In this document: positions 1 to 63,837 of the stretch, piece by piece
How positions within the stretch are numbered: the first letter of the stretch is position 1
Layout: each line of letters begins with the position of its first letter
NCBI RefSeq assembly: GCF_035594765.1
Contig: NW_026943825.1
Coordinates: 14,190,753-14,254,589 of the forward strand
DNA length: 63,837 nucleotides
Direction of reading: 5' to 3'
Origin: Anolis carolinensis
Taxonomy: Eukaryota
Made by a program: the position numbers and the translations under genes
Notes under the pieces: model-generated
Told to the model about the DNA's origin: nothing
Databases searched by the model: none
The model's input: the letters and a program-made list of their open reading frames with translations, nothing else

Positions 1-61
1 GTGGGCATTCAAATGGCATTTTCTACTCTCCAAAAATCTCTCAACATTACAAGATAGAAAT

Positions 62-114
<53 letters not shown>

Positions 115-115
<1 letters not shown>

Positions 116-610
116 AGACATGTCCAAAAAATCGTCTTGAATCGTATATCGGAATTATTTTGGATTGTTCTCGCTTTTTGATATGCATTCCGAGACATTG
201 TGGTCACTGGTCCATTTCTAATTGAAGGCATTGGGTTGAGGCTTGTGGGATCACATAGCCAGAGACACCATTGATTTCCAGTTTCCTTCTTGCTTACAAA
301 TATAGCAAGGGAATTTCTAGTTTTCAAAGTATCTTTGCATAACTTGCAAGGGCATTGTAAATTTGATGAGGATAGCTCAAGAAATGAGGGCGGGAGAGCC
401 CTGTAAAAGTCCCCCCCCCCGGGTTCCTTTATTTTTGGTGATTGCGCATGCGCGTCCGCCATTTTAGAAACATTTAGAATCATTACGAATTTTCGGAAAT
501 ATCTGAAATTTTTGGGTGAAAAAATTGGAAATACTTTCTATATCGAAGCGCCAGCGCCCCCTACTTTAGAAACGAGAATTGAAACAATTTTTCATCGATC
601 GGACATGCTA
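115..610 (+). mobile_element. ~500-bp non-autonomous hAT-type MITE (copy 1 of 5), inserted in a (CTAT)n microsatellite
   Basis: Ends AGACATGTCC...GGACATGCTA; both ends match copies at 4482, 14989, 21898 and 37299; (CTAT)n/(CT)n on both flanks obscures the TSD. Confidence 0.85.
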
Positions 611-685
<75 letters not shown>

Positions 686-1000
686 CATCTGTTCACACAC
701 AAACACGCACAACAAAAATGGCAGAGAATGGTTAAAGAGACTAGTAGAGGAACCTTAGATATATGTTCACCATTCTGCCTTTTCAGAAATTTCATTTGAA
801 TCCTGTAATCAAATCTATCCTCCAGTTTTCTACCGACATCTTACCGTTTTCTGTTTGTCTTAGGCACATCTACACTGTAGAGTTAAAATGTTTGTTCTTG
901 TTATCCATCTTCATAATTCACAAATATTGTTTCTTAGCATCTCTGCTACATAGCTATGGAATGTATACTGAGATAGAGGATTCCAACCATTGTCTTTTTG

Positions 1001-1220
1001 GGGTTGCTATGAGTTTTCTGGGCTGTATGGCCATGTTCCTTGTAGGTTGTGTTTCTTCATCATCTTCCCTATGCGGTCCGTGGTTCCCTTGATGTATGGC
1101 AAGAACACTTTTCCTTTGGGTGGATCTTTACTCTTGTGACTTGTTCTTGGCCTTGCAGCTCTTTTGATGTCGGTGGTGGGGTTTCCAGTGGCCTGTAGAG
1201 CCAAGTTTAGGTGGTTCTTT
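1001..1220 (-). mobile_element. Penelope-like element fragment
   Basis: Minus-strand peptide KVFLPYIKGTTDRIGKMMKKHNL resembles Penelope ORFs; its tract GGGCTGTATGGCCATGTT recurs at ~6352-6480 and ~10690-10866. Confidence 0.7.
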
Positions 1221-1395
1221 CCCCCAAGAAACTCACTTTTCAATTGTGAGTTACCTGAAATTGGGAACTATCTGACACTGCTTCAAACTGATTTCTCCCT
1301 CCCCATTTTTCTGGTTCTCTGTTAGAATAATATTTATTCTGGTATATAGTCAACATCTCAATCATCTCTCCTAGGTGGACCAAAGGGTTAGAAAG

Positions 1396-1848
1396 ATGTC
1401 TACAGAAGAAACCGACCAGCAGAAGAAGCAGAGCTCCACCTTGCCTCCGGCACTGAGCACGTTTTCTTCTGAACCCAACCCAGACCGAGAAGAACCTGCG
1501 CTGCCACCACCCAAAGAACCTGAAGTTCCACCAGAGGAGGAGAAGAAGGAGGAACCCAATGAAAAGAAAGAATCGCCCCCCCAGCCTGATACGGAACCAG
1601 ATCCAGAATCTGAAACATCAAAACCTGATATTTCATCTGGAAACGAGAGGGAGAAACCACCACCAACTGAACAGCAACCCGAAGAACCTCCAACCTTGCC
1701 TCGTGCACTAAGTCAAGAAACCCTGAAGGTAGACCGTTCTTCTCCTCTTGAAGTAACTGAAGATGTGTCCAACCAAGCTCCACCATCAGTTCCGGTGGAA
1801 GATAAGCAACAGCAGAGGAAACAACCTTCTACGTGGCCCTTGAAGTAG
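1396..1848 (+). CDS. EDEPK: Single-coding-exon EDC protein rich in Glu/Pro/Lys, 150 aa
   Basis: Splice acceptor (tctctcctAG, 1373-1374) lies 21 nt before ATG 1396. N-terminus QQKKQSSTLPP and C-terminus QQQRKQPSTWPLK are typical SEDC terminal motifs; no Cys. Symbol from recalled squamate EDC nomenclature and gene order. Exon 1 was not found and probably lies upstream of the window. Confidence 0.85.
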   Translation: MSTEETDQQKKQSSTLPPALSTFSSEPNPDREEPALPPPKEPEVPPEEEKKEEPNEKKESPPQPDTEPDPESETSKPDISSGNEREKPPPTEQQPEEPPTLPRALSQETLKVDRSSPLEVTEDVSNQAPPSVPVEDKQQQRKQPSTWPLK

Positions 1849-2790
1849 TCAGCTAACCAATGGGATCCCACATTCATGTTATGATCTGTGGGCGCATCTA
1901 CACTGTAGGATGACTGCCATTTGACTCCATTTGCTCAGTGCAATGAAATCCTAGTGGTTCTTCCAAAGTTGTTAGATTTCTCTGTCAAAGAGAGCTGGTG
2001 TCTCACTAAACTGCAACTCCCAGGACTCCACAGCAGTAGGCCATTGAAATGAAAAGTGGTTTCAAACTTCATTTATTCTACAGTGTAGTTACTCTCTGTA
2101 TCATAGTGCTAGATAATTGCTCCTTGCTAGGCTTCCTTTCTGTGGTGTTATTTCCATTTGTGATTCCTTTTTCAAAAGGCAGCGTTGGAGGGTGGGATTA
2201 CAGAAATATTACCGATTTGTGCTCTAAATGTGTTCAATGCACTTCATGTGGCGGTTGACATCCTCGAATTTCATATCAGAATCCATTCCACATCTCTTCT
2301 ACATCATGATTCTGTTAGGTGACACCAGGTTTCGGGAAATTCAGTTATCCGGCCACTGGATTGCTGGAAACAGGCTGGGCAGAGGGTGGCCGGAGCTTAA
2401 CCAATATGGATCACAGCAACCAGATCTTTCAGATAATGAAGACTAATGGGACTGAGGGACTCTCTACATGTGGCAGAGGCCACAACATGTGGGCGGCCTC
2501 GCAAATCAGGCAAGAGTGGGTGCCTGGTGGCGGCTTCTCCTTCTCTTCTTTCTCAGCCAATCAGAGGCCTCGTTGACTGTGTCCATTCTCCTCTCCTCTT
2601 GGACTTCAATTCCTAGAACCCTCTCTTGTGTTTTTTAAAATAAAAATATGTTATGGTAAAAACTTCAAAAAATTCCAAAAATCAGCGGATTGGTGAAACT
2701 TGGCACACTTGCAGTTGTAAATGTGGCCTACAAGTGAGGCAAGTTTCATGGCAATAGGCCTAAAAATGACAGAGAAATGATCCTCTAAAG

Positions 2791-3148
2791 TAGTGGTTCC
2801 CAATCTGTGGTCCGTGGACCACCAGTCGTCCACAAGAACTAAAATATAGTCCATGGCCTCACAGTTACACTGTTGCAACAAGAGCGACTGGTCGTATGAA
2901 TCCTTCCTATAGTGCCAAGGCTTATTAAATATGGTTTTCTGTGGATGAGCAGATGATGACTACTGGATGGCATATGTTTTGTTTCAGAAACTAGAGCTGA
3001 TGTGCTCTATCCAATGCAGTTTTTCCGAATCAGTAACCCAAATAATCATCTGGATCTGAAGTTGATCAAAAAACGATTCGTAACCCCTTTGGTATTAATG
3101 TTGGAAAGTCAAAATGGGCCCTGGTCAAAAAAAGGTTGGGAACCACTT
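2791..3148 (+). mobile_element. hAT MITE (CAGTGGTTCCCAA-type ends)
   Basis: TIRs TAGTGGTTCCCAA / TTGGGAACCACTT; 8-bp TSD CTCTAAAG; relatives at 18329-18861 and 46094-46906. Confidence 0.85.
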
Positions 3149-3943
3149 CTCTAAAGTTTCCCCATTGGTGCCAATGAACCGAATTTTACTGGGAAGAAAA
3201 TGGAACTCCTCTCCCAATGTTGGGAATTTCCCAGTAAATGGGATGGGGGGGGGGGGCATCAAAAAACGGGACTGAAATAGGCAGTTTTTTTGCCAAGTTG
3301 CACACTCTTAATCTCTTCTTATTCGTAGAACCTAGTAGCACAGCTTCATATTAAAATATCTGTAAAGTCTTGCTGGTCTTCCATAAGTCATCAGTGATCA
3401 GTGCGAAAGAGAACTCTTTAGAAGCAACACGGCCTATACCAATTAAGGTAGTGGTTCTCAACCTATGGGTTCCCAGGTGTTTTGATTTACAAAATTGATT
3501 TACAGTTTACCAGCTGTTAGGATTTCTGGGAGTTGAAGGCCAAAACATCTGGAGACCCACAGGTTGAGAACCACTGGATTAAGACTATCTCCTTGTGCCA
3601 CCTGCTGGACAGAAGAGGGAACTGCAACAACCATTTGGTCTACCATCCCATGATCCTCTTGACTTGTCAGGTGATATTAGGAGACCAATTGGGTGCAAAG
3701 GAGGCCTATAAAGATTCTGAGGTCCTTTGATTTTCTGCAGTTTGTTAATGTGGTGGGTTAACTGGATTGTTGTCTTCCTCTTCACATTTCTCATTTCCAT
3801 CTTGCTTGTTTTGGGCAAGTGTTTTCTTCCTGTATGATTTCTTTCCGTATCATCTTCTGTCCTGAAGTATCTTCTTTCCTTGCATCGGAATGAAAAGGGC
3901 GTACATTGCATCCTGTGCATGCCTAGCCAACATTCTGTTGGAG

Positions 3944-4226
3944 CAGTGGTCCTCAACCTATGGGTCTCCAGATGTTTGGCCTTCAACTCCCAGAAATCTC
4001 ATCCAGTTTACTAGCTGTTAGGATTCCTGAGAGTTGAAGGCCAAAAACATCTGGGGACCCACAGGTTGAGAACCCCTGCTCTATACACTTCCCACCTTGT
4101 CCATATCCTTCTTGAATTGTGGTGTCCAGGTTGGGCTCAAGATTATTTGAGGTGAGGTATGATCAAAGCAGAATAGAATGGGACTATTGCTTCCCCCAGT
4201 CTAGACACTAGACTTGAGGACCACTG
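3944..4226. mobile_element. Composite small hAT MITE + CR1 fragment + extra TIR
   Basis: MITE 3944-4078, CR1-like 4079-4213, terminal TTGAGGACCACTG; outer flanks TGTTGGAG / TGTTAGTG (6/8 match). Confidence 0.7.
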
Positions 4227-4481
4227 TGTTAGTGATATGGATGCATGTCTTGCTTCCACATATGTATGTCGCAATTTTATGGAGCACAGGAGCTATTCTT
4301 TTGTCCTTGCACACCACCCAATCTTCTCAGCAGCTACTCAGATTCTGGAAGTAGCTGTTGGTAAGAGAGAAAGAGAAATTATGAAGAGGAAAGCTACTCT
4401 GGTCAAGGAGAAGATAATGGAGAGTCACACCATCCATGGATGCACGTGGTTAGGGGGAAGGATATGGAACTGTATGGACAT

Positions 4482-5017
4482 TAGATATGTCCAAAAAATT
4501 GTTTTGAATCGTATATCGGAATTATTTCGGATTGTTCTCGCTTTTTGATACGCATTCAGAGACATTGTCTCACAGTGCAACCAGCAATGTAATTCAAACC
4601 ATTGTTGGCCCATTCTCTAATTGTCTCTTAATGTTTCTTTAATTTTTTTCCCCAATTTTTTTAAAAAATATATATTTAAAAATATATTTTTTGTTTCTGC
4701 AACCTACCTTGAATGGGAGCTTAGCACAGCCTAATATGGCTGCCGCTCCTCAGCCAATCAGAAGCTTCCATGATGGACGCAAAGGTGGGGGTTAATGTCC
4801 TCTGCGTCCACATGGAAGATTGCCATACAAGCCTGGTGTGTAGCGATTGCGCATGCGTGTCCACCATTTTAGAAACATTTAGAATCATTACGAATTTTCG
4901 GAAATATCTGAAATTTTTGGGTGAAAAAATCGGAAATACTTTCTATATCGAAGCGCCAGCGCCCCCTATTTTAGAAATGAGAATTGAAACATTTCTTTCA
5001 TCGATCGGACATGCCTA
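4482..5017 (+). mobile_element. hAT MITE copy 2
   Basis: TIRs TAGATATGTCC / GGACATGCCTA; perfect 8-bp TSD ATGGACAT. Confidence 0.93.
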
Positions 5018-6109
5018 ATGGACATACGATTTAATGTAGGCTCTTACTCTTCAAGTGCTGTTGGAACAAGCAGAGATACCTCCCATAATATACCTAGGAT
5101 TTGCTTTATGAGCAATGAAAGTATAGCTTGAGGAGGTAAGCTACTATGAAATTAGGTGTGCACCAACAGGCTTCCAGTCCTCATATTCATAAGAATATGA
5201 ATAACTCTTTAGCCCTGAATCTAATTGTCCTCTCCATGAATTGACAAGCCAAACCCATTAAATGGTCCAACTCCATAGAAGGAATCATCAATGGTGTTGC
5301 TGTTTCCATAAATTTCCACCAGACAGTTCCATCTCTCCTGAAACTGTATCTCCAACAAGCTATGTTATCTTGAACAAGCATGATACAACAACATCTGTAT
5401 CACTATCCTTTGGGCTGCCTGGTGTTATTTATTATTTCTAAGATCGCTAATCTACAAATACTTTTCTTTGTTTCTGGAAGAAGGATCAATAAAGTGCAAT
5501 CTCGCTTACTTTCAGTGTCTACCATTTTTTGGACGGCATAGTCCTCTCTCTTTCTGTGATTTTGGACATTTCCCATTCCAACTCCCCAAAATTGAAAGTT
5601 AGCCAAGAATAACTGAGTTTCTCTCAAAATGGTGACCCCAAAATGATGGTGAATCACTTCTTCCTGCCATTTTGAAAAGGAGCTGGGCAAAATCATGGTT
5701 GTTTGATGGTAGTTACGAGTATTTCCACACCACATTTTTTGTCGGAGTTCTTAAATTGTTTTCAGGGAAAAATAATAATTTCTAATAAATTCAGAAGGTT
5801 GGGGAACTTTGAGGTCACAAAAGTGGGGTCCAGGAACCACGTTTGGCCAACCCACATTTTATCCACTTGTAGTTTAAGTTGATTTGGTTTTGTGGCATTA
5901 CACAATGATCATATCATTGTGACCTTCTTTAGTGTATTTTTATCTGTTTACTGCTTAACACTTGTTCTCTGGCTCCATCTTGTGTCCATACATGGTTGTT
6001 GATGTTGGCCTGGGAGAACCGGATTCTCGAGAAGATGGTTGCATCCTGATTTTTTAATTACTCCAAAGTTGTTGACTTTCTTATGTCACTAAAGAGTAGA
6101 TGTCGTCGG

Positions 6110-6351
6110 CAGTTAGATGCTGGAGAAGATTCCATCACATCTAACCATTTCCTTCTCAGAGACAGATGGACCTCATGCTCTTCCTTCTCTTCCATCTCTC
6201 AGAAGAACACCCAAACTTTGATTTGTCCAATATGACATAGTCAGATGTTGGAGAAGATTCCATCACATCTTACCACTTCCTTCTCAGAGACAAATGGACC
6301 TCTTCCTCCTCCTTCTCTCAGAAGAACACTCAAACTTTGATCTGTCCAATA
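6110..6351. repeat. ~130-bp tandem duplication (2 copies)
   Basis: AGATG(C/T)TGGAGAAGATTCCATCACATCT...TGTCCAATAT occurs twice in tandem. Confidence 0.85.
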
Positions 6352-6945
6352 TTGTTGTCGAAGGCTTTCATGGCCGGGATCACAGGGTTGTTGTATGTTT
6401 TCTGGGCTGTATGGCCATGTTCTAGAAATATTATCTCCTGATGTTTTGCCCACATCTATGGCAGGCATCCTCAGAGGTTGTCCAATATTGACTTGTCTGC
6501 TTCTCTTTGGAGTCTGGCCAAAAATTTAAATTCTCAATTCCCTAGGAAATTGCACAACACTAAAGAAGTGGGAAGACCATCTTCCTTGGGAAGTCTCTCA
6601 TTTTGGGTGGGTTTCTGAGGACCTTTCTTTCTCAATTCTCAATCCTTCTTGTATTTTGTCTAAGTAAGACCTAGAAAAAAGGGGAGAAGGAAGGCACTTA
6701 AGGATGAGGTGACCCCGGTATCCACAAAGTATAAGTTCCTAGATTTTATATGGATACTCAAAACCATGGATAATACTGAACCCTATTGAAATGAAGAAGA
6801 CCTGGATATTCCTTTAAGAGGACATATTTTGTGGACATGGAAAAATGAAACCATAAAACATGAAACTGTAGTATAACCTGCTGGTCTTATGACCAGTAAG
6901 GATGTAAGGCCTAGTGGGTAAGGATTGTATCTCAGTGCCAGATCA

Positions 6946-7397
6946 TGTTGGATTACGGTTGTATGTGTATGAAATGTAAATCAAGTGTTTCTGCTGTTTT
7001 GCAAGAGTGTGTGTTTCAGCAATGAAACAGTTAACAGCAGGCTAGTTAGACTGACAGCCTGCTATGACCTATCAGGCATGATTTCCGACCTTGGAGGTCG
7101 GCAACTTCCTTCGGACTGAGGAATGTATTTCTTATCTCTGTGAGTGTGTTGAGCTGGTGTTTGCCGAGTGAAGAGGCTATAGAAGAATGCCAGCTCAGAG
7201 TGATAGCTTTTGCTATGCTTTGTAAATATGTATTATAGATATTGAAATAAATGTTTGGACTTCAGACTACGGATGTGTTTGAGTCGGACATTGAACAGAG
7301 GAATTGGTGTGGCAGATGATTGCAACCAATTCATCAGGGTGCTGGAGAAGATGATCGATGGAGTTTGAAGAAACCCACCCTGACCTCCACGCTGACA
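6946..7397 (+). mobile_element. Solo LTR
   Basis: TG...CA termini, 5-bp TSD GATCA, internal AATAAA at ~7246. Confidence 0.8.
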
Positions 7398-8695
7398 GAT
7401 CAGACAGATTCTTTGAAAGCACATGATTCAAAATTAAAACTTGGTTTTAATCCAGATCAGAAGTCACCTTGGGTCCCATTCTGGGAGAAAGGTGTAATAT
7501 AAACTATACACATGCATGCATGAATAAATTAATATTAATTCCCTGCCACCTGTATTTAAAGTAAGGAGGAAACATTCTACCTCAGTTGATGGACAGTGTC
7601 TACTATGCAAAGCAGAAAACATAAGGATGATCAAGTGCTTGGACTTCTAGACTGTAGCTTCTTGCATTCTCAATGTTCACTCCAGCTCAACAAATGTAGG
7701 GACTTCATAGTGCCAGCTAATCCAAGAGGCTTGGTGCCCATTTGTGCAAGAAAGGGCTCTGAAGTTATGTAGACATCCCGCATTCAACGCATGAGCTCCC
7801 GCTGAAGACCCAGATACCCTTGACAATGCCGCATCTAAAGCTTAGGAGGATGTTGCCTTTGTCTGATGCAAGTGAATGGTTTTGTGTCACGAGATAATGC
7901 CAGCTTTCCTCCCACATGCTCTTGGCATTCCAAGTGTTCCTAAACATCTTGAGATGATGGTGGCAACCATACCACTCCAGTAGCATAAGTCTTGGCTCAA
8001 AGAGAAGAAAGGAGGAAGTAGTCAAGAGCTGCTAGGCAACTATCAGATGTTTCATTCCCATTGTTATGAGTCGACATGTGCATTATAGGTGATCCATCCT
8101 TGACAAGCCTATAGAACCATGGAGATCCATGGAGTCCTTTTTTGAAGGGAAGTTTCTTTTGGAGCCCCAATAAATGTTTATATATTATATAATATTAGCT
8201 GGTCATGGGGGTTCTGTGTGCCAAGTGAGTTACAGGTTGGTGGAGTTCAGGGTGCTCTTAGATGGCAGGTGAGCTATACATCCCTGTACCTACAACTCCT
8301 ATAAATCATGGTGAATTATCCCATGATTCTGCCATGCAGTGAAAGCCACTTCTGCTGTGCAGTAAAAATGTGGCAGAAGCAGGGTGCTTCGGCGGTGGGA
8401 GAGCAACCAGCCAATGGGTGCCTTCTTCTCTGCTGCCGCATGTTTCGAGAGGGAAAGAAGAGGAGGGAAAAACGATGCCCTTAAGGACTTTGAGGAACAC
8501 AGTTTGAGAACCAATGCTGTAGAACATTGAATTTGTGAGGCCCAGTCTAGACAAATACTTGGATGCTCCACTCCAATTCCACCTAACCTTGAGGGTCTTG
8601 TAGATGTTCTCCTCAACTTACATCCAGGAAACAAAACCCCATCCTCAAATTGTGAAGGAGTTCTGAGACATCAGTTCCCACCTGTTGTTACATGC

Positions 8696-9395
8696 TGTAA
8701 TGAAGTATGAATTTTTGGTTTACAGATGTTATGTTTCATTGTGTGTTTTAAAAGGGTAAGTATTACAGTTATTGCTTCTCTGCACTCAGAGGCTGGTTGC
8801 CATGGAGAAGTAGGCGGAGCCAACTGCTGTTTTGTTGAAGAAGTGCAGATTTTAAAAAAGGGATTCAGTCTGTGCTCTGATGAGGCACAGGGAAGATTGA
8901 TCCTAGGTTGAGGGGATCAAGGGAGACTCAATTGTCCATTTTGAGTCGGTTTAAAATAAGTTTGGTGATTTATTTAATGTAGTCAGTGTCCTGGTAAGGA
9001 ACAGTATATCACAGGGGTGACTGCGGTTTAAAAGTACCAGAGGAAGAAGTTCTAACTACTTTAAGTAAAAGAAGTGACACTTTAGGGAGTTTGACTCACC
9101 TTATTCTAGTATTGTAACTGTTAATAAAAGTGCCTCTAAGTGAGAAACAACAATTGTAACCACTAAGCTCTGTGCCTGAATAAACTTGTTATTGTTCTTC
9201 CAACATCTAAGCCTCTATCGCATATATTATAAACTAAGTTACGCTACCATCTAAAGTGAAGTAGAAAGAAAGAAAAAGTAAAAGGTCTCCTCTCTGAGTC
9301 TTTGGTGGTTGCATCTTCCCAAATTGGTGGCAATGGTGGGATAAAAAGATTCCCCCCTTGCCTGAAAAAACCTTAGTCGTTATTAGCTCCTCGCA
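8696..9395 (+). mobile_element. Solo LTR with internal PBS-like units (copy 1 of 3)
   Basis: TGTAA...CA termini; TSD CATGC/CACGC; AATAAA 9179-9184; homologous to 47189-47923 and 52579-53356. Confidence 0.85.
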
Positions 9396-10054
9396 CACGC
9401 AATCCATCAATTTAGTTGCTTTCTGTCTATTGGCTTGGCAGACCTCGAGAATGAATTCCAGAGCGATGGAAACCTTTTGTCTTTGTTTACCAAGAGAGAT
9501 CAAAGAAGACTGTCGGAAGTGTTATCACTTGATTCTGGAAGCCGTCCAGACCTTCTTATGGGATGGTATGATGTGTGTCAAAATTACCAGCATGTGCCAG
9601 GCTGATTCCGATGGCAGGTGCAAAGCTCAGCTCGTGACCCAAGCTGATGTCATTCATGAACTGGATTCCAGGAGGACTCGAGCCTGGCCCAAGATAACAT
9701 CACAGAAGGCTATGAAAGAGATGTCCTACATAAATAGACTTGACCTTGCAAAGCTAAAGTCTTCTCATTCCAATTTGGAAACATCTTTCCTTTACATAGG
9801 GAATGTATGTCTCCTATGTTGTCATCGTTAAGATCCAACTCAGCATCTACTCACACATCCATCTTTATTAATGGCACCAATCATTGTTTTGATTAAGTGG
9901 TGATTGGAGTCCCAATGTCTGGATACACTCTCAGTTTTGATCATATTGTCATCTATGGAAGAGCTGCTGGGTGTGTCTTCATTGCACCTGACAATTAACA
10001 GCACACAATTGATTCTTAATGACGACTTGAGACAGGCCGCATGTTTCTAATCAG

Positions 10055-10238
10055 TGAGTCATTAGGTCTACAAAGCAAAGGAGACATGTAGACACATGGT
10101 CAATCGGGAACACACAGACATTCATCTCATCTGGCTCATCATCATTTGAAGGCACTGCATAAATTCTCAGCTCCCAATCAGAGCTCAGGACTTCGGCGTG
10201 GTGGCATCGTCTTCTCAACTCCAGCTGACTGGGTAAGT
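10055..10238 (+). promoter_or_regulatory. Predicted EDPSQ promoter and non-coding exon 1
   Basis: AP-1 site TGAGTCA 10055-10061, CATAAA box 10158-10163, donor GG|GTAAGT at 10233; geometry typical of SEDC genes. Confidence 0.65.
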
Positions 10239-10869
10239 TTGGACCATCTTAGGAAAATGCTGATGTGGAGACAACCTTCAATGAGATTCCTCCTCGTGTT
10301 GCTGACATAAAGTCCATTTGGTTTTATAAGTAGTGGAATTAATGGGTGGGTTTGTTTCAGTCTCCAACTTTCTTCATCACTTGTCGGGACTTTTCACTGT
10401 GACCATCCTAAGCTCCAGCCAAATTATACACCTGCCCAAAGGATTTGTGATGATGACTAGCAAACAATTCCAACGTACTCTTAGGAGTGTTGGGAGTATG
10501 ATGTGAAAGGTAAATTCACATTAATATAGCTCCTCACTAGATACCTTTTCTTGAATCTTGGAGGTACTGTTCTGTAGTAGCTCTGGTCCTTCCTGGAAGA
10601 TCGTTCCCAGAAGGTGTTGTTGGATGACACCTGCTTGGCCTTTGGTGTCCTGCGGGGTTCTATATTGTCTCTACCATGTTCAATGTGTTGTTGAAGGCTT
10701 TCATGGCTGGGATCACAGGATTGTTGTGTGTTTTCCAGGCTGTATGGCCATGTTTCAGAAGTATTCTCTTCTGACATTTCTCTCACATCTATGGCCTAGA
10801 TGTGGATGAAACATCAGGAGATAATACTTCTGGAACATGTCCATACAGCCCAGAAAACACACAACAAAC

Positions 10870-12180
10870 CTGTCTCCCATGTTGTTTAACATCTACAAGA
10901 AGCAGTTGGGAGAGATCATCCAGAGTTTTGGGGTTTGATGTCATCTGTACGCAGATGATGTTCAACTCTATCACTCCTTTCCACCTTCTTCTAAGGAGGC
11001 TGTTTAGGTCCTGAACTGGTGCTTGGCAGCTGTGACATTCTGGATGAGGGCGAACAAATTGAAACTGAATCCAGACAAGACAGAGGTTCTCCTGGTCAGT
11101 CACAATGCTGAACAGGGCATAGTGTTACATCCTGTGTTAGACGGGGTTACAGTCCTCCTGAAGACACAGGTTCACAGCTTGGGTGTTCTCCTGGACTCAT
11201 CGCTGAACCTGGGACCCTGGGTTTCGGGGATGGACAGGGAAGCTTTCTTACAATTAAAACTTGTGCACCAGTTGCGCCTGTACCTTGGGAAGTCAGACTT
11301 GGCCATGGTAGTCTACACTCTTGTTACATCCTGAATAGATTCCTGCCCACCAACATTACATTTCTCGTTCTTGAGTTCGGAGTAGAGCAACTGCTTTGGA
11401 AGACGGTGATCGGGCATTTGGACAACATGGCCAGTCCAGTGGAGTTGATGGTGTAGGAGCATTGCTTCAATGCTGGTGGTCTTTGCTACTTCCAGCATGC
11501 TGACATTTGTCCGCCTGTCTTCCCAAGAGATTTACAGGATTTTTCTGAGGCAACGCTGATGGAAACGCTCCAGGAGTTGAGTGTGACATCTATAGACCAT
11601 CCACGTTTCGCAGGCATAGAGCAGGGTTGGGAGGACAATGGCTTTATAAACAAGCACCTTGGTATCTCTATGGATGTCCCAGTCATCAAACACTCTCTGC
11701 TTCATTCTGAAAAAAGCTGCACTCGCAGAGCTCAGGCGGTGTTGTATTTCAGTGTCAATGTTGACTTTTGTGGAGAGGTGGCTGCCAAGGGAGTGGAAAT
11801 GGTCAACGTTTTCTAATGTGACACCATTAGCTGTATTCCTGGCATTGCAGAAGGATTAGCTGGTGCCTGTTGGAAGAGCACTTTGGTTTTCTCGATGTTC
11901 ACTGAGAGGCCGAGTTTCTCATATTCTTCTGCGAAGGTGTTTAGAGTGGCTTAGAGTGGTGTTTAGAGTTAGCCTATAAAGCCATAAACGGTTCTGGCCC
12001 AACTTACCTGTACGAACCTATCTCCCTCTATGAACCATCACGGAGTTTAAGATCATCTGGGGAGGCCCTACTCTTCCTTCTTCGCAGGAGTGCTTGGTGG
12101 GGACAAGAGACAGGGCTTTCTCAGCGGTGGCTCCTCAGCTATGGAACTCCCTCCCCAGGGAGATTAGATCAGCCACCTTG
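10870..12180 (+). mobile_element. L2-clade LINE fragment interrupted by an RTE insertion
   Basis: Peptide WMRANKLKLNPDKTEVLLV...VHSLGVLLDSSL (RT thumb region); resumes after ~11970. Confidence 0.8.
11341..11955 (-). mobile_element. RTE-clade LINE fragment
   Basis: Peptide TSIEAMLLHHQLHWTGHVVQMPDHRLPKQLLYSEL. Confidence 0.8.
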
Positions 12181-12965
12181 AATCCCCTTCGGGGTACAGA
12201 AAGGGGGGATAGAAATAGCGTAAATAAATAATAAATGTTGATAGAATATATGCATTTAAAAGTGATACGCACCAAATTTAGATGATACCTGAGAGATGAG
12301 CTGAATCCAAAAGTTTCTGGAGACCTTGTCCAAACCATAGGAGGAACTCTTCTGAAGGTTGAAGTTGGATTCAGGATTGAGAAAAACAGTAGGTGGGGGG
12401 ACCTATACACTTAGAATGTATTTTAGTTTTGTTTCTGTGACAATATTTAGAAGGAGCTAAGTAAGATTTCAACTAAGTGACTACTAGGCCATCCTTCTAA
12501 TCATTGGGCATGTTTACCAGGAGTTCATTGATCATTCTGGCTTGAGGAAGGTGTTATGATCTCAATATTGATTCAATGTAAACTATGGAGAAAAATGGAC
12601 CATGACTATTACTTCCTTCAATAATATTTAAAAAATATGGGATCAGACTAACAGACAAGTCTTTGAATCTTCATGGTTCCATCATTCTCCAACCTATTTG
12701 ATTTGGATGGGTAGATTTCAGTTTTCCAGAATTTACTTTAAAAGTGTTAAGCAAACAAGCTGATGTTGCACTGCATATCGTTTTAATGGACTTATTCTTG
12801 GTCAGCCACCTTGGGTCTCCTGTTAGGAGAAAAGCAGAATATTAATTAAGTGGACATTAATTTGTTTAATAAACTAATATGGTTGTTGAGGTTCCTCAAA
12901 TTGATGGTTTGACAATCTTTTGTTATCCATTCTCCCAGTATCCTCCGAAGTGGTTCCGAGTAAAG

Positions 12966-14861
12966 ATGTATTGTACTGACCAGCAGTGTAAGCAAGCATG
13001 CTTGCCCCCTCCTTCCTACCAGAAGATTGTTGGGACTCAAGATATATCAGGATGTGGACCACGATACAGATGCCAGAGAGGACAGTCCTACACACCCCAA
13101 TGTATATCACCATGCCCTCCCCAGCAGAGACACTCCTATGTACCAGTATCCCCACAGTCATGTTCTCCCCAGAGGCAACCTTCGTATCCTTTGCAACACC
13201 GTCCAACCTTTGTGCCTAAATGGATCCAACCATCATGTCCTCTGCAGCACCGTCCAGCCTTTGCACCAGACTGCATACAACCACCACGTCCTCTGCAATG
13301 CCGTTCATCCTTTTCACCCGACAGCATCCAACCAGTACCTCCACTGCAACGTCGTTCATCCTTTTCACCGGACACCATCCAACCAGTACCTCCTCTGCAA
13401 AGCCGTCCGTCCTTTGCACCTGACTGCATACAACCACCAAGCCCTATCCAGAACCAACCACTGCTTGCACCAGACCATCTACAACCAGCATCGCCTCCCC
13501 ACAGTAAACCATCATGTTCCTCAGATAGCATCCAACCATCTTATCCTCACCAGGGCCTTCCATCGATTGTCCCGGACCACATAGAAACCACATGTCCTCC
13601 CCAGCGTCAGCCACCATGTTCCTCAGATACCCTACAACCATCGTATCCTCCCCAGAGAAAGCCATCCTTTACACCATCATATCCTCCCCAGAGTCAGCCA
13701 CCATGTTCCTCAGATACCCTACAACCATCGTATCCTCCCCAGAGAAAGCCACCATGTTCCTCAGATACCCTACAACCATTGTATCCTCCTCAGAGAAGGC
13801 CATCCTTTACACCATCATATCCTCCCCAGAGTCAGCCACCATGTTCCTCAGATATACAACCATTGTATCCTCCCCAGAGAAAGCCATCCTTTACACCATC
13901 ATATCCTCCCCAGAGTCAGCCACCATGTTCCTCAGATACCCTACAACCATCATATCCTCCCCAGAGAAAGCCACCATGTTCCTCAGATACCCTACAACCA
14001 TTGTATCCTCCCCAGAGAAAACCATCTTATACACCACTATATCAACCCCAGCAAAAGCCACCATGTTCCTCAGAAACTCTACAACCATCGTATCCTCTCC
14101 AGAGACGGCCATCCTTTACACCATCATATCCTCCCCAGAGTCAGCCTCCATGTTCCTCAGATACCCTACAACCATCATATCCTCCCCAGAGAAGACCATC
14201 CTATACACCACCATGGATCCAGCCATGCTCTTCACAGGGCGAAGCATCCTATGAACCTCCTTGCCCAAGGCCCTCTTTTCCTGAAAGACCACTGTCCCCT
14301 CCACAGAGCATTCTTCAGCCATATGCTTCACCACAGAAGTACCAGTACACCCAGAAGCCATGTTGCCCCCCATGCAAGTCCGTGTGTTTTGGTTCCCAGC
14401 AGACACGCATGCCCCAAGCTGTGCAAACATGTGCTCCTAAAGGGAAATGTGTATCTCAAGGTTTTCTGGGATCTCAATGTTCACAAGGTGCCATCAAGGG
14501 AAACCAACAAGGTGTGATCAAAGGTGGACAACAGTATGGGAGTCAACAATGCATTAAGAAGGGAGGGCCAGTAGGTATAACCAAGAGTGTGCAACAGTGT
14601 GCATGCCAACCGGGTATCATGAAAGGAGGACTCTGTGGCCAGCAATATGGCAGCCAACCATTCATAACCAAGGGAGTTTCAGCAGGGAAAGCTATGGCAA
14701 TTCAACAGGGTGCGAGTCAAGCGTATGTGACAAAGGGAGGTCCAGGATTTGCAGTCAAGAGTAGTCCACAGTGGTCAAGTCAACCATGCATCTCAAAGGG
14801 AGGACCCATGTATGCTACAAAGGGCAGTCAAGGGTATATAAGAAAGGGGACTAAGTGGTAA
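12966..14861 (+). CDS. EDPSQ: Single-coding-exon EDC protein rich in Pro/Ser/Gln, 631 aa
   Basis: Acceptor ttctcccAG 12937-12938; ATG 12966; N-terminus MYCTDQQCKQACLPPP is the SPRR/SEDC motif; central 17-aa and 12-aa tandem repeats; KG-rich tail. Symbol from composition and recalled synteny. Confidence 0.9.
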   Translation: MYCTDQQCKQACLPPPSYQKIVGTQDISGCGPRYRCQRGQSYTPQCISPCPPQQRHSYVPVSPQSCSPQRQPSYPLQHRPTFVPKWIQPSCPLQHRPAFAPDCIQPPRPLQCRSSFSPDSIQPVPPLQRRSSFSPDTIQPVPPLQSRPSFAPDCIQPPSPIQNQPLLAPDHLQPASPPHSKPSCSSDSIQPSYPHQGLPSIVPDHIETTCPPQRQPPCSSDTLQPSYPPQRKPSFTPSYPPQSQPPCSSDTLQPSYPPQRKPPCSSDTLQPLYPPQRRPSFTPSYPPQSQPPCSSDIQPLYPPQRKPSFTPSYPPQSQPPCSSDTLQPSYPPQRKPPCSSDTLQPLYPPQRKPSYTPLYQPQQKPPCSSETLQPSYPLQRRPSFTPSYPPQSQPPCSSDTLQPSYPPQRRPSYTPPWIQPCSSQGEASYEPPCPRPSFPERPLSPPQSILQPYASPQKYQYTQKPCCPPCKSVCFGSQQTRMPQAVQTCAPKGKCVSQGFLGSQCSQGAIKGNQQGVIKGGQQYGSQQCIKKGGPVGITKSVQQCACQPGIMKGGLCGQQYGSQPFITKGVSAGKAMAIQQGASQAYVTKGGPGFAVKSSPQWSSQPCISKGGPMYATKGSQGYIRKGTKW

Positions 14862-14988
14862 ACACGGTGAAGATATCTGCCAGATATAATGTTGAGCTGG
14901 TCACTGGACTTACTAAACAAGTGGAGAAGACTGGGAACATCTTCATCAGTTCGTCCATAAACTTCTCCACAAATGCATTTGTAATTAC

Positions 14989-15531
14989 TAGACATGTCCA
15001 AACAATCGTTTTGAATCGTATATCGGAATTATTTCAGATTGTTCTCGCTTTTTGATACGCATTCCGAGACATTGTCTCACAGCGCAACCAGCAATGTAAT
15101 TCGAACCATTGATGGCCCATTCTCTAATTGTCTCTTAATGTTTCATTATTTCTGCCCCCCCCCATTTTTTTTAAAATATGTTTTTAAAAATATTTTTAAA
15201 AAAAATTGTTTCTGCAACCTACCTTGAATGGGAGCTTAGTGCAGCCTAACATGGCTGACGCTCCTCGGCCAATCAGAAGCTTCCACGATGGACGCAAAGG
15301 TGGGGGCTAACGTCCTCTGCGTCCACATGGAAGACTGCCATACAAGCCCGGTGTGTAGCGATTGCGCATGCGCGTCCGCCATTTTAGAAACATTTAGAAT
15401 CATTACGAATTTTCGGAAATATCCGAAATTTTGGGGTGAAAAAATCGGAAATACTTTCTATATCGAAGTGCCAGCGCCCCCTACTTTAGAAACGAGAATT
15501 GAAACTTTTTTTCATCGATCGGACATGCCTA
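14989..15531 (+). mobile_element. hAT MITE copy 3 (probably within the EDPSQ 3'UTR)
   Basis: TIRs TAGACATGTCC / GGACATGCCTA; 8-bp TSD GTAATTAC. Confidence 0.93.
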
Positions 15532-16006
15532 GTAATTACTATAATCAAGACTAAATCTAGGGACGAGATACAAGTCCAGAGGCTAAAGAGGAATTGGGTC
15601 CTCTTTGATATCTGGTTGACTTCAATTTTGTGAAGAAATTGAATCTTAACTTCCATTTTGAATGATGAACTAGGTCCTGGTTTTCTAGGTGTTTTGGACT
15701 TAATCTCTCAGAATTCCAGATCACTGGCCAAAGGAACAAAGGTTTCTGGGAACTGAAGTCCAAAACACCCAGAGAATTAATGTTTGGATATCACCGATTT
15801 AGATAATAGTCTTCAACACTGAACATCAACATTGACATGTAACCTGAGGTTTGCTTCAATGTTCACGTTAATGTATTAAACGCAAGTTGGGTTGGGTTGA
15901 GTTGGAAGGGTGATGTGGAGCAATTGCTAAGATAACATTTGGTCATTTCATCAGGATACTGCATAAATCTCCTTTAAACTATTTTATAGAATTACATATC
16001 TCACAA

Positions 16007-16056
<50 letters not shown>

Positions 16057-16585
16057 TATTACAGTCAGGCCTCCACATTTACAGGTTTCGCTTTGGCGGA
16101 CTTTATTATCGGCGGATCTGATGAATAAGTTCTCTTTAGTAATCTCGCAGTTCAACTTCCACTGGTTCAGCTTTGTTTCATGCACAAAATAAATAAAATA
16201 TTGTTATCAAATGACTCCCAGGCTACTGTGTATAAGCTGGTTACGAAACATAAATGAATTCTGTGTTGAGGCTTGGGTCCCATCTTCAAGATAACTCATG
16301 ATGCACGTATGTACAAACACTGTTACGACAGAATTTGAAAAAAATTAAAATCCTAAACACTTCTGTCCCAAACATTTCAGATAAGGGGGGAGACTCAAAA
16401 TGGATTTCTTGATTGAAAAAAGTCAAGAAAGCGAAAAGTCAATGCCCTTCTTTCCTTAACAGTATTCTGGTCATTCAATTGATCAATTTTTGTTGTGTCA
16501 GGCTGATAGAAATGTCACTGGTCTGACCAACATTTCCAAAATGGACGCCATTCATCTGAAGCTGGATTTCCAAGGCCAACTATCT

Positions 16586-17530
16586 GCTAGTTTCCATGAT
16601 TTTTCTCCTAATTCCCATGATTCTTCTCCTAGTTCCTACAAGTCTTCTCTAGTTCCTACAATTCTTCTTTAGTTCCTATGTTTCTTCTTGTGTCCACGGT
16701 TCTTCTCCTAGTTCCCATGATTTCTCTCCTAGTTCCCATAAGTCTTCTCTAGTTTTTATGATTCTTCTTGGCTCCTATGAGTCTTCAAGTGCCTACAATT
16801 CTTCTCCTGGTTCCTACAAGTCTTCTGTACTTACAATTCTTCTTTAGATCCTATGATTCTTCTCATGTCTACGATTCTTCTCCTAGTTCCCATGATTTCT
16901 CTCCTAGTTCCTATAAGTCTTCTCTAGTTCTTACAATTCTTCTTGGTTTCTGTGAGTCTTCAAGTGGCTATGATTCTTCTCCTAGTTACTACAAGTCTTA
17001 TCTAGTGCCTACAATTCCTTTTTAGTTCCTATGATTTTTCTCCTGTCTATGATTCTTCTCCCAGTTCCCATGATTCTCATCCTAGTTCCTTCAGGTTTTC
17101 TCTAGTTCTTACAATTCTTCTTGGTTTCTGTGAGTCTTCAAGTGCCTATGATTCTTCTCCTAGTTACTACAAGTCTTCTCTAGTTCCTACAATTCTTATT
17201 TAGTTCCTATGATTTTTCTCCTGTTTACGATTCTTCTCCCAGTTCCCATGATTCTCCTCCTAGTTCCTTCAGGTTTTTTCTAGTTCTTACAATTCTTCTT
17301 GGTTTCTGTGAGTCTTCAAGTGCCTATGATTCTTCTCCTAGTTACTACCAGTCTTCTCTAGTTCCTACAATTCGTCTTTAGCTCCTATGATTTTTCTCCT
17401 GTCTACGATTCTTCTCCCAGTTCCTACAAGTCTTCTCTAGTTCCTATTATTCTCCTCCTAGTCCCTATTCTTCTTCTTCTAATTCCTACCATTCTTCTCT
17501 AGTTCCTATGATTCTTCTCCCAGTCTCTTC
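16586..17530. repeat. Pyrimidine-rich minisatellite, ~20-bp subunits in a ~177-bp higher-order repeat
   Basis: TTCTTCTC(C)TAGTTCC subunits; marker GAGTCTTCAAGT at ~16779, 16954, 17133, 17310. Confidence 0.9.
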
Positions 17531-18328
17531 TCTTAAATCATCATGGATAGAGTAGAAAAAGCAGGGAGAGTGGTTTGGTTCTTGGGCAAACCGGTTTCTA
17601 GAACGAGACTTAATGAAAGGCCAACACCACACTTATGTTTACTCTCTTCTTCCAGGGCTGTTTTCGCCCCTCCATCAAAGTCAAGGGTTTGGTTGCTTCC
17701 GATTTGGGGTTGAGATTTCCATCAAGCGGACCTCCATGGTGCTTGTTTTCTTCAGCTTCTTCATTAAAAAGGGAGGGAAAGGCATTGACAACACCCTCGC
17801 AATATCCCTAGGCTTGGCACGTAGTACACCGGGTTGCAATTTAGCTGGGCTCAAACTAAATCACGAGGACAAGAAATGGCTACAGGGCTTTGATGTTCCT
17901 CAGGGACGGAGGAAACCAGGAGGACATGCGGTCAGGAGAAAAGGAAACGGAGACATGATTAAAGTTGAGTGGAAATACAAGAAGGGTGGGTGGATGTGGC
18001 AACCACACCTTACGGAGTATAAAACTAGCCTTAAACTCTGCAGCTGAGGTGGTTTTGATTTGGGGCAGATATGGAGCACGGGAGAATGGCTCAGGGATCT
18101 TCACGTCACAAGGGGTTTGGTAGTTGGTTTTCTGATGTTAAATCCCTTCCTGGGGTGCATATACATTGTAGAGTTTACTCACTTGGACACTGCCTGAATT
18201 TCTATGGTTCAATGAATTCGAGTTTTGCAAGTTTTAACATTCTCTTGCAAAGAGTGCTGGTGCCACAGTAAACTATTGAAACATGCTATTAAAATAGTGG
18301 CAAACTGGCTTGATTCTACAGTGTAGAT

Positions 18329-18861
18329 CAGTGGTTCCCAACCTGTGGTCTGTGGACCACCAGTGGTCCCCAAGAACTAAAATATAGTCCGTGGCCTGAC
18401 CATGACTATCCTCTTATAGTGCTGAAGTAAAGGGGATGTTGAGAGGGGAGAGGCTAACTACCCATGAAAGGCATGACAACAAGCCTCCTGACTGCTGTTT
18501 CTCCCCCTCCTCCTCCCTCCCCCTGAGCGGAGCTGTTCCATGTGACACTTGGGAGTGTGGGCGTCTTGGTGTCTTTGTTTTTAGGCCTGTTTCTGGGGTT
18601 ATTCAGAAAATAGCATTGAATAGACCACATCAGCTCTAGATTATTAAATATGGTTTTCTGTGGGCAAGCCGATGGAGACTACTGGATGGCATATGTTTTG
18701 TATCAGAAACTAGAGCCGATGTGATCTATCCAATGCAGTTTTCTGAGTCAGCACCCCAGATAACCAAACCGAATCTAAAATTTACTAAAAACGTATTCAT
18801 AACCCTTTTGGTGCTAATGTTGGAGAGTGGTCCCTGGTCAAAAAAAGTTTGGGAACCACTG
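18329..18861 (+). mobile_element. hAT MITE (CAGTGGTTCCCAA-type)
   Basis: TIRs CAGTGGTTCCCAA / TTGGGAACCACTG; internal similarity to 2791-3148. Confidence 0.8.
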
Positions 18862-19530
18862 TTTTAGGGGACAAACATTAAGAACTGGACTGCAGACTGT
18901 TTTCCAAAAGGCATTTGCTTCAGCCGCCCACAGATTGTGGAATGACCTTCCAGGAAGACTCAGTAGTTAAATATACTTTCTAAGATTGCTTCTACACTGC
19001 TCTATATCTCAGGATCTGATCCCAGATGAGCTGCTTATCTCAGTGGAGACTCAAAACAGATAATCATGAATCAGATCTTGGGATATAGGACAGTGTAGAT
19101 CCTGTCTAAGAGTGCATCTATACTGTACAATTAATGCAGTTTGATACTATTTTCACCACCTAGATTCAATGCCATGGACTCATGGCATTGGTGAGGCACT
19201 AGCACTCTTTGGCAAATAGGCTCCTTTCAAAACGATAACTCCTAGGACTCCATTGCATTAAGCCATGTCAATTCAAGTGGTGTCAATCTGCGTTCATCCT
19301 ATGGGGCTCCTCCAAATAGTGGAATGATTTGTGTACTGTTGAATCAATGCAGTTTAACACCACTTCAACTGCCATAGCTCAATGCTTTGGAATTTGAGCA
19401 TTGCAGTTTAGTGATGTGTCCAGAGGCTGTGGTGGAGAAGGCTAGCAAAACTACAACTCACACATCGAATCCAAATTTTCGGGGGGGGGGGGGGGGAGAG
19501 GAATGTAAATACATGACCAATAATAATAAC

Positions 19531-19570
<40 letters not shown>

Positions 19571-19571
<1 letters not shown>

Positions 19572-20260
19572 GCCATCAGAACAAATGCAATTAAGGCCAA
19601 GATCGAAAAATCAGCTGATGACCCAAAATGCAGACTGTGCAAGGAAACCGACGAAACCATGGATCATATCCTCAGCTGCTATAAGAAAATTGCACAGACA
19701 GACTGCAAACAGAGGCACAACCATGTGGCCCAAATGATTCATTGGAACTTATGCCTCAAGTACCACCTCCCAGCAGAAAAGAACTGGTGGGATCACAAAC
19801 CTGCAAAAGTATTGGAGAATGAGCACGCAAAGATACTGTGGGACTTCCAAATCCAGACTGACAAAGTTCTGGAACACAACACACCAGACATCACAGTTGT
19901 GGAAAGGAAAAAGGTTTGGATCATTGATGTTGCCATCCCAGGTGACAGTCGCATTGACGAAAAACAACAGGAAAAACTCAGCCGCTATCAGGACCTCAAG
20001 ACTGAACTTCAAAGACTCTGACAGAAATCAGTGCAGGTGGTCCCGGTGGTGATCAGCACATTGGACGCCGTGCCAAAAGATCTCAGCTGGCATTTGGAAA
20101 CAATAGACATTGACAAAATTACGATCTGCAAACTGCAAAAGGCCACCCGACTGGGATCTGCACGCATCATCCAAAAATACAGTCCTAGACACTTGGGAAG
20201 TGTTCGACTTGTGATTTTGTGATATGAAATCCAGCATGTCTATCTTGTTTGTTGTGTCAT
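19571..20260 (+). mobile_element. 5'-truncated R4/Dong-type non-LTR retrotransposon in (TAA)n
   Basis: CCHC knuckle (CRLC...DHILSC) and restriction-like endonuclease motif (TPDITVV...IIDVAIP); (TAA)n on both sides. Confidence 0.88.
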
Positions 20261-20262
20261 AA

Positions 20263-20310
<48 letters not shown>

Positions 20311-20767
20311 TCAGTGATCCAAAGTATTTTTCTCAATGCTTCCTAATTCTCCCCGGTTTAGAGAAAATGGGAAAGCCAATGTGTGTCTCTCTTCCTCTGC
20401 GTTAGTCATTGCAGTTAATAACACATCTCGATTTTGCACGAGTCAGCTCAATGAGCTTGTCTCAAATGAAAGGCGCAATTGGGGCTTCATAAATGTTAAT
20501 TAAAAAAAAGGCAGAGCCTTTAAACGGCCGTCCACGATATTATCGCTGGCGCTTTGGACCGCACATCATTTGCAAAGCTGACTTGGAGAAGGTGTTGGCT
20601 GCCTTTCCTTTGTAGCTTCGTTCTGCCTTGGATGGGTGCCATGGTTCATAAATCATCTCCCCGGAGCAGTTTTGGAAAATGTAGCACAAAGGAGAAATCT
20701 TCCCTTTTGTATTTGTTTTCGATGGGGGTGAAGACGAGGTTGGGCTCCCTTCCTTATGCAGGATCTA

Positions 20768-21071
20768 CCGTGTTTCCCCGAAAATAAGACAGTGTCTTAT
20801 ATTATTTTTTCTTCCCAAAGATGCTCTAGATCTTATTTTCAGGGGATGTCTTATTTTTCCATGAAGAAGAATTCATATTCATTGTTGAACAAAAAAATGA
20901 ACACTGATTCTATACTGTACAGTAGTTGTCATCATAAACCAACATATCTAAACCAGACAAACTGTGACTCCTGTCAAGAATTTCTTGTTACTATCATTAT
21001 TTCCATATACAACTGGTATGTAAGCCATCCCGAGTCCCTCTGGGGAGATGGAGGCGGGGTATAAAAATAAA

Positions 21072-21119
<48 letters not shown>

Positions 21120-21287
21120 TACATTTACCAATCCTGAATGCTATGGTGTTTTGTTTGGCGGGTGCCGGGCATGCTTCCAAACAAAAACTTTGCTAGGTCT
21201 TACTTTCAGGGGAGGCCTTATATTTATTCAGCAAAACCTCTACTAGGTCTTATTTTCTGGGGATGTCTTATTTTAGGGGAAACAGGG
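20768..21287. mobile_element. Tc1/pogo-type MITE
   Basis: TIRs CCGTGTTTCCCCGAAAATAAGACA / TGTCTTATTTTAGGGGAAACAGGG with TA flanks. Confidence 0.8.
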
Positions 21288-21484
21288 TACATGGATAGAC
21301 AATTTGGGAAATATAATGCAGTTAGTATTTTGGAAGACAGTTGCAAGTGGTCAAAATGTTCCTCTTGACTTATGCAAGGCTTACCTCAACTGGTTGTTTC
21401 TTTTCACACATTAATTTGGAACAAAACATTTGCTGAAACATGTGGGATGGCCTTTTATGTGTGGTCCTCCTTTAATAGGGCGAA

Positions 21485-21794
21485 GTGTGTTAAAGCGCTG
21501 AGCTGCTGAACTTGCAGATCGAAAGGTCCCAGGTTCAAATCCCAGGAGCAGAGTGAGCGCCCGCGGTTGCTCCAGCTTCTACCAACCTAGCAGTTCGAAA
21601 ACATGCCAATGTGAGTAGATCAATAGGTACCGCTCGGTGGGAAGGTAACGGCGCTCCATGCAGTCATGCTGGCCACATGACCTTGGAGGTGTCTATGGAC
21701 AACGCCGGCTCTTCGGCTTAGAAATGGAGATGAGCACCAACCTCCAGAGTCAGACATGACTGGACTTAACGTCAGGGGAAACTTTTACCTTTAC
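21485..21794 (+). mobile_element. Sauria SINE
   Basis: tRNA-like head (GGTTCAAATCCC), core AGTAGATCAATAGGTACCGC, BovB-like tail ending ACCTTTAC. Confidence 0.85.
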
Positions 21795-21897
21795 GTATAG
21801 TAGAATAATACAAGTGTTCCTTCACTTATCGCGGGGGTTATTTTCCAGGACCACCCGCAATAAGTGAAAATCCACAAAGTAGGGACACTATATTTAT

Positions 21898-22440
21898 TAG
21901 ACATGTCCAAAAAATAGTTTTGAATCGTATATCTGAATTATTTTGGATTGTTCTCGCTTTTTGATACGCATTCTGAGACCTTGTCTCACAGCGCAACCAG
22001 CAATGTAATTCGAACCATTGTTGGCCCATTCTCTAATTGTCTCATAATGTCTCTTAATTCCCCCCCCCCCAATTTTTAAAATATATTTTTAAAAATATTT
22101 TAAATTTTTTTGTTTGTTTCTGCAACCTACTTTGAATGGGAGCTTAGCACAGCCTAACATGGCTGCCACTCCCCGACCAATCAGAAGCTTCCACGATGGA
22201 CGCAAAGGTGGGGGCTAACATCCTCTGCGTCCACATGGAAGATTGCCATACAAGCCTGGTGTGTAGCGACTGCGCATGCGCATCCGCCATTTTAGAAACA
22301 TTTAGAATCATTACGAATTTTCAGAAATATCCGAAATTTTTGGGTGAAAAAATCGGAAATACTTTCTATATCGAAGTGCCAGCGCGCCCTACATTAGAAA
22401 CGAGAATTGAAACATTTTTTTCATCGATCAGACATGCCTA
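21898..22440 (+). mobile_element. hAT MITE copy 4, nested in a Tigger-like element
   Basis: 8-bp TSD ATATTTAT; host element begins ~21810 (GTGTTCCTTCACTTATCGCGGGGGTTA). Confidence 0.92.
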
Positions 22441-23109
22441 ATATTTATTTTAATATTTATACATTATTTTAGTAGTTATACACTATTTTAAGTCTTTATC
22501 AACCAATCGTGTGTGGATAAATGGCCTCCTTCTACTTCCGTTGCCGCTTGGCCTCCTTTTCTCTCCCTTCGGCTTCTCCTTCCTCCCTTCCTTAAGCTGT
22601 AAATTGTAATTTTTTATGATTTATAATAGTCTTTTGGAGTTTATTGAAAAACCATGAAACAGAGAATCTGTGAAAAATTTGGTCCAATGAATGAAAATAC
22701 ATCCTGCATATCAGATATTTACATCATGAATCATAACAGTAGCAAAATGACAGTTATGAAGTAGCAACGAAAATAATGTTATGGTTGGGGGTCACCACAA
22801 CATGAGGAACTGGATTAAGGGGTCGCGGCATTAGGAAGGTTGAGAACCACTGTTCTACAGTGTAGACGCCCCCCCAGATCGACACATCTGGTGCTGACTT
22901 CGGTTCCATAACAGATCTCTTTGCATTGGCTCAAAGCAAACCAGATGCCTCAGGGGATGAAAGGCTAATACATAATTTAATGTCAAATCTTGGCTTCCAA
23001 AAGGAGGAAGGAACGAACACGCCTTCCCTGAACTTCAATCTCAGATCACGATTGGCGAGTTAGACGTGATGTCAGATGCTTCAAGTCCCTCTGGTGAATT
23101 TTTAAACCT

Positions 23110-23184
23110 CATAAAAAGCTCTTCCCATCCTGGGCTCGGGCTTCTTCTATCCAGACTTCTTTTGCATCAGGGATCCCGGTAAGT
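23110..23184 (+). promoter_or_regulatory. Predicted EDYM2 TATA-like box and non-coding exon 1
   Basis: CATAAAAA 23110-23117; donor CG|GTAAGT at 23179. Confidence 0.7.
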
Positions 23185-23804
23185 GAACCATTCAGTATGA
23201 TTTCCCCTGATACAATTTCCGATCCATTAAATCTTTCCAAAAGACCAATGCCTGGATCACCTTATTTTTAGAAGCATTTGATGATGTTTTGCAGTGTGGA
23301 TTTAATAACACATTCACACCACTGACTAACTAAATTAGTTAAAGAGTGGGTGAAATTTTCATTGTGCAGATGGAAGGAGCAAGATTTCCTAGCTTTTGGA
23401 CTTCCTCGGCTCCTTGTCAACAAATGCTGACGATTCGGAAGCAAAAACAAAAGAGCTGGAATCATTCTTAGGTTGATACTGTTTAGTTCCCAAAAGCTGA
23501 AGCCAATGAATGTAGCTTGGATGAGATTTACAACTGGTTGGAAGAGTTTATTGGAAGTTTGTCAGTGGATTCCACCTCCGGCAAAATTCAAAATACTCTC
23601 ATTCCGAGTAAGATGTATCCGAGAAGCTGCAAAGAAATTGTAAGGTTTCTTGGGGATGTTTTTGTTTTCTTGCTGGATGCAGAATCATCTGCAGTGTAGA
23701 AATAATGCAGTTTGACACCACTTGTGTTGCCATAGTTCACTGGTATGGAATCATAGGGCATGTAGTTTTCTCTATCAAAGAATGCCTCACCACTCTACAA
23801 CTTG

Positions 23805-25410
23805 TGATCATCTCAAGACCTTGAAGGTCTACCTGAATGTTCCTCTATGTCATCATCTGAAATGGTCAGGATTCCTCTGATTTTAGAACATTGGGCCATG
23901 ACCGTCACAGTAGTCCCAAACTGTATTAGTTCTGTAATGTAGATGAACCTGCAAACTCATTTCTTCCTAAGATGCGGTGGAGGCTCCTTCTTTGGAGGCT
24001 ACAACTTACTATCATCTCAAGACCTTGAAGGTCTACCTGAATGTTCCTCTATGTCATCATCTGAAATGGTCAAGATTCCCCAGATTCTAGAACATTGAGC
24101 ATGGCAGTCAAAGTGGTTCCAAACTGCATTAATTCTGTAGTGTAGATGAACCTGCAAGCTTACATGGGCATAAATCTAAGATGTGGTGGAGGCTCCTTCT
24201 TTGGAGACTACAACTTACTATCATCTCAAGACCTTGAAGGTCTACCGGACTGCCCCTCTGTGTCATGATCTGAAATGGTCAGGATTCCCCTGATTCTAGA
24301 ACATTGAGCATGGCAGTCAAAGTGGTTCCAAACTGCATTAATTCTGTAGTGTAGATGAACCTGCAAGCTTACATGGGCATAAATCTAAGATGTGGTGGAG
24401 GCTCCTTCTTTGGAGACTACAACTTACTATCATCTCAAGACCTTGAAGGTCTACTGGACTGCCCCTCTGTGTCATGATCTGAAATGGTCAGGATTCCCCT
24501 GATTCTAGAACATTGAGTCATGGCAGTTAATGTGGTGCCAAACTGCATTAATTCTGTAGTGTAGATGAACCCGCAAGCTCACATGGGCATAAATCTAAGA
24601 TGTAGTGCAGGCCCTTTCTTTGGAGGCTACAACTTACTATCATCTCAAGAGCTTGAAGGTCTACCTGACTGCCCCTCTGTACCATCATCTGAAATGGTCA
24701 GGATTCCCCTGATTCTAGAACATTGAATCATGGCAGTTAAAGTGGTGCCAAACTGCATTAATTCTGTAGTGTAGATGAACCCGCAAGCTCACATGGGCAT
24801 AAATCTAAGATGTAGTGCAGGCCCTTTCTTTGGAGGCTACAACTTACTATCATCTCAAGACCTTGAAGGTCTACCTGAATGTTCCTCTATGTCATCATCT
24901 GAAATGGTCAAGATCCCCCAGATTCTAGAACATTGAGCCATGGCAGTTAAAGTGGTTCCAAACTGCATTAGTTCTGTAGTGTAGATGAACCCACAAGCTC
25001 ATTTCTTCCTAAGATGTGGTGAAGGCTCTTTCTTTGGAGGCTACAACTTACTATCATCTCAAGAGCTTGAAGGTCTACCTGAAAGTTCCTCTATGTCATC
25101 ATCTGAAATGGTCAGGATTTTAGAACATTGGGCCATGACCATCATAGTAGTCCCAAACTGCATTAGTTCTGTAGTGTAGATGAACCCACAAACTCATTTC
25201 TTCCTAAGATGTGGTGGAGGCTCTTTCTTTGGAGGCTACAACTTACTATCATCTCAAGACCTTGAAGGTCTACCTGACTGCCCCTCTGTGTCATCATCTG
25301 AAATGGTCAGGATTCTTCTGATTCTAGAACATTGAGCCATGACAGTCAAAGTGGACCCAAACTGCATTAGTTCTGTAGTGTGGATGAACCCCCAAGCTCA
25401 TTTCTTCCTC
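23805..25410. repeat. ~205-bp tandem array (~8 units) in the predicted EDYM2 intron
   Basis: ATCATCTCAAGA(C/G)CTTGAAGGTCTAC recurs about every 195-210 bp. Confidence 0.93.
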
Positions 25411-25555
25411 TACTTTTGTAGGCGTTCCATTGTTCCCAATCATTTTGGGGAACAGGGTTTCTGGAAGACCTTACAAAAAATGCATGTCACAAAGAGGTTT
25501 TTCTAGCTTCAAACCTGTTGTAGAATATGCACCTATGCCAATATACATGGGCATA

Positions 25556-25710
25556 AGCTCAAGATGTGGTGGAGGCTCCTTCTTTGGAGGCTTTTAAGCA
25601 GAGGCTAGATGGCCATCTGTTGGGAGTGCTTTGTATGCGATTTCCTGCTTCTTGGCAAGGGGTTGGACTGGATGGCTCATGAGGTCTCTTCCAACTCTAG
25701 GATTCTAAGA
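25556..25710 (+). mobile_element. CR1 LINE 3' end
   Basis: GGAGGCTTTTAAGCAGAGGCT...GGGGTTGGACTGGATG...TCTTCCAACTCTAGGATTCT. Confidence 0.8.
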
Positions 25711-26183
25711 ATGCAGTGGTAGAATCATAGAATTCGAAGGCATTTCAAACTCTATGGAATCCAACTCCATTCTGCCATGCTGGAATATACAACTGCAGTG
25801 ATACCTTGACTTAAGAATTTAATTTGTTCCATGACTATATTCTTAACTCAAAACATTAAACAGTGATCAACTTTATGGTCTTTGTTCAAAGTTGTCATGC
25901 CTGTTGAGTTAGAGCAGAATATTCGATCTCACTGCAATGTTGTTTTGCTTTTAATTTGAGGCTGCTCAAGGGACTTCTTTCCAGCACTTCTGACTTTTCT
26001 GCTTCCTCAGCTGTTGTCACTATGGATGAACGTATTCCTGAACCTCCTTTGACTTCCTATGATCGGTAAGTGGTTTAGCAGGCATGCTGGGAGATATTTG
26101 AGTTGTATGGGACTGATATGTAAGGCTGAAATTTGGTTATTTGCTCACCATGCTGGCTGGGATTCCTTGAATTAAAGTCCCAA

Positions 26184-26233
<50 letters not shown>

Positions 26234-26234
<1 letters not shown>

Positions 26235-27251
26235 GATACTGTGGGGCTTCCGAATCCAGACTGACAAAGTACTAGAGCACAACACACCAGACATCACAGT
26301 TGTGGAAAAGAAAAAGGTTTGGATCATTGATGGCATGGCAGCCAATGTGCCGATCTCCACTGGGACCACCTGCACTGGTTTCTGCCAGAGTCTTTGTAGT
26401 TCAATCTTGAGGTCCTGAGAGCGGCTGAGTTTTTCCTGTTGTTTTTCGTCAATGCGACTGTCACCTGGGATGGCAACATCAATGATCCAAACCTTTTTCC
26501 TTTCCACAACTGTGATGTCTGGTGTGTTGTGTTCCAGAACTTTGTCAGTCTGGATTCGGAAGTCCCACAGTATCTTTGCCTGCTCATTTTCCAAGACTTT
26601 TGCAGGTTTGTGATCCCTCCAGTTCTTTACTGCTGGGAGGTGGTACTTGAGGCATAAGTTCCAATGGATCATTTGGGCCACAGAGTTGTGCCTCTGTTTG
26701 TAGTCTGTCTGTGTGATTTTCTTACAGCAGCTGAGGAGATGAGCCATGGTTTCATCAGTTTCCTTGCAGAGTCTGCATTTTGGGTCATCAGCTGATTTTT
26801 CTATCTTGGCTTGAATTGCCTTTGTTCTGATGTCTTGCTCCTGGGCTGCAAGGATCAGGCCTTCTGTCTCCTTCTTCAGGGTCCCATTCGTGAGCCAGAG
26901 CCAGGTCTTCTCCTGATCAGCTTTTCCTTCAATTTTGTCAAGGAACTTTCCATGCAATGTTTTGTTGTGCCAGCTGTCAGCTCTAGTTTGTAGTGTGGTT
27001 TTCTTGTACTGATTCTTTGTCTGCTGTGTTTTGAGGAGTTCCTGATTATTGATTTCAATCAAAGCATGTTTTTCACTTTGCTTTCCATCTTCTGCCAGGG
27101 CATGTTCTTCTTCTTTGACTGCTTGTTTTACTTGTAAGAGTCCTCTGCCCCCTGATCTTCTAGGCAGATATAGCCGGTCAACATCACTGCGAGGGTGCAG
27201 TGAATGATGAATGGTCCTGAGTTTTCTTGTTTTTCTGTCCAAATTGTCCAA
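26234..27251 (-). mobile_element. R4/Dong-type LINE fragment (minus) fused to a short plus-strand piece of the same family
   Basis: Long open frame with RLYLPRRSGGRGL, CRLCKETDETMAHLLSCC and TPDITVV...DVAIP; 26234-26332 is in the opposite orientation; (TAA)n left, (TTA)n right. Confidence 0.9.
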
Positions 27252-27309
<58 letters not shown>

Positions 27310-27610
27310 TGATACCCCAATTTTTCTTGACAAGAAGACTCTTCATTAGCTTAATTGTCTTAACTACACTCTTAATTTTCCAATAATAACATTGATCTAA
27401 AGCAGGTATCTTCAAACTGGCCCTCCAACTGTTTGGGCCTCCAGCTCCCAGAAGCCCGGCATGCTCATTCAATGGTCAGGAGTTGGGATTCTGGGAGTTG
27501 AAGGCCCAAACAGCTGGAGAGCTGCAGTTTGAGGATTCCTGCTTTAAAGCTTGTGGAAGAGTCGAACTAACTATGGTTGTTCTTACAGATATCGTGCTTC
27601 CAGACAACAG

Positions 27611-28606
27611 ATGCCATACTATAGATATTACTCTAAACCACTCGGTCCTCCTCTATCTCCCTTTGTCAAGAAAAGGCTGCCCAAATATGGGTCGCAATAC
27701 ATCCCATTCTATGGGCCACGGTATTTTTCATCCAGGACTCTTCCACTGTATGAGAAAGGTCTTTTTTCTTCCAAGACCCTTCCGTTGTATCAGAGAGGCC
27801 TTTATATTCCACCGTATCATCAATCTGGAGGGGCTGGTTATCAACCACGGGGTCTAAACCCCCGCCCAGAATCACATGGAACCAAACTCCCTCAAAGAAA
27901 TCTTGCCAGAAACCCAACACAGCCACATGTAAACATATATCAGCGGCATTTGCTCCAAAGTCCATATAGCGGCATGACCAAAGACCGCCATGGAACCATC
28001 ACAAAGGGTTCAGTTCCCGGTGCACCTCGAGCTCCGTTGCCTCGCATGACCAAAGGCCCGGTATTATATTCTCCCAAAGATTTGGAGCCACACTTGCCCA
28101 AAGCCCCTCTACCTCGTGTGACCAAAGGCCCAGTACTGTATTCCCCCAGGGATTTGGAACCCCATCTCCCCAAAAGCCCGCCACCCCACATTCCCAAAAG
28201 CCCAACAAAGCATTCAGCCAAGAGAATACCGCCAGTTGTGCCCACTGACTCACAACTCAATGTAACAAAGGCTCAGCAGCATCACACATCAAAGAGCATG
28301 CTGTCACGTGCCACCAAAGGCTCGCGTACAATTGCGAGCAAAGTCCCGCGATTCAACCTACTGAACTTCTCTAGATCCTTACGGAAAAAAGCTTCTCGAC
28401 GCAATCGTGCGAAAACCTCCCAACCCAGTTTGGTGAAGGGTTCACAACCCTCTCTAGTCAGGGACTCTCGGGGTTCCTTAGCAAAGAGCTCTCAACCCAA
28501 CCTGGTCCATACGGCCACATGCCCAGATCTCAAAAAACTCTCCAGTAATGTGAAAGTCTCCAAGACAGGGAAGAAATATTGCTCAGCAGCCAAGTGGCCT
28601 TTCTGA
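27611..28606 (+). CDS. EDYM2: Single-coding-exon EDC protein with Tyr-rich N-terminus, basic, 331 aa
   Basis: Branch-point-like CTAAC ~27567, acceptor AG 27587-27588, ATG 27611; VKKRLPKYGSQYIP and C-terminal KKYCSAAKWPF; adjacent to CBP cluster; AATAAA 29278-29283. Symbol from recalled nomenclature. Confidence 0.85.
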   Translation: MPYYRYYSKPLGPPLSPFVKKRLPKYGSQYIPFYGPRYFSSRTLPLYEKGLFSSKTLPLYQRGLYIPPYHQSGGAGYQPRGLNPRPESHGTKLPQRNLARNPTQPHVNIYQRHLLQSPYSGMTKDRHGTITKGSVPGAPRAPLPRMTKGPVLYSPKDLEPHLPKAPLPRVTKGPVLYSPRDLEPHLPKSPPPHIPKSPTKHSAKRIPPVVPTDSQLNVTKAQQHHTSKSMLSRATKGSRTIASKVPRFNLLNFSRSLRKKASRRNRAKTSQPSLVKGSQPSLVRDSRGSLAKSSQPNLVHTATCPDLKKLSSNVKVSKTGKKYCSAAKWPF

Positions 28607-29929
28607 AGAACAGCGGTAGAAATGGAAAACCACAATCTTCCCTCAGCTGAGAAGCCGGAGGAGTATTTGGATCATTTTCACGTAGTCTGCAAAACCTGAA
28701 ATACTTCTTGCATTTTATTGTGTTCATGAAACCTGGTTGCCATTTTCATCTTTGCAGATGTGAAAGCATGGACTGTGATGTGATTTATACAGCAACTCAC
28801 ATTTAGTGGTGCGGTTCTTTGTTAGTTTTAGAACACAACAAGCGTTTTTTTAACCATTGTTGTGAACCATTGCTGTGAAAAATATATATAAGATTTTGAA
28901 AGACTTGTTCTGCAGAATATTCGCACATGACTTTCCCCCCACCAAAAACATAATTGTCTGGGCAGAAAATAGCATTTTATGTCCTAAAACTAATATGCCT
29001 GCTTAGGAAAATTCTATGCAAAAAAGATATCCTTCTACCTATGCAGAACATGCTGTTGCTGGAACTTATTCTGCATGAAATTTGTGCATAGTATTTTTAC
29101 ACTGAAAACAGGATTTTTCTGCATAGAAAAACAAGGATCTTGCGGCTTTTTCGCAGAATAATTTATTTTCTGTGTGCCATCCCTTTTTTTGTGTCTCTGT
29201 TCTGTGTGCCCCCAAAGCCAGTCTCAAAGATTCCAGACATATCTAAGGATGACCAATATTTGTTTATTTTTTTTATAAATAAAACAAAGTAAGACAGTCT
29301 TTATTTTCAAGCTCTGTTGTTTAGTGTCCTCTTAAAATTTAGACATGGTGGTTTTTCACCTTTATTTTCCTCTGCTTCTTATAAGGCTAACCATTTGGTA
29401 CGGAAAAATGGCCCCAAAGTACTATACATCTGCACTCAATAGTAATTATATGACTCTGCATATGTTGTAGGATTTCATTTCCTAGAATCCTCTAAACAGG
29501 ACAACAAATTGGAAGGGATAATGGGAGCTGTTGTCCAACAATTCAAGATTTCCATACATTGTTTATTTTTTTACTTAAGAGCTTATCGACACTAGTAAAT
29601 GGATCCATACTCATTCCGAATCTGGTGCTTGCAGTCTTCATGATACATGGCAACCTCTGGTAAGTATCTTGAGTTTGGGCCCTTATCCTCACTTTGCTAC
29701 ACCGCACCACACTAAGCAAATGCAGGGGATGATCCTGAGTTTGCTGAAATCTCTGGAGTATCTGCAGACTTTGCAGCCATCTGGAAACACGTATCAGGTT
29801 CATGTTGGCTTGATCCATTGTTGTGAGGTTCTCATCTCCAGCTGTGCTGTGGGTTAATTCTTCTCTGAAAGAAAACACCAAGACACACGCTGAGGTAGAT
29901 CCAAACAGCTTTATTGTATGGAATACCAG

Positions 29930-30003
29930 AATCTTCTCTGTAGCCCATTTATTTAGGGGCTCGCACAATCTTCTCTGTAGCCCATTTATTTAGGGGCTCG
30001 CAC
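29930..30003. repeat. Exact 37-bp tandem duplication
   Basis: AATCTTCTCTGTAGCCCATTTATTTAGGGGCTCGCAC x2. Confidence 0.95.
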
Positions 30004-30349
30004 ATATCTGAGGGTAATTGAGGTTTTATGGCTGGCCGATTTTATGGCTGGCCATCTGCTCTTTGTCAGCGCTCTGTGTTCGGAGATAGCATGAGATGGG
30101 GGATCATGACAATTGTCCAGATGGATACCAATACTGTCACCCTTTCTGATAACTGTAGGGAAGGGGATTGTTTGTCTCCATGATGCTCTTCCTCCTCCTC
30201 ACTGGCCACAGTACTTCCTGCAAACACTTGGCCATCATAACTTCTTAGGTCAGAATGGGACAACCTCATGATCATCAAAAAGAAAGAGATTGTTCTATCT
30301 TCTCTTTGCTGATAGCAATATTTAATTATTTTATTATTTATTTACAGTA

Positions 30350-30673
30350 CAGTAGAGTCTCACTTATCCAACATTCGCTTATCCAACGTTCTGGATTATC
30401 CAATGGATTTTTGTAGTCGATGTTTTCAATACATCGTGATATTTTGGTGCTAAATTCATAAATACAGTAATTACTGTATAGCATTACTGCGTATTGAACT
30501 ACTTTTTCCTGTCAAATTTGTTGTATAATATGATGTTTTGGTGCTTAATTTGTAAAATCATAACCTAATTTGATGTTTAATATGCTTTTCCTTAATCCCT
30601 CCTTATTATCCAACATATTCGCTTATCCAACATTCTGCCGGCCAGTTTATGTTGGTTAAGTGAGACTCTACTG
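30350..30673. mobile_element. Tc1/mariner (Tigger-like) MITE
   Basis: TIRs CAGTAGAGTCTCACTTA / TAAGTGAGACTCTACTG, TA TSD; partial copy at ~48974-49140. Confidence 0.9.
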
Positions 30674-30892
30674 TATTTATATTCTGTCCTTCTCACCAGA
30701 AGGGCACTCAGGGTGGACCACAGAACACATATATGGCAAACATTCAATGCCATTTTACAGGCAGGATAGACAACAGATAGAGGTATATGTAGGTATTTTC
30801 CCATCTTCGGCATCCTGGAGTTTGTGCTCGATTCTGGCCACAGGGGGGTGCTGTCGCTCCATTCTCCTTGTTGAAGAGCTCAGATCATAGAC

Positions 30893-30936
<44 letters not shown>

Positions 30937-31928
30937 TTTATTTTTATACCCCGCCCCATCTCCCCGAGGGGACTCAGAGCGGCTTACATGGGACCAAGCC
31001 CAGGCAACAAGCAATATAAAACTCAGCAATAAAAACAAATCATAAACTAATAAAATCACATATACCAATAAACAATAAGCACACTTTGATAAAAACCTGG
31101 GTTTTTACCTAAAAAAGGGTAGTGGGCCAGAAAAGTATAAATAGTTTTGTACAGTACCGATTAGGAAAGAGGTAGGTACCAAGGACTATTATCCCATTAA
31201 GGTGCTGGAGGAGGCATACACCTAAAGACTAAAGACTAAATACAGCAAGGAGTAAAAATGCTATGAAAATAGAATGGACAAACAGGGCAATAGACTTCCT
31301 CCTTTCTTTTGATCGCTGGCATTTCCTGGTATTTCATTTTTATGGTACCATAAAATAACTCCTCGCTTAAGCGGTACCTAATTTATCTACTCACAGCTGT
31401 TTTCAAACTGCTTAGGTGGGTAGTGAGCTGGGCTGAAGGTTGAGCTCTCACACCATCCCTGGCTTCAAACCGACAACCTTTTGATTGGTAAGATCTATTG
31501 CAGCTAACCAGCTGTGCTAAAGGCTGGCACATGGACAAGGAGATGGGCCAACAGGGGATGGGTTGAGCCATCTCAGGAACAGAAATCTTCCAGATAAACT
31601 TTCCCCTTGTTGAAACACACATGGAAACCTTTTGATTTTCCTTTCTTTGGTCTGTGAAATAGCACCATCTGGTGACACCTTCTATTTAACACAGCTACAC
31701 TGAGATCAAGATGGGTGAGTGAAACGTTTTCAGTTGTGAATCATATCACCTGCAGTGGATAGGAAGCACATTTTTTTCCTGAGAAATCTGGCACATTAGA
31801 CCAAGCACTTTCACACATTTTTATGGTGTTAAAAGTTTAATTGTCGCCCTCCTTTCCACATTTAGAAAAAAAACTAGGATAAAATATCTCAAACCACAGG
31901 AAAGATAAACTGAAAGATTACTTTTTTC

Positions 31929-32185
31929 ATGTCAGGAGCAACCAGAGTTGCTTCTGGAGTGAGAGAATTGGCAGTCTGCAAGGACATTGCCCAGGGGACG
32001 CCCGGATGTTTTGATGTTTTACCATCCTTGTGGGAGTCTTCACTCATGTCCCTGCATGGAGCTGGAGCTGATAGAGGGAGCTCATCCGTGTTCTCCTCGG
32101 GTGGGATTTGAACCTGGCAGCCTTCAGGTCAGCAACCCAACCTTCAAGTCACGAGGCTTTGATCCCCTAGGCCACCGGAAGCTCC
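31929..32185 (-). mobile_element. tRNA-derived SINE
   Basis: Minus-strand B-box-like GGTTCAAATCCC and A-box-like head. Confidence 0.7.
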
Positions 32186-32204
32186 TAGTAGATTACTGTA
32201 ATGT

Positions 32205-32475
32205 GCTTACTGGAGGGAAGGATATTAGAGGCAAAGATGAAGTCCTTTGGCCACATCATGAGAAGACAGGAAAGCTTGGAGAAGAGAATGATGCTGGGGA
32301 AAATGGAAGGAAAAAGGAAGAAGGGCCAACTAAGGACGAGATGGATGGATGGGATCCTTGAAGTGATTGGCTTGACCTTGAAGGAGCTGTGGGTGGCATT
32401 GGCTGACGGGAGCTCTGGCCTGGGCTGGTCCAGGAGGTCACAAAGAGTTGGAAGCAACTTAACGAAGAAACAACA
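32205..32475 (+). mobile_element. BovB/RTE LINE 3' fragment
   Basis: LEGRILEAKMKSFGHIMRRQESLEKRMMLGKMEGKRKKG; similar to 58630-58880. Confidence 0.88.
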
Positions 32476-32679
32476 GAACTTCAATTCAGTTCAGCAATTT
32501 ATTACGGTCTATGACCAGAATATATAGAAATGGGCACAGGTGCCCAAAAAGGGGAATCGCAGTTCTCATAAAAGTCAGATAAAAGAACAAGTTAAAAAAC
32601 ATGCTATAATAAAAACAAATTAAAAGCAGACTATTAGCAGGGTCAGCTAATAGTAAATATCGATCCACTAAGTGGCTCT

Positions 32680-34010
32680 GGAGGGGGACAAAGGGAGCAT
32701 TTGCAGTCTTTCAGTTATAACAGATTGCTCTGGCTACAGGCCCTTTGGGGTCAGTCATCGTCTGTCTGATGGAAAATGCTGCCGCACAGAACCTGGCGAC
32801 ACTATAGGTTATTGCAGAACAGGAGTCTGAGAGCAGCAGAGAGGTGTAGTATCTTTCAGTGCGGCCTGGATGTTTTAAAAGCCAAGGAGTGATGAAATTG
32901 ATTCTAATCTATATATATAAAAGGGTAATGAAATTTCGGCCTAGGACAAAACAACAAAACTACACATCCCAGAAACACTAAATTTGGCAGCACAACCCCT
33001 CATCCATGCCTCTACGTTCATACAACAAAAAGAAAAGAAAAATAAAGTCCTAATTAGAGAGAGAGGAATAATTGTTTTTATCCAATTGCTGCCAGTTAAA
33101 AGGCCAAGCTCTGCCCACTTGGTCTCCTAGCAACCCATTCAGCCCAGGGGACAGGCACAGTTAGGCCTCACTTAAGCCTCTTCCTCACTGCCTATAAAAT
33201 ATAGATTATCAGATTTGAACTGGATTATATGGCAGTGTAGACTCAAGGCCCTTCCACGCAGCTATATAACCCATTTGTAATCTTATATTATCTCCTTTGA
33301 ACTGGATTATCTTGACTCCACACTGCCATATAATCCACTTCAGTGTGCAGTCGGACACAACTGGACTTAATATCAGGAGAAAACCTTTACCCTTTACCTT
33401 AACTACCACCAATTCCTCAATACTTTATTTCCCATACCACCATACTTTGCCACAGCAATGCGTGGCCGGGCACAGATAGTATCTCTATAAAACATACACT
33501 GGAGGAGCATGTGCTCGATAGTTTCGATATGGCCAGACTCACAAGGGCGTAGTCTCTCTGGAGCAGGGGTCTTCCAGTACCTCCCCTCCAGTACTGCCGA
33601 TGGGAGGGCGTGACATCTTGCAAGAGTGAAGGCTTTACGATGATTAGGCACCTCCAGGTTTGTTAAATAAGCCATGGGAGCGATGGTATATCTGTTGTCT
33701 GCACTAATGTTAGACTGGAGAGCAAGCTAAATCAGATTGTCGCTCTGTGTCCAGGATCCGTTGTCTGATGTGGACCTTAGCTTGGTCCCATCCCATGCTT
33801 AGTAGGTGTTTTTGAGAGAAGCCTAGAGTTGCGATTTTTGTTGCTACTACCTTGTTCCATGTAGATTGAAACTCATCTCTCAGAGTTAGCGGGGCAAGGC
33901 CACATGGCGAGTGAGACAGATGCAGCCAGTAATTGAGAGTGGCTATCCATGCTCTCGCCTCCACTCTCACGAGGCCTGTCTCTAAACGCAGGATGGATAT
34001 ATCCATGTTA
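32680..34010 (-). mobile_element. Non-LTR retrotransposon 3' fragment (RTE-X-like) split by a Helitron
   Basis: LRLETG... and ERLRPC...ETIEHMLLQCMFYRD degenerate zinc knuckle; frame continues across the Helitron. Confidence 0.65.
32908..33479 (+). mobile_element. Non-autonomous Helitron
   Basis: 5' TC, 3' hairpin GCCAC...GTGGC followed by a CTAG-like end (ATAG), inserted between A and T, no TSD; relative at 49300-49838. Confidence 0.8.
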
Positions 34011-34187
34011 CAACAGAACTATAATGTGTCCTAAGTAGGGCTGCTCCTAAAGACACCCCAAGTGCTAATTCTAATACAATATGCTCAAGTGGCCCAAAAT
34101 CTCTTTCCAGAAACTCTGATGTAGACTTGGATCAAAGTTCCCCTAGCAATGTTGTCTTTGTCTATGATACTTTTGAGCTTCTTACTA

Positions 34188-34400
34188 TCAACATCTTCAC
34201 TGACTGCCATCATTATCCCTGCCACAGTAGTCCCATCAGCAGCAACTGTAACCACTGCCCCAATCGTAGCTGCTATCACAGTCAACACATTGACCATATC
34301 CAGCAAAGCCACCATGGATACTGGTGGGCCAACCAAAGCCATAAGTTGCTTGCACATTTGTAGAACAATTTATGATGTGTCCCAGAAGAAGTTTGGGGAC
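34188..34400 (-). pseudogene. Possible decayed CBP Gly/Tyr/Cys tail
   Basis: Translates YGFGWPTSIHGGFAGYGQCVDCDSSYDWGSGYSCC*WDYCGRDNDGSQ*RC*; no recognisable beta core. Confidence 0.45.
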
Positions 34401-35171
34401 TAGATGTGACATAGCTATAGTCCTATGTTGCTTCCCTTCTACTACCATATCCAACACCAGGTAAAGTAAATCAAGAACACAGGTAATATGAAGTAGGATG
34501 GCTTTTAATGAATTTGCAAAGATACAGTTTCAGAAGAAGCTTTAAGAGGAAGGAAGTATTATTTGAGACTTCTTGGCATGACAGACAGCATTCAGCTACA
34601 ACATGGTGATAGTTCCTTGTGGTCGTTGCATGTCACCCATCATCCCCTTGATGGCTGATTCATCCAAAGAATCAAGGGACTTCCCCGTAGCAGTTGGAAG
34701 GTGCGGAACATGATGTTGCGTGTTCTTGAGCTGCAGCTCTATCATCCCTGACCATTGGCCATATTGGTCAGGTCTGATGGGAACTGGAGACCCCCAACCT
34801 CAGTTAGGTCACAAATATCCCCAACAGAACTACTTATGGAGTGAGGTCCAACTCCAAAGCAGAGACTGAACATGCTTCACGAACTGCAGATCTCCTGCAA
34901 TGATCACTTTGGTCTTTCTAATCCTGAACAGAGAATATACATTCAAATGGAGACATGTCAAGGAAGGATAGAGAGCAACAAAATGAATGTCTTGGGTGCT
35001 CAGATGGACAAGGATTAGCCCATATCAATGCCAATGGGAGACAGGGCATGGTCCTCTTTTCTGACACCCAAGAACAAGATCTCAGCTATAGATCTATTTC
35101 AATAGTCCACTGCTGGGTTGTTTCTTGTGTTTCAGGAATCATCTTCTGGGCTTCAGGTGGGAAGAGGAAGT

Positions 35172-35486
35172 CTAACATCTCCAGCCACATCTACCTCCCC
35201 AGCCACCATAACCACATCGGCCACCATACCCGCAGCCTCCATAGCTGCCATAACCGCAACCACCCCAGCCGCCATAACCAAAGCCTCCCCAGCCACCATA
35301 ACCACAGCCACCATAGCCGCAGGGTGTTGTAGTGTATACAGCACAAGGTGTTGTATCACAGTGCAGGATGGCCCCAGGCATTGTCACACAGTAGGTTGGA
35401 GGCTGGACGCAGACCTCTGATGGAGGGCCTTGTGATTCGCAGGCGACATTGCAGCCGAAGCCACAGTTTCCCCAACCAAAAGTCAT
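35172..35486 (-). CDS. Corneous beta-protein (beta-keratin), type A, 104 aa
   Basis: Core CESQGPPSEVCVQPPTYCVTMPGAILHC; G/Y/W/C tail; acceptor at 35508-35509; ATTAAA at 34504-34509 (minus). Confidence 0.95.
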   Translation of the reverse strand: MTFGWGNCGFGCNVACESQGPPSEVCVQPPTYCVTMPGAILHCDTTPCAVYTTTPCGYGGCGYGGWGGFGYGGWGGCGYGSYGGCGYGGRCGYGGWGGRCGWRC

Positions 35487-35659
35487 GGTTCTGAAGTGGA
35501 GGAAAATCTGTGGAGAAAAACACAGAATGATCAAAGAGTGGAGGAAACAAATAGTGGCATATAGTAGGAGTGGCTGGCCTATTACTATTTGACTGCATGC
35601 CCCAGAGGCATCTAGAGATCCCCTGCAACCATTTCATTTCCCCTGGTGGAAACAAGTGG

Positions 35660-36500
35660 CATGAAATAATCATGGATGAAGGTGGCAGGAGGTTGCCAAT
35701 GACCACAGAAGATAGCAGGAGGTAACCTGCCATGGAAGTGGCACATGGTAGAGGTAGCAGGAGGTGACTTGGACCACCAATAGAGGTGGCAGCAGCTAGG
35801 CAGGTACAATTGGTAACTTGGGACCATAGATGGAGGTTGTAGCAGGTAGCGTTGGACCATGGATAAAGATGACAGCAGTTATCCAGGGATGATAGATGGA
35901 AGTGGCAGTAGGTAGACAAGAACCATGGATGGAGGCAACAGGGGATAGCTTGGGACCATGGATCAAGGTGACAGGAGGTAGTCAGAAACCACAGATGAAG
36001 GTGTCAGGAGGTTGCCAATGACCACAGAAGAAGATAGCAGGAGGTAACCTGCCATGGAAGTGGCACATGGTAGAGGTGGCAGGAGGTGACTTGGACTACC
36101 GATAGAGGTGGCAGCAGCTAGACAGGTACCATGGATGGAGGTGGCAATTGGTAACTTGGGACCATAGGTGGAGGTTGTAGCAGGTAGCTTTGGACCATGG
36201 ATAAAGATGACAGGAGGTATCCAGGGATGATAGATAGAAGTGGCAGTAGGTAGGCAAGAACTATGGATGGAGGCAACAGGGGATAGCTTGGGACCAAGGA
36301 TCAAGGTGGCAGGAGGTAGTCAGAAACTACAGGTGAAGATGGCAGGAGGTAACCAGGAACTACGGATGGAGGTGGATGGAGACAACCATGGATGGAGGTG
36401 GAAAGAGGTAACAAAGGACCATGGGTGAGGTGGCAGTAGGTAGCCTGGGACCATGGATGGAGGTGGCAGGAGGTAGCCCGGGATCATGGATGGAGATGGT
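35660..36500. repeat. Purine-rich intronic minisatellite with a ~320-bp internal duplication
   Basis: Units like GGACCATGGATGGAGGTGGCAGGAGGTAGC; block ~35680-36000 repeats at ~36000-36330. Confidence 0.85.
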
Positions 36501-36601
36501 TCAAGTTGTCACTCCATCTAAATGCCATGCCACATTCTCCCTAGCTCATAGTTCAAGATTTCATCCACCTCCAGTGCACACACACAGACACACAGATTGG
36601 A

Positions 36602-36698
36602 ACATACCTAGTTATCCAAGGAGAAGCTGTGGAGATGTTCTCTCTCTGTAGGACTGGAGAAGCTGATGGACAGACATTAAATGGGAAGCTCTTTTATA
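36602..36698 (-). promoter_or_regulatory. CBP-A TATA box and non-coding exon 1
   Basis: TATAAAA 36692-36698 (minus); donor AG|GTATGT at 36607. Confidence 0.85.
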
Positions 36699-37298
36699 CC
36701 TCTCCTTCTGCATCCTCTGGCATGCAACACACCCTTTGGGCATGGCCATCTTCTGATTTATTGCCAGCTTACAGTTGTTGTAGGAATTACACCCCAAACT
36801 CCATAATTGTTGACGCTGCAATTTTCTCATGGCTGCAGGCAAAATTACAAGGACACCTGAAACCAGTAGAAAGGCAAATGGGGCAGAACTTGCATGCAAT
36901 CCATGGGCACATGGCGTATGGAAGGATATCACTTCAAGAAGCATGGGTGCATCTGTGAGATTCTTCACCACTTGACCTTTCAAAAACATTTTGCCGTCTG
37001 TGGCAGGAAGGTTAATGTATACCTAAACACATCTTATTTCATATTTAGAAGCAAAATGAGATGACCATGGAGTTTTACTCCAATCTTGATGATGGGGGGA
37101 AAAGTCCAAGATATTGCCACAACCATCACATTTCATGCATAGAAACAACATGAGATGGTCATGGAAGTTCATTTCAACTTTGGTGATGGAGCAAGGTTGT
37201 CCATCATGATGACCTAATGATGACAACTAGTCTAGAAGGCACATGATACCTGTAGTGTCTTTTGCCAGATCTAAAAAACAAGGGAGAACAGTTACTAC

Positions 37299-37828
37299 TA
37301 GGCATGTCTGATCAATGAAAAAAATGTTTCAATTCTCGTTTCTAAAGTAGGGGGCGCTGCGCTTCGATATAGAAAGTATTTCTGATTTTTTTCTGATATT
37401 TCCGAAAATTCGTAATGATTCTAAATGTTTCTAAAATGGCGGACGCGCATGCGCAATCGCCAAAAAAAAAAAAGGAACCGGGGGGAGGGGGACTTTTACA
37501 GGGCTCTCCTGCCCTTATTTCTTGAGCTATCCTCATCAAATTTGCAATGCCCTTGCAAGTTGTGCAAAGATACTTTGAAAACTTTGAAGGTAGGTTGCAG
37601 AAACAAAAAAAAAATTAAAAAAAATATTTTTAAAAAAATATATTACAATTTTTTTGGGAGAAAATATTAACAAAACATTAAGAGACAGTTAGAGAATGGG
37701 CCAACAATGGTTCGAATTACATTGCTGGTTGCACTTTGAGACAATGTCTTGGAATGCGTATCAAAAAGCGAGAACAATCTGAAATAAATCCGATATACGA
37801 TTCAAAACGATTTTTTTGGACATGTCTA
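37299..37828 (-). mobile_element. hAT MITE copy 5
   Basis: 8-bp TSD GTTACTAC; same TIRs, reverse orientation. Confidence 0.93.
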
Positions 37829-38819
37829 GTTACTACTTCCCTCAAGTAAAGTCAACTTGTTGCCAGTTGCCTTGTTCTGCCTTAAACCGTAGTTAGATGT
37901 GCTCCACAATAGAACATCTCTTTGGATACTGTGGGATTGATATTGTCCCATCTTGTTGATGGGGCAGCACTGACTTATCAGCCATCACCTTTGGGATTAT
38001 TGGTTTTTAATGTCCTTTTTCACGAGAGGTAGTCACAGGAAGCATATTTGGATTAAAAATGGTTGAAAATAGGGTTTGAAGATGGAACCTGAACTAATGA
38101 GTTCTTTCAAGTATGGGACTTCAGCTAGGCAAAATTTATCCTATAGACTTGTCGAGTATCATCTTTATGTTATCATGATGAAACCATCCCAAGGTCCTGT
38201 AGAGTGGTGGGCCTGAGAAGGAGACACAACTAGCAATATTTGGGACTTCCCTTTGAATGGTCATGACCCCAATTTGGGGCAAAGAACACATGAGCATCCT
38301 TCTCCTCTAGTGCTCGCAACTTCAAACAATACCATGACCTCATGAAAATAACATCTGAGTTTAATAACACCTGGTTCTCCTGATAGGAAGACTTGGAAAG
38401 GTGTCACAGGGCTTTTTACAAAGGCTTCACAAGCACCTATTAAGGTTTAATATGCATCAAGGGTGGTTGTGTACGTGGGTATACACTGGACAATGTCCTT
38501 GCTGATGGGTTGGATCAACAGCAGAGATAGACCCGCATACGTCAATGTACCTCCTCTGTGATAACTGGGCCACCATTTCTTTCTTCTCCAAAACAGAAGG
38601 CATTCCATCTGAAATTAAAGGAAGCATGGGCTTGGTTGTTTTATTTGTCCCTAATAATTGCTGATGGGTTCTTACATGGCCATTAATTCTGCATCTCCAG
38701 CTTTGCCAAGCGTTATTGCCTTTTCTATTCTATCAGACTATTATTTTGATAGGTGTCTGGGCTTCTCAATGGGACATTCTGCTGACCAAGGTGAGGACAC
38801 AAAGATGGACTACATAGAC

Positions 38820-39505
38820 CAGGGGTCCCCAAACTAAGGCCCGTGGGCCGGATGCGGCCCTTCAAGGTCATTACCTGGCCCCTGTCCTAAACTTTAGACT
38901 TAGGGTTGACCTACATCTACCTGGTCTTTGGAGGTCTCTTTGTTTACTTATGGCCTCATGAGATCATCTAGATGGTCTTTGAAGGTCTCATTGCTTAGCT
39001 ACGGCCTTATGAGACCATCTAGATGGCTTTTGGAGGTCACTTTCATTACCTGTGGTCCTATGAGACCGTCTAGATGGCCTATGAGGGTCCCTTTCCTTAC
39101 CTATGGTTTTATGAAATTGTCTAGATGGCCTTTGGGGGCCCCTTTCCTTACCTATGGTCTTATTAGATTGTCTAGATGGCCCTTGAGGGTCCCTTTCCTT
39201 ATCTATGGTCTTTTGATGGCCTGATGAGATCATCTAGATGGCATTTGAGGGTCCCTTTCCTTACTGATGGTCTTATGAGACCATTTAGATGGTCTTTGGA
39301 AGTGTCTTTGCTCCGAGACCCCTCCAAGGTCATTTATCTGGCCCCTGTCCTAAACTTTAGACTTAGGGTTGGCCTAAGTGTGAAATGACTTGAAGGCACA
39401 CAACAACCACAATCCTAATTTTGGACTATTTCATCATAGTCTGGCCCCACAACAGTCAGAGGGACTGTGAATTGGCCCTCCACTTAAAAAGTTTGAAGAC
39501 CCCTG
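38820..39505. mobile_element. hAT MITE containing a ~49-bp minisatellite
   Basis: TIRs CAGGGGTCCCCAAACT / AGTTTGAAGACCCCTG; TSD ACATAGAC; TCTAGATGG repeat units ~38920-39310. Confidence 0.88.
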
Positions 39506-39768
39506 ACATAGACCTTTGTATTGATCCATCATGGCTTCACTTTGAGCTTATGGACTCCTCCACAACCTACACAATTATCAGAAGAGACATGCTGGATCAG
39601 ACCAAAGGTCTACTTAGTCCAGCTTTCTGTTCATACAATAGTCAACAGGACATCCCAATGGGAAGCTTTCATAAGAATCTACTAGAGTAGGCCCATATAG
39701 TTAATGGTAGTAGTCAAATTGCCCCTGTTCTCAATGTACCATATCCCATGGATATGATCAACAGTTGG

Positions 39769-40654
39769 TGTTTATACCCCAGCCACCTTTGGGTTCTGAA
39801 CCTGGTTCAGAAATGAACTTTGACCAGGATGAAGCTTATTCTGACCTTTTACCCAGTTCTACGAGCTCCTTCCAATTACAGACCCCAGCTGTGGATAGCT
39901 CCGATGATTCCTTAATAGGGAGAGATACTGAAAACATTACTCCCGTGGAAGAACCAGATGTTTCGAGTTCCCCAGGGAATGTATCCTTTAACAGAAGGGA
40001 GTTTTTGCATCGCCAGAGATCTCAGAAACAGGAGCTTCGAAGGAGACAACGTTTGGCAGCTAGAGGGGATAATGGATAGGAGATTTCCTTGGGAACCTTG
40101 GGGGAGTTGGTTTCCCTTCGCTGTGATTAGATCTAAGTTCCATAAAAGTGTCTTGCACTGTGAACAGTGTGTGGTGTCAACGTATTGACTAGTGAGAACA
40201 CTTCACAGTTTCCAGTTCCCTGATTTCACCAAGCCAAGTCTCCTGTTCCTGGCGGCCAAGCCGAGCCACAACTCCCGATTTAATCCGGAGTAACTTCAAG
40301 TCCTTGCCTTGTTCCTGAATCCAGATTGCTTTTAGCTTCGTCTTCTACCTGCTTTGATATCCAAGATTTCCTAGTGACTTTGGACCTTGTTATTCACTCC
40401 TGCTTTCTTGTTGTTTCCCCGCTCAAGAACTTCCCAGCAGTTTTGAGTGTGTTTCGGTTTCTGGACTTTGGACAATAATATTGGACATATCTCTTCAACT
40501 CTTGGGACTAATTCATACCATTTCTTAAAGGACTATTGCTCACTCATCTTTTCCACTTATTCTTTTCTGAATTTATTATTGTTTTAATAAAGATATTATA
40601 TGATTATTGGTATCTGTTTGGTTTCCAGTGTTCATGCTGTCTTGGGGTGCTACA
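39769..40654 (+). mobile_element. Solo LTR (family 2, copy 1)
   Basis: TG...CA termini, TSD GTTGG, AATAAA ~40586; homologous to 56722-57587. Confidence 0.88.
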
Positions 40655-41448
40655 GTTGGATCATATCCATGGAACTCACCATGGATATGATCCAACTGTG
40701 GAGGAAGACCACGGAAAACTGAATCTGATGAAATGTTGTTCAAGTAAACTATGGGTTAATGTTGTCTTTCTTCAGGCTCAAATTGAAAGCAAACAAGACC
40801 TTTCAGATCCTGCAAGCTTCTATGTTGTAGAATGAGTGAGGATCATTGCTATGAAATACTGGGATTTGGTGAGTCTATAGAATGCCATGGTGTCAAATTG
40901 CATTGATCATACAATGTAGATGTGGCTTAAAGATTCCCAAACTGTTTCAATACAAGAGTCTTTGTCTACTGGTGAAAAGAGATTCCAGGGTTTCCTGTGG
41001 GAGGGATTTCCACAGTGTGGGATCAGCCATTGAGAAGGCATGTTCTCATTTCAGACCCATATGTATCATTGATTGTGGTGGGACCAAGAGAAAACCTTCA
41101 AATCAGTGACCAGATTTGGTCAACGTTGTATCAAAGTTTTTCAGACACAACTTCACAATTTCATTGCCACTTCCATCAATGACACTGAATCTAAATCATT
41201 GCGCAAGCCTTTGTTCAAAGGCAGCATTTGCAAGAGGGCAGTTGCATCACCTCCCTCAAATTAAAACATCATCCAAGAAGAAATCCGCTTCCATTGGCAA
41301 AGAATGGTAGCCACAGCCCCAGAACTTATGGAGGGTCAGGTTGTGATTATGACAGGGAGAGAAAGCTACAGCCAACAAAATGCTGGCTGGTAAATAATTA
41401 TGTCAACCCTGAGGGTATTTCTAAACCATAAAGTTGTCTTCTTGAGAG

Positions 41449-41541
41449 TATAAAAAGGTTGGCTACCAGCAGTTCTTCCATCAGTTCCTTCCAACATCCA
41501 ACCTCAACTCTTGACTTCTGCTCTTTGGAGAACAGGTGAGT
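41449..41541 (+). promoter_or_regulatory. CBP-B TATA box and non-coding exon 1
   Basis: TATAAAAA 41449-41456; donor AG|GTGAGT at 41536. Confidence 0.85.
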
Positions 41542-42357
41542 TGGAATGCTCTGCTCTTGCATTTTCTCCTTGTAATCCTGGGATGGGAAATATGTAGTCC
41601 ATCCAGAGTTGGTGGGTTACAGTTCCAGGTGTCTATCAAAATTGGCTCTGCTAGCTAGGAATGATAGGTGTTGCAGTTTAACAACTCCGGACAGTTGCAG
41701 ATTGTTCTCTTTTAGCTTTCCCTGGAACCTGGACTATTGGAATTTTTCATGAAACCTATTTATATTTTTTAAATAAGGTCAACTTCTCAGTTCTACATTG
41801 TCTTGACTGTTTATAATGTTATCCTACCTGACAGAGCAAGTAGAGATCAAAACAAAACAAAGACCAACTCTATGGAAGTTGTGCTGCAGGATCTAGAGAT
41901 TCCTAGAGGAAGCATCTCTCTAGAAATTTCTTTAGTGCAACTGTTGGTCACCATCCAAAAGAAGTTGATGATAGAACTGCATTGGAAGACTTCAACATCC
42001 CAGGACAGTTTTTTTTAAAATTTTCCTACTTTTGTGGAGGTTGTGCAGTCCTAAACCCAGAAAATGTGGAGGACTGGTTGTAATGTGGCTCACCTGACCT
42101 TGATACCCCAAATTGTCATGTTTCGATTACCTTAGAAACCTGTCGGGGAAAGGAATATGTTGAGATGCAGAAATTATCATGAAAGGAAGTCCATGCCAGA
42201 TCTGCCATATGTAAGTCCTATGGCAGATCTGTACTGCTCCTACTCTGATTAAAGTCTTTGAGATTCCACCTTCCATAGCAACCTAATACCCCAGAGTTCA
42301 CTCCACTCACTGACCTTTCTGTGTTTTTCTTCCAGATCTTCCTCCACTTTTGACACC

Positions 42358-42729
42358 ATGACTTTCGGTTGGGGAAACTGTGGCTACGGCTGTAATGTTG
42401 CCTGCGAATCGCAATGTCCTCCCTCCCACGTCTACATCCAACCTCCCTGCTATGCCGTGACCATTCCTGGGCCTGTGATGCACTGTGATACCGAACCTTG
42501 TGCTGCATCCAGCCATACACCTTGTGGCTACGGGAGCTGCGGCTATGGTGGCTATGGTGGTTATGGTGGTTATGGAGGCTATGGCGGTTATGGTGGTTAT
42601 GGCGGCTATGGCGGCTGGGGTTACGGTGGCCGGGGATGTGGTTATGGTGGCTGGGGAGGCTGCGGTTATGGCCATTGTGGCTACGGTGGCTGGGGAAATA
42701 GATGTGGGTATGGTGGCTGGGGATATTAA
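42358..42729 (+). CDS. Corneous beta-protein, type B, 123 aa
   Basis: Core CESQCPPSHVYIQPPCYAVTIPGPVMHC; (YGG)8 tail; acceptor 42334-42335; ATTAAA 43475-43480. Confidence 0.96.
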   Translation: MTFGWGNCGYGCNVACESQCPPSHVYIQPPCYAVTIPGPVMHCDTEPCAASSHTPCGYGSCGYGGYGGYGGYGGYGGYGGYGGYGGWGYGGRGCGYGGWGGCGYGHCGYGGWGNRCGYGGWGY

Positions 42730-43587
42730 ACCTGGTACACTCCTCAAAAACCCAGAAGAGAACTCCCGAAACACAAGAAACGACCCAGCAATGGACTCTT
42801 GACAAAGACCTGTGGCTGAGATTTTGTGCCTGGGTGCCAGAACGATGGGTATGCGCAATATCCCACATTGTGGCTGCTCTTCAAATCTCTGAACACCCAG
42901 GCCTTCACGTTCCTTGATCTTCTCTACACCTCTCATATTCTGTTTGCTCCCAGACAGTTCCATTGTTCTCCGTTCTTCCACCATGTTTCAGCAACTTAAT
43001 CCATCTTCTCTGGTCATGATGCAAAAGATCAGAGTTCAACAGCAAGAAGTCCCCAGCTTGCTATGAACGTTCAGCTTCTGATTTTTGGAGCTGGACCTTA
43101 CCATCATGAGAAGTTCCATTGCAGAGGTGTGGGAGTTTGATGTTGTGGTGCTTCAGTTCCCACCATACCTGACCAGTATGGCCAATGGTCAGGGATGAAG
43201 GGGGCTGTGGTTCAAGAAGACCCAGAGAGCCCCATGTTCCCCATTGTCCAATATCTATGGGGAAATTCCTTGGCTCTTTAGAAGAACCTATCATCAATGG
43301 TGGTGGTGGGCAATGCGACTCAGTTTAGTCCACATTTGTAAAGACCACAAGGAATTTTCACCATTTGTAAACTGAATATTGCTTTTCTTGTTTTCTGTAC
43401 TACTGAACAGTTTGGAGACATGTTGTTACCTGTTTTCTTTTGCTTCTCTTGAAATTGTGCCTGCTTTAAATAACATTAAAAACCATCATACATCATTTTA
43501 CTTGTGCACTTGTTTTGCTTTAGTGGTGTTGGATGTGATATTATAAAAAATGGTGGCCATTGAATATATATATACATATACATATAC

Positions 43588-43642
<55 letters not shown>

Positions 43643-43646
<4 letters not shown>

Positions 43647-44754
43647 CTTGGGGACCCCGCCGGTGCCCGGGTCATTTGAGAAAGGCATTGTTTGCCTGTG
43701 TTCCAAGTGTAGTCTCAATCCAATGTCAGCTGGAGTGGTGCGGATGAACTACATCTCCTATCTGGAAGTCCCATCGTGCATGATCTATCCCTCGCCAAAC
43801 AGTGCCAGGATGTAAAATGAATCATGGGGGCTCTGTGTATCAAGTTTGGTCCTTATTCGTCATTAGTGGGAGTCACAGTGCTCTCAAGAAGTGAGTGAAG
43901 GTATTGCATGTCCCATCATCCATGCTCCATCACCCTCCAAACAATGCTAGTAGATGTTGAGTAGATCATGGGGACTATATGTGTCAAGTTTAGTCTTGAT
44001 CAGACATTGATGGGAGTCGCAGTGCTCCCTGGAAATGAGTAAAGGTATTGGAAGTCCCATCATCCATGGTCCATCCCATTTCAAACAGTGGCAGGATGTA
44101 GAGTAGGTCATGGGGGGTTTGTGTACCAAGTTTGGTCCTCATTTGTCATTGCTGGGGGTGGCAGTGGTCTCGGGAAGTGAGTGAAGATACTGCAAATCCC
44201 ATTGCAGCATTTAAAGTGAGTCATTTGGGCCACATTGCATCTTTGTTCCAAGTTTGGTCTAGTTGTGTCATTTGTAGGGCTCACAATGGTCTGTGGGAGG
44301 TGAATCGGGGGAAGGTACTGCAAATCCCATAATCCTTGGTCTGTCCTGCCCCAAACTGCAGCAGCATGTAAACTGTGTCATATGATCTATGTGTGCCAAG
44401 TCTGGTCCAATTCTGTTATTCCTGGCAGTTGTAGTGGTGTCAGGAAGTGAGTGAAGGTACTGTAAGTCCCATCATCCTTGGTGTGTCCTCCGCCAAACTG
44501 CAGCAGGACATAAAGGGGGTCATGGGAGCTCTGTCTGCCAAGTTTGGTCCAGTTCCGTCACTCGTGGGCATGGCAGTGATCTGTGGGAGCTGTAACTATG
44601 GAAAGTACTACAAATCCCATCATCTGTTGTCCATCCTCCCCCAAACAGCACCAGGCCGTAACGTGTGTTATGGGGGACAAGTGTGTTGAGTTTGGTCCAG
44701 ATCCGTCATTCGTGACGGTCGTAGTTGTCTGTGTAAGTGGCGGCCAATCAGAAA
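43643..44754 (-). mobile_element. Probable Helitron-like element with internal diverged ~155-bp tandem repeats, cut by the gap
   Basis: Minus-strand GC-rich hairpin-like end plus CTAA at ~43643-43672; CCAAGTTTGGTCC-like marker recurs about every 140-160 bp. Confidence 0.55.
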
Positions 44755-44894
44755 NNNNNNNNNNNNNNNNNNNNNNNNNNNNNNNNNNNNNNNNNNNNNN
44801 NNNNNNNNNNNNNNNNNNNNNNNNNNNNNNNNNNNNNNNNNNNNNNNNNNNNNNNNNNNNNNNNNNNNNNNNNNNNNNNNNNNNNNNNNNNNNN
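44755..44894. other. Assembly gap (140 N)
   Basis: Run of N. Confidence 1.
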
Positions 44895-46093
44895 GAACTG
44901 GCCTCTCAATTTTGAACCATCTTGAAGGCCCTTCTTTGGACCCATCCCAGCTTATCAATATATAATAAGGGCATTAAATGGTCAATACAATTAACAGCAG
45001 CTAAAGTGAATAAGTCACAAAAACATTAAATATAAACAGAAGAAGTCACCTCTCAAGGACCCTTTGAAAGTCTTCACTGCCTAGGGAAGTATCGGAAAGA
45101 TGAACCAGTCCAACATCTTTGGAAGGGGCTTCCAACGTTTGGATGGAGCCATCATAAAGGCCCTATCTTCTCTTACCATCAGATAAAGCTGTGAGGGTGA
45201 TGGGACAGAGAAGAGGGCCTTTCCCAAAAATCTCAAGTTCTTGACGGGCTCATAGATGGAAGTGAACTCTTTCAGATAGCCTGGATCTCTTTATATAGGG
45301 CTTTGTAGCTCATGACCAGCACTGTCAGACAATAGAGCGGATCCAATAATGAAGTTTTTGTGGACAGAGCTGGTTGGAGCGTTTTTGGATCAACGGAAAT
45401 TTGTAGGACATATCAAGGTTCTACCAGCTCTATCTAATTTCCTACATGACATCATATAAATTCTCATCTGTCTCTTCTCTTGGTTGAACGTACCTAATTT
45501 CATGACCCATTTCTCGTAAGACCTGCTTCTCCGATCTTAGACCATCTTGAACTCCTTCCTCTGGATTCATTCCAGCTTATCAAAAGACTTCTTGAATGGT
45601 GGCACCCAGAACCCATTTTCAGACAGGGTTTTCTTGGCTACATTTATTCAAAGAAGGTTTGCCATGGTTTTCTTCCCATGCTGGGTGAGTGTGACATGCC
45701 CAAGATTTACCCGGAAAATTTCCATCCAGGCTCAGATCTCCCAGATTCTTGGTCCCACACTCAAGCCATAATCACTTTTGATCATAGATGAGTTCAATCT
45801 TTTGGTCATTTTGGTAGTCTCCCCACCAAATTCACCAGGAAGCTGCCAACTGTAGCTCTATAGTTGACCACATGAGGGAGTTTCTCCACTTCTCAAACAT
45901 ACCTTTTTTGGAGTATATATGTATATGTATATGTGTGTATCTACATACACATGCGTTGGTGTCCATGACTTCACAGGGATTTGATGGGTTGTTTTAGTTC
46001 TGTATAACTTTCCTTGTTTTGTTTAGGTACAGTGTTGTTCTCTTTGGTGCTTTTCTGCATATAAATCAAGGTAATGAAATACTCTATTTAAAA

Positions 46094-46439
46094 CAGTGGC
46101 TCCCAACTTTTTGTGACTAGGGACCACTTGGCTAGCGATCACTCTTCAATGTTAGTACCAAAAAAGTTATGAATCAGTTTTTGGTCAACTTTAGATTGAG
46201 TTTGGTTATCTGGGGTGCTGATTCAGAAAACTGCATTGGATAGACCACATCAGCTTTAGTTTCTGATACAGAACATATGCCATCCAACAGTCACCATCTG
46301 CTCGCCCACAGAAAACCATATTTAATATTCTAGAGCTGATGTGGTCTATCCAATGCAATTTTCTGAACCAGCACCCCAAATAACCGCAGGAATAGGCCTA
46401 AAAATGAAGACAACAAGACGCTCCCACTTCCAGGCACCA

Positions 46440-46505
<66 letters not shown>

Positions 46506-46906
46506 TTATTTATATACTGCCCTATCTCCCGGATGGGACTCAGGGCGGTTTACAGTCATAAAAGCAACACAAACATTACATAACAGCATAATACGCATTA
46601 TTAAACAAAGTAAAATAATACAATTATAACAATAAATCACACTTACATGACCAGATCAAGGGAACATGGAATGGCTCCACTCAAGGGGAGGGAGGAGGAG
46701 GAGAAGCAGCAGTCAGGAGGCTCATCGCACCTTTAGTGGGTAGTCAGCCTCTCCTCTCCCAACATCCCCATTACCTCAGCACTATAAGAGGGTTTCACGA
46801 GACCAGTCTCTCTACTTGCAACAGTGTAGTAACAGTGAGGCCATGGATCATATTTTAGTTCTTGGAGACCACTGGTGGTCCATGGACCAAAGGTCAGGAA
46901 CCACTA
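46094..46906 (-). mobile_element. hAT MITE (CAGTGGTTCCCAA-type) with an internal (TAA)n / LINE-tail insertion
   Basis: 8-bp TSD ATTTAAAA; reverse-complement similarity to 18329-18861. Confidence 0.85.
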
Positions 46907-47188
46907 ATTTAAAAGAATGGTCTCAAAAATTAAACAATTGCAATATCCACCATGACCAAGTTGATGGGAAGATTCCGAGTATCATAATCTCAAATGTTAT
47001 TTTTTTCTGAGTTTTCAGCATTACAAATAAATGTAATGTAGTAGAGACAAGGGTGCGGCCATTGCTTCAGAGCTAAGAATTTTTCCCTCCCAAATGCCAT
47101 TTAACTTTAGTCGTCAAATTTCTGACATTGTGAGAAAATTTCATCAGAGCATTTAGGAATACAGTTTAAACTTTGAAGGAAAAGGGAC

Positions 47189-47923
47189 TGTAAAGGAGAG
47201 TCTTATTTTATTAAACACTGCTACCAATTGTAAGATGTTTATTTACGCTGCCACCAAATTATAAAGTCTTTATAATGCTGCCACCAACTGTAAAGGGGAT
47301 TATTAATGCTTGACACCACTTTGGAAAAATGCACCAAAGAACTAGAGAGGAGACCTTTTAATTCTTGTTTTTCTTTCTTCTTCTTATTTACTTAGATGGT
47401 AACACAACTCAGTTCATAATACATGTGACAGAGGCTTAGATGTTTGAGGAACAACAACAAGCTTATTCAGACACAGAGCTTAGTGGTTACAATGACATTT
47501 CTCCTTAGAGGCACTTTAGTTAACAGTTGCAATATTAGAATAAGGTAATTCAAACTTCTTAAAATGTCACTTCTTTCTTTACTGCTTTTAAACCACAGTC
47601 ATCTTGTGATATACAATCACAAATTCTCCGTTCCTTATCAGGACACAGACTGCATTAAATAAGTCACCAAACTTATTTTAAACTGACTCAAAAAATAAGC
47701 AATTGAGCCTCCCTGATCCCTTCAACCCAGGATCAGTCTTCCCTGTGCCTCATTAGAGCACAGACTCTGTTTTTTTAAAAACTCGGCAGTTGGCTCCACC
47801 CACTTCTCCATGGCAACCAACCTCTGAGTGCTGAGATGCAATAATTGAAATACTGACCCTTTGAAAACACAAACACATAATTACACATAACATCTGTAAA
47901 CCAAAAATTCACACTTCATTACA
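47189..47923 (-). mobile_element. Solo LTR with PBS-like array (copy 2)
   Basis: TGTAA...TTACA termini; perfect TSD GGGAC. Confidence 0.9.
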
Positions 47924-49299
47924 GGGACAAACCAAACAACCAAGAGAATATGATAATTTCAAATAGGAATGATTTGTGATGCCCCCATCTTTGTGTTGCT
48001 AGAAATACTGGTTGTACAACATGCAACTGTGGCTAAAATACTCTTTTCCGTTCTGCTTTTAAATGCATAGGAACCCCAAAAATGTACAGTGCTTTGTCAT
48101 GCTTCCCCTTTATCAAAGTACAGAGGGCACATCTACATTGACCACTTTGGTCATTGTGAAACTGGAAAAAAAAAAGGAAGACATTTCGTCATTTGGAAAA
48201 TTACATGTGAAGTCCTGGAATTGTTTCCAGCCTGGATGGTACTTATATGCAACTCAGGGGCTGTTCTTAAACCAGTATAACAACCACTTTCAAAGTAAGT
48301 ACCACACAGTTCAACAGGGAATAGCACTTTTAAACCAGGAACAGAATTTTTTTCAAATTTTGTTACATAGTGTATCTCTGGACCTTCCCAAGTTTCCCTT
48401 TGATCTGCTCTAGTAGGATTCATTTGAAGGTCTTCTGACACCCGCCAGCTTGTTTTAAGCCCGCTTACACAGCCCTGAAGATGCCTGATATTTATTTACA
48501 TAGAAATGTGCCCTGAAGATATAATTATACCTGTGAAAAGTGACTCAGTGATGGAACAATGATAAAGCCGATAGACTTGCATCTCTTCTCGCTTCAGAAC
48601 AGCTTCAGAAGAGCCCAGTGTTCAGGGTGTTCCTTCAAAAGCACACAAAGTCGGGGAGATGTTTAGTACTATTCTTTCCCCTGTTTAATCGACCCAGAAA
48701 AATATCTGCCATACATGTAGTGGCAGTAAGATTACTAAGGGTGTATCTTGGCAGGGCTGAAAAGATTATTTATATCATGGAGCCATGGCAATACAAGAGG
48801 TGTTAAACTGCATTCATTCTCCAATATAGACCCACCAAAAGGCTTTTCTCTGTAGGCAGGCCTTTGGCGTTGAAACTCCTATGGCAGAAGGATTCTTCAT
48901 AGAGTGAGCTTTTTTAAATATATAATTTTCACATGTTTTAAAGGTGTTTCCACCTTTGGGTCTATTTGTATATACAGTAGAGTCTCACTTATCCAAGCTA
49001 AACGGGCCGGCAGAAGCTTGGATAAGAAAATATCTTGGATAATAAGGAGGGATTAAGGAAAAGCCTATTAAACATCAAATTCGGCTATGATTTTACAAAT
49101 TAAGCACCAAAACATGATTTACAACAAATCAACAGAAACATGTTTGCAAGTGCAGAGGGAAAATGCGTGTGCGCGCGCACACACACATAGATGTCTAGAT
49201 AGATATAAACATTGATAAATAGGGCTTGCAAATATTGCAGGAGGAAAATGCACATAGAGAGGATTTGCAAAGGTTTCAGGGAGAAATACACATGTGAAA

Positions 49300-49838
49300 T
49301 CTATATATATAAAAGAGTGATGGCATCAGGGCAGCGGACAAAACAACAAAACTACAGGCCCCCCAACCTCAAAATTTGACAACACAACCCATCATCCACG
49401 CCTCTAGGTTGATACAACAAAAAGAGAAGAAAAATAAAGTCCTAATTACAGGGAGAGGAATAATAGTTTTTATCCAATTGCTGCCAGTTTGAAGGCTAAG
49501 CTCCACCCACTTGGTCTCCTACCAACCTACTCAGCCCAGGGGACAGGCACAGTTAGGCCTCACTTAGGCCTCTTTCACAGATTATCAGATTTGAACCGGA
49601 TTATATGGCAGTGTAGACTCAAGGCCCTTCCACACAGCTATATAACCCATTTAGAATCTTATATTATCTGCTTTGAACTGGATTATCTTGAGTCCACGCT
49701 GCCATATAATCCACTTCAGTGTGCGTACTAAACATAAAGACAACCATACAACAGGCATTGAATACCACCACTACCTCAGCAATTTCTCACCAACACCACC
49801 AGACAACGCCACAGCAACGCATGGCCGGGCACAGCTAG
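49300..49838 (+). mobile_element. Non-autonomous Helitron
   Basis: A|TC...hairpin...CTAG|T; similar to 32908-33479. Confidence 0.82.
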
Positions 49839-50781
49839 TTAGTATATATAATGATAGATCTATATCTAGCTCTGCATTGTTTATGTAGGCATTATATGTT
49901 TGCCTGTTATTATGTTGGAAGCTGGCCTGAGTCCCCGGGGGAGATAGATAGGGCTGTTGTTGTTGTTGATGATGATGATTATAAAGTTATTGTTGCTTTT
50001 CCACTTATAGAGTTAGTTTACTGTTTTTCTTTGAAATACAGTAAATATTCAAAACATTTAACCCACTGATGCCTCAATTAATGTAATTTTATTGGTATCT
50101 AATTTTATTTTTGAAATTTACCAGTAGCTACTGCATTTCCCACCCTCGGCTTATACTCGAGTCAATAAGTTTTCCCAGTTTTTTGTGGTAAAATTAGGTG
50201 ACCCGGCTTATATTCGGGTCAGCTTATACTCGAGTATATACGGTATCTGCCCTCTCGATTTCAGGAGGATCCCAAAAATGGATTAGGGCCCCCACCGAAA
50301 GCTGGGACACGAAATAGATCAAGGTTTACCCCAAAAGCACAACCCTACTGGTGTGTCAAGTGTCTTGAGTCCTTGGTATCTCCAAGGTGTCTTTGTATGG
50401 TCAGAGGACTAATCAATGAACAAATCTATATCTATTTATCTACCTACCTACCTACCTATGTATCTATCTATCCAAGAAGAGTGAGGAAATAATAGAAACT
50501 GGAAACCCACTTGGGCTCAATGGCTCAAAAGTCCAACTCAGTATAAAGCAGTTTTCTACATACTCTTTGTATTTCCATATCCAATACCATTTCAGTACAA
50601 ACAAGAAGACTGGCTGGGCTTCAGAGATTTTATTCGGAAAAATGGATATAACTTAACAATAGACTTATTTGATATGTGAAATCCATTAAAATAACAAGAC
50701 TGTCAATACCAGAGAACGAAATAGACAACAAGATTTTAAGAACCTCAAGAGGACAATGGGAAGACAACCAAAAAAATTTCT

Positions 50782-50849
<68 letters not shown>

Positions 50850-51816
50850 TTCTCTCTCTCTTCTACTTTTATTTCTATTTTTATATTTTTATTTTTACTT
50901 TTTCTCTTCTTTTATATTTTCTCTTCTTTTTTAACTTTTCTTTTTCTTTTCAGTTTTTGCTCTTTACTTTCCCCCCACTATTTCTACACAATTGTTTTCC
51001 TCGCTTTCACTGTAATTATAGATAAAAGCACAATAAAAAATTATTTATTTTTTAAAAAAGAAGACAAGTTGGATGAAGTATGATGGGTTTTTATTGCTGT
51101 TGAAAGGATGCACAATTTCAGAAGAAGCTTACATGAGAACAGGACATACTTTCCCCCCATGAATTCACAGTTCATTACTAGAGCTAGCAAGACAGACACT
51201 ATTAATCTACAAAATGGTGGGAGTTCCTTGAGGTTATTACACATCACCCATCATCCCCTTGACAGCTAGCTGGGCCACTCAAAGAGTCAAGGAACCTCTC
51301 TGTGGAAGTTGGAAAGTGGGGAACATCGGGCCCTGTGTATCTCCTTGAACTTCAACCCTTCATTCCTGACCATTGGCCATACAGGTCAGATCTGATGGTA
51401 AATGGAACGTCACAACATCAAACCATCCCTGCCGTTACAACAGAACTTCTCATGATGCTCGAAAAGCAGGAGTTGAACATTGATAGCAAGTTGGGGATTT
51501 CTTGCTATTTAACTCTGATATTTCTCTTCATGAGCAGAGTAGGTGGTTTAAGATACTGAAACATGGTAGAAGAACAAGGAGAAAGGTAGCTGCCTGGGAG
51601 CAAACAGAATGAAAGAAGCCTAGAAAAGATCAGGGATGTGAAGGCCTGGGTGTCCAGACTTATGAAGAGTAGCCACAATATGAAAGATTGGGCATACCCA
51701 TCTTTCTGGCACCCAGGTACACAATCTCAGCCATAGATCTTTGTCAAGAGTCCATTGCTGGGTCATTACGTGTTTTTCTGGAGTTGTCTTCTGGGCATTT
51801 GAGGAGAACAGCAGGA

Positions 51817-52095
51817 CTAATAGCCCCAGCCACCATATCCACCATATCCCCATCCCCGGCCACCATAACCCCAGCCGCCATAGCCGCCATAGCCGCCATA
51901 GCCGCCATAACCACAACCCCCGTAGCCGCAAGGTGTTCTGCTGGACGCAGCACAAGGTTCGGTATCACAGTGCATCACGGGCCCAGGAATAGTCACGGCG
52001 TAGCAGGGAGGCTGGATGTAGATGTGAGAGGGAGGACATTGCGATTCACAGGCGACGTTGCAACCGAAGCCACCGTTTCCCCAACCAAAAGTCAT
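51817..52095 (-). CDS. Corneous beta-protein, type B', 92 aa
   Basis: Core CESQCPPSHIYIQPPCYAVTIPGPVMHC; (YGG)4; acceptor 52117-52118; AATAAA 51090-51095 (minus). Confidence 0.96.
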   Translation of the reverse strand: MTFGWGNGGFGCNVACESQCPPSHIYIQPPCYAVTIPGPVMHCDTEPCAASSRTPCGYGGCGYGGYGGYGGYGGWGYGGRGWGYGGYGGWGY

Positions 52096-52578
52096 GGTGT
52101 CGAAGTGGAAGAAGATCTGGGGTGGGAAAAAAACCAGAAGGGAACCATGGGGTAAGAAGTGGGTATGGAAGGAGGCATCTCAAGAACTTTGGGCAGAATT
52201 GGAGCAGTATGGGTCTCTCACTTTTTCTCAAATAATCCAACTGAAATGATTTTTCACTGGGTAACCTCAAGAGGTACAGTTCTCCCATACCATTCCAAAA
52301 CTAAAGATCTCTACAGGATTTTAACCCCTACGAACTTCAAAGGTAATTGAAACATGGTTCACATTTCAGAGCATCATGGCTGCATGTTTCAGGGTACAAT
52401 CATCCCTTCACATTTTCTGATTTTAGGGGTACAGCCATGGAAGTGGAAATGCTCTCTAGTTATCTCTTTGCTTTCTGGTGCAGCTCTGTGGTCAACTTCA
52501 ATTGGAAGTTGACTGTAGAGTTGTGCTAGATGACCTAGAGGTTCCTAGGTCCAAAAATCACAATTCTATGGTCAACTT

Positions 52579-53356
52579 TGTAAAGAACTAAGAATGACTA
52601 AGGTTCTTTCAGGCGGGGGGGGGGGATCTTTTTATCCCACCGCTGCCACCACTTTGTAAAGAGCTAATAACGACTGCCACCAATTTGTAAAGATACAACT
52701 AACGACTGCCACCACTTTGTGAAGATGCAACCACCAAAGACTCAGGAGGAGACCTTTTACTTTTTTTCTTTCTTCTTTTTATTCACTTTAGATGGTAACG
52801 TAATTTGGTTAATAATATATGTGACAGAGGCTTAGATGTTGGAAGAACAATAACAAGTTTATTCAGGCACAGAGCTTAGTGGTTACAATATTGTTTCTCA
52901 CTAGGAGGTATTTTTATTAACAGTTACAATGCTAGAATAAGATGAGTCAAAATCCCTAAAGTGTCACTTCTTTTACTTAAAGTAGTTAGAACTTTTTTCT
53001 CTGTTACTTTTAAACTACAGTCGCCCCTGTGATATACGATCACAGATACTCTGTTCCTTACCAGGACACAGACTACATTAAACAAGTCACCAAACTTATT
53101 TTAATCCGACTCAAAATGAACAATTGAGTCCCCTTGACCCCCTCAACATAGGATCAATCTTCCCTGTGCCTCATCAGAGCACAGACTGACCCCTTTTTAA
53201 AACTCTGCACTTCTTCAACAAAACGGCAGTTGGCTCCGCCTACTTTTCCATGGCAACCAGCCTCTGAGTGCTGAGATGCAATAACTGTAATACTTACCCT
53301 TTTAAAAACACAAACACACATAACATCTGTAAACCAAAAATTCGTACTTCATTACA
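52579..53356 (-). mobile_element. Solo LTR with PBS-like array (copy 3), in the CBP-B' intron, sense to the gene
   Basis: TGTAA...TTACA termini; perfect TSD AACTT; 18-nt TGGTGGCAGCGGTGGGAT at 52634-52651 (minus). Confidence 0.92.
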
Positions 53357-53399
53357 AACTTCCATATAATTAGCATTTATTTTGTTTTAAACCCTATAC

Positions 53400-53630
53400 C
53401 AGGGGTCCCCAAACTTTTTAAACAGGAGGCCAGTTCACGATCCTTCGGACCGTTGGAGGGCCGGACTATAGTTGGCCACCGAGCAATAATAATTAACAAC
53501 AACAACAACAACAATAAAGAGGGTTGGAAGAGACCCTTTGGGCCATTGAGTCCAATCCCCTTTTGCCTTGTGCACCAAAAGCACAAGCAAAGCACCCCTG
53601 ACAGATGGCCACCAAGCCTCAATGTTAATA

Positions 53631-53682
<52 letters not shown>

Positions 53683-53812
53683 GGGTTGTAAGAGAAGAAG
53701 AGACCCCTTGGGTCATTTAGCCCAACCCCCTTCTGCCCTTGTGCTGTGGGGGCTGGATAAATAGCTTCGATGGGCCGCATCTGGCCCCCGGGCCTTAGTT
53801 TGGGGACCCCTG
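53400..53812. mobile_element. hAT MITE in the CBP-B' intron
   Basis: TIRs CAGGGGTCCCCAAACT / AGTTTGGGGACCCCTG; TSD CCCTATAC. Confidence 0.9.
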
Positions 53813-54328
53813 CCCTATACTAACCACATGCCATATCAAGTTGGTTATCAAGATATAATTATAAGCAGACAAGGAAGGCTAGAAATGAGAGGACCATTTC
53901 AATTGAGAATCTGACCTTATTTTAAACATATAAGTCACCTCTCAGGCGAATTATGGTCAGATATCATCTCACGCAAAATCCCAATAGTTATTCCAGGGTC
54001 TAGAAAATACTGCTTTGGGTAAAAAGAGACCACCTGGGACCTTCCAGGAGTTGTTGGACTACAACATTCATCATGGCCAGTTAGTGGAGTCCATCTTGGT
54101 AGATCTCTGGACTGTAACCCACCATAATCAGATGGACTACACAGTGGTTCTCGACCTGTGGGTTCCCAGATGTTTTGGCCTTCAACTCCCAGAAATCCTA
54201 ACGGCTGGTGAACTGGGATTTCTGGGAGTTGTAGGCCAAAATACTTGGGATCCACAGGTTGAGAACCACTGGACTACACACTTTCATCCCAGGTTTAGAA
54301 AGAGAAAATGCAAGACCAAATCATTCCA

Positions 54329-54421
54329 ACTCACCTGTTCTCCAAAGAGCAGAAGGTAAGAGTTGCGGTGAGATGTTGGAAGGAACTGATGGAGGAACTG
54401 CTGGTCGCCAACCCTTTTATA
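54329..54421 (-). promoter_or_regulatory. CBP-B' TATA box and non-coding exon 1
   Basis: TATAAAA 54415-54421 (minus); donor AG|GTGAGT at 54334; inverted homologue of 41449-41541. Confidence 0.85.
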
Positions 54422-56219
54422 CTCTGGAGAATGCAACTTTATGGCTTAGAAATGCCCTCAGGGTTGACATAATTATTAACCAGGCAGCATTTTGTTGGCT
54501 GTAGCTTTCCTCACCCTTTCGCAATCATAACCTGACCCTCTGTAAGTTCTGTGGTCGGGGCTGCTACTGTTTGCCAAGAGAAGCAGATCTTTTTGGAGGA
54601 TGTTATAATTTGAAGAATGTGATGTAACCAAACTCTTGCAAATGCTGTCTTCAAACAAAGGCTTGCACAATATTTTTCATTCTGTGTTGTAGACAAGAAA
54701 TTTGAAATTGTGAAGTCACATCTAAATGACCTTTATACATTTTTGCCTAAACTGAAAGGTATTTGATGGAAGAAGGGCTTTCTCTCAGACGAACATTTGG
54801 AGGTGACTCAGGAAAAGACCTCCTTGATGGCCGATCCCACACTGTAGATGTCCCTTCCACAGGAAGTCCTACCATCTCTTTCACTACTAGACAAAGACCA
54901 TAGTATTGAAATCCGTTATTTAACTGAAGGTGCATCTTTATTGTAGAATTCATGCAGTATCACACCGATAGTCTATGGCTTAATATTATACAATCACCAA
55001 ACTACACATTCCAGGAATCCATAGTGATGAGCCATGGTAGTTCAAGTAGTGTCAAATTACATTTATTTAACAGTGTAAATCGGTGGTTCCCAACCTTTGG
55101 GCCTCCAGATGTTTTGGACTTCGGCTCCAACAGTTCGTATGAGCTGGGATTTCTGGGAGTTGAAGTCCAAAACACCTGGAGGCCCAAAGGTTGGGAACCA
55201 CTGGTGTAGATGGACTTGAAGCTTGTAGAATTTGACTGTTCTGAGTCTGAAGAAGGACAACATTCATCTAGAGTTTTCCCTGTCACATTTCATTAGAGGC
55301 AGTTTCCATGTTCTTTCTCTACAGTTGGGTCATGCAGGTTTTCAGTACCCATGGTTAGTCCCAACTAGAGTATGGCCATTGGGTCAATTTGACTTCTACA
55401 ATTAGTCCTATGGGCCTCATTAATACTTGTCCTGTTGACAACTGTATGAACAGAAAGCCGGACTAGGTAGACCTTTGGTTTAGTCCAGCATGGATCTTCT
55501 GATCTTTGTGTAGGCTGTGAAGGAATCCATATCCTCAAAAAATCATGCTAAATTAAACCAAAGTTCTATGTAGTCCATCTGTTTGTCCCCACCTTGGTCA
55601 ACAAGATCAACGACCTCACAAAGTAAAAAAAGACAATAAAGATTTGCAAGGTTGGGAAAGAAATAACATTGTAAGAACCCATCAGTAATTCTTAGGGAGC
55701 AATAAACAGCCGAATCCGTATTTTCTTTAATTTCAGCCCAAATACCTATCTTTTTGAGAAGAATGAAATGGTGGCCCAGTTATCATGGAGGAGATACATT
55801 GTCTTAGATGGGTCCCTATAATTGACCCAACCCATCGGCAAGGCCACTGTCCAGTTAATACTTAAGTACACAACAAATAACACAACCTTTGATGCATATT
55901 AAACATTAATAGATGCTTGTGAAGCCTTTGTAAAAAGCCGCTGTTGTGTGATACCTTTCCAACTCTATCAGGAGAAACAGGTGTTATTAACACCAGATGT
56001 TATTATCATGAGGTCACAATGTTGTTTGAAGTGATGAACACTCAAAGGAAGGAAACCTATGGACCTATATTCATTATGGATCAGATACATGACCATTAAG
56101 GCCATGAGCCTTGAGTGAGATTTCCTTGGTGTCCTTTGTAAGTATAGTACATCACATTTTCCCTTGTTGGAAACTCATCTAACAAAATGAAAGAGAACTA
56201 TTGATTGGGTGACATCAGG

Positions 56220-56611
56220 CTTGACTATTATGCATGTGAAAGGGATCTTGGAGCCTTTAGTAGGACACAATCTGAGCATCACCCAACAGTGCAATATAGT
56301 AGCTTAAAAATCCAATTTGATTCTAGGTTGCATCAATAGGAGTCTAGTGTCTAGTCTGGGGGAAGCAATAGTCCCATTCTATTCTGCTTTGATCAAACCT
56401 CGCTGCAAATAATCTTGAGTCCAACCTGGGCACCACAATCCAAGAAGGATATGGACAAGGTGGAAAGTGTATAGAGCAGTGGTTCTGAACCTGTGGGTTC
56501 CCAGATGTTATGGTCTTCAACTCCCAGAAATTCTAACAGCTGGTAAACTGGCTGGGATTTATGGGAGTTGTAGGCCAAAACACCTGGGAACCCACAGGTT
56601 GAGGACCACTA
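56220..56611 (+). mobile_element. CR1 fragment with adjacent small hAT MITE (56477-56611)
   Basis: CR1-like GAAAGGGATCTTGGAG...GCATCAATAGGAG...GACAAGGTGGAAAGTGT; MITE has TSD GTATAGAG. Confidence 0.8.
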
Positions 56612-56721
56612 GTATAGAGGAACATGATATTTTGGTCAAAGGTTTTGAACTTGTCCCATCATAAGGACAACACCTCTTGACATTCCCTTTTCCAACAATG
56701 AAAGGTGCACAAGTCACTTCC

Positions 56722-57587
56722 TGTTGCACCCCAAGGCAGCTTGAACACTGGAAACCAAACAGAGACCAATAATCATATAATATCTTTATTAAAACAATAA
56801 TAAATTCAGGAAATAATAAGTGGAAAGGATGAGTGAGCAATAGTCCTTTAAGGACTGGTATGAATTAGTCCAAAGCATTGAAGAGATATGTCCAATATTA
56901 ATGTCCAAAGTCCAGAAACCGAAACACGCTCAAAACTGTTGAAAAATTCTTGAGCAGGGAAAACAACAAGAAAGCCGGAGTAAATAAGAACATCCAAAGT
57001 CACTAAAAAGTCTTGGATTTCAAGGCAGGCAAAACACGAAGCTAAAAGCAATCTGGATTCAGGAACAAGGCAAGGACGTGAATTCATTCCGGATTAAAAC
57101 GGGAGTCGCAGCTTGGCCTGGCCGCCAGGAACAGGAGACTTGGCTTGATGAAATCAAACAACTGGAAATGGTGAAGTCGCTACGTTGACACCACAACTTG
57201 TTCACAGTGCAAGACACTTTTATAGAAGTTAGATCTAATAACAGCGAACTCCCCAAAGGTTCCCAAAGCAATCTGCTATCCAGTATCTCCTCTAGATGCC
57301 AATCGTTGACTCCTTCGAAACTGCTGTGTCTGAGATCTCTGTTGCTGCAAAAACTGTCTTCTGTTAAAGGATACATTCCCTGGGGAGCTTGGAACATCTG
57401 GTTCTTCCACGGGAGTAATGTTATCAGTATCTCTCCCAATTAAGGACGCCTTGGAGCTATCCACAGCTGGGGTCTGTAATGGAAGGAACTCGGAGGAGAA
57501 CTGGGTGAAAAGTCAGAGTAAGCTTCATCCTGGTCAAAGTTCATTTCTGAACCAGGTTCAGAACCCAAAGGCGGCTGGGATATAACA
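56722..57587 (-). mobile_element. Solo LTR (family 2, copy 2)
   Basis: TG...CA termini, TSD CTTCC. Confidence 0.88.
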
Positions 57588-58112
57588 CTTCCTGTTTTCA
57601 CTCTAGCAATTAGAGGATGTGTTCAGTCACCACTGAATGCATTCATCTTAAAAGAAACATGTGAAACTCTGGATTTCAACTATGTAGACATTTGCCACAA
57701 CATTCTGGAAACATCTGTGAGAATATAAGAAGGCATGAGGTCAAAATGTCCACATATGTGGTGATCCCCTACCAGGAATGTCCTCTACTTGAGTTTGGAG
57801 CAATATCTCAACAATCCTTGCACATTGGTCATGTTTACCAGGGCTTGTGAGACAGATTAAGCAGAGTAAGGCAACTGGGCAAGTGAGGAGGACTGTGCTT
57901 ACAGTGTTTTCTGCTGGCAAAGAAAAGAGTCTGTATACAAAACTGTGGCCCTCCAACTGTTTGGGCCTCCAACTCCCAGAATTCTTGACCATTGATCAAT
58001 TTGGCTAGGGCTTCTGGGAGTTGGAGGCCCAGACAGCTGGAGGGCCACAGTTTGAGGATGCCTGGTATACAGGTACTATGCTGTGTGTCTTATATCTTAT
58101 AGACTAGCTTGT

Positions 58113-58885
58113 TGTTAGGTATGCAGATGATACCACTCTGATGGCTGAAAGTGAGGAAGAGCTGAGAAGCCTTATCACCAAAGTGAAAGAAGAAAGTGCA
58201 AAAGCTGGGTTGCAGTTAAACATCAAGAAAACCAAGATCATGGCAACTACACCTATTGATAACTGGAAAATAGAAGGAGAAAACTTGGAGGCAGTGACAG
58301 ACTTTATATTTCTAGGCGAGAAGATCACTGCAGATGCAGACTGCAGCCAGGAAATCAGAAGACGTCTACTTCTTGGGAGGAGAGCAATGGCCAACCTTGA
58401 CAAAATAGTGAAGAGCAGAGACATCACACTGGCAACGAAGGTCCGCATAGTCAAAGCAATGGTATTCCCCATAGTAACCTATGGATGCGAGAACTGGACC
58501 ATAAGGAAGGCTGAGTGAAGGAAGAGAGACGCTTTTGAACTCTGGGGCTGGAGGAAAATCCTGAGAGTGCCTTGGACCGCAAGAAGATCCAACCAGTCCA
58601 TCCTCCAGGAAATAATGCCCGATGGCTGCTCACTGGAGGGAAGGATATTAGAGGCAAAGCTGAAGTATTTTGGCCACATCATGAGAAGACAGGAAAGTTT
58701 GGAAAGATCACGATGCTGGGGAAAATGGAAGGAAAAAGGAAGAGAGGCCGACCAAGGGCGAGATGGATGGACGGTATCCTTGAAGTGACTGGCTTGACCT
58801 TGAAGGAACTGGGGGCGGTGGTGACCAACAGGGAGCTCTGCCGTGGACTGGTCCATGAGGTCACGAAGAGTCGGAAATGACTATG
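58113..58885 (+). mobile_element. BovB/RTE LINE, 5'-truncated at the RT active site
   Basis: RYADDTTLMAESEEELRSLITKVKEESAKAGLQLNIKKTKIM; stop codon and frameshift downstream. Confidence 0.93.
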
Positions 58886-59315
58886 CGACAGAGAGAGCTT
58901 GTTGTCTAAGACCATCATGACAGACAACATTGCATTATTCCATCACCAAGACTGGAGTAAAGTCCAATTTCCACCATATTTTGCTTCTCTGTGGGATGAA
59001 ATACTAATGTTGTTATCTTGGTCTTCTCATCTTTGATGGACATTGTCTTGGAAAGGCCGGAACATGGACAACTTCACAACCTCATCCTAGCATAAGTCAG
59101 GTTTTCATGGACCATATGTGTGTTTTGTGCTTTTTTTTCCCTTTTGTCACAGATTCAGGATTCCTGGAAACATGCCAAGTTTAATAAAAAAAATGCCATG
59201 TCGACATTTATTGAGACCTGGGTGTGAGTCCTACAACAAGTGGAAGCTGGCAATTAAGCAGAGCTTGGACATGCCCACAAGGCGTGCCATTTTCCCAGTG
59301 ATGCTAAAGAAAGAG

Positions 59316-59414
59316 TATAAAAGAGCTTCTCATTCAAGACATTTCCAGCAGCTCCAGTTCAATCCCAGAGAAAGAGAACATCTCCACATCTTCTCCTTGA
59401 ACAACCAGGTATGA
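59316..59414 (+). promoter_or_regulatory. CBP-A' TATA box and non-coding exon 1
   Basis: TATAAAA 59316-59322; donor AG|GTATGA at 59409; inverted homologue of 36602-36698. Confidence 0.85.
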
Positions 59415-59420
59415 TCCAAG

Positions 59421-59458
<38 letters not shown>

Positions 59459-60636
59459 AGATAGTCATGGTTCTGATTCTTTCAAACTAAGGCTGGTGGG
59501 ATTTTTAGATTTGAATGACGCCATGCCATATTGCCACTTAGCAAGTAACCAGTTGGATATGGTCAATTGGGATCAGTCAACATTGGACCTGTGGAAATAA
59601 TCTCCTGGAAACAGGACACTCAAAGGAGTTCCCATTAGATCCAAGGTCCCAATTCTGACAGATGAAAGAACACGGTTGTGTTTCAAATCTGTACATGGAA
59701 ATGATGAGACTATGAAAGAAGATACCCCTCACACTAGAAAAGAGGGAAAATGTTCCAAAGCCACCTTCTTAAAGCTTATTCATGACACAGTGAATGCTAA
59801 AATGTTTACAAGACAACGAGAAAACTAAATATCCATTTTCCAATTATTTCAAATTAAAGCTGGTGGTAAATGAAAGACACAGTGAGATAGCAATTGACCA
59901 AAAATATGTTTATTGAGGGTTAAAAAACCACTTAGTAGAAGAATGTCGGATTGATAGGAATATTCGCAATTCGGGACGTGTTCTGCACAAAATTCGCACT
60001 TTGTTGTTTTGGGCAGAAAATCGTGTTTTGTGTAAAAAAAATTGGCATTTTTCTCATGGAAAATAATATTTCAAAGCATAAATATTAATTCCCGCACCTA
60101 CAATGCTGTAATTGGGGATTTATTCTGCATCAAATCTGCACATGGTCAATTTGTATTGAAAACAGCGTTTCTTCTAATATTTATGATGCAAAGATTTACA
60201 GATTTGAGAAACTCAAATGTGGAAACAATCTAAAAAGCAACAGATCTTCCCATCAGTTGTAATGATCTTCTGCTTAATGATGACCCCATTCCTTACTAAG
60301 GGGCAGGCAGGTCTACTATCATTTTCTTCTTACTCTACTTCTTTTGCTTGGTTGTTGAATAGCAATTTTGTCATCAGCCATGGTTTTATGGAGAACACAA
60401 ACTTCTGGAGATGCCTCCTTCGACATTCAGGTTATCTTGCAATGAGATAGAAATGACTAGGACCTCCAGATGTTGTGAACCATACATCTCAACATTACTC
60501 ACCAATGTCTAGGCTGACCAGGGGCTTCTGGGATACACAGTCCATAGTGATTACCTCTGCCATTTACCACTGATTGTGTCCTCACTCTTAGATCATTCTA
60601 TGATTTTCTCCCTAGATCTTCCTTCACTTTGGAACA

Positions 60637-60906
60637 ATGACTTTCGGCTGGGGAAGCTGCAATGTTGCCTGCGAATCACAGTGCCCTCCATCTGATGTCT
60701 GTGTCCAGCCTCCAACCTACTGCGTGACCATGCCTGGGGCCATTCTGCACTGTGATACAACACCTTGCGCTGTGTACTCCACAACACCCTGTGGCTACAA
60801 TAGGGGCTGTGGTTATGGTGGTTGGGGAGGCTATGGCCTTGGTGGCTGGGGAGGCTGGGGCAGAGGCTGGGGAGGTAGATGCGGCTATGGTTATGGCGGA
60901 TTTTAG
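60637..60906 (+). CDS. Corneous beta-protein, type A', 89 aa
   Basis: Core CESQCPPSDVCVQPPTYCVTMPGAILHC; acceptor 60614-60615; ATTAAA 61548-61553. Confidence 0.95.
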   Translation: MTFGWGSCNVACESQCPPSDVCVQPPTYCVTMPGAILHCDTTPCAVYSTTPCGYNRGCGYGGWGGYGLGGWGGWGRGWGGRCGYGYGGF

Positions 60907-62402
60907 ACCTGTTTCCACCCAAAGCCCAGAAGATGATCCCCGAAACACAAGAAAAGGCCCAGCAATGGACTCTTGAAATAGATCTATGGCTGAGAAGTTG
61001 CATCTGGGTGCTAGATAAGAAGACCATGTCCTAGGCATTGAATTTGGTTTCTCCTCAATTATCTGAGCATCCAGGCCTTCCCTCTGTTGCTCTCTGTCTT
61101 GCCACTACATATCTCCATTTGAATTAATATTCTCTGTTCAGGATTAGAAAGACCAGAGCAAGCATAGCAGGAGGTTTCTCATTTAGAGAGCATGTTCATT
61201 GGACCTCATCTCCATAAGAAGTTCTTTTGTGGGCATTTATGGTTGGGGCTTCCAGATTCTATCCAACCTGACCATCATGGCCAGTGGTCAGGAATGACAG
61301 GAGCTGTAGTTTAAGAACTTACCAAGAACACCACGTTTCCCACATCCAACCTCTATGGGGAGACCCTTGGTTCTTTGCATGATTCGTCCATCAAGGGGAA
61401 GATGGATGATACGTAATGACCACAAGGAACGCCTACCATTTTGTAGTTGAATGCTGTTTGTCTTGCTACTGAACTGAGAAGTCTTGGAGAAATCTTATGT
61501 CCTGTTCTCTTTAAGCTTCGTCTGAAACTGTATATCCTTGCAATCTCATTAAAAGCCATCATACGTCATATGACTTTGTGTTCTTGTTTTGCGTTAGACT
61601 TGGTGTTGGACATGGTAGTAATGTGGAAGCAAAATGGGACCATAGCTAGATGCTTTGTCCTTGGTCAGACCCCATCAAACTCAAGATGGTCTACCCTTTC
61701 TAGACCCAATTCTTTCCCGGGCTTCCCTGGAGGTACCAAGGATTGAACATGGGACCTTCAGGTTTCAGAGCAAAGCAACCCCCGGATGAAGCAATGGGGA
61801 CCTCAAATTGGGTCATGACTCCAAGTTTAAGAAGCTGTACCCTAAGCCATAATGTCATGATCATGCACCAAGACATTTTTCACAAAGCATGAGATAGGGT
61901 TCAGTTACCCACCTTCAGAGTTGGCCTTGGAGTGAATCTATTGTCTACACCAGGCATGGGCAAATTTTGGCCCTCCAAGTGTTTTGGACTTCAACTCCTA
62001 CAATTCCTAACAGCTGAAGTTTGACCATGCCTGGTCTACACTGTACCCATGTTTCCGGATGTTGTATAGACTTTCAGGATCAGCTTTTGGTACACTTGCA
62101 TAGATAAGCCTTGAATCTGTGCGAGGGAAGACGTAGCCAAGGAGAGGGAAAAAAAGTCATTCATTTCATCTTCATTACATAAATGAGTCACGTTTCACAA
62201 ATAGCCTCAAGGCACATTTCTAGATCAATGTTAGGGATGCATCAGCAGGTTCACAGTTGAGCAAGGAGCAAAATTATTTTCAATTGAGCCCTTATGGAAT
62301 AAATTAAAATTCACATCTTCCAATTCTTACCTCCTTATCTTCCAGGCTTGCAAATAATTCTGAGAAAACAGGGATGAAAGTCTGCCATTATGCTGGTACA
62401 GC

Positions 62403-63217
62403 TGTACCAGAAGCTCCAACTTTATTTTCTTTCTGCTAATGTTTGCAGTTATAGGGCAGGCCGCCTGTCCATCATCATTAAGTTTGGTTCCACCCCTTGT
62501 TCAGGGCTCTGGGAGGGAAGGAGCCATTTTTAAGTCAGTCTCACTTAAGGAAGCTAAGCTATAGGACGTAGACCAGCTCATCCCGTAGAAAAGCTTCATA
62601 TTTCAAGAACATCCGGGGATATAGACCATCCAAGGATATAGAACATCCGAGGAATCAGAAACAGAAATTCCAAGGGAAAGGTCCCAAAGGTTCTGGCTAA
62701 GAGCGCACAGCCTCTCAGCCTCACAGCTCCTGAGGGAAACAGCCCTAAAATTTCCAAAAAAAACCTCGGAGAGGGGACAGCATCACAGATCCATGGAATC
62801 CCAGCTGAAACATCTGCAAGCCTTGGTTGGTAGGTCCATTCGATACCCAGACGCATTTGGAATCGGTAGTGGGTCCCACATCAGCTAGGCCCTTATAATA
62901 GACAGCCTGGGAGAGGTTATAAGGGGGTTTTCTTCTTATAGAGAAAGCACAGTTATCCAAAGCCAATTGTCTGTCCCCTGGGGACAAGACTGAAAAGGCC
63001 AACAGTTTATTAAGGAAACCTTGAAGTGTTATTTGACTCCTTGAAGATTTATTATTTGTTCAATAATAAAGACTTTGTTATCTCATTAAAGACTCAAAGG
63101 ACTATCCTTTTCAGGAAAATCCTCAAGAACCTCTCTTTGAGGCGCCCTGGCTTCCCGCTGGGCATAAAGTATATGTCCTATACAAAGACAATAGCTACAA
63201 GCCCAGCGCGTGACAGA
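62403..63217 (+). mobile_element. Probable solo LTR (family 4)
   Basis: Starts TGT; flanked by ACAGC on both sides; AATAAA ~63065; 3' end is GA rather than CA. Confidence 0.6.
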
Positions 63218-63837
63218 ACAGCCATCACCAAAACAACAACTTCCTTGATTTCGTAACATTGAACCACAGCGGTTCAAGCGGTATCAACTTGCATTAATTC
63301 AACAGTGTAAATAAGTGATTCCCAAACTTTTAACTGTCAGGTGTTTTGGACTTCATCTTCCAGAATTCTTGACTATTGCGGGGGCAGAGATCCAAAATTC
63401 CTGAGATCTCAAGTTTGGGACCTACTCCAAGTCTTGTGGGTGCCTATTCCAATGACAAACAGCAGAGGGTGCTTTTAATTCAATGTTGTTCTACTCCAGG
63501 GGTTCTCAAACTTTTAAAGCCGTGGAGTCCTTTTTGAAGGAAAGGTTTCTCATGAAGCCCCAATAAACTTTTGGACACAGGGGCCCTAAGGACTCCGTGG
63601 AGCAGAGTTCGAGAACCATTGCTCTAATCTGATTGTATGATACTAATGGGATTGGCTTGATTTTTCAATTGGAAGTGACCTGGAAGCAGGCACATAGCCA
63701 AAAAAATAAAAAATAAAAAATGGGAGGGGTTGGAATCCCCCCCAGATGATTTTTCAGGCTAGTGTCCCCTGATCTGAAACAAGACCTCAACAAGACCCTG
63801 AAATGACCATCACTGAGAAAAGGTCCTGAATCATTGC

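What the first reader, a model, noticed from the sequence alone, without database searches (positions are those of the whole stretch)
14855..14916. Fossil EDYM2-type C-terminus in the EDPSQ 3'UTR
Seen: just past the stop, one frame reads VNTVKISA. After a frameshift, 14887-14916 reads TAA TGT TGA GCT GGT CAC TGG ACT TAC TAA (*C*AGHWTY*). This aligns codon for codon, including the stop, with the EDYM2 end NVKVSKTGKK-YCSAAKWPF*. Both internal stops are one substitution from Tyr and Ser. Inference: EDPSQ once ended in the same YCSAxxW motif and lost it by frameshift, gaining a new KGTKW end.
Basis: partly seen in the sequence, partly recalled or inferred. Interest (0 to 1): 0.7.

Follow-up and report, generated by a model that had tools for sequence, protein, structure and literature searches.

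The report
Lost protein tail fossilised in lizard
A skin-protein gene of the green anole stops about 21 amino acids early, and the decayed code for the tail it lost, which other reptiles still use, can be read just behind the stop; this is an ordinary kind of event but seems not to have been described for this gene.

Summary
The fossil is real. Behind the stop of anole EDPSQ (CDS 12966-14861) lie VKISA (14867-14881) and *C*AGHWTY* (14887-14916). The last ten codons alone are not beyond chance across the window. Both blocks together are the best match after EDYM2 among 127,616 positions, and 0 of 5000 local shuffles match as well. All 3 non-anole EDPSQ sequences I could see (python, wall lizard, worm lizard) end in this tail, as do crocodilian EDP1 and chicken EDQrep. 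It is EDPSQ's own old tail, shared with EDYM2 by paralogy.

Correction: KGTKW is not a frameshifted peptide. The stop most simply sits in the old frame at the Lys of a C-K-T-Q linker, with both indels (-1, -7) behind it. Which lesion came first is open. Four runs show no indel; the fossil stop reads TTA in 3 of 4. The 631-codon frame is intact, so the protein is probably truncated, not dead; expression is unconfirmed. The motif is published (PMC5366951, Fig. S7); I did not find the anole loss in print. Modest interest.

The parts
12966..14861 (+). EDPSQ coding sequence, 631 aa, ending YIRKGTKW; single coding exon with splice acceptor AG at 12937-12938 (exon starts 12939)
   Evidence: start, end, 1896-nt length and 27-nt exon-to-ATG offset agree with the published A. 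carolinensis EDPSQ (compared by eye)
14850..14861 (+). Present end T-K-W-stop, in the ancestral frame; W and the stop lie at the positions of Cys and Lys of the C-K-T-Q linker
   Evidence: 1 and 1 substitutions; python has the same spacing from RKG
14862..14866 (+). Thr codon plus a 2-nt remnant of the Gln codon (1-nt deletion)
   Evidence: best deletion site is in the last codon; 809 of 63,676 window 11-mers (1.3%) fit C-K-T-Q as well
14867..14881 (+). Fossil block 1, VKISA (orthologues VKISS, LKVSS, VKIST)
   Evidence: (4 of 5 codons at distance 0)
14882..14886 (+). 5 nt left of a 4-codon linker (7-nt deletion)
   Evidence: one substitution suffices for each of 4 linker types tested
14887..14916 (+). 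Fossil block 2, *C*AGHWTY*, remnant of YCSAxKWPF-stop; last codon TAA or TTA (A14915T)
14917..14940 (+). Old 3'UTR start, 13 of 24 bases identical to the bases after the EDYM2 stop (weak sign of paralogy beyond the CDS; no separate control run)
14981..15539 (.). Non-autonomous DNA transposon (14989-15531) with terminal inverted repeats and an 8-bp target duplication at 14981-14988 and 15532-15539, inserted in the putative 3'UTR
   Evidence: four related copies in the window; the label hAT-like MITE is recalled, not from a call
27611..28606 (+). EDYM2 coding sequence, intact paralogue carrying the same tail (28547-28606)
   Evidence: published Ac_EDYM2

Best explanation
14862-14916 is the decayed coding sequence of EDPSQ's own ancestral C-terminal tail of about 21-22 residues, now in the 3'UTR (shown by orthologue comparison). 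In the anole lineage the frame ends at an in-frame stop at the Lys of the C-K-T-Q linker (most parsimonious alignment). The released tail then took a 1-nt and a 7-nt deletion, two nonsense and about four missense changes, and a segregating change in its old stop; that this is neutral decay is inferred. The rest of the gene stayed under coding constraint (inferred). It most likely makes a truncated Pro/Ser/Gln-rich cornification protein. That protein is probably still cross-linked through its N-terminal QQCKQ motif and internal Lys/Gln/Cys, but lacks the terminal Lys/Gln/Cys/Trp-bearing module (function inferred from the family, not tested). The intact tail on neighbouring EDYM2 may have made the loss tolerable (speculative).
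For: 3 of 3 visible non-anole EDPSQ sequences carry the tail; crocodilian EDP1 and chicken EDQrep carry it too. Junction parsimony: 2 substitutions plus 1 deletion after the stop is best at every indel cost above 1, and the chance of such a fit is about 1.3%. The bases are confirmed in 4 of 4 runs, with the fossil stop variable. Body of the gene: 0 stops in 631 codons against 8 and 12 in the other frames; 12 of 12 repeat spacings are multiples of 3; the coding SNP T14474C is synonymous. The 55-nt tail, by contrast, has 2 indels and 2 stops.
Against: No iguanian or second anole EDPSQ was obtained (searches found none), so the date and the order of lesions are untested. Orthologues were seen only as protein text in supplements and compared by eye; their codons are unknown. 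At indel cost 1 or less, a path with one inserted base and two deletions ties or just wins. The worm lizard lacks C-K-T-Q, so the linker is variable. Anole expression is unconfirmed: the RT-PCR column reads 'no' and exon 1 is 'n.d.'. In-register unequal crossover can keep repeat spacings at multiples of 3 without selection.
Confidence: 0.8

Rival explanations
1. Frameshift first: an indel inactivated the tail and the present stop came with it or later. Variants are a one-base insertion in the Cys codon giving Trp-stop at once, the 1-nt deletion in the Gln codon giving a stop one codon later, or the 7-nt deletion. This concerns order only and is compatible with the fossil being real.
For: The insertion path ties at indel cost 1 and explains Trp and stop in one event. 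After the 1-nt deletion the old frame meets TGA at 14868-14870. Any of the three lesions could be first.
Against: The insertion path needs 3 indels and loses at indel cost 1.5 or more. A single deletion placed upstream of the stop costs 9 to 12 substitutions against 6. The 7-nt deletion alone would read on into a long unrelated frame.
Confidence: 0.5
2. Anole EDPSQ is a dead or dying gene and the tail loss is part of pseudogenisation.
For: RT-PCR column 'no' and exon 1 not determined. The gene looks dispensable elsewhere: no cobra EDPSQ among the 6 mentions in the snake supplement, and not identified in tuatara. A transposon sits in the 3'UTR.
Against: The 631-codon frame is open, the splice acceptor is intact, and the 203 non-repeat C-terminal codons have no stop against 7 and 6 in the other frames. 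The damage is confined to the 55 nt after the stop. Not all genes were tested by PCR in that study.
Confidence: 0.1
3. Chance resemblance or assembly error.
For: The ten-codon match alone is equalled elsewhere in the window. Two non-coding places score 8 and 9 against 7.
Against: The match lies where orthologues have the tail; 0 of 5000 shuffles reach it; there are no indels in 4 of 4 runs.
Confidence: 0.02
4. The stretch was copied from EDYM2 by gene conversion or duplication rather than inherited.
For: The paralogue lies 13.7 kb away on the same strand, and similarity runs 24 nt past the stop.
Against: Identity is only 60% (36/60). The fossil shares Gly with wall lizard EDPSQ and the Thr-Gln linker with python and wall lizard EDPSQ, neither of which EDYM2 has.
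Confidence: 0.03

Closest known systems
EDPSQ of python, wall lizard and worm lizard (supplements of PMC5366951, PMC11431283, PMC11704414)
   Same: N-terminal QQCKQxCLPPP motif, TKG/SKG repeats, the RKG segment before the tail, and the tail motif seen here as a fossil.
   Different: They translate the tail. The anole stops about 21-22 residues early and is much longer (631 aa; wall lizard CDS 807 nt) through a Pro/Ser/Gln repeat expansion.
C-terminal motif shared by python EDPSQ, python and anole EDYM2 and chicken EDQrep (PMC5366951, Suppl. Fig. S7)
   Same: This is the motif in the fossil. The figure text lists anole EDPSQ in the N-terminal panel but not among the 4 C-terminal rows.
   Different: The passages I saw do not mention an anole truncation or a 3'UTR remnant. 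Figure images and the full legend were not seen.
Crocodilian EDP1 (PMC5827346 supplement) and chicken EDQrep (PMC4245816 supplement)
   Same: QQCKQ-like or QQQC start and a VKISS..KKYCSAS.W end. Chicken EDQrep follows EDYM2 in the gene list, as EDPSQ neighbours EDYM2 here.
   Different: Different central repeats. Orthology to EDPSQ is my inference from motif and position, not tested.
General SEDC C-terminal motif QQxKQPSQWPxQxxK (PMC4245816, section 8)
   Same: Terminal Trp-Pro core with Lys/Gln cross-linking residues.
   Different: A different consensus. The paper notes that only some SEDC proteins carry that motif, so lacking a terminal motif is not unusual.
Lineage-specific C-terminal truncation with a coding remnant in the 3'UTR (general phenomenon; recalled, search returned nothing)
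   Same: Stop gain or frameshift near the end, followed by decay of the released codons.
   Different: Nothing in mechanism; only the gene and lineage are new.

Membership tests
SEDC gene EDPSQ | Single coding exon behind a splice acceptor | tested here: met
   AG at 12937-12938, ATG at 12966, uninterrupted CDS; same offsets as the published table
SEDC gene EDPSQ | Non-coding exon 1 and skin expression | tested here: inconclusive
   Published 'n.d.' and 'no'. No run on record as RNA was listed and only contigs were laid.
SEDC gene EDPSQ | Position in the EDC next to EDYM2 and the beta-protein cluster | tested here: met
   EDYM2 at 27611-28606 and beta-protein-like ORFs from 35172; naming the latter as beta-proteins is recalled
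SEDC gene EDPSQ | N-terminal QQCKQ motif and Pro/Ser/Gln-rich repeats | tested here: met
Proteins with the KYCSAxKWP(F/W) terminus | Motif translated at the C-terminus | tested here: not met
   The frame stops at 14861; the motif is present only as an untranslated remnant
Coding fossil in a 3'UTR | Orthologues translate the homologous segment | tested here: met
   3 of 3 visible orthologues, compared by eye
Coding fossil in a 3'UTR | Segment lies within the mature transcript | not testable with these tools
   Expected because it directly follows the stop; first ATTAAA at 15875 and AATAAA at 16188; the contigs laid cannot show transcript ends
Pseudogene | Disabling lesions in the body of the gene | tested here: not met
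   0 stops in 631 codons; 12 of 12 repeat spacings in frame
Frameshift-derived new C-terminus | Terminal residues read in a non-ancestral frame | tested here: not met
   The best alignment keeps T-K-W-stop in the old frame; only Trp-stop could come from an insertion, in a costlier path

The most novel reading that the evidence does not exclude
Motif turnover. After losing a tail apparently kept across sauropsids, anole EDPSQ rebuilt a minimal copy of its core about 21 residues upstream: the new end T-K-W repeats the T-K-W of several EDYM2 ends. Each of K and W is one substitution from the Gln and Cys that the wall lizard has there. If selection fixed these changes, a terminal Lys-Trp is the working unit of this cornification motif, and the anole gene is a natural experiment for it.
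Probability: 0.15. Interest if true: 0.55.

Novelty: new variant of a known kind. Interest (0 to 1): 0.3.

Why it matters
The fossil shows that the published anole EDPSQ, a reference protein in reptile EDC work, is a derived truncated form, and it ties that gene to the EDYM2 / EDP1 / EDQrep group by a motif it no longer translates. It offers a natural deletion of a conserved terminal motif whose role in cornification is assumed rather than shown, and a rare-event marker (one stop, two indels, one transposon insertion) that could be mapped across iguanian lizards. It does not reveal a new mechanism.

Tried and rejected
Orthologue searches that found no EDPSQ: the search for homologous proteins with residues 480-660 (0 of 34 candidates at E<=10, lengths 363-1155 only); phmmer on representatives (0 hits); a tail profile (11 hits among 7996 scored, all the same EDYM2 proteins; MAFFT had placed the tails inside EDPSQ, so the profile was mostly EDYM2 tail); metagenome contigs (0 of 200 pattern matches confirmed). 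No genome is held for the window. No RNA holder was listed; X14 and X18 are only guessed to be RNA, so they say nothing on expression. Earlier scan findings: none in 3 look-ups. The runner-up motif hits at 48240, 48305 and 41416 have no coding context and were rejected as chance. A worm-lizard or crocodilian type linker with a 2-nt insertion fits worse (6 to 7 substitutions in 15 nt). Rescue by splicing was considered by eye and rejected: GT at 14858 to AG at 14883 is about 26 nt, too short for a spliceosomal intron (recalled limit). BLASTP of EDPSQ against an EDYM2 homologue gave only weak TKG-repeat similarity (E 2e-4 pairwise). The tuatara paper's supplement has 5 'EDPSQ' mentions of which I saw 2, and PDF spacing can hide motifs, so a gecko EDPSQ there may have been missed. 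File 1 of the PMC4245816 supplements was not searched. The turtle supplement was not seen. No structure or complex prediction was run, because the protein is low-complexity and lacks an alignment.

Full report
Setting. The window is part of a lizard epidermal differentiation complex. The ORF at 27611-28606 is 91% identical to an Anolis sagrei protein and by eye matches the published A. carolinensis EDYM2. The ORF read from 12966 to 14861 (631 aa) matches the published A. carolinensis EDPSQ in start, end (KGTKW), CDS length of 1896 nt and the 27-nt distance from exon start to ATG.

Observation. Taken alone the ten-codon match is weak: 19 of 30 bases, equalled by 5 other places among 127,616, and a BLOSUM62 score beaten by 3 unrelated places. 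With its context it is strong. Over 60 nt the ungapped identity to the EDYM2 end is 36, against a next best of 31; that length was chosen after the fact. A two-block profile from 9 of 11 EDYM2 homologues needs 7 substitutions here, the best in the window after EDYM2 itself, with runners-up at 8 and 9. None of 5000 dinucleotide shuffles of 14862-14981 reaches 7. Contigs from 4 of 24 listed runs, from up to four studies, span 14300-14980 with no indel. Three of the 4 carry a synonymous T14474C and A14915T, which turns the fossil stop into TTA.

Orthologues decide the question. All 3 non-anole EDPSQ sequences I could see end in the motif: python in YCSASNNWPW, wall lizard in YCSAGKWPF and worm lizard in YCSADDWLW, each preceded by a VKIS-like block four codons upstream. 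Alligator and saltwater crocodile EDP1 and chicken EDQrep end the same way. If these are orthologues, which I infer from motifs and gene order and did not test, the tail is as old as sauropsids. The fossil has Gly where wall lizard EDPSQ has Gly and EDYM2 does not, so it is EDPSQ's own tail. These comparisons are by eye on protein text. Four database searches returned no EDPSQ, so no iguanian outgroup was seen.

How the tail was lost. Python and wall lizard have C-K-T-Q just before the VKIS block, and python has six residues between RKG and that block. The anole has 17 nt there. Enumerating synonymous codons, the cheapest single-deletion alignment puts the missing base in the Gln codon, after the stop (6 substitutions, against 9 to 12 for a deletion upstream of the stop). 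Trp is then one change from Cys, the stop one change from Lys, and Thr is unchanged. About 1.3% of window 11-mers fit C-K-T-Q that well. A second deletion of 7 nt leaves 5 nt of the four-codon linker. So KGTKW is the old frame cut short, and the VNT reading is incidental. An alternative path, one inserted base giving Trp-stop plus two later deletions, ties only when indels cost no more than substitutions. The order of stop, -1 and -7 cannot be read from one species. I put stop first and any indel first at roughly even odds.

Is the gene alive? The frame has no stop in 631 codons, against 8 and 12 in the other frames, and 12 of 12 repeat spacings are multiples of three (36, 48, 51, 87 nt). The 55 nt behind the stop carry two indels and two stops. 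Constraint on the body therefore outlasted the tail (inference). Against this, the 2014 table lists RT-PCR 'no' and exon 1 'n.d.', no cobra EDPSQ appears among the 6 mentions in the snake supplement, and none was identified in tuatara. I obtained no evidence on expression. The amount of decay suggests the loss is not recent, but I could not date it.

Likely working. SEDC proteins are cross-linked through Gln, Lys and Cys, which are concentrated in terminal motifs (PMC4245816 section 8; PMC7393497 and PMC4760078 passages). The anole protein most likely still serves as a cornification substrate through its N-terminal motif and internal sites, without the terminal module. This is inferred from the family and was not tested. 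The new end T-K-W echoes the T-K-W in several EDYM2 ends. That could be chance, a by-product of the insertion path, or compensation; I give compensation 0.15.

What is known. Suppl. Fig. S7 of PMC5366951 already aligns the C-termini of python EDPSQ, python and anole EDYM2 and chicken EDQrep; anole EDPSQ appears only in the N-terminal panel. I found no mention of the truncation or the remnant in searches, or in the passages read. What I saw of each paper: PMC5366951, main-text passages and supplement passages; PMC7393497, passages and supplement passages; PMC4245816, passages, section 8 and passages of supplement file 2, with file 1 not searched; PMC11431283, passages and supplement passages; PMC11704414, passages and supplement passages; PMC12821399, passages; PMC4760078, passages only; PMC5827346, supplement passages only. 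Figure images and most subscription papers are outside the library and could hold the point.

Verdict. It is a new instance of an ordinary process in a known gene family. Interest 0.3.

Noticed in passing
window 14981-15539: Non-autonomous DNA transposon with an 8-bp palindromic target duplication and terminal inverted repeats, starting 72 nt behind the fossil stop; related copies at about 116-201, 4482-4785, 21891-22208 and 37584-37836.
   Followed up: partly
window 14915: The fossil stop is variable: TAA in the window and run X1, TTA in runs X9, X14 and X18.
   Followed up: yes
window 13587-14214: Repeat expansion of 36, 48, 51 and 87-nt units makes anole EDPSQ more than twice as long as the python and wall lizard proteins; a second frame is open for 220 codons here.
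   Followed up: partly
protein P0004 (Podarcis raffonei model): The database gene model joins an EDPSQ-type start (QQCKQ motif, as in wall lizard EDPSQ) to the EDYM2 body, probably a fused annotation; it fits the same gene order and strand as here.
   Followed up: no
window 1396-1848: Glu/Pro/Lys-rich ORF ending in the general SEDC motif (QPSTWPLK), probably EDEPK; the name is inferred from composition and gene order.
   Followed up: no
window 16590-17200: Degenerate tandem array of CT-rich units downstream of EDPSQ, not examined.
   Followed up: no
supplements: No cobra EDPSQ is listed in the snake supplement, and tuatara EDYM2 has a degenerate form of the tail; the motif seems to erode in more than one lineage.
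   Followed up: no
window 35172-60906: Several Gly/Tyr/Cys-rich beta-protein-like ORFs starting MTFGWG on both strands (35172-35486 -, 42358-42729 +, 51817-52095 -, 60637-60906 +).
   Followed up: no

What the first reader, a model, noticed from the sequence alone, without database searches (positions are those of the whole stretch)
47189..47336. LTR family with a copy-variable array of 'LTR end + tRNA primer-binding site' units inside U5
Seen: three solo LTRs (8696-9395, 47189-47923, 52579-53356), each bounded by TG..CA and a 5-bp TSD. They are colinear up to GGTCTCCTC..TCTT, then diverge into a repeat-spacer array downstream of the poly(A) signal. This copy (minus strand) reads TGGTGCA-tttttcca-aag-TGGTGTCAAG-cattaataatcccctttaca-gt-TGGTGGCAG-cattataaagactttata-att-TGGTGGCAG-cgtaaataaacatcttaca-at-TGGTAGCAG-tgtttaataaaataagactctcctttaca|TSD. 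Nearly every spacer ends in an LTR-end mimic (mostly ..TTACA, the inverse of the TGTAA start), followed by 2-3 nt and TGG. Unit counts are 2, 5 and 4. Known: CA-(N)n-TGG is the U5/PBS junction, and a PBS normally lies outside the LTR. TGGTGGCAG and TGGTGTCA match vertebrate tRNA-Leu 3' ends; TGGTAGCAG matches tRNA-iMet but is one transition from Leu. Inference: the LTR grows by repeatedly absorbing its old end plus a PBS stub, leaving an ordered record of past ends. The stubs might also act as alternative priming sites or decoys for 3' tRNA fragments, which are known to repress LTR elements via the PBS.
Basis: partly seen in the sequence, partly recalled or inferred. Interest (0 to 1): 0.8.

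Follow-up and report, generated by a model that had tools for sequence, protein, structure and literature searches.

The report
LTR that archives its tRNA primer
A family of jumping genes in this vertebrate genome lengthens its terminal repeat by adding, at one end, copies of the tRNA primer site plus the old repeat end, which leaves an ordered fossil record of errors made while copying RNA into DNA.

Summary
In detail: three solo LTRs carry U5 arrays of 2, 5 and 4 units. They belong to a Gmr1-like Ty3/Gypsy clan primed by tRNA-Leu; the iMet-like stub is a point mutation. Across the genome, units are ordered: decayed ones lie 5', tRNA-exact 18-nt ones 3' (11 of 11 near-exact units in 15 3' LTRs). 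The working primer site next to the leader is almost never an exact tRNA copy (1 of 30), whereas young inner units often are, and one unit runs ~43 nt into tRNA-Leu before jumping back into U5. Best reading: plus-strand DNA that has copied the tRNA primer, a dead end in the Ty1/Ty3 model, sometimes re-anneals in U5 and re-copies the LTR end; later rounds move the unit inside both LTRs. Stubs are decayed units; deletions and duplications also occur. Stubs did not set the LTR end in a young sister family (0 of 15). A decoy role is untested. The scan noted tandem primer sites in other genomes, in leaders. My searches found no paper on this, but the original Gmr1 papers were not readable.

The parts
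47189..47923 (-). Solo LTR copy B (735 bp), TSD GTCCC
47319..47336 (-). Copy B unit 0: most decayed unit, lacks 4 nt relative to sister copies
47287..47318 (-). Copy B unit 1: stub of tRNA-Leu(CAG)-type PBS + spacer ending TTTACA + 2 nt
47257..47286 (-). Copy B unit 2: 10-nt tRNA-Leu(AAG/TAG) stub + spacer ending TTTATA + 3 nt
47227..47256 (-). Copy B unit 3: 11-nt tRNA-Leu stub + spacer ending CTTACA + 2 nt
47189..47226 (-). Copy B unit 4 (terminal): Leu stub with a private G>A change (iMet look-alike) + spacer forming the real LTR end
8696..9395 (+). Solo LTR copy A (700 bp), TSD CATGC/CACGC, AATAAA at 9179
9325..9395 (+). Copy A terminal long unit: mutated 18-nt Leu PBS, A-run, inverted PBS-like stretch (9348-9362), U5 tail
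52579..53356 (-). Solo LTR copy C (778 bp), TSD AAGTT, AATAAA at 52863
52652..52736 (-). Copy C units 0-2: decayed unit and two 9-nt stub units
52579..52651 (-). Copy C terminal long unit: exact 18-nt tRNA-Leu PBS, A-run, inverted PBS-like stretch (52612-52628) that folds onto it, U5 tail

Best explanation
The array is a by-product ratchet of reverse transcription in a Gmr1-like Ty3/Gypsy clan. Shown: the working PBS lies next to the internal leader and is inherited with its mismatches, so it is not routinely re-copied from the tRNA; young inner units carry tRNA-exact PBS copies that stop at nucleotide 18 or run further into the tRNA, then rejoin U5 some 30-55 nt upstream of its end. Inferred: as in the Ty1/Ty3 model, the first plus-strand DNA copies part of the tRNA primer and is normally a dead end; now and then it anneals to the U5 complement on the minus strand and re-copies the U5 tail, giving tRNA copy + old LTR end in front of the working PBS. 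In the next round priming at the leader-side PBS carries the unit into both LTRs. The re-copied tail holds an inverted PBS-like stretch that folds on the inner PBS and lowers its access. Older units decay to 9-13-nt stubs, and crossovers between units delete or duplicate them.
For: Leader-side PBS is tRNA-exact in 1 of 30 elements and has C where the tRNA dictates T in 23 of 30; inner full units have T in 23 of 24 and are exact in 6 of 24 (one flank false hit dropped; without 11 near-identical young copies: exact 1 of 19 versus 6 of 13). No tRNA gene with the C variant among the 27 pattern matches. Locus L168: inner unit follows tRNA-Leu for about 43 nt, then joins U5 at shared letters and repeats the preceding unit; L161, L167, L169 show 31-46-nt tRNA read-through joined to other sequence. 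Of 74 distinct exact PBS contexts in the fetched loci, 61 continue into A-run + inverted stretch, 1 into the leader (set enriched). Polarity: 11 of 11 units at 17-18/18 lie 3' of all decayed units in 15 PPT-anchored 3' LTRs with 49 units; full unit is last in 16 of 18 solo LTRs picked only for having one. LTRs without inner units already end in the A-run + inverted stretch (L112, L113, L127). Inner full units cost 12.5-19.6 kcal/mol to open (12 units) against 7.0-13.2 for leader-side sites (10). Ty1/Ty3 precedent: PMC5371799 section 2.2.
Against: No birth of a unit was caught with a tail identical to its neighbour in a two-LTR element: in L239/L209 the extra 5' unit differs at several sites from the unit before it. 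Some inner units resemble the leader-side, insertion-bearing PBS and so look copied from the element, not the tRNA (third unit). The C/T site is a CpG, so decay alone can turn C into T. Stub units follow full units at the 3' end in several copies (L037, L056, L057, L060, L062, L120, L142). One element has the longer array in its 3' LTR (L252/L235). Predicted net tRNA binding still favours an inner exact PBS in several elements, so the hairpin alone does not explain which site primes. Copies within subfamilies are not independent.
Confidence: 0.65

Rival explanations
1. Ordinary tandem duplication and deletion of the genomic U5-end + PBS segment (RT slippage on the RNA or unequal crossover), i.e. 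a minisatellite; polarity arises only because the 3'-most PBS is used and kept.
For: Internal unit losses and one duplication in copy B's subfamily (L004, L006, L007, L016, L018); chimeric units in L146 and L252; repeated stub+full dimers in L142; some inner units of leader-PBS type.
Against: Cannot give inner units that are tRNA-exact when the element's own PBS is not, units of a second tRNA-Leu type, or 43 nt of tRNA sequence inside U5. It does operate as a secondary process.
Confidence: 0.2
2. The array is kept by selection: stubs recruit primer tRNA into the particle, act as landing pads for strand transfer, or soak up 3' tRNA fragments.
For: Arrays exist in every LTR subfamily sampled and are invariant in a young one (25 of 28 matches); the first 10 nt of stubs differ half as much as spacers among 12 copies (0.066 versus 0.137).
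Against: Stub divergence equals the U3-R background (0.078) and inner ends are not conserved (0.174, alignment-noisy); elements with no or one inner unit transposed (L141, L145, L068, L072); 9-11-nt stubs bind the tRNA end at about -15 to -23 kcal/mol against -39 for a full site.
Confidence: 0.1
3. Unit number is set mainly by priming at alternative inner sites, which trims the LTR back to an earlier end.
For: L239/L209: the 3' LTR is an exact prefix of the 5' array, TSD intact, and the extra unit starts with a 17/18 PBS.
Against: 0 of 15 solo or 3' ends of a young family stop at an inner unit; 16 of 21 two-LTR elements have equal arrays; it explains loss, not gain.
Confidence: 0.05

Closest known systems
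Gmr1-like Ty3/Gypsy LTR retrotransposons (integrase upstream of RT; source of the SCAN domain). Seen: passages of bioRxiv 10.1101/2025.03.03.638093, PMC3587641, PMC11640988.
   Same: SCAN-PR-INT-RT-RH order, tRNA-Leu PBS, TG..CA LTRs, 5-bp TSD, PPT.
   Different: None of the passages seen mentions PBS arrays inside U5. I recall, without being able to check, that the first Gmr1 papers (Butler, Goodwin and Poulter 2001; Goodwin and Poulter 2002) may mention an extra PBS in the LTR; neither is held.
Ty1/Ty3 plus-strand transfer, where the PBS is not inherited from the primer tRNA and tRNA-copying plus strands are dead ends (PMC5371799, section 2.2 read; the primary paper was not held).
   Same: Element PBS keeps mismatches to the tRNA over many copies.
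   Different: Here the tRNA-copying strand appears to be rescued at times and fixed as a heritable U5 unit; primer is tRNA-Leu with an 18-nt stop, not iMet with 12 nt.
Partial PBS duplication in HIV-1 MAL-type isolates (PMC3185550, passages seen).
   Same: A heritable extra part-copy of the PBS next to the working site.
   Different: One 23-nt insertion downstream of the PBS, outside the LTR; here up to about six units upstream, inside both LTRs, each rebuilding an LTR end.

Membership tests
Gmr1-like Ty3/Gypsy | pol order PR-INT-RT-RH | tested here: met
   L156 (sister LTR, same leader): RVP 387-473, integrase 584-936, RT 1061-1218, RNase H 1285-1414 in one frame; L141 (LTR 84% like copy C over 540 nt): integrase before RT. 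The window copies are solo LTRs and are assigned through LTR similarity.
Gmr1-like Ty3/Gypsy | SCAN-type capsid domain in Gag | tested here: met
   PF02023 above cut-off in L156, L141, L144
Gmr1-like Ty3/Gypsy | tRNA-Leu primer-binding site | tested here: met
   18-nt complement of host tRNA-Leu(AAG/TAG) genes found by ARAGORN; Leu PBS in the sturgeon relative per PMC11640988
Gmr1-like Ty3/Gypsy | RT phylogeny within the Gmr1 clade | not tested
   No reference Gmr1 RT sequences were fetched
Ty1/Ty3-type plus-strand transfer (works like) | PBS not inherited from primer tRNA | tested here: inconclusive
   Indirect only: 29 of 30 leader-side sites differ from the tRNA, with variants shared among young copies; no cDNA intermediates seen
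Ordinary minisatellite | No polarity; units derive only from each other | tested here: not met
   Polar age gradient and tRNA-derived sequence in units, though internal indels do occur
TRIM / tandem-LTR miniature element | Two short terminal repeats with PBS and PPT between them | tested here: not met
   Window copies are single 700-780-bp LTRs between TSDs, with no PPT or second repeat inside

The most novel reading that the evidence does not exclude
An undescribed, clan-wide ratchet: tRNA-templated plus-strand DNA is repeatedly fixed into U5, each new unit bringing an inverted stretch that mutes the primer site just added, so the LTR keeps a time-ordered log of which tRNA-Leu isoacceptor primed past rounds; the retained stubs are kept because they recruit primer tRNA or titrate 3' tRNA fragments.
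Probability: 0.15. Interest if true: 0.85.

Novelty: new variant of a known kind. Interest (0 to 1): 0.62.

Why it matters
The textbook rule is that the PBS lies outside the LTR and marks its end. Here hundreds of genomic copies break it in an ordered way. The arrays give natural evidence that a vertebrate Ty3/Gypsy clan uses the yeast Ty-type plus-strand route, show the fate of its 'dead-end' strands, record which tRNA-Leu primed earlier rounds, and give an ordered lineage marker for LTR subfamilies. In practice they will mislead tools that place LTR ends by the first PBS. If the stubs bind tRNA fragments, they would be a testable counter-defence.

Tried and rejected
PPT-like pattern before the LTR start: 14 matches, none shared internal sequence, they were solo LTRs in purine-rich sites. 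Pfam integrase scan: too broad, useful only later by overlap. LTR-start list (381 matches, 100 shown): the one close pair was two solo-like LTRs. Of 20 stretches, 7 gave both array ends; of 16, 6 did, and L246/L219 was dropped because its LTRs are only 90% alike. iMet priming rejected (1 of 136 units). Copy B's array does not fold better than shuffles (z +0.89); copy C's long unit folds at z -2.18, copy A's at -0.82. LTR tree (41 rows): terminal full units lie in several separate clades, no formal test, recombination likely. Literature: searches showed no title or abstract on PBS arrays inside LTRs (listings only, except the papers cited); three key Gmr1/SCAN papers and Lauermann and Boeke 1997 are not held; Repbase and Dfam notes could not be checked. 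No supplements were read. The parser missed unit 0 of copy B and over-split copy A; it used 41 of 72 loci (45 with TSD at most one mismatch, 4 without the anchor).

Full report
Observation. The three LTRs and their arrays are as described. Each lies between 5-bp target-site duplications. The window comes from a 1.85-Gb genome in 211 contigs; its interspersed repeats resemble lizard repeats as I recall them, which I did not test. The LTR core has 2,196 first-look candidates, 40 scored, and the LTR start 381 exact matches. The junction motif is found 8 times in the three U5 ends and twice in the remaining 61,624 bases.

Family. A pair of hits 3 kb apart led to a two-LTR element, L105, with TSD, PPT and a leader. 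Its leader found 44 matches. Related elements encode SCAN, protease, integrase, RT and RNase H in that order (L156), and L141, whose LTR is 84% like window copy C over 540 nt, has SCAN, integrase, RT. This is the domain order given for Gmr1-like elements in the passages I saw. The primer is tRNA-Leu: the 18-nt site is the exact complement of host tRNA-Leu(AAG/TAG) genes plus CCA, and a second unit type matches tRNA-Leu(CAG). Eighteen nucleotides is where RT is expected to stop at the modified A58 (recalled). The iMet-like stub of copy B is private to that copy.

Anatomy of a unit. LTRs without inner units end in an A-run, an inverted PBS-like stretch, a short tail and TTACA-like end, then the working PBS and the leader (L112, L113, L127). 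A long unit is an 18-nt PBS followed by exactly that A-run, inverted stretch and tail; 145 exact genome matches (30 viewed). The inverted stretch folds on the inner PBS. Short units keep 9-13 nt of PBS and the tail; in copy C's subfamily they read like a long unit with the hairpin part removed (inference), in others the PBS middle is broken by TG or AT-rich expansion.

Polarity. In 15 3' LTRs anchored on the PPT (15 of the 30 loci; those sharing the first unit, duplicates left out), 49 units were scored: the 11 with 17-18 of 18 matches all lie 3' of the decayed ones, and copies differ by zero to two such units added after a shared run. In 18 solo LTRs picked for having a full unit anywhere, it is last in 16; in 23 not so picked, full units are last in 4, second-last in 1, never further in. 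Against pure addition: internal losses and a duplication in copy B's subfamily, stub units after full units in seven copies, and chimeric units.

Source of the inner PBS. The leader-side PBS is exact in 1 of 30 elements; most carry a C in place of the tRNA-dictated T (23 of 30) and many a one-base insertion near position 9-10, shared among young copies. Three of the 30 rows are truncated or mis-parsed, and 11 are near-identical copies. Inner full units have the T in 23 of 24 and are exact in 6 of 24. L168 is the clearest case: an inner unit follows tRNA-Leu for about 43 nt, switches at shared letters into U5 and repeats the preceding unit, all within a TSD-bounded LTR. Three more distinct loci show tRNA read-through joined to other sequence. 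A review of Ty3 states that in Ty1 and Ty3 the PBS is not derived from the primer, that the first plus strand copies part of the tRNA and is a dead end, and that transfer uses R-U5 on the minus strand (PMC5371799 section 2.2). That route supplies both parts needed here: a tRNA-copying strand and a U5 template to mis-anneal to. The rescue step and its fixation in the next round are my inference. Caveats: the C/T site is a CpG, and one widespread inner unit looks like the element's own PBS.

5' versus 3' LTR. Of 21 elements with both ends readable, 16 have equal arrays (L141, L158, L160; ten pairs; three). L239/L209 has one more unit at the 5' side and an exact-prefix 3' LTR with intact TSD, fitting either priming at a full inner PBS or a unit gained from a partner RNA. 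L146 (5' longer by two) and L252/L235 (3' longer by one) have chimeric units, fitting deletion between repeats. L142 is longer at 5' but rearranged; L105 has different middles. In a young sister family, 25 of 28 matches share one three-unit array and none of 15 solo or 3' ends stops at an inner unit, so stubs are not routine primers there.

Function. No sign beyond weak stub conservation (0.066 against 0.137 for spacers, but 0.078 for U3-R). Elements with few or no inner units also spread. The hairpin raises the cost of opening inner sites, yet net predicted binding does not always favour the leader-side site. The tRNA-fragment decoy idea rests on recalled work in mouse and is untested.

Comparison and verdict. 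The element type is known, and single PBS duplications are known (HIV-1 MAL, passages). Earlier scan notes describe tandem PBS copies in leaders of other genomes (unchecked). My searches found no description of a polar, tRNA-templated PBS array inside LTRs, but the first Gmr1 papers were not readable and may mention an extra PBS (recalled, perhaps 35-40% likely). I class it as a new variant of a known kind, most likely a tolerated by-product that makes a reverse-transcription pathway readable from the genome. Interest 0.62.

Noticed in passing
L105:2985-3733, L145:1595-2407, L146:1475-2923: Non-autonomous two-LTR derivatives (about 2 kb internal) in which the Gag N-terminal coiled coil is followed by a captured host DUSP domain, closest to USP4 then USP15; open across the domain in L145, split between frames in L105 and L146; related motif also upstream of L224 and L230.
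   Followed up: partly
L161, L162, L163, L217, L218, L222: Deletion derivative whose PBS runs 31 nt or more into tRNA-Leu and then joins integrase-like coding sequence; present as a tandem LTR-internal-LTR array and at further sites.
   Followed up: partly
L105:2045-2892 versus 4943-5849: 5' and 3' LTR share U3 (95%) and the last unit but carry R-U5 middles of different subfamilies, with an intact TSD: recombination between co-packaged RNAs or later conversion.
   Followed up: no
L142 and L154: Internal deletions joining early gag directly to the U5 array of the 3' LTR.
   Followed up: no
L071: An inverted unit array of another family member sits at the end of this LTR's U5, a nested insertion in opposite orientation.
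   Followed up: no
L111-L140 leader-side PBS: Recurrent one-base insertions at PBS position 9-10 shared among copies; possibly a strand-transfer junction mark.
   Followed up: no
window 13495-14299, 16583-17519, 23795-25592, 35668-36500, 38899-39309, 43746-44733: Several tandem repeat arrays (periods about 51/36, 78/100, 209, 33, 51, 142 nt) unrelated to the LTRs.
   Followed up: no
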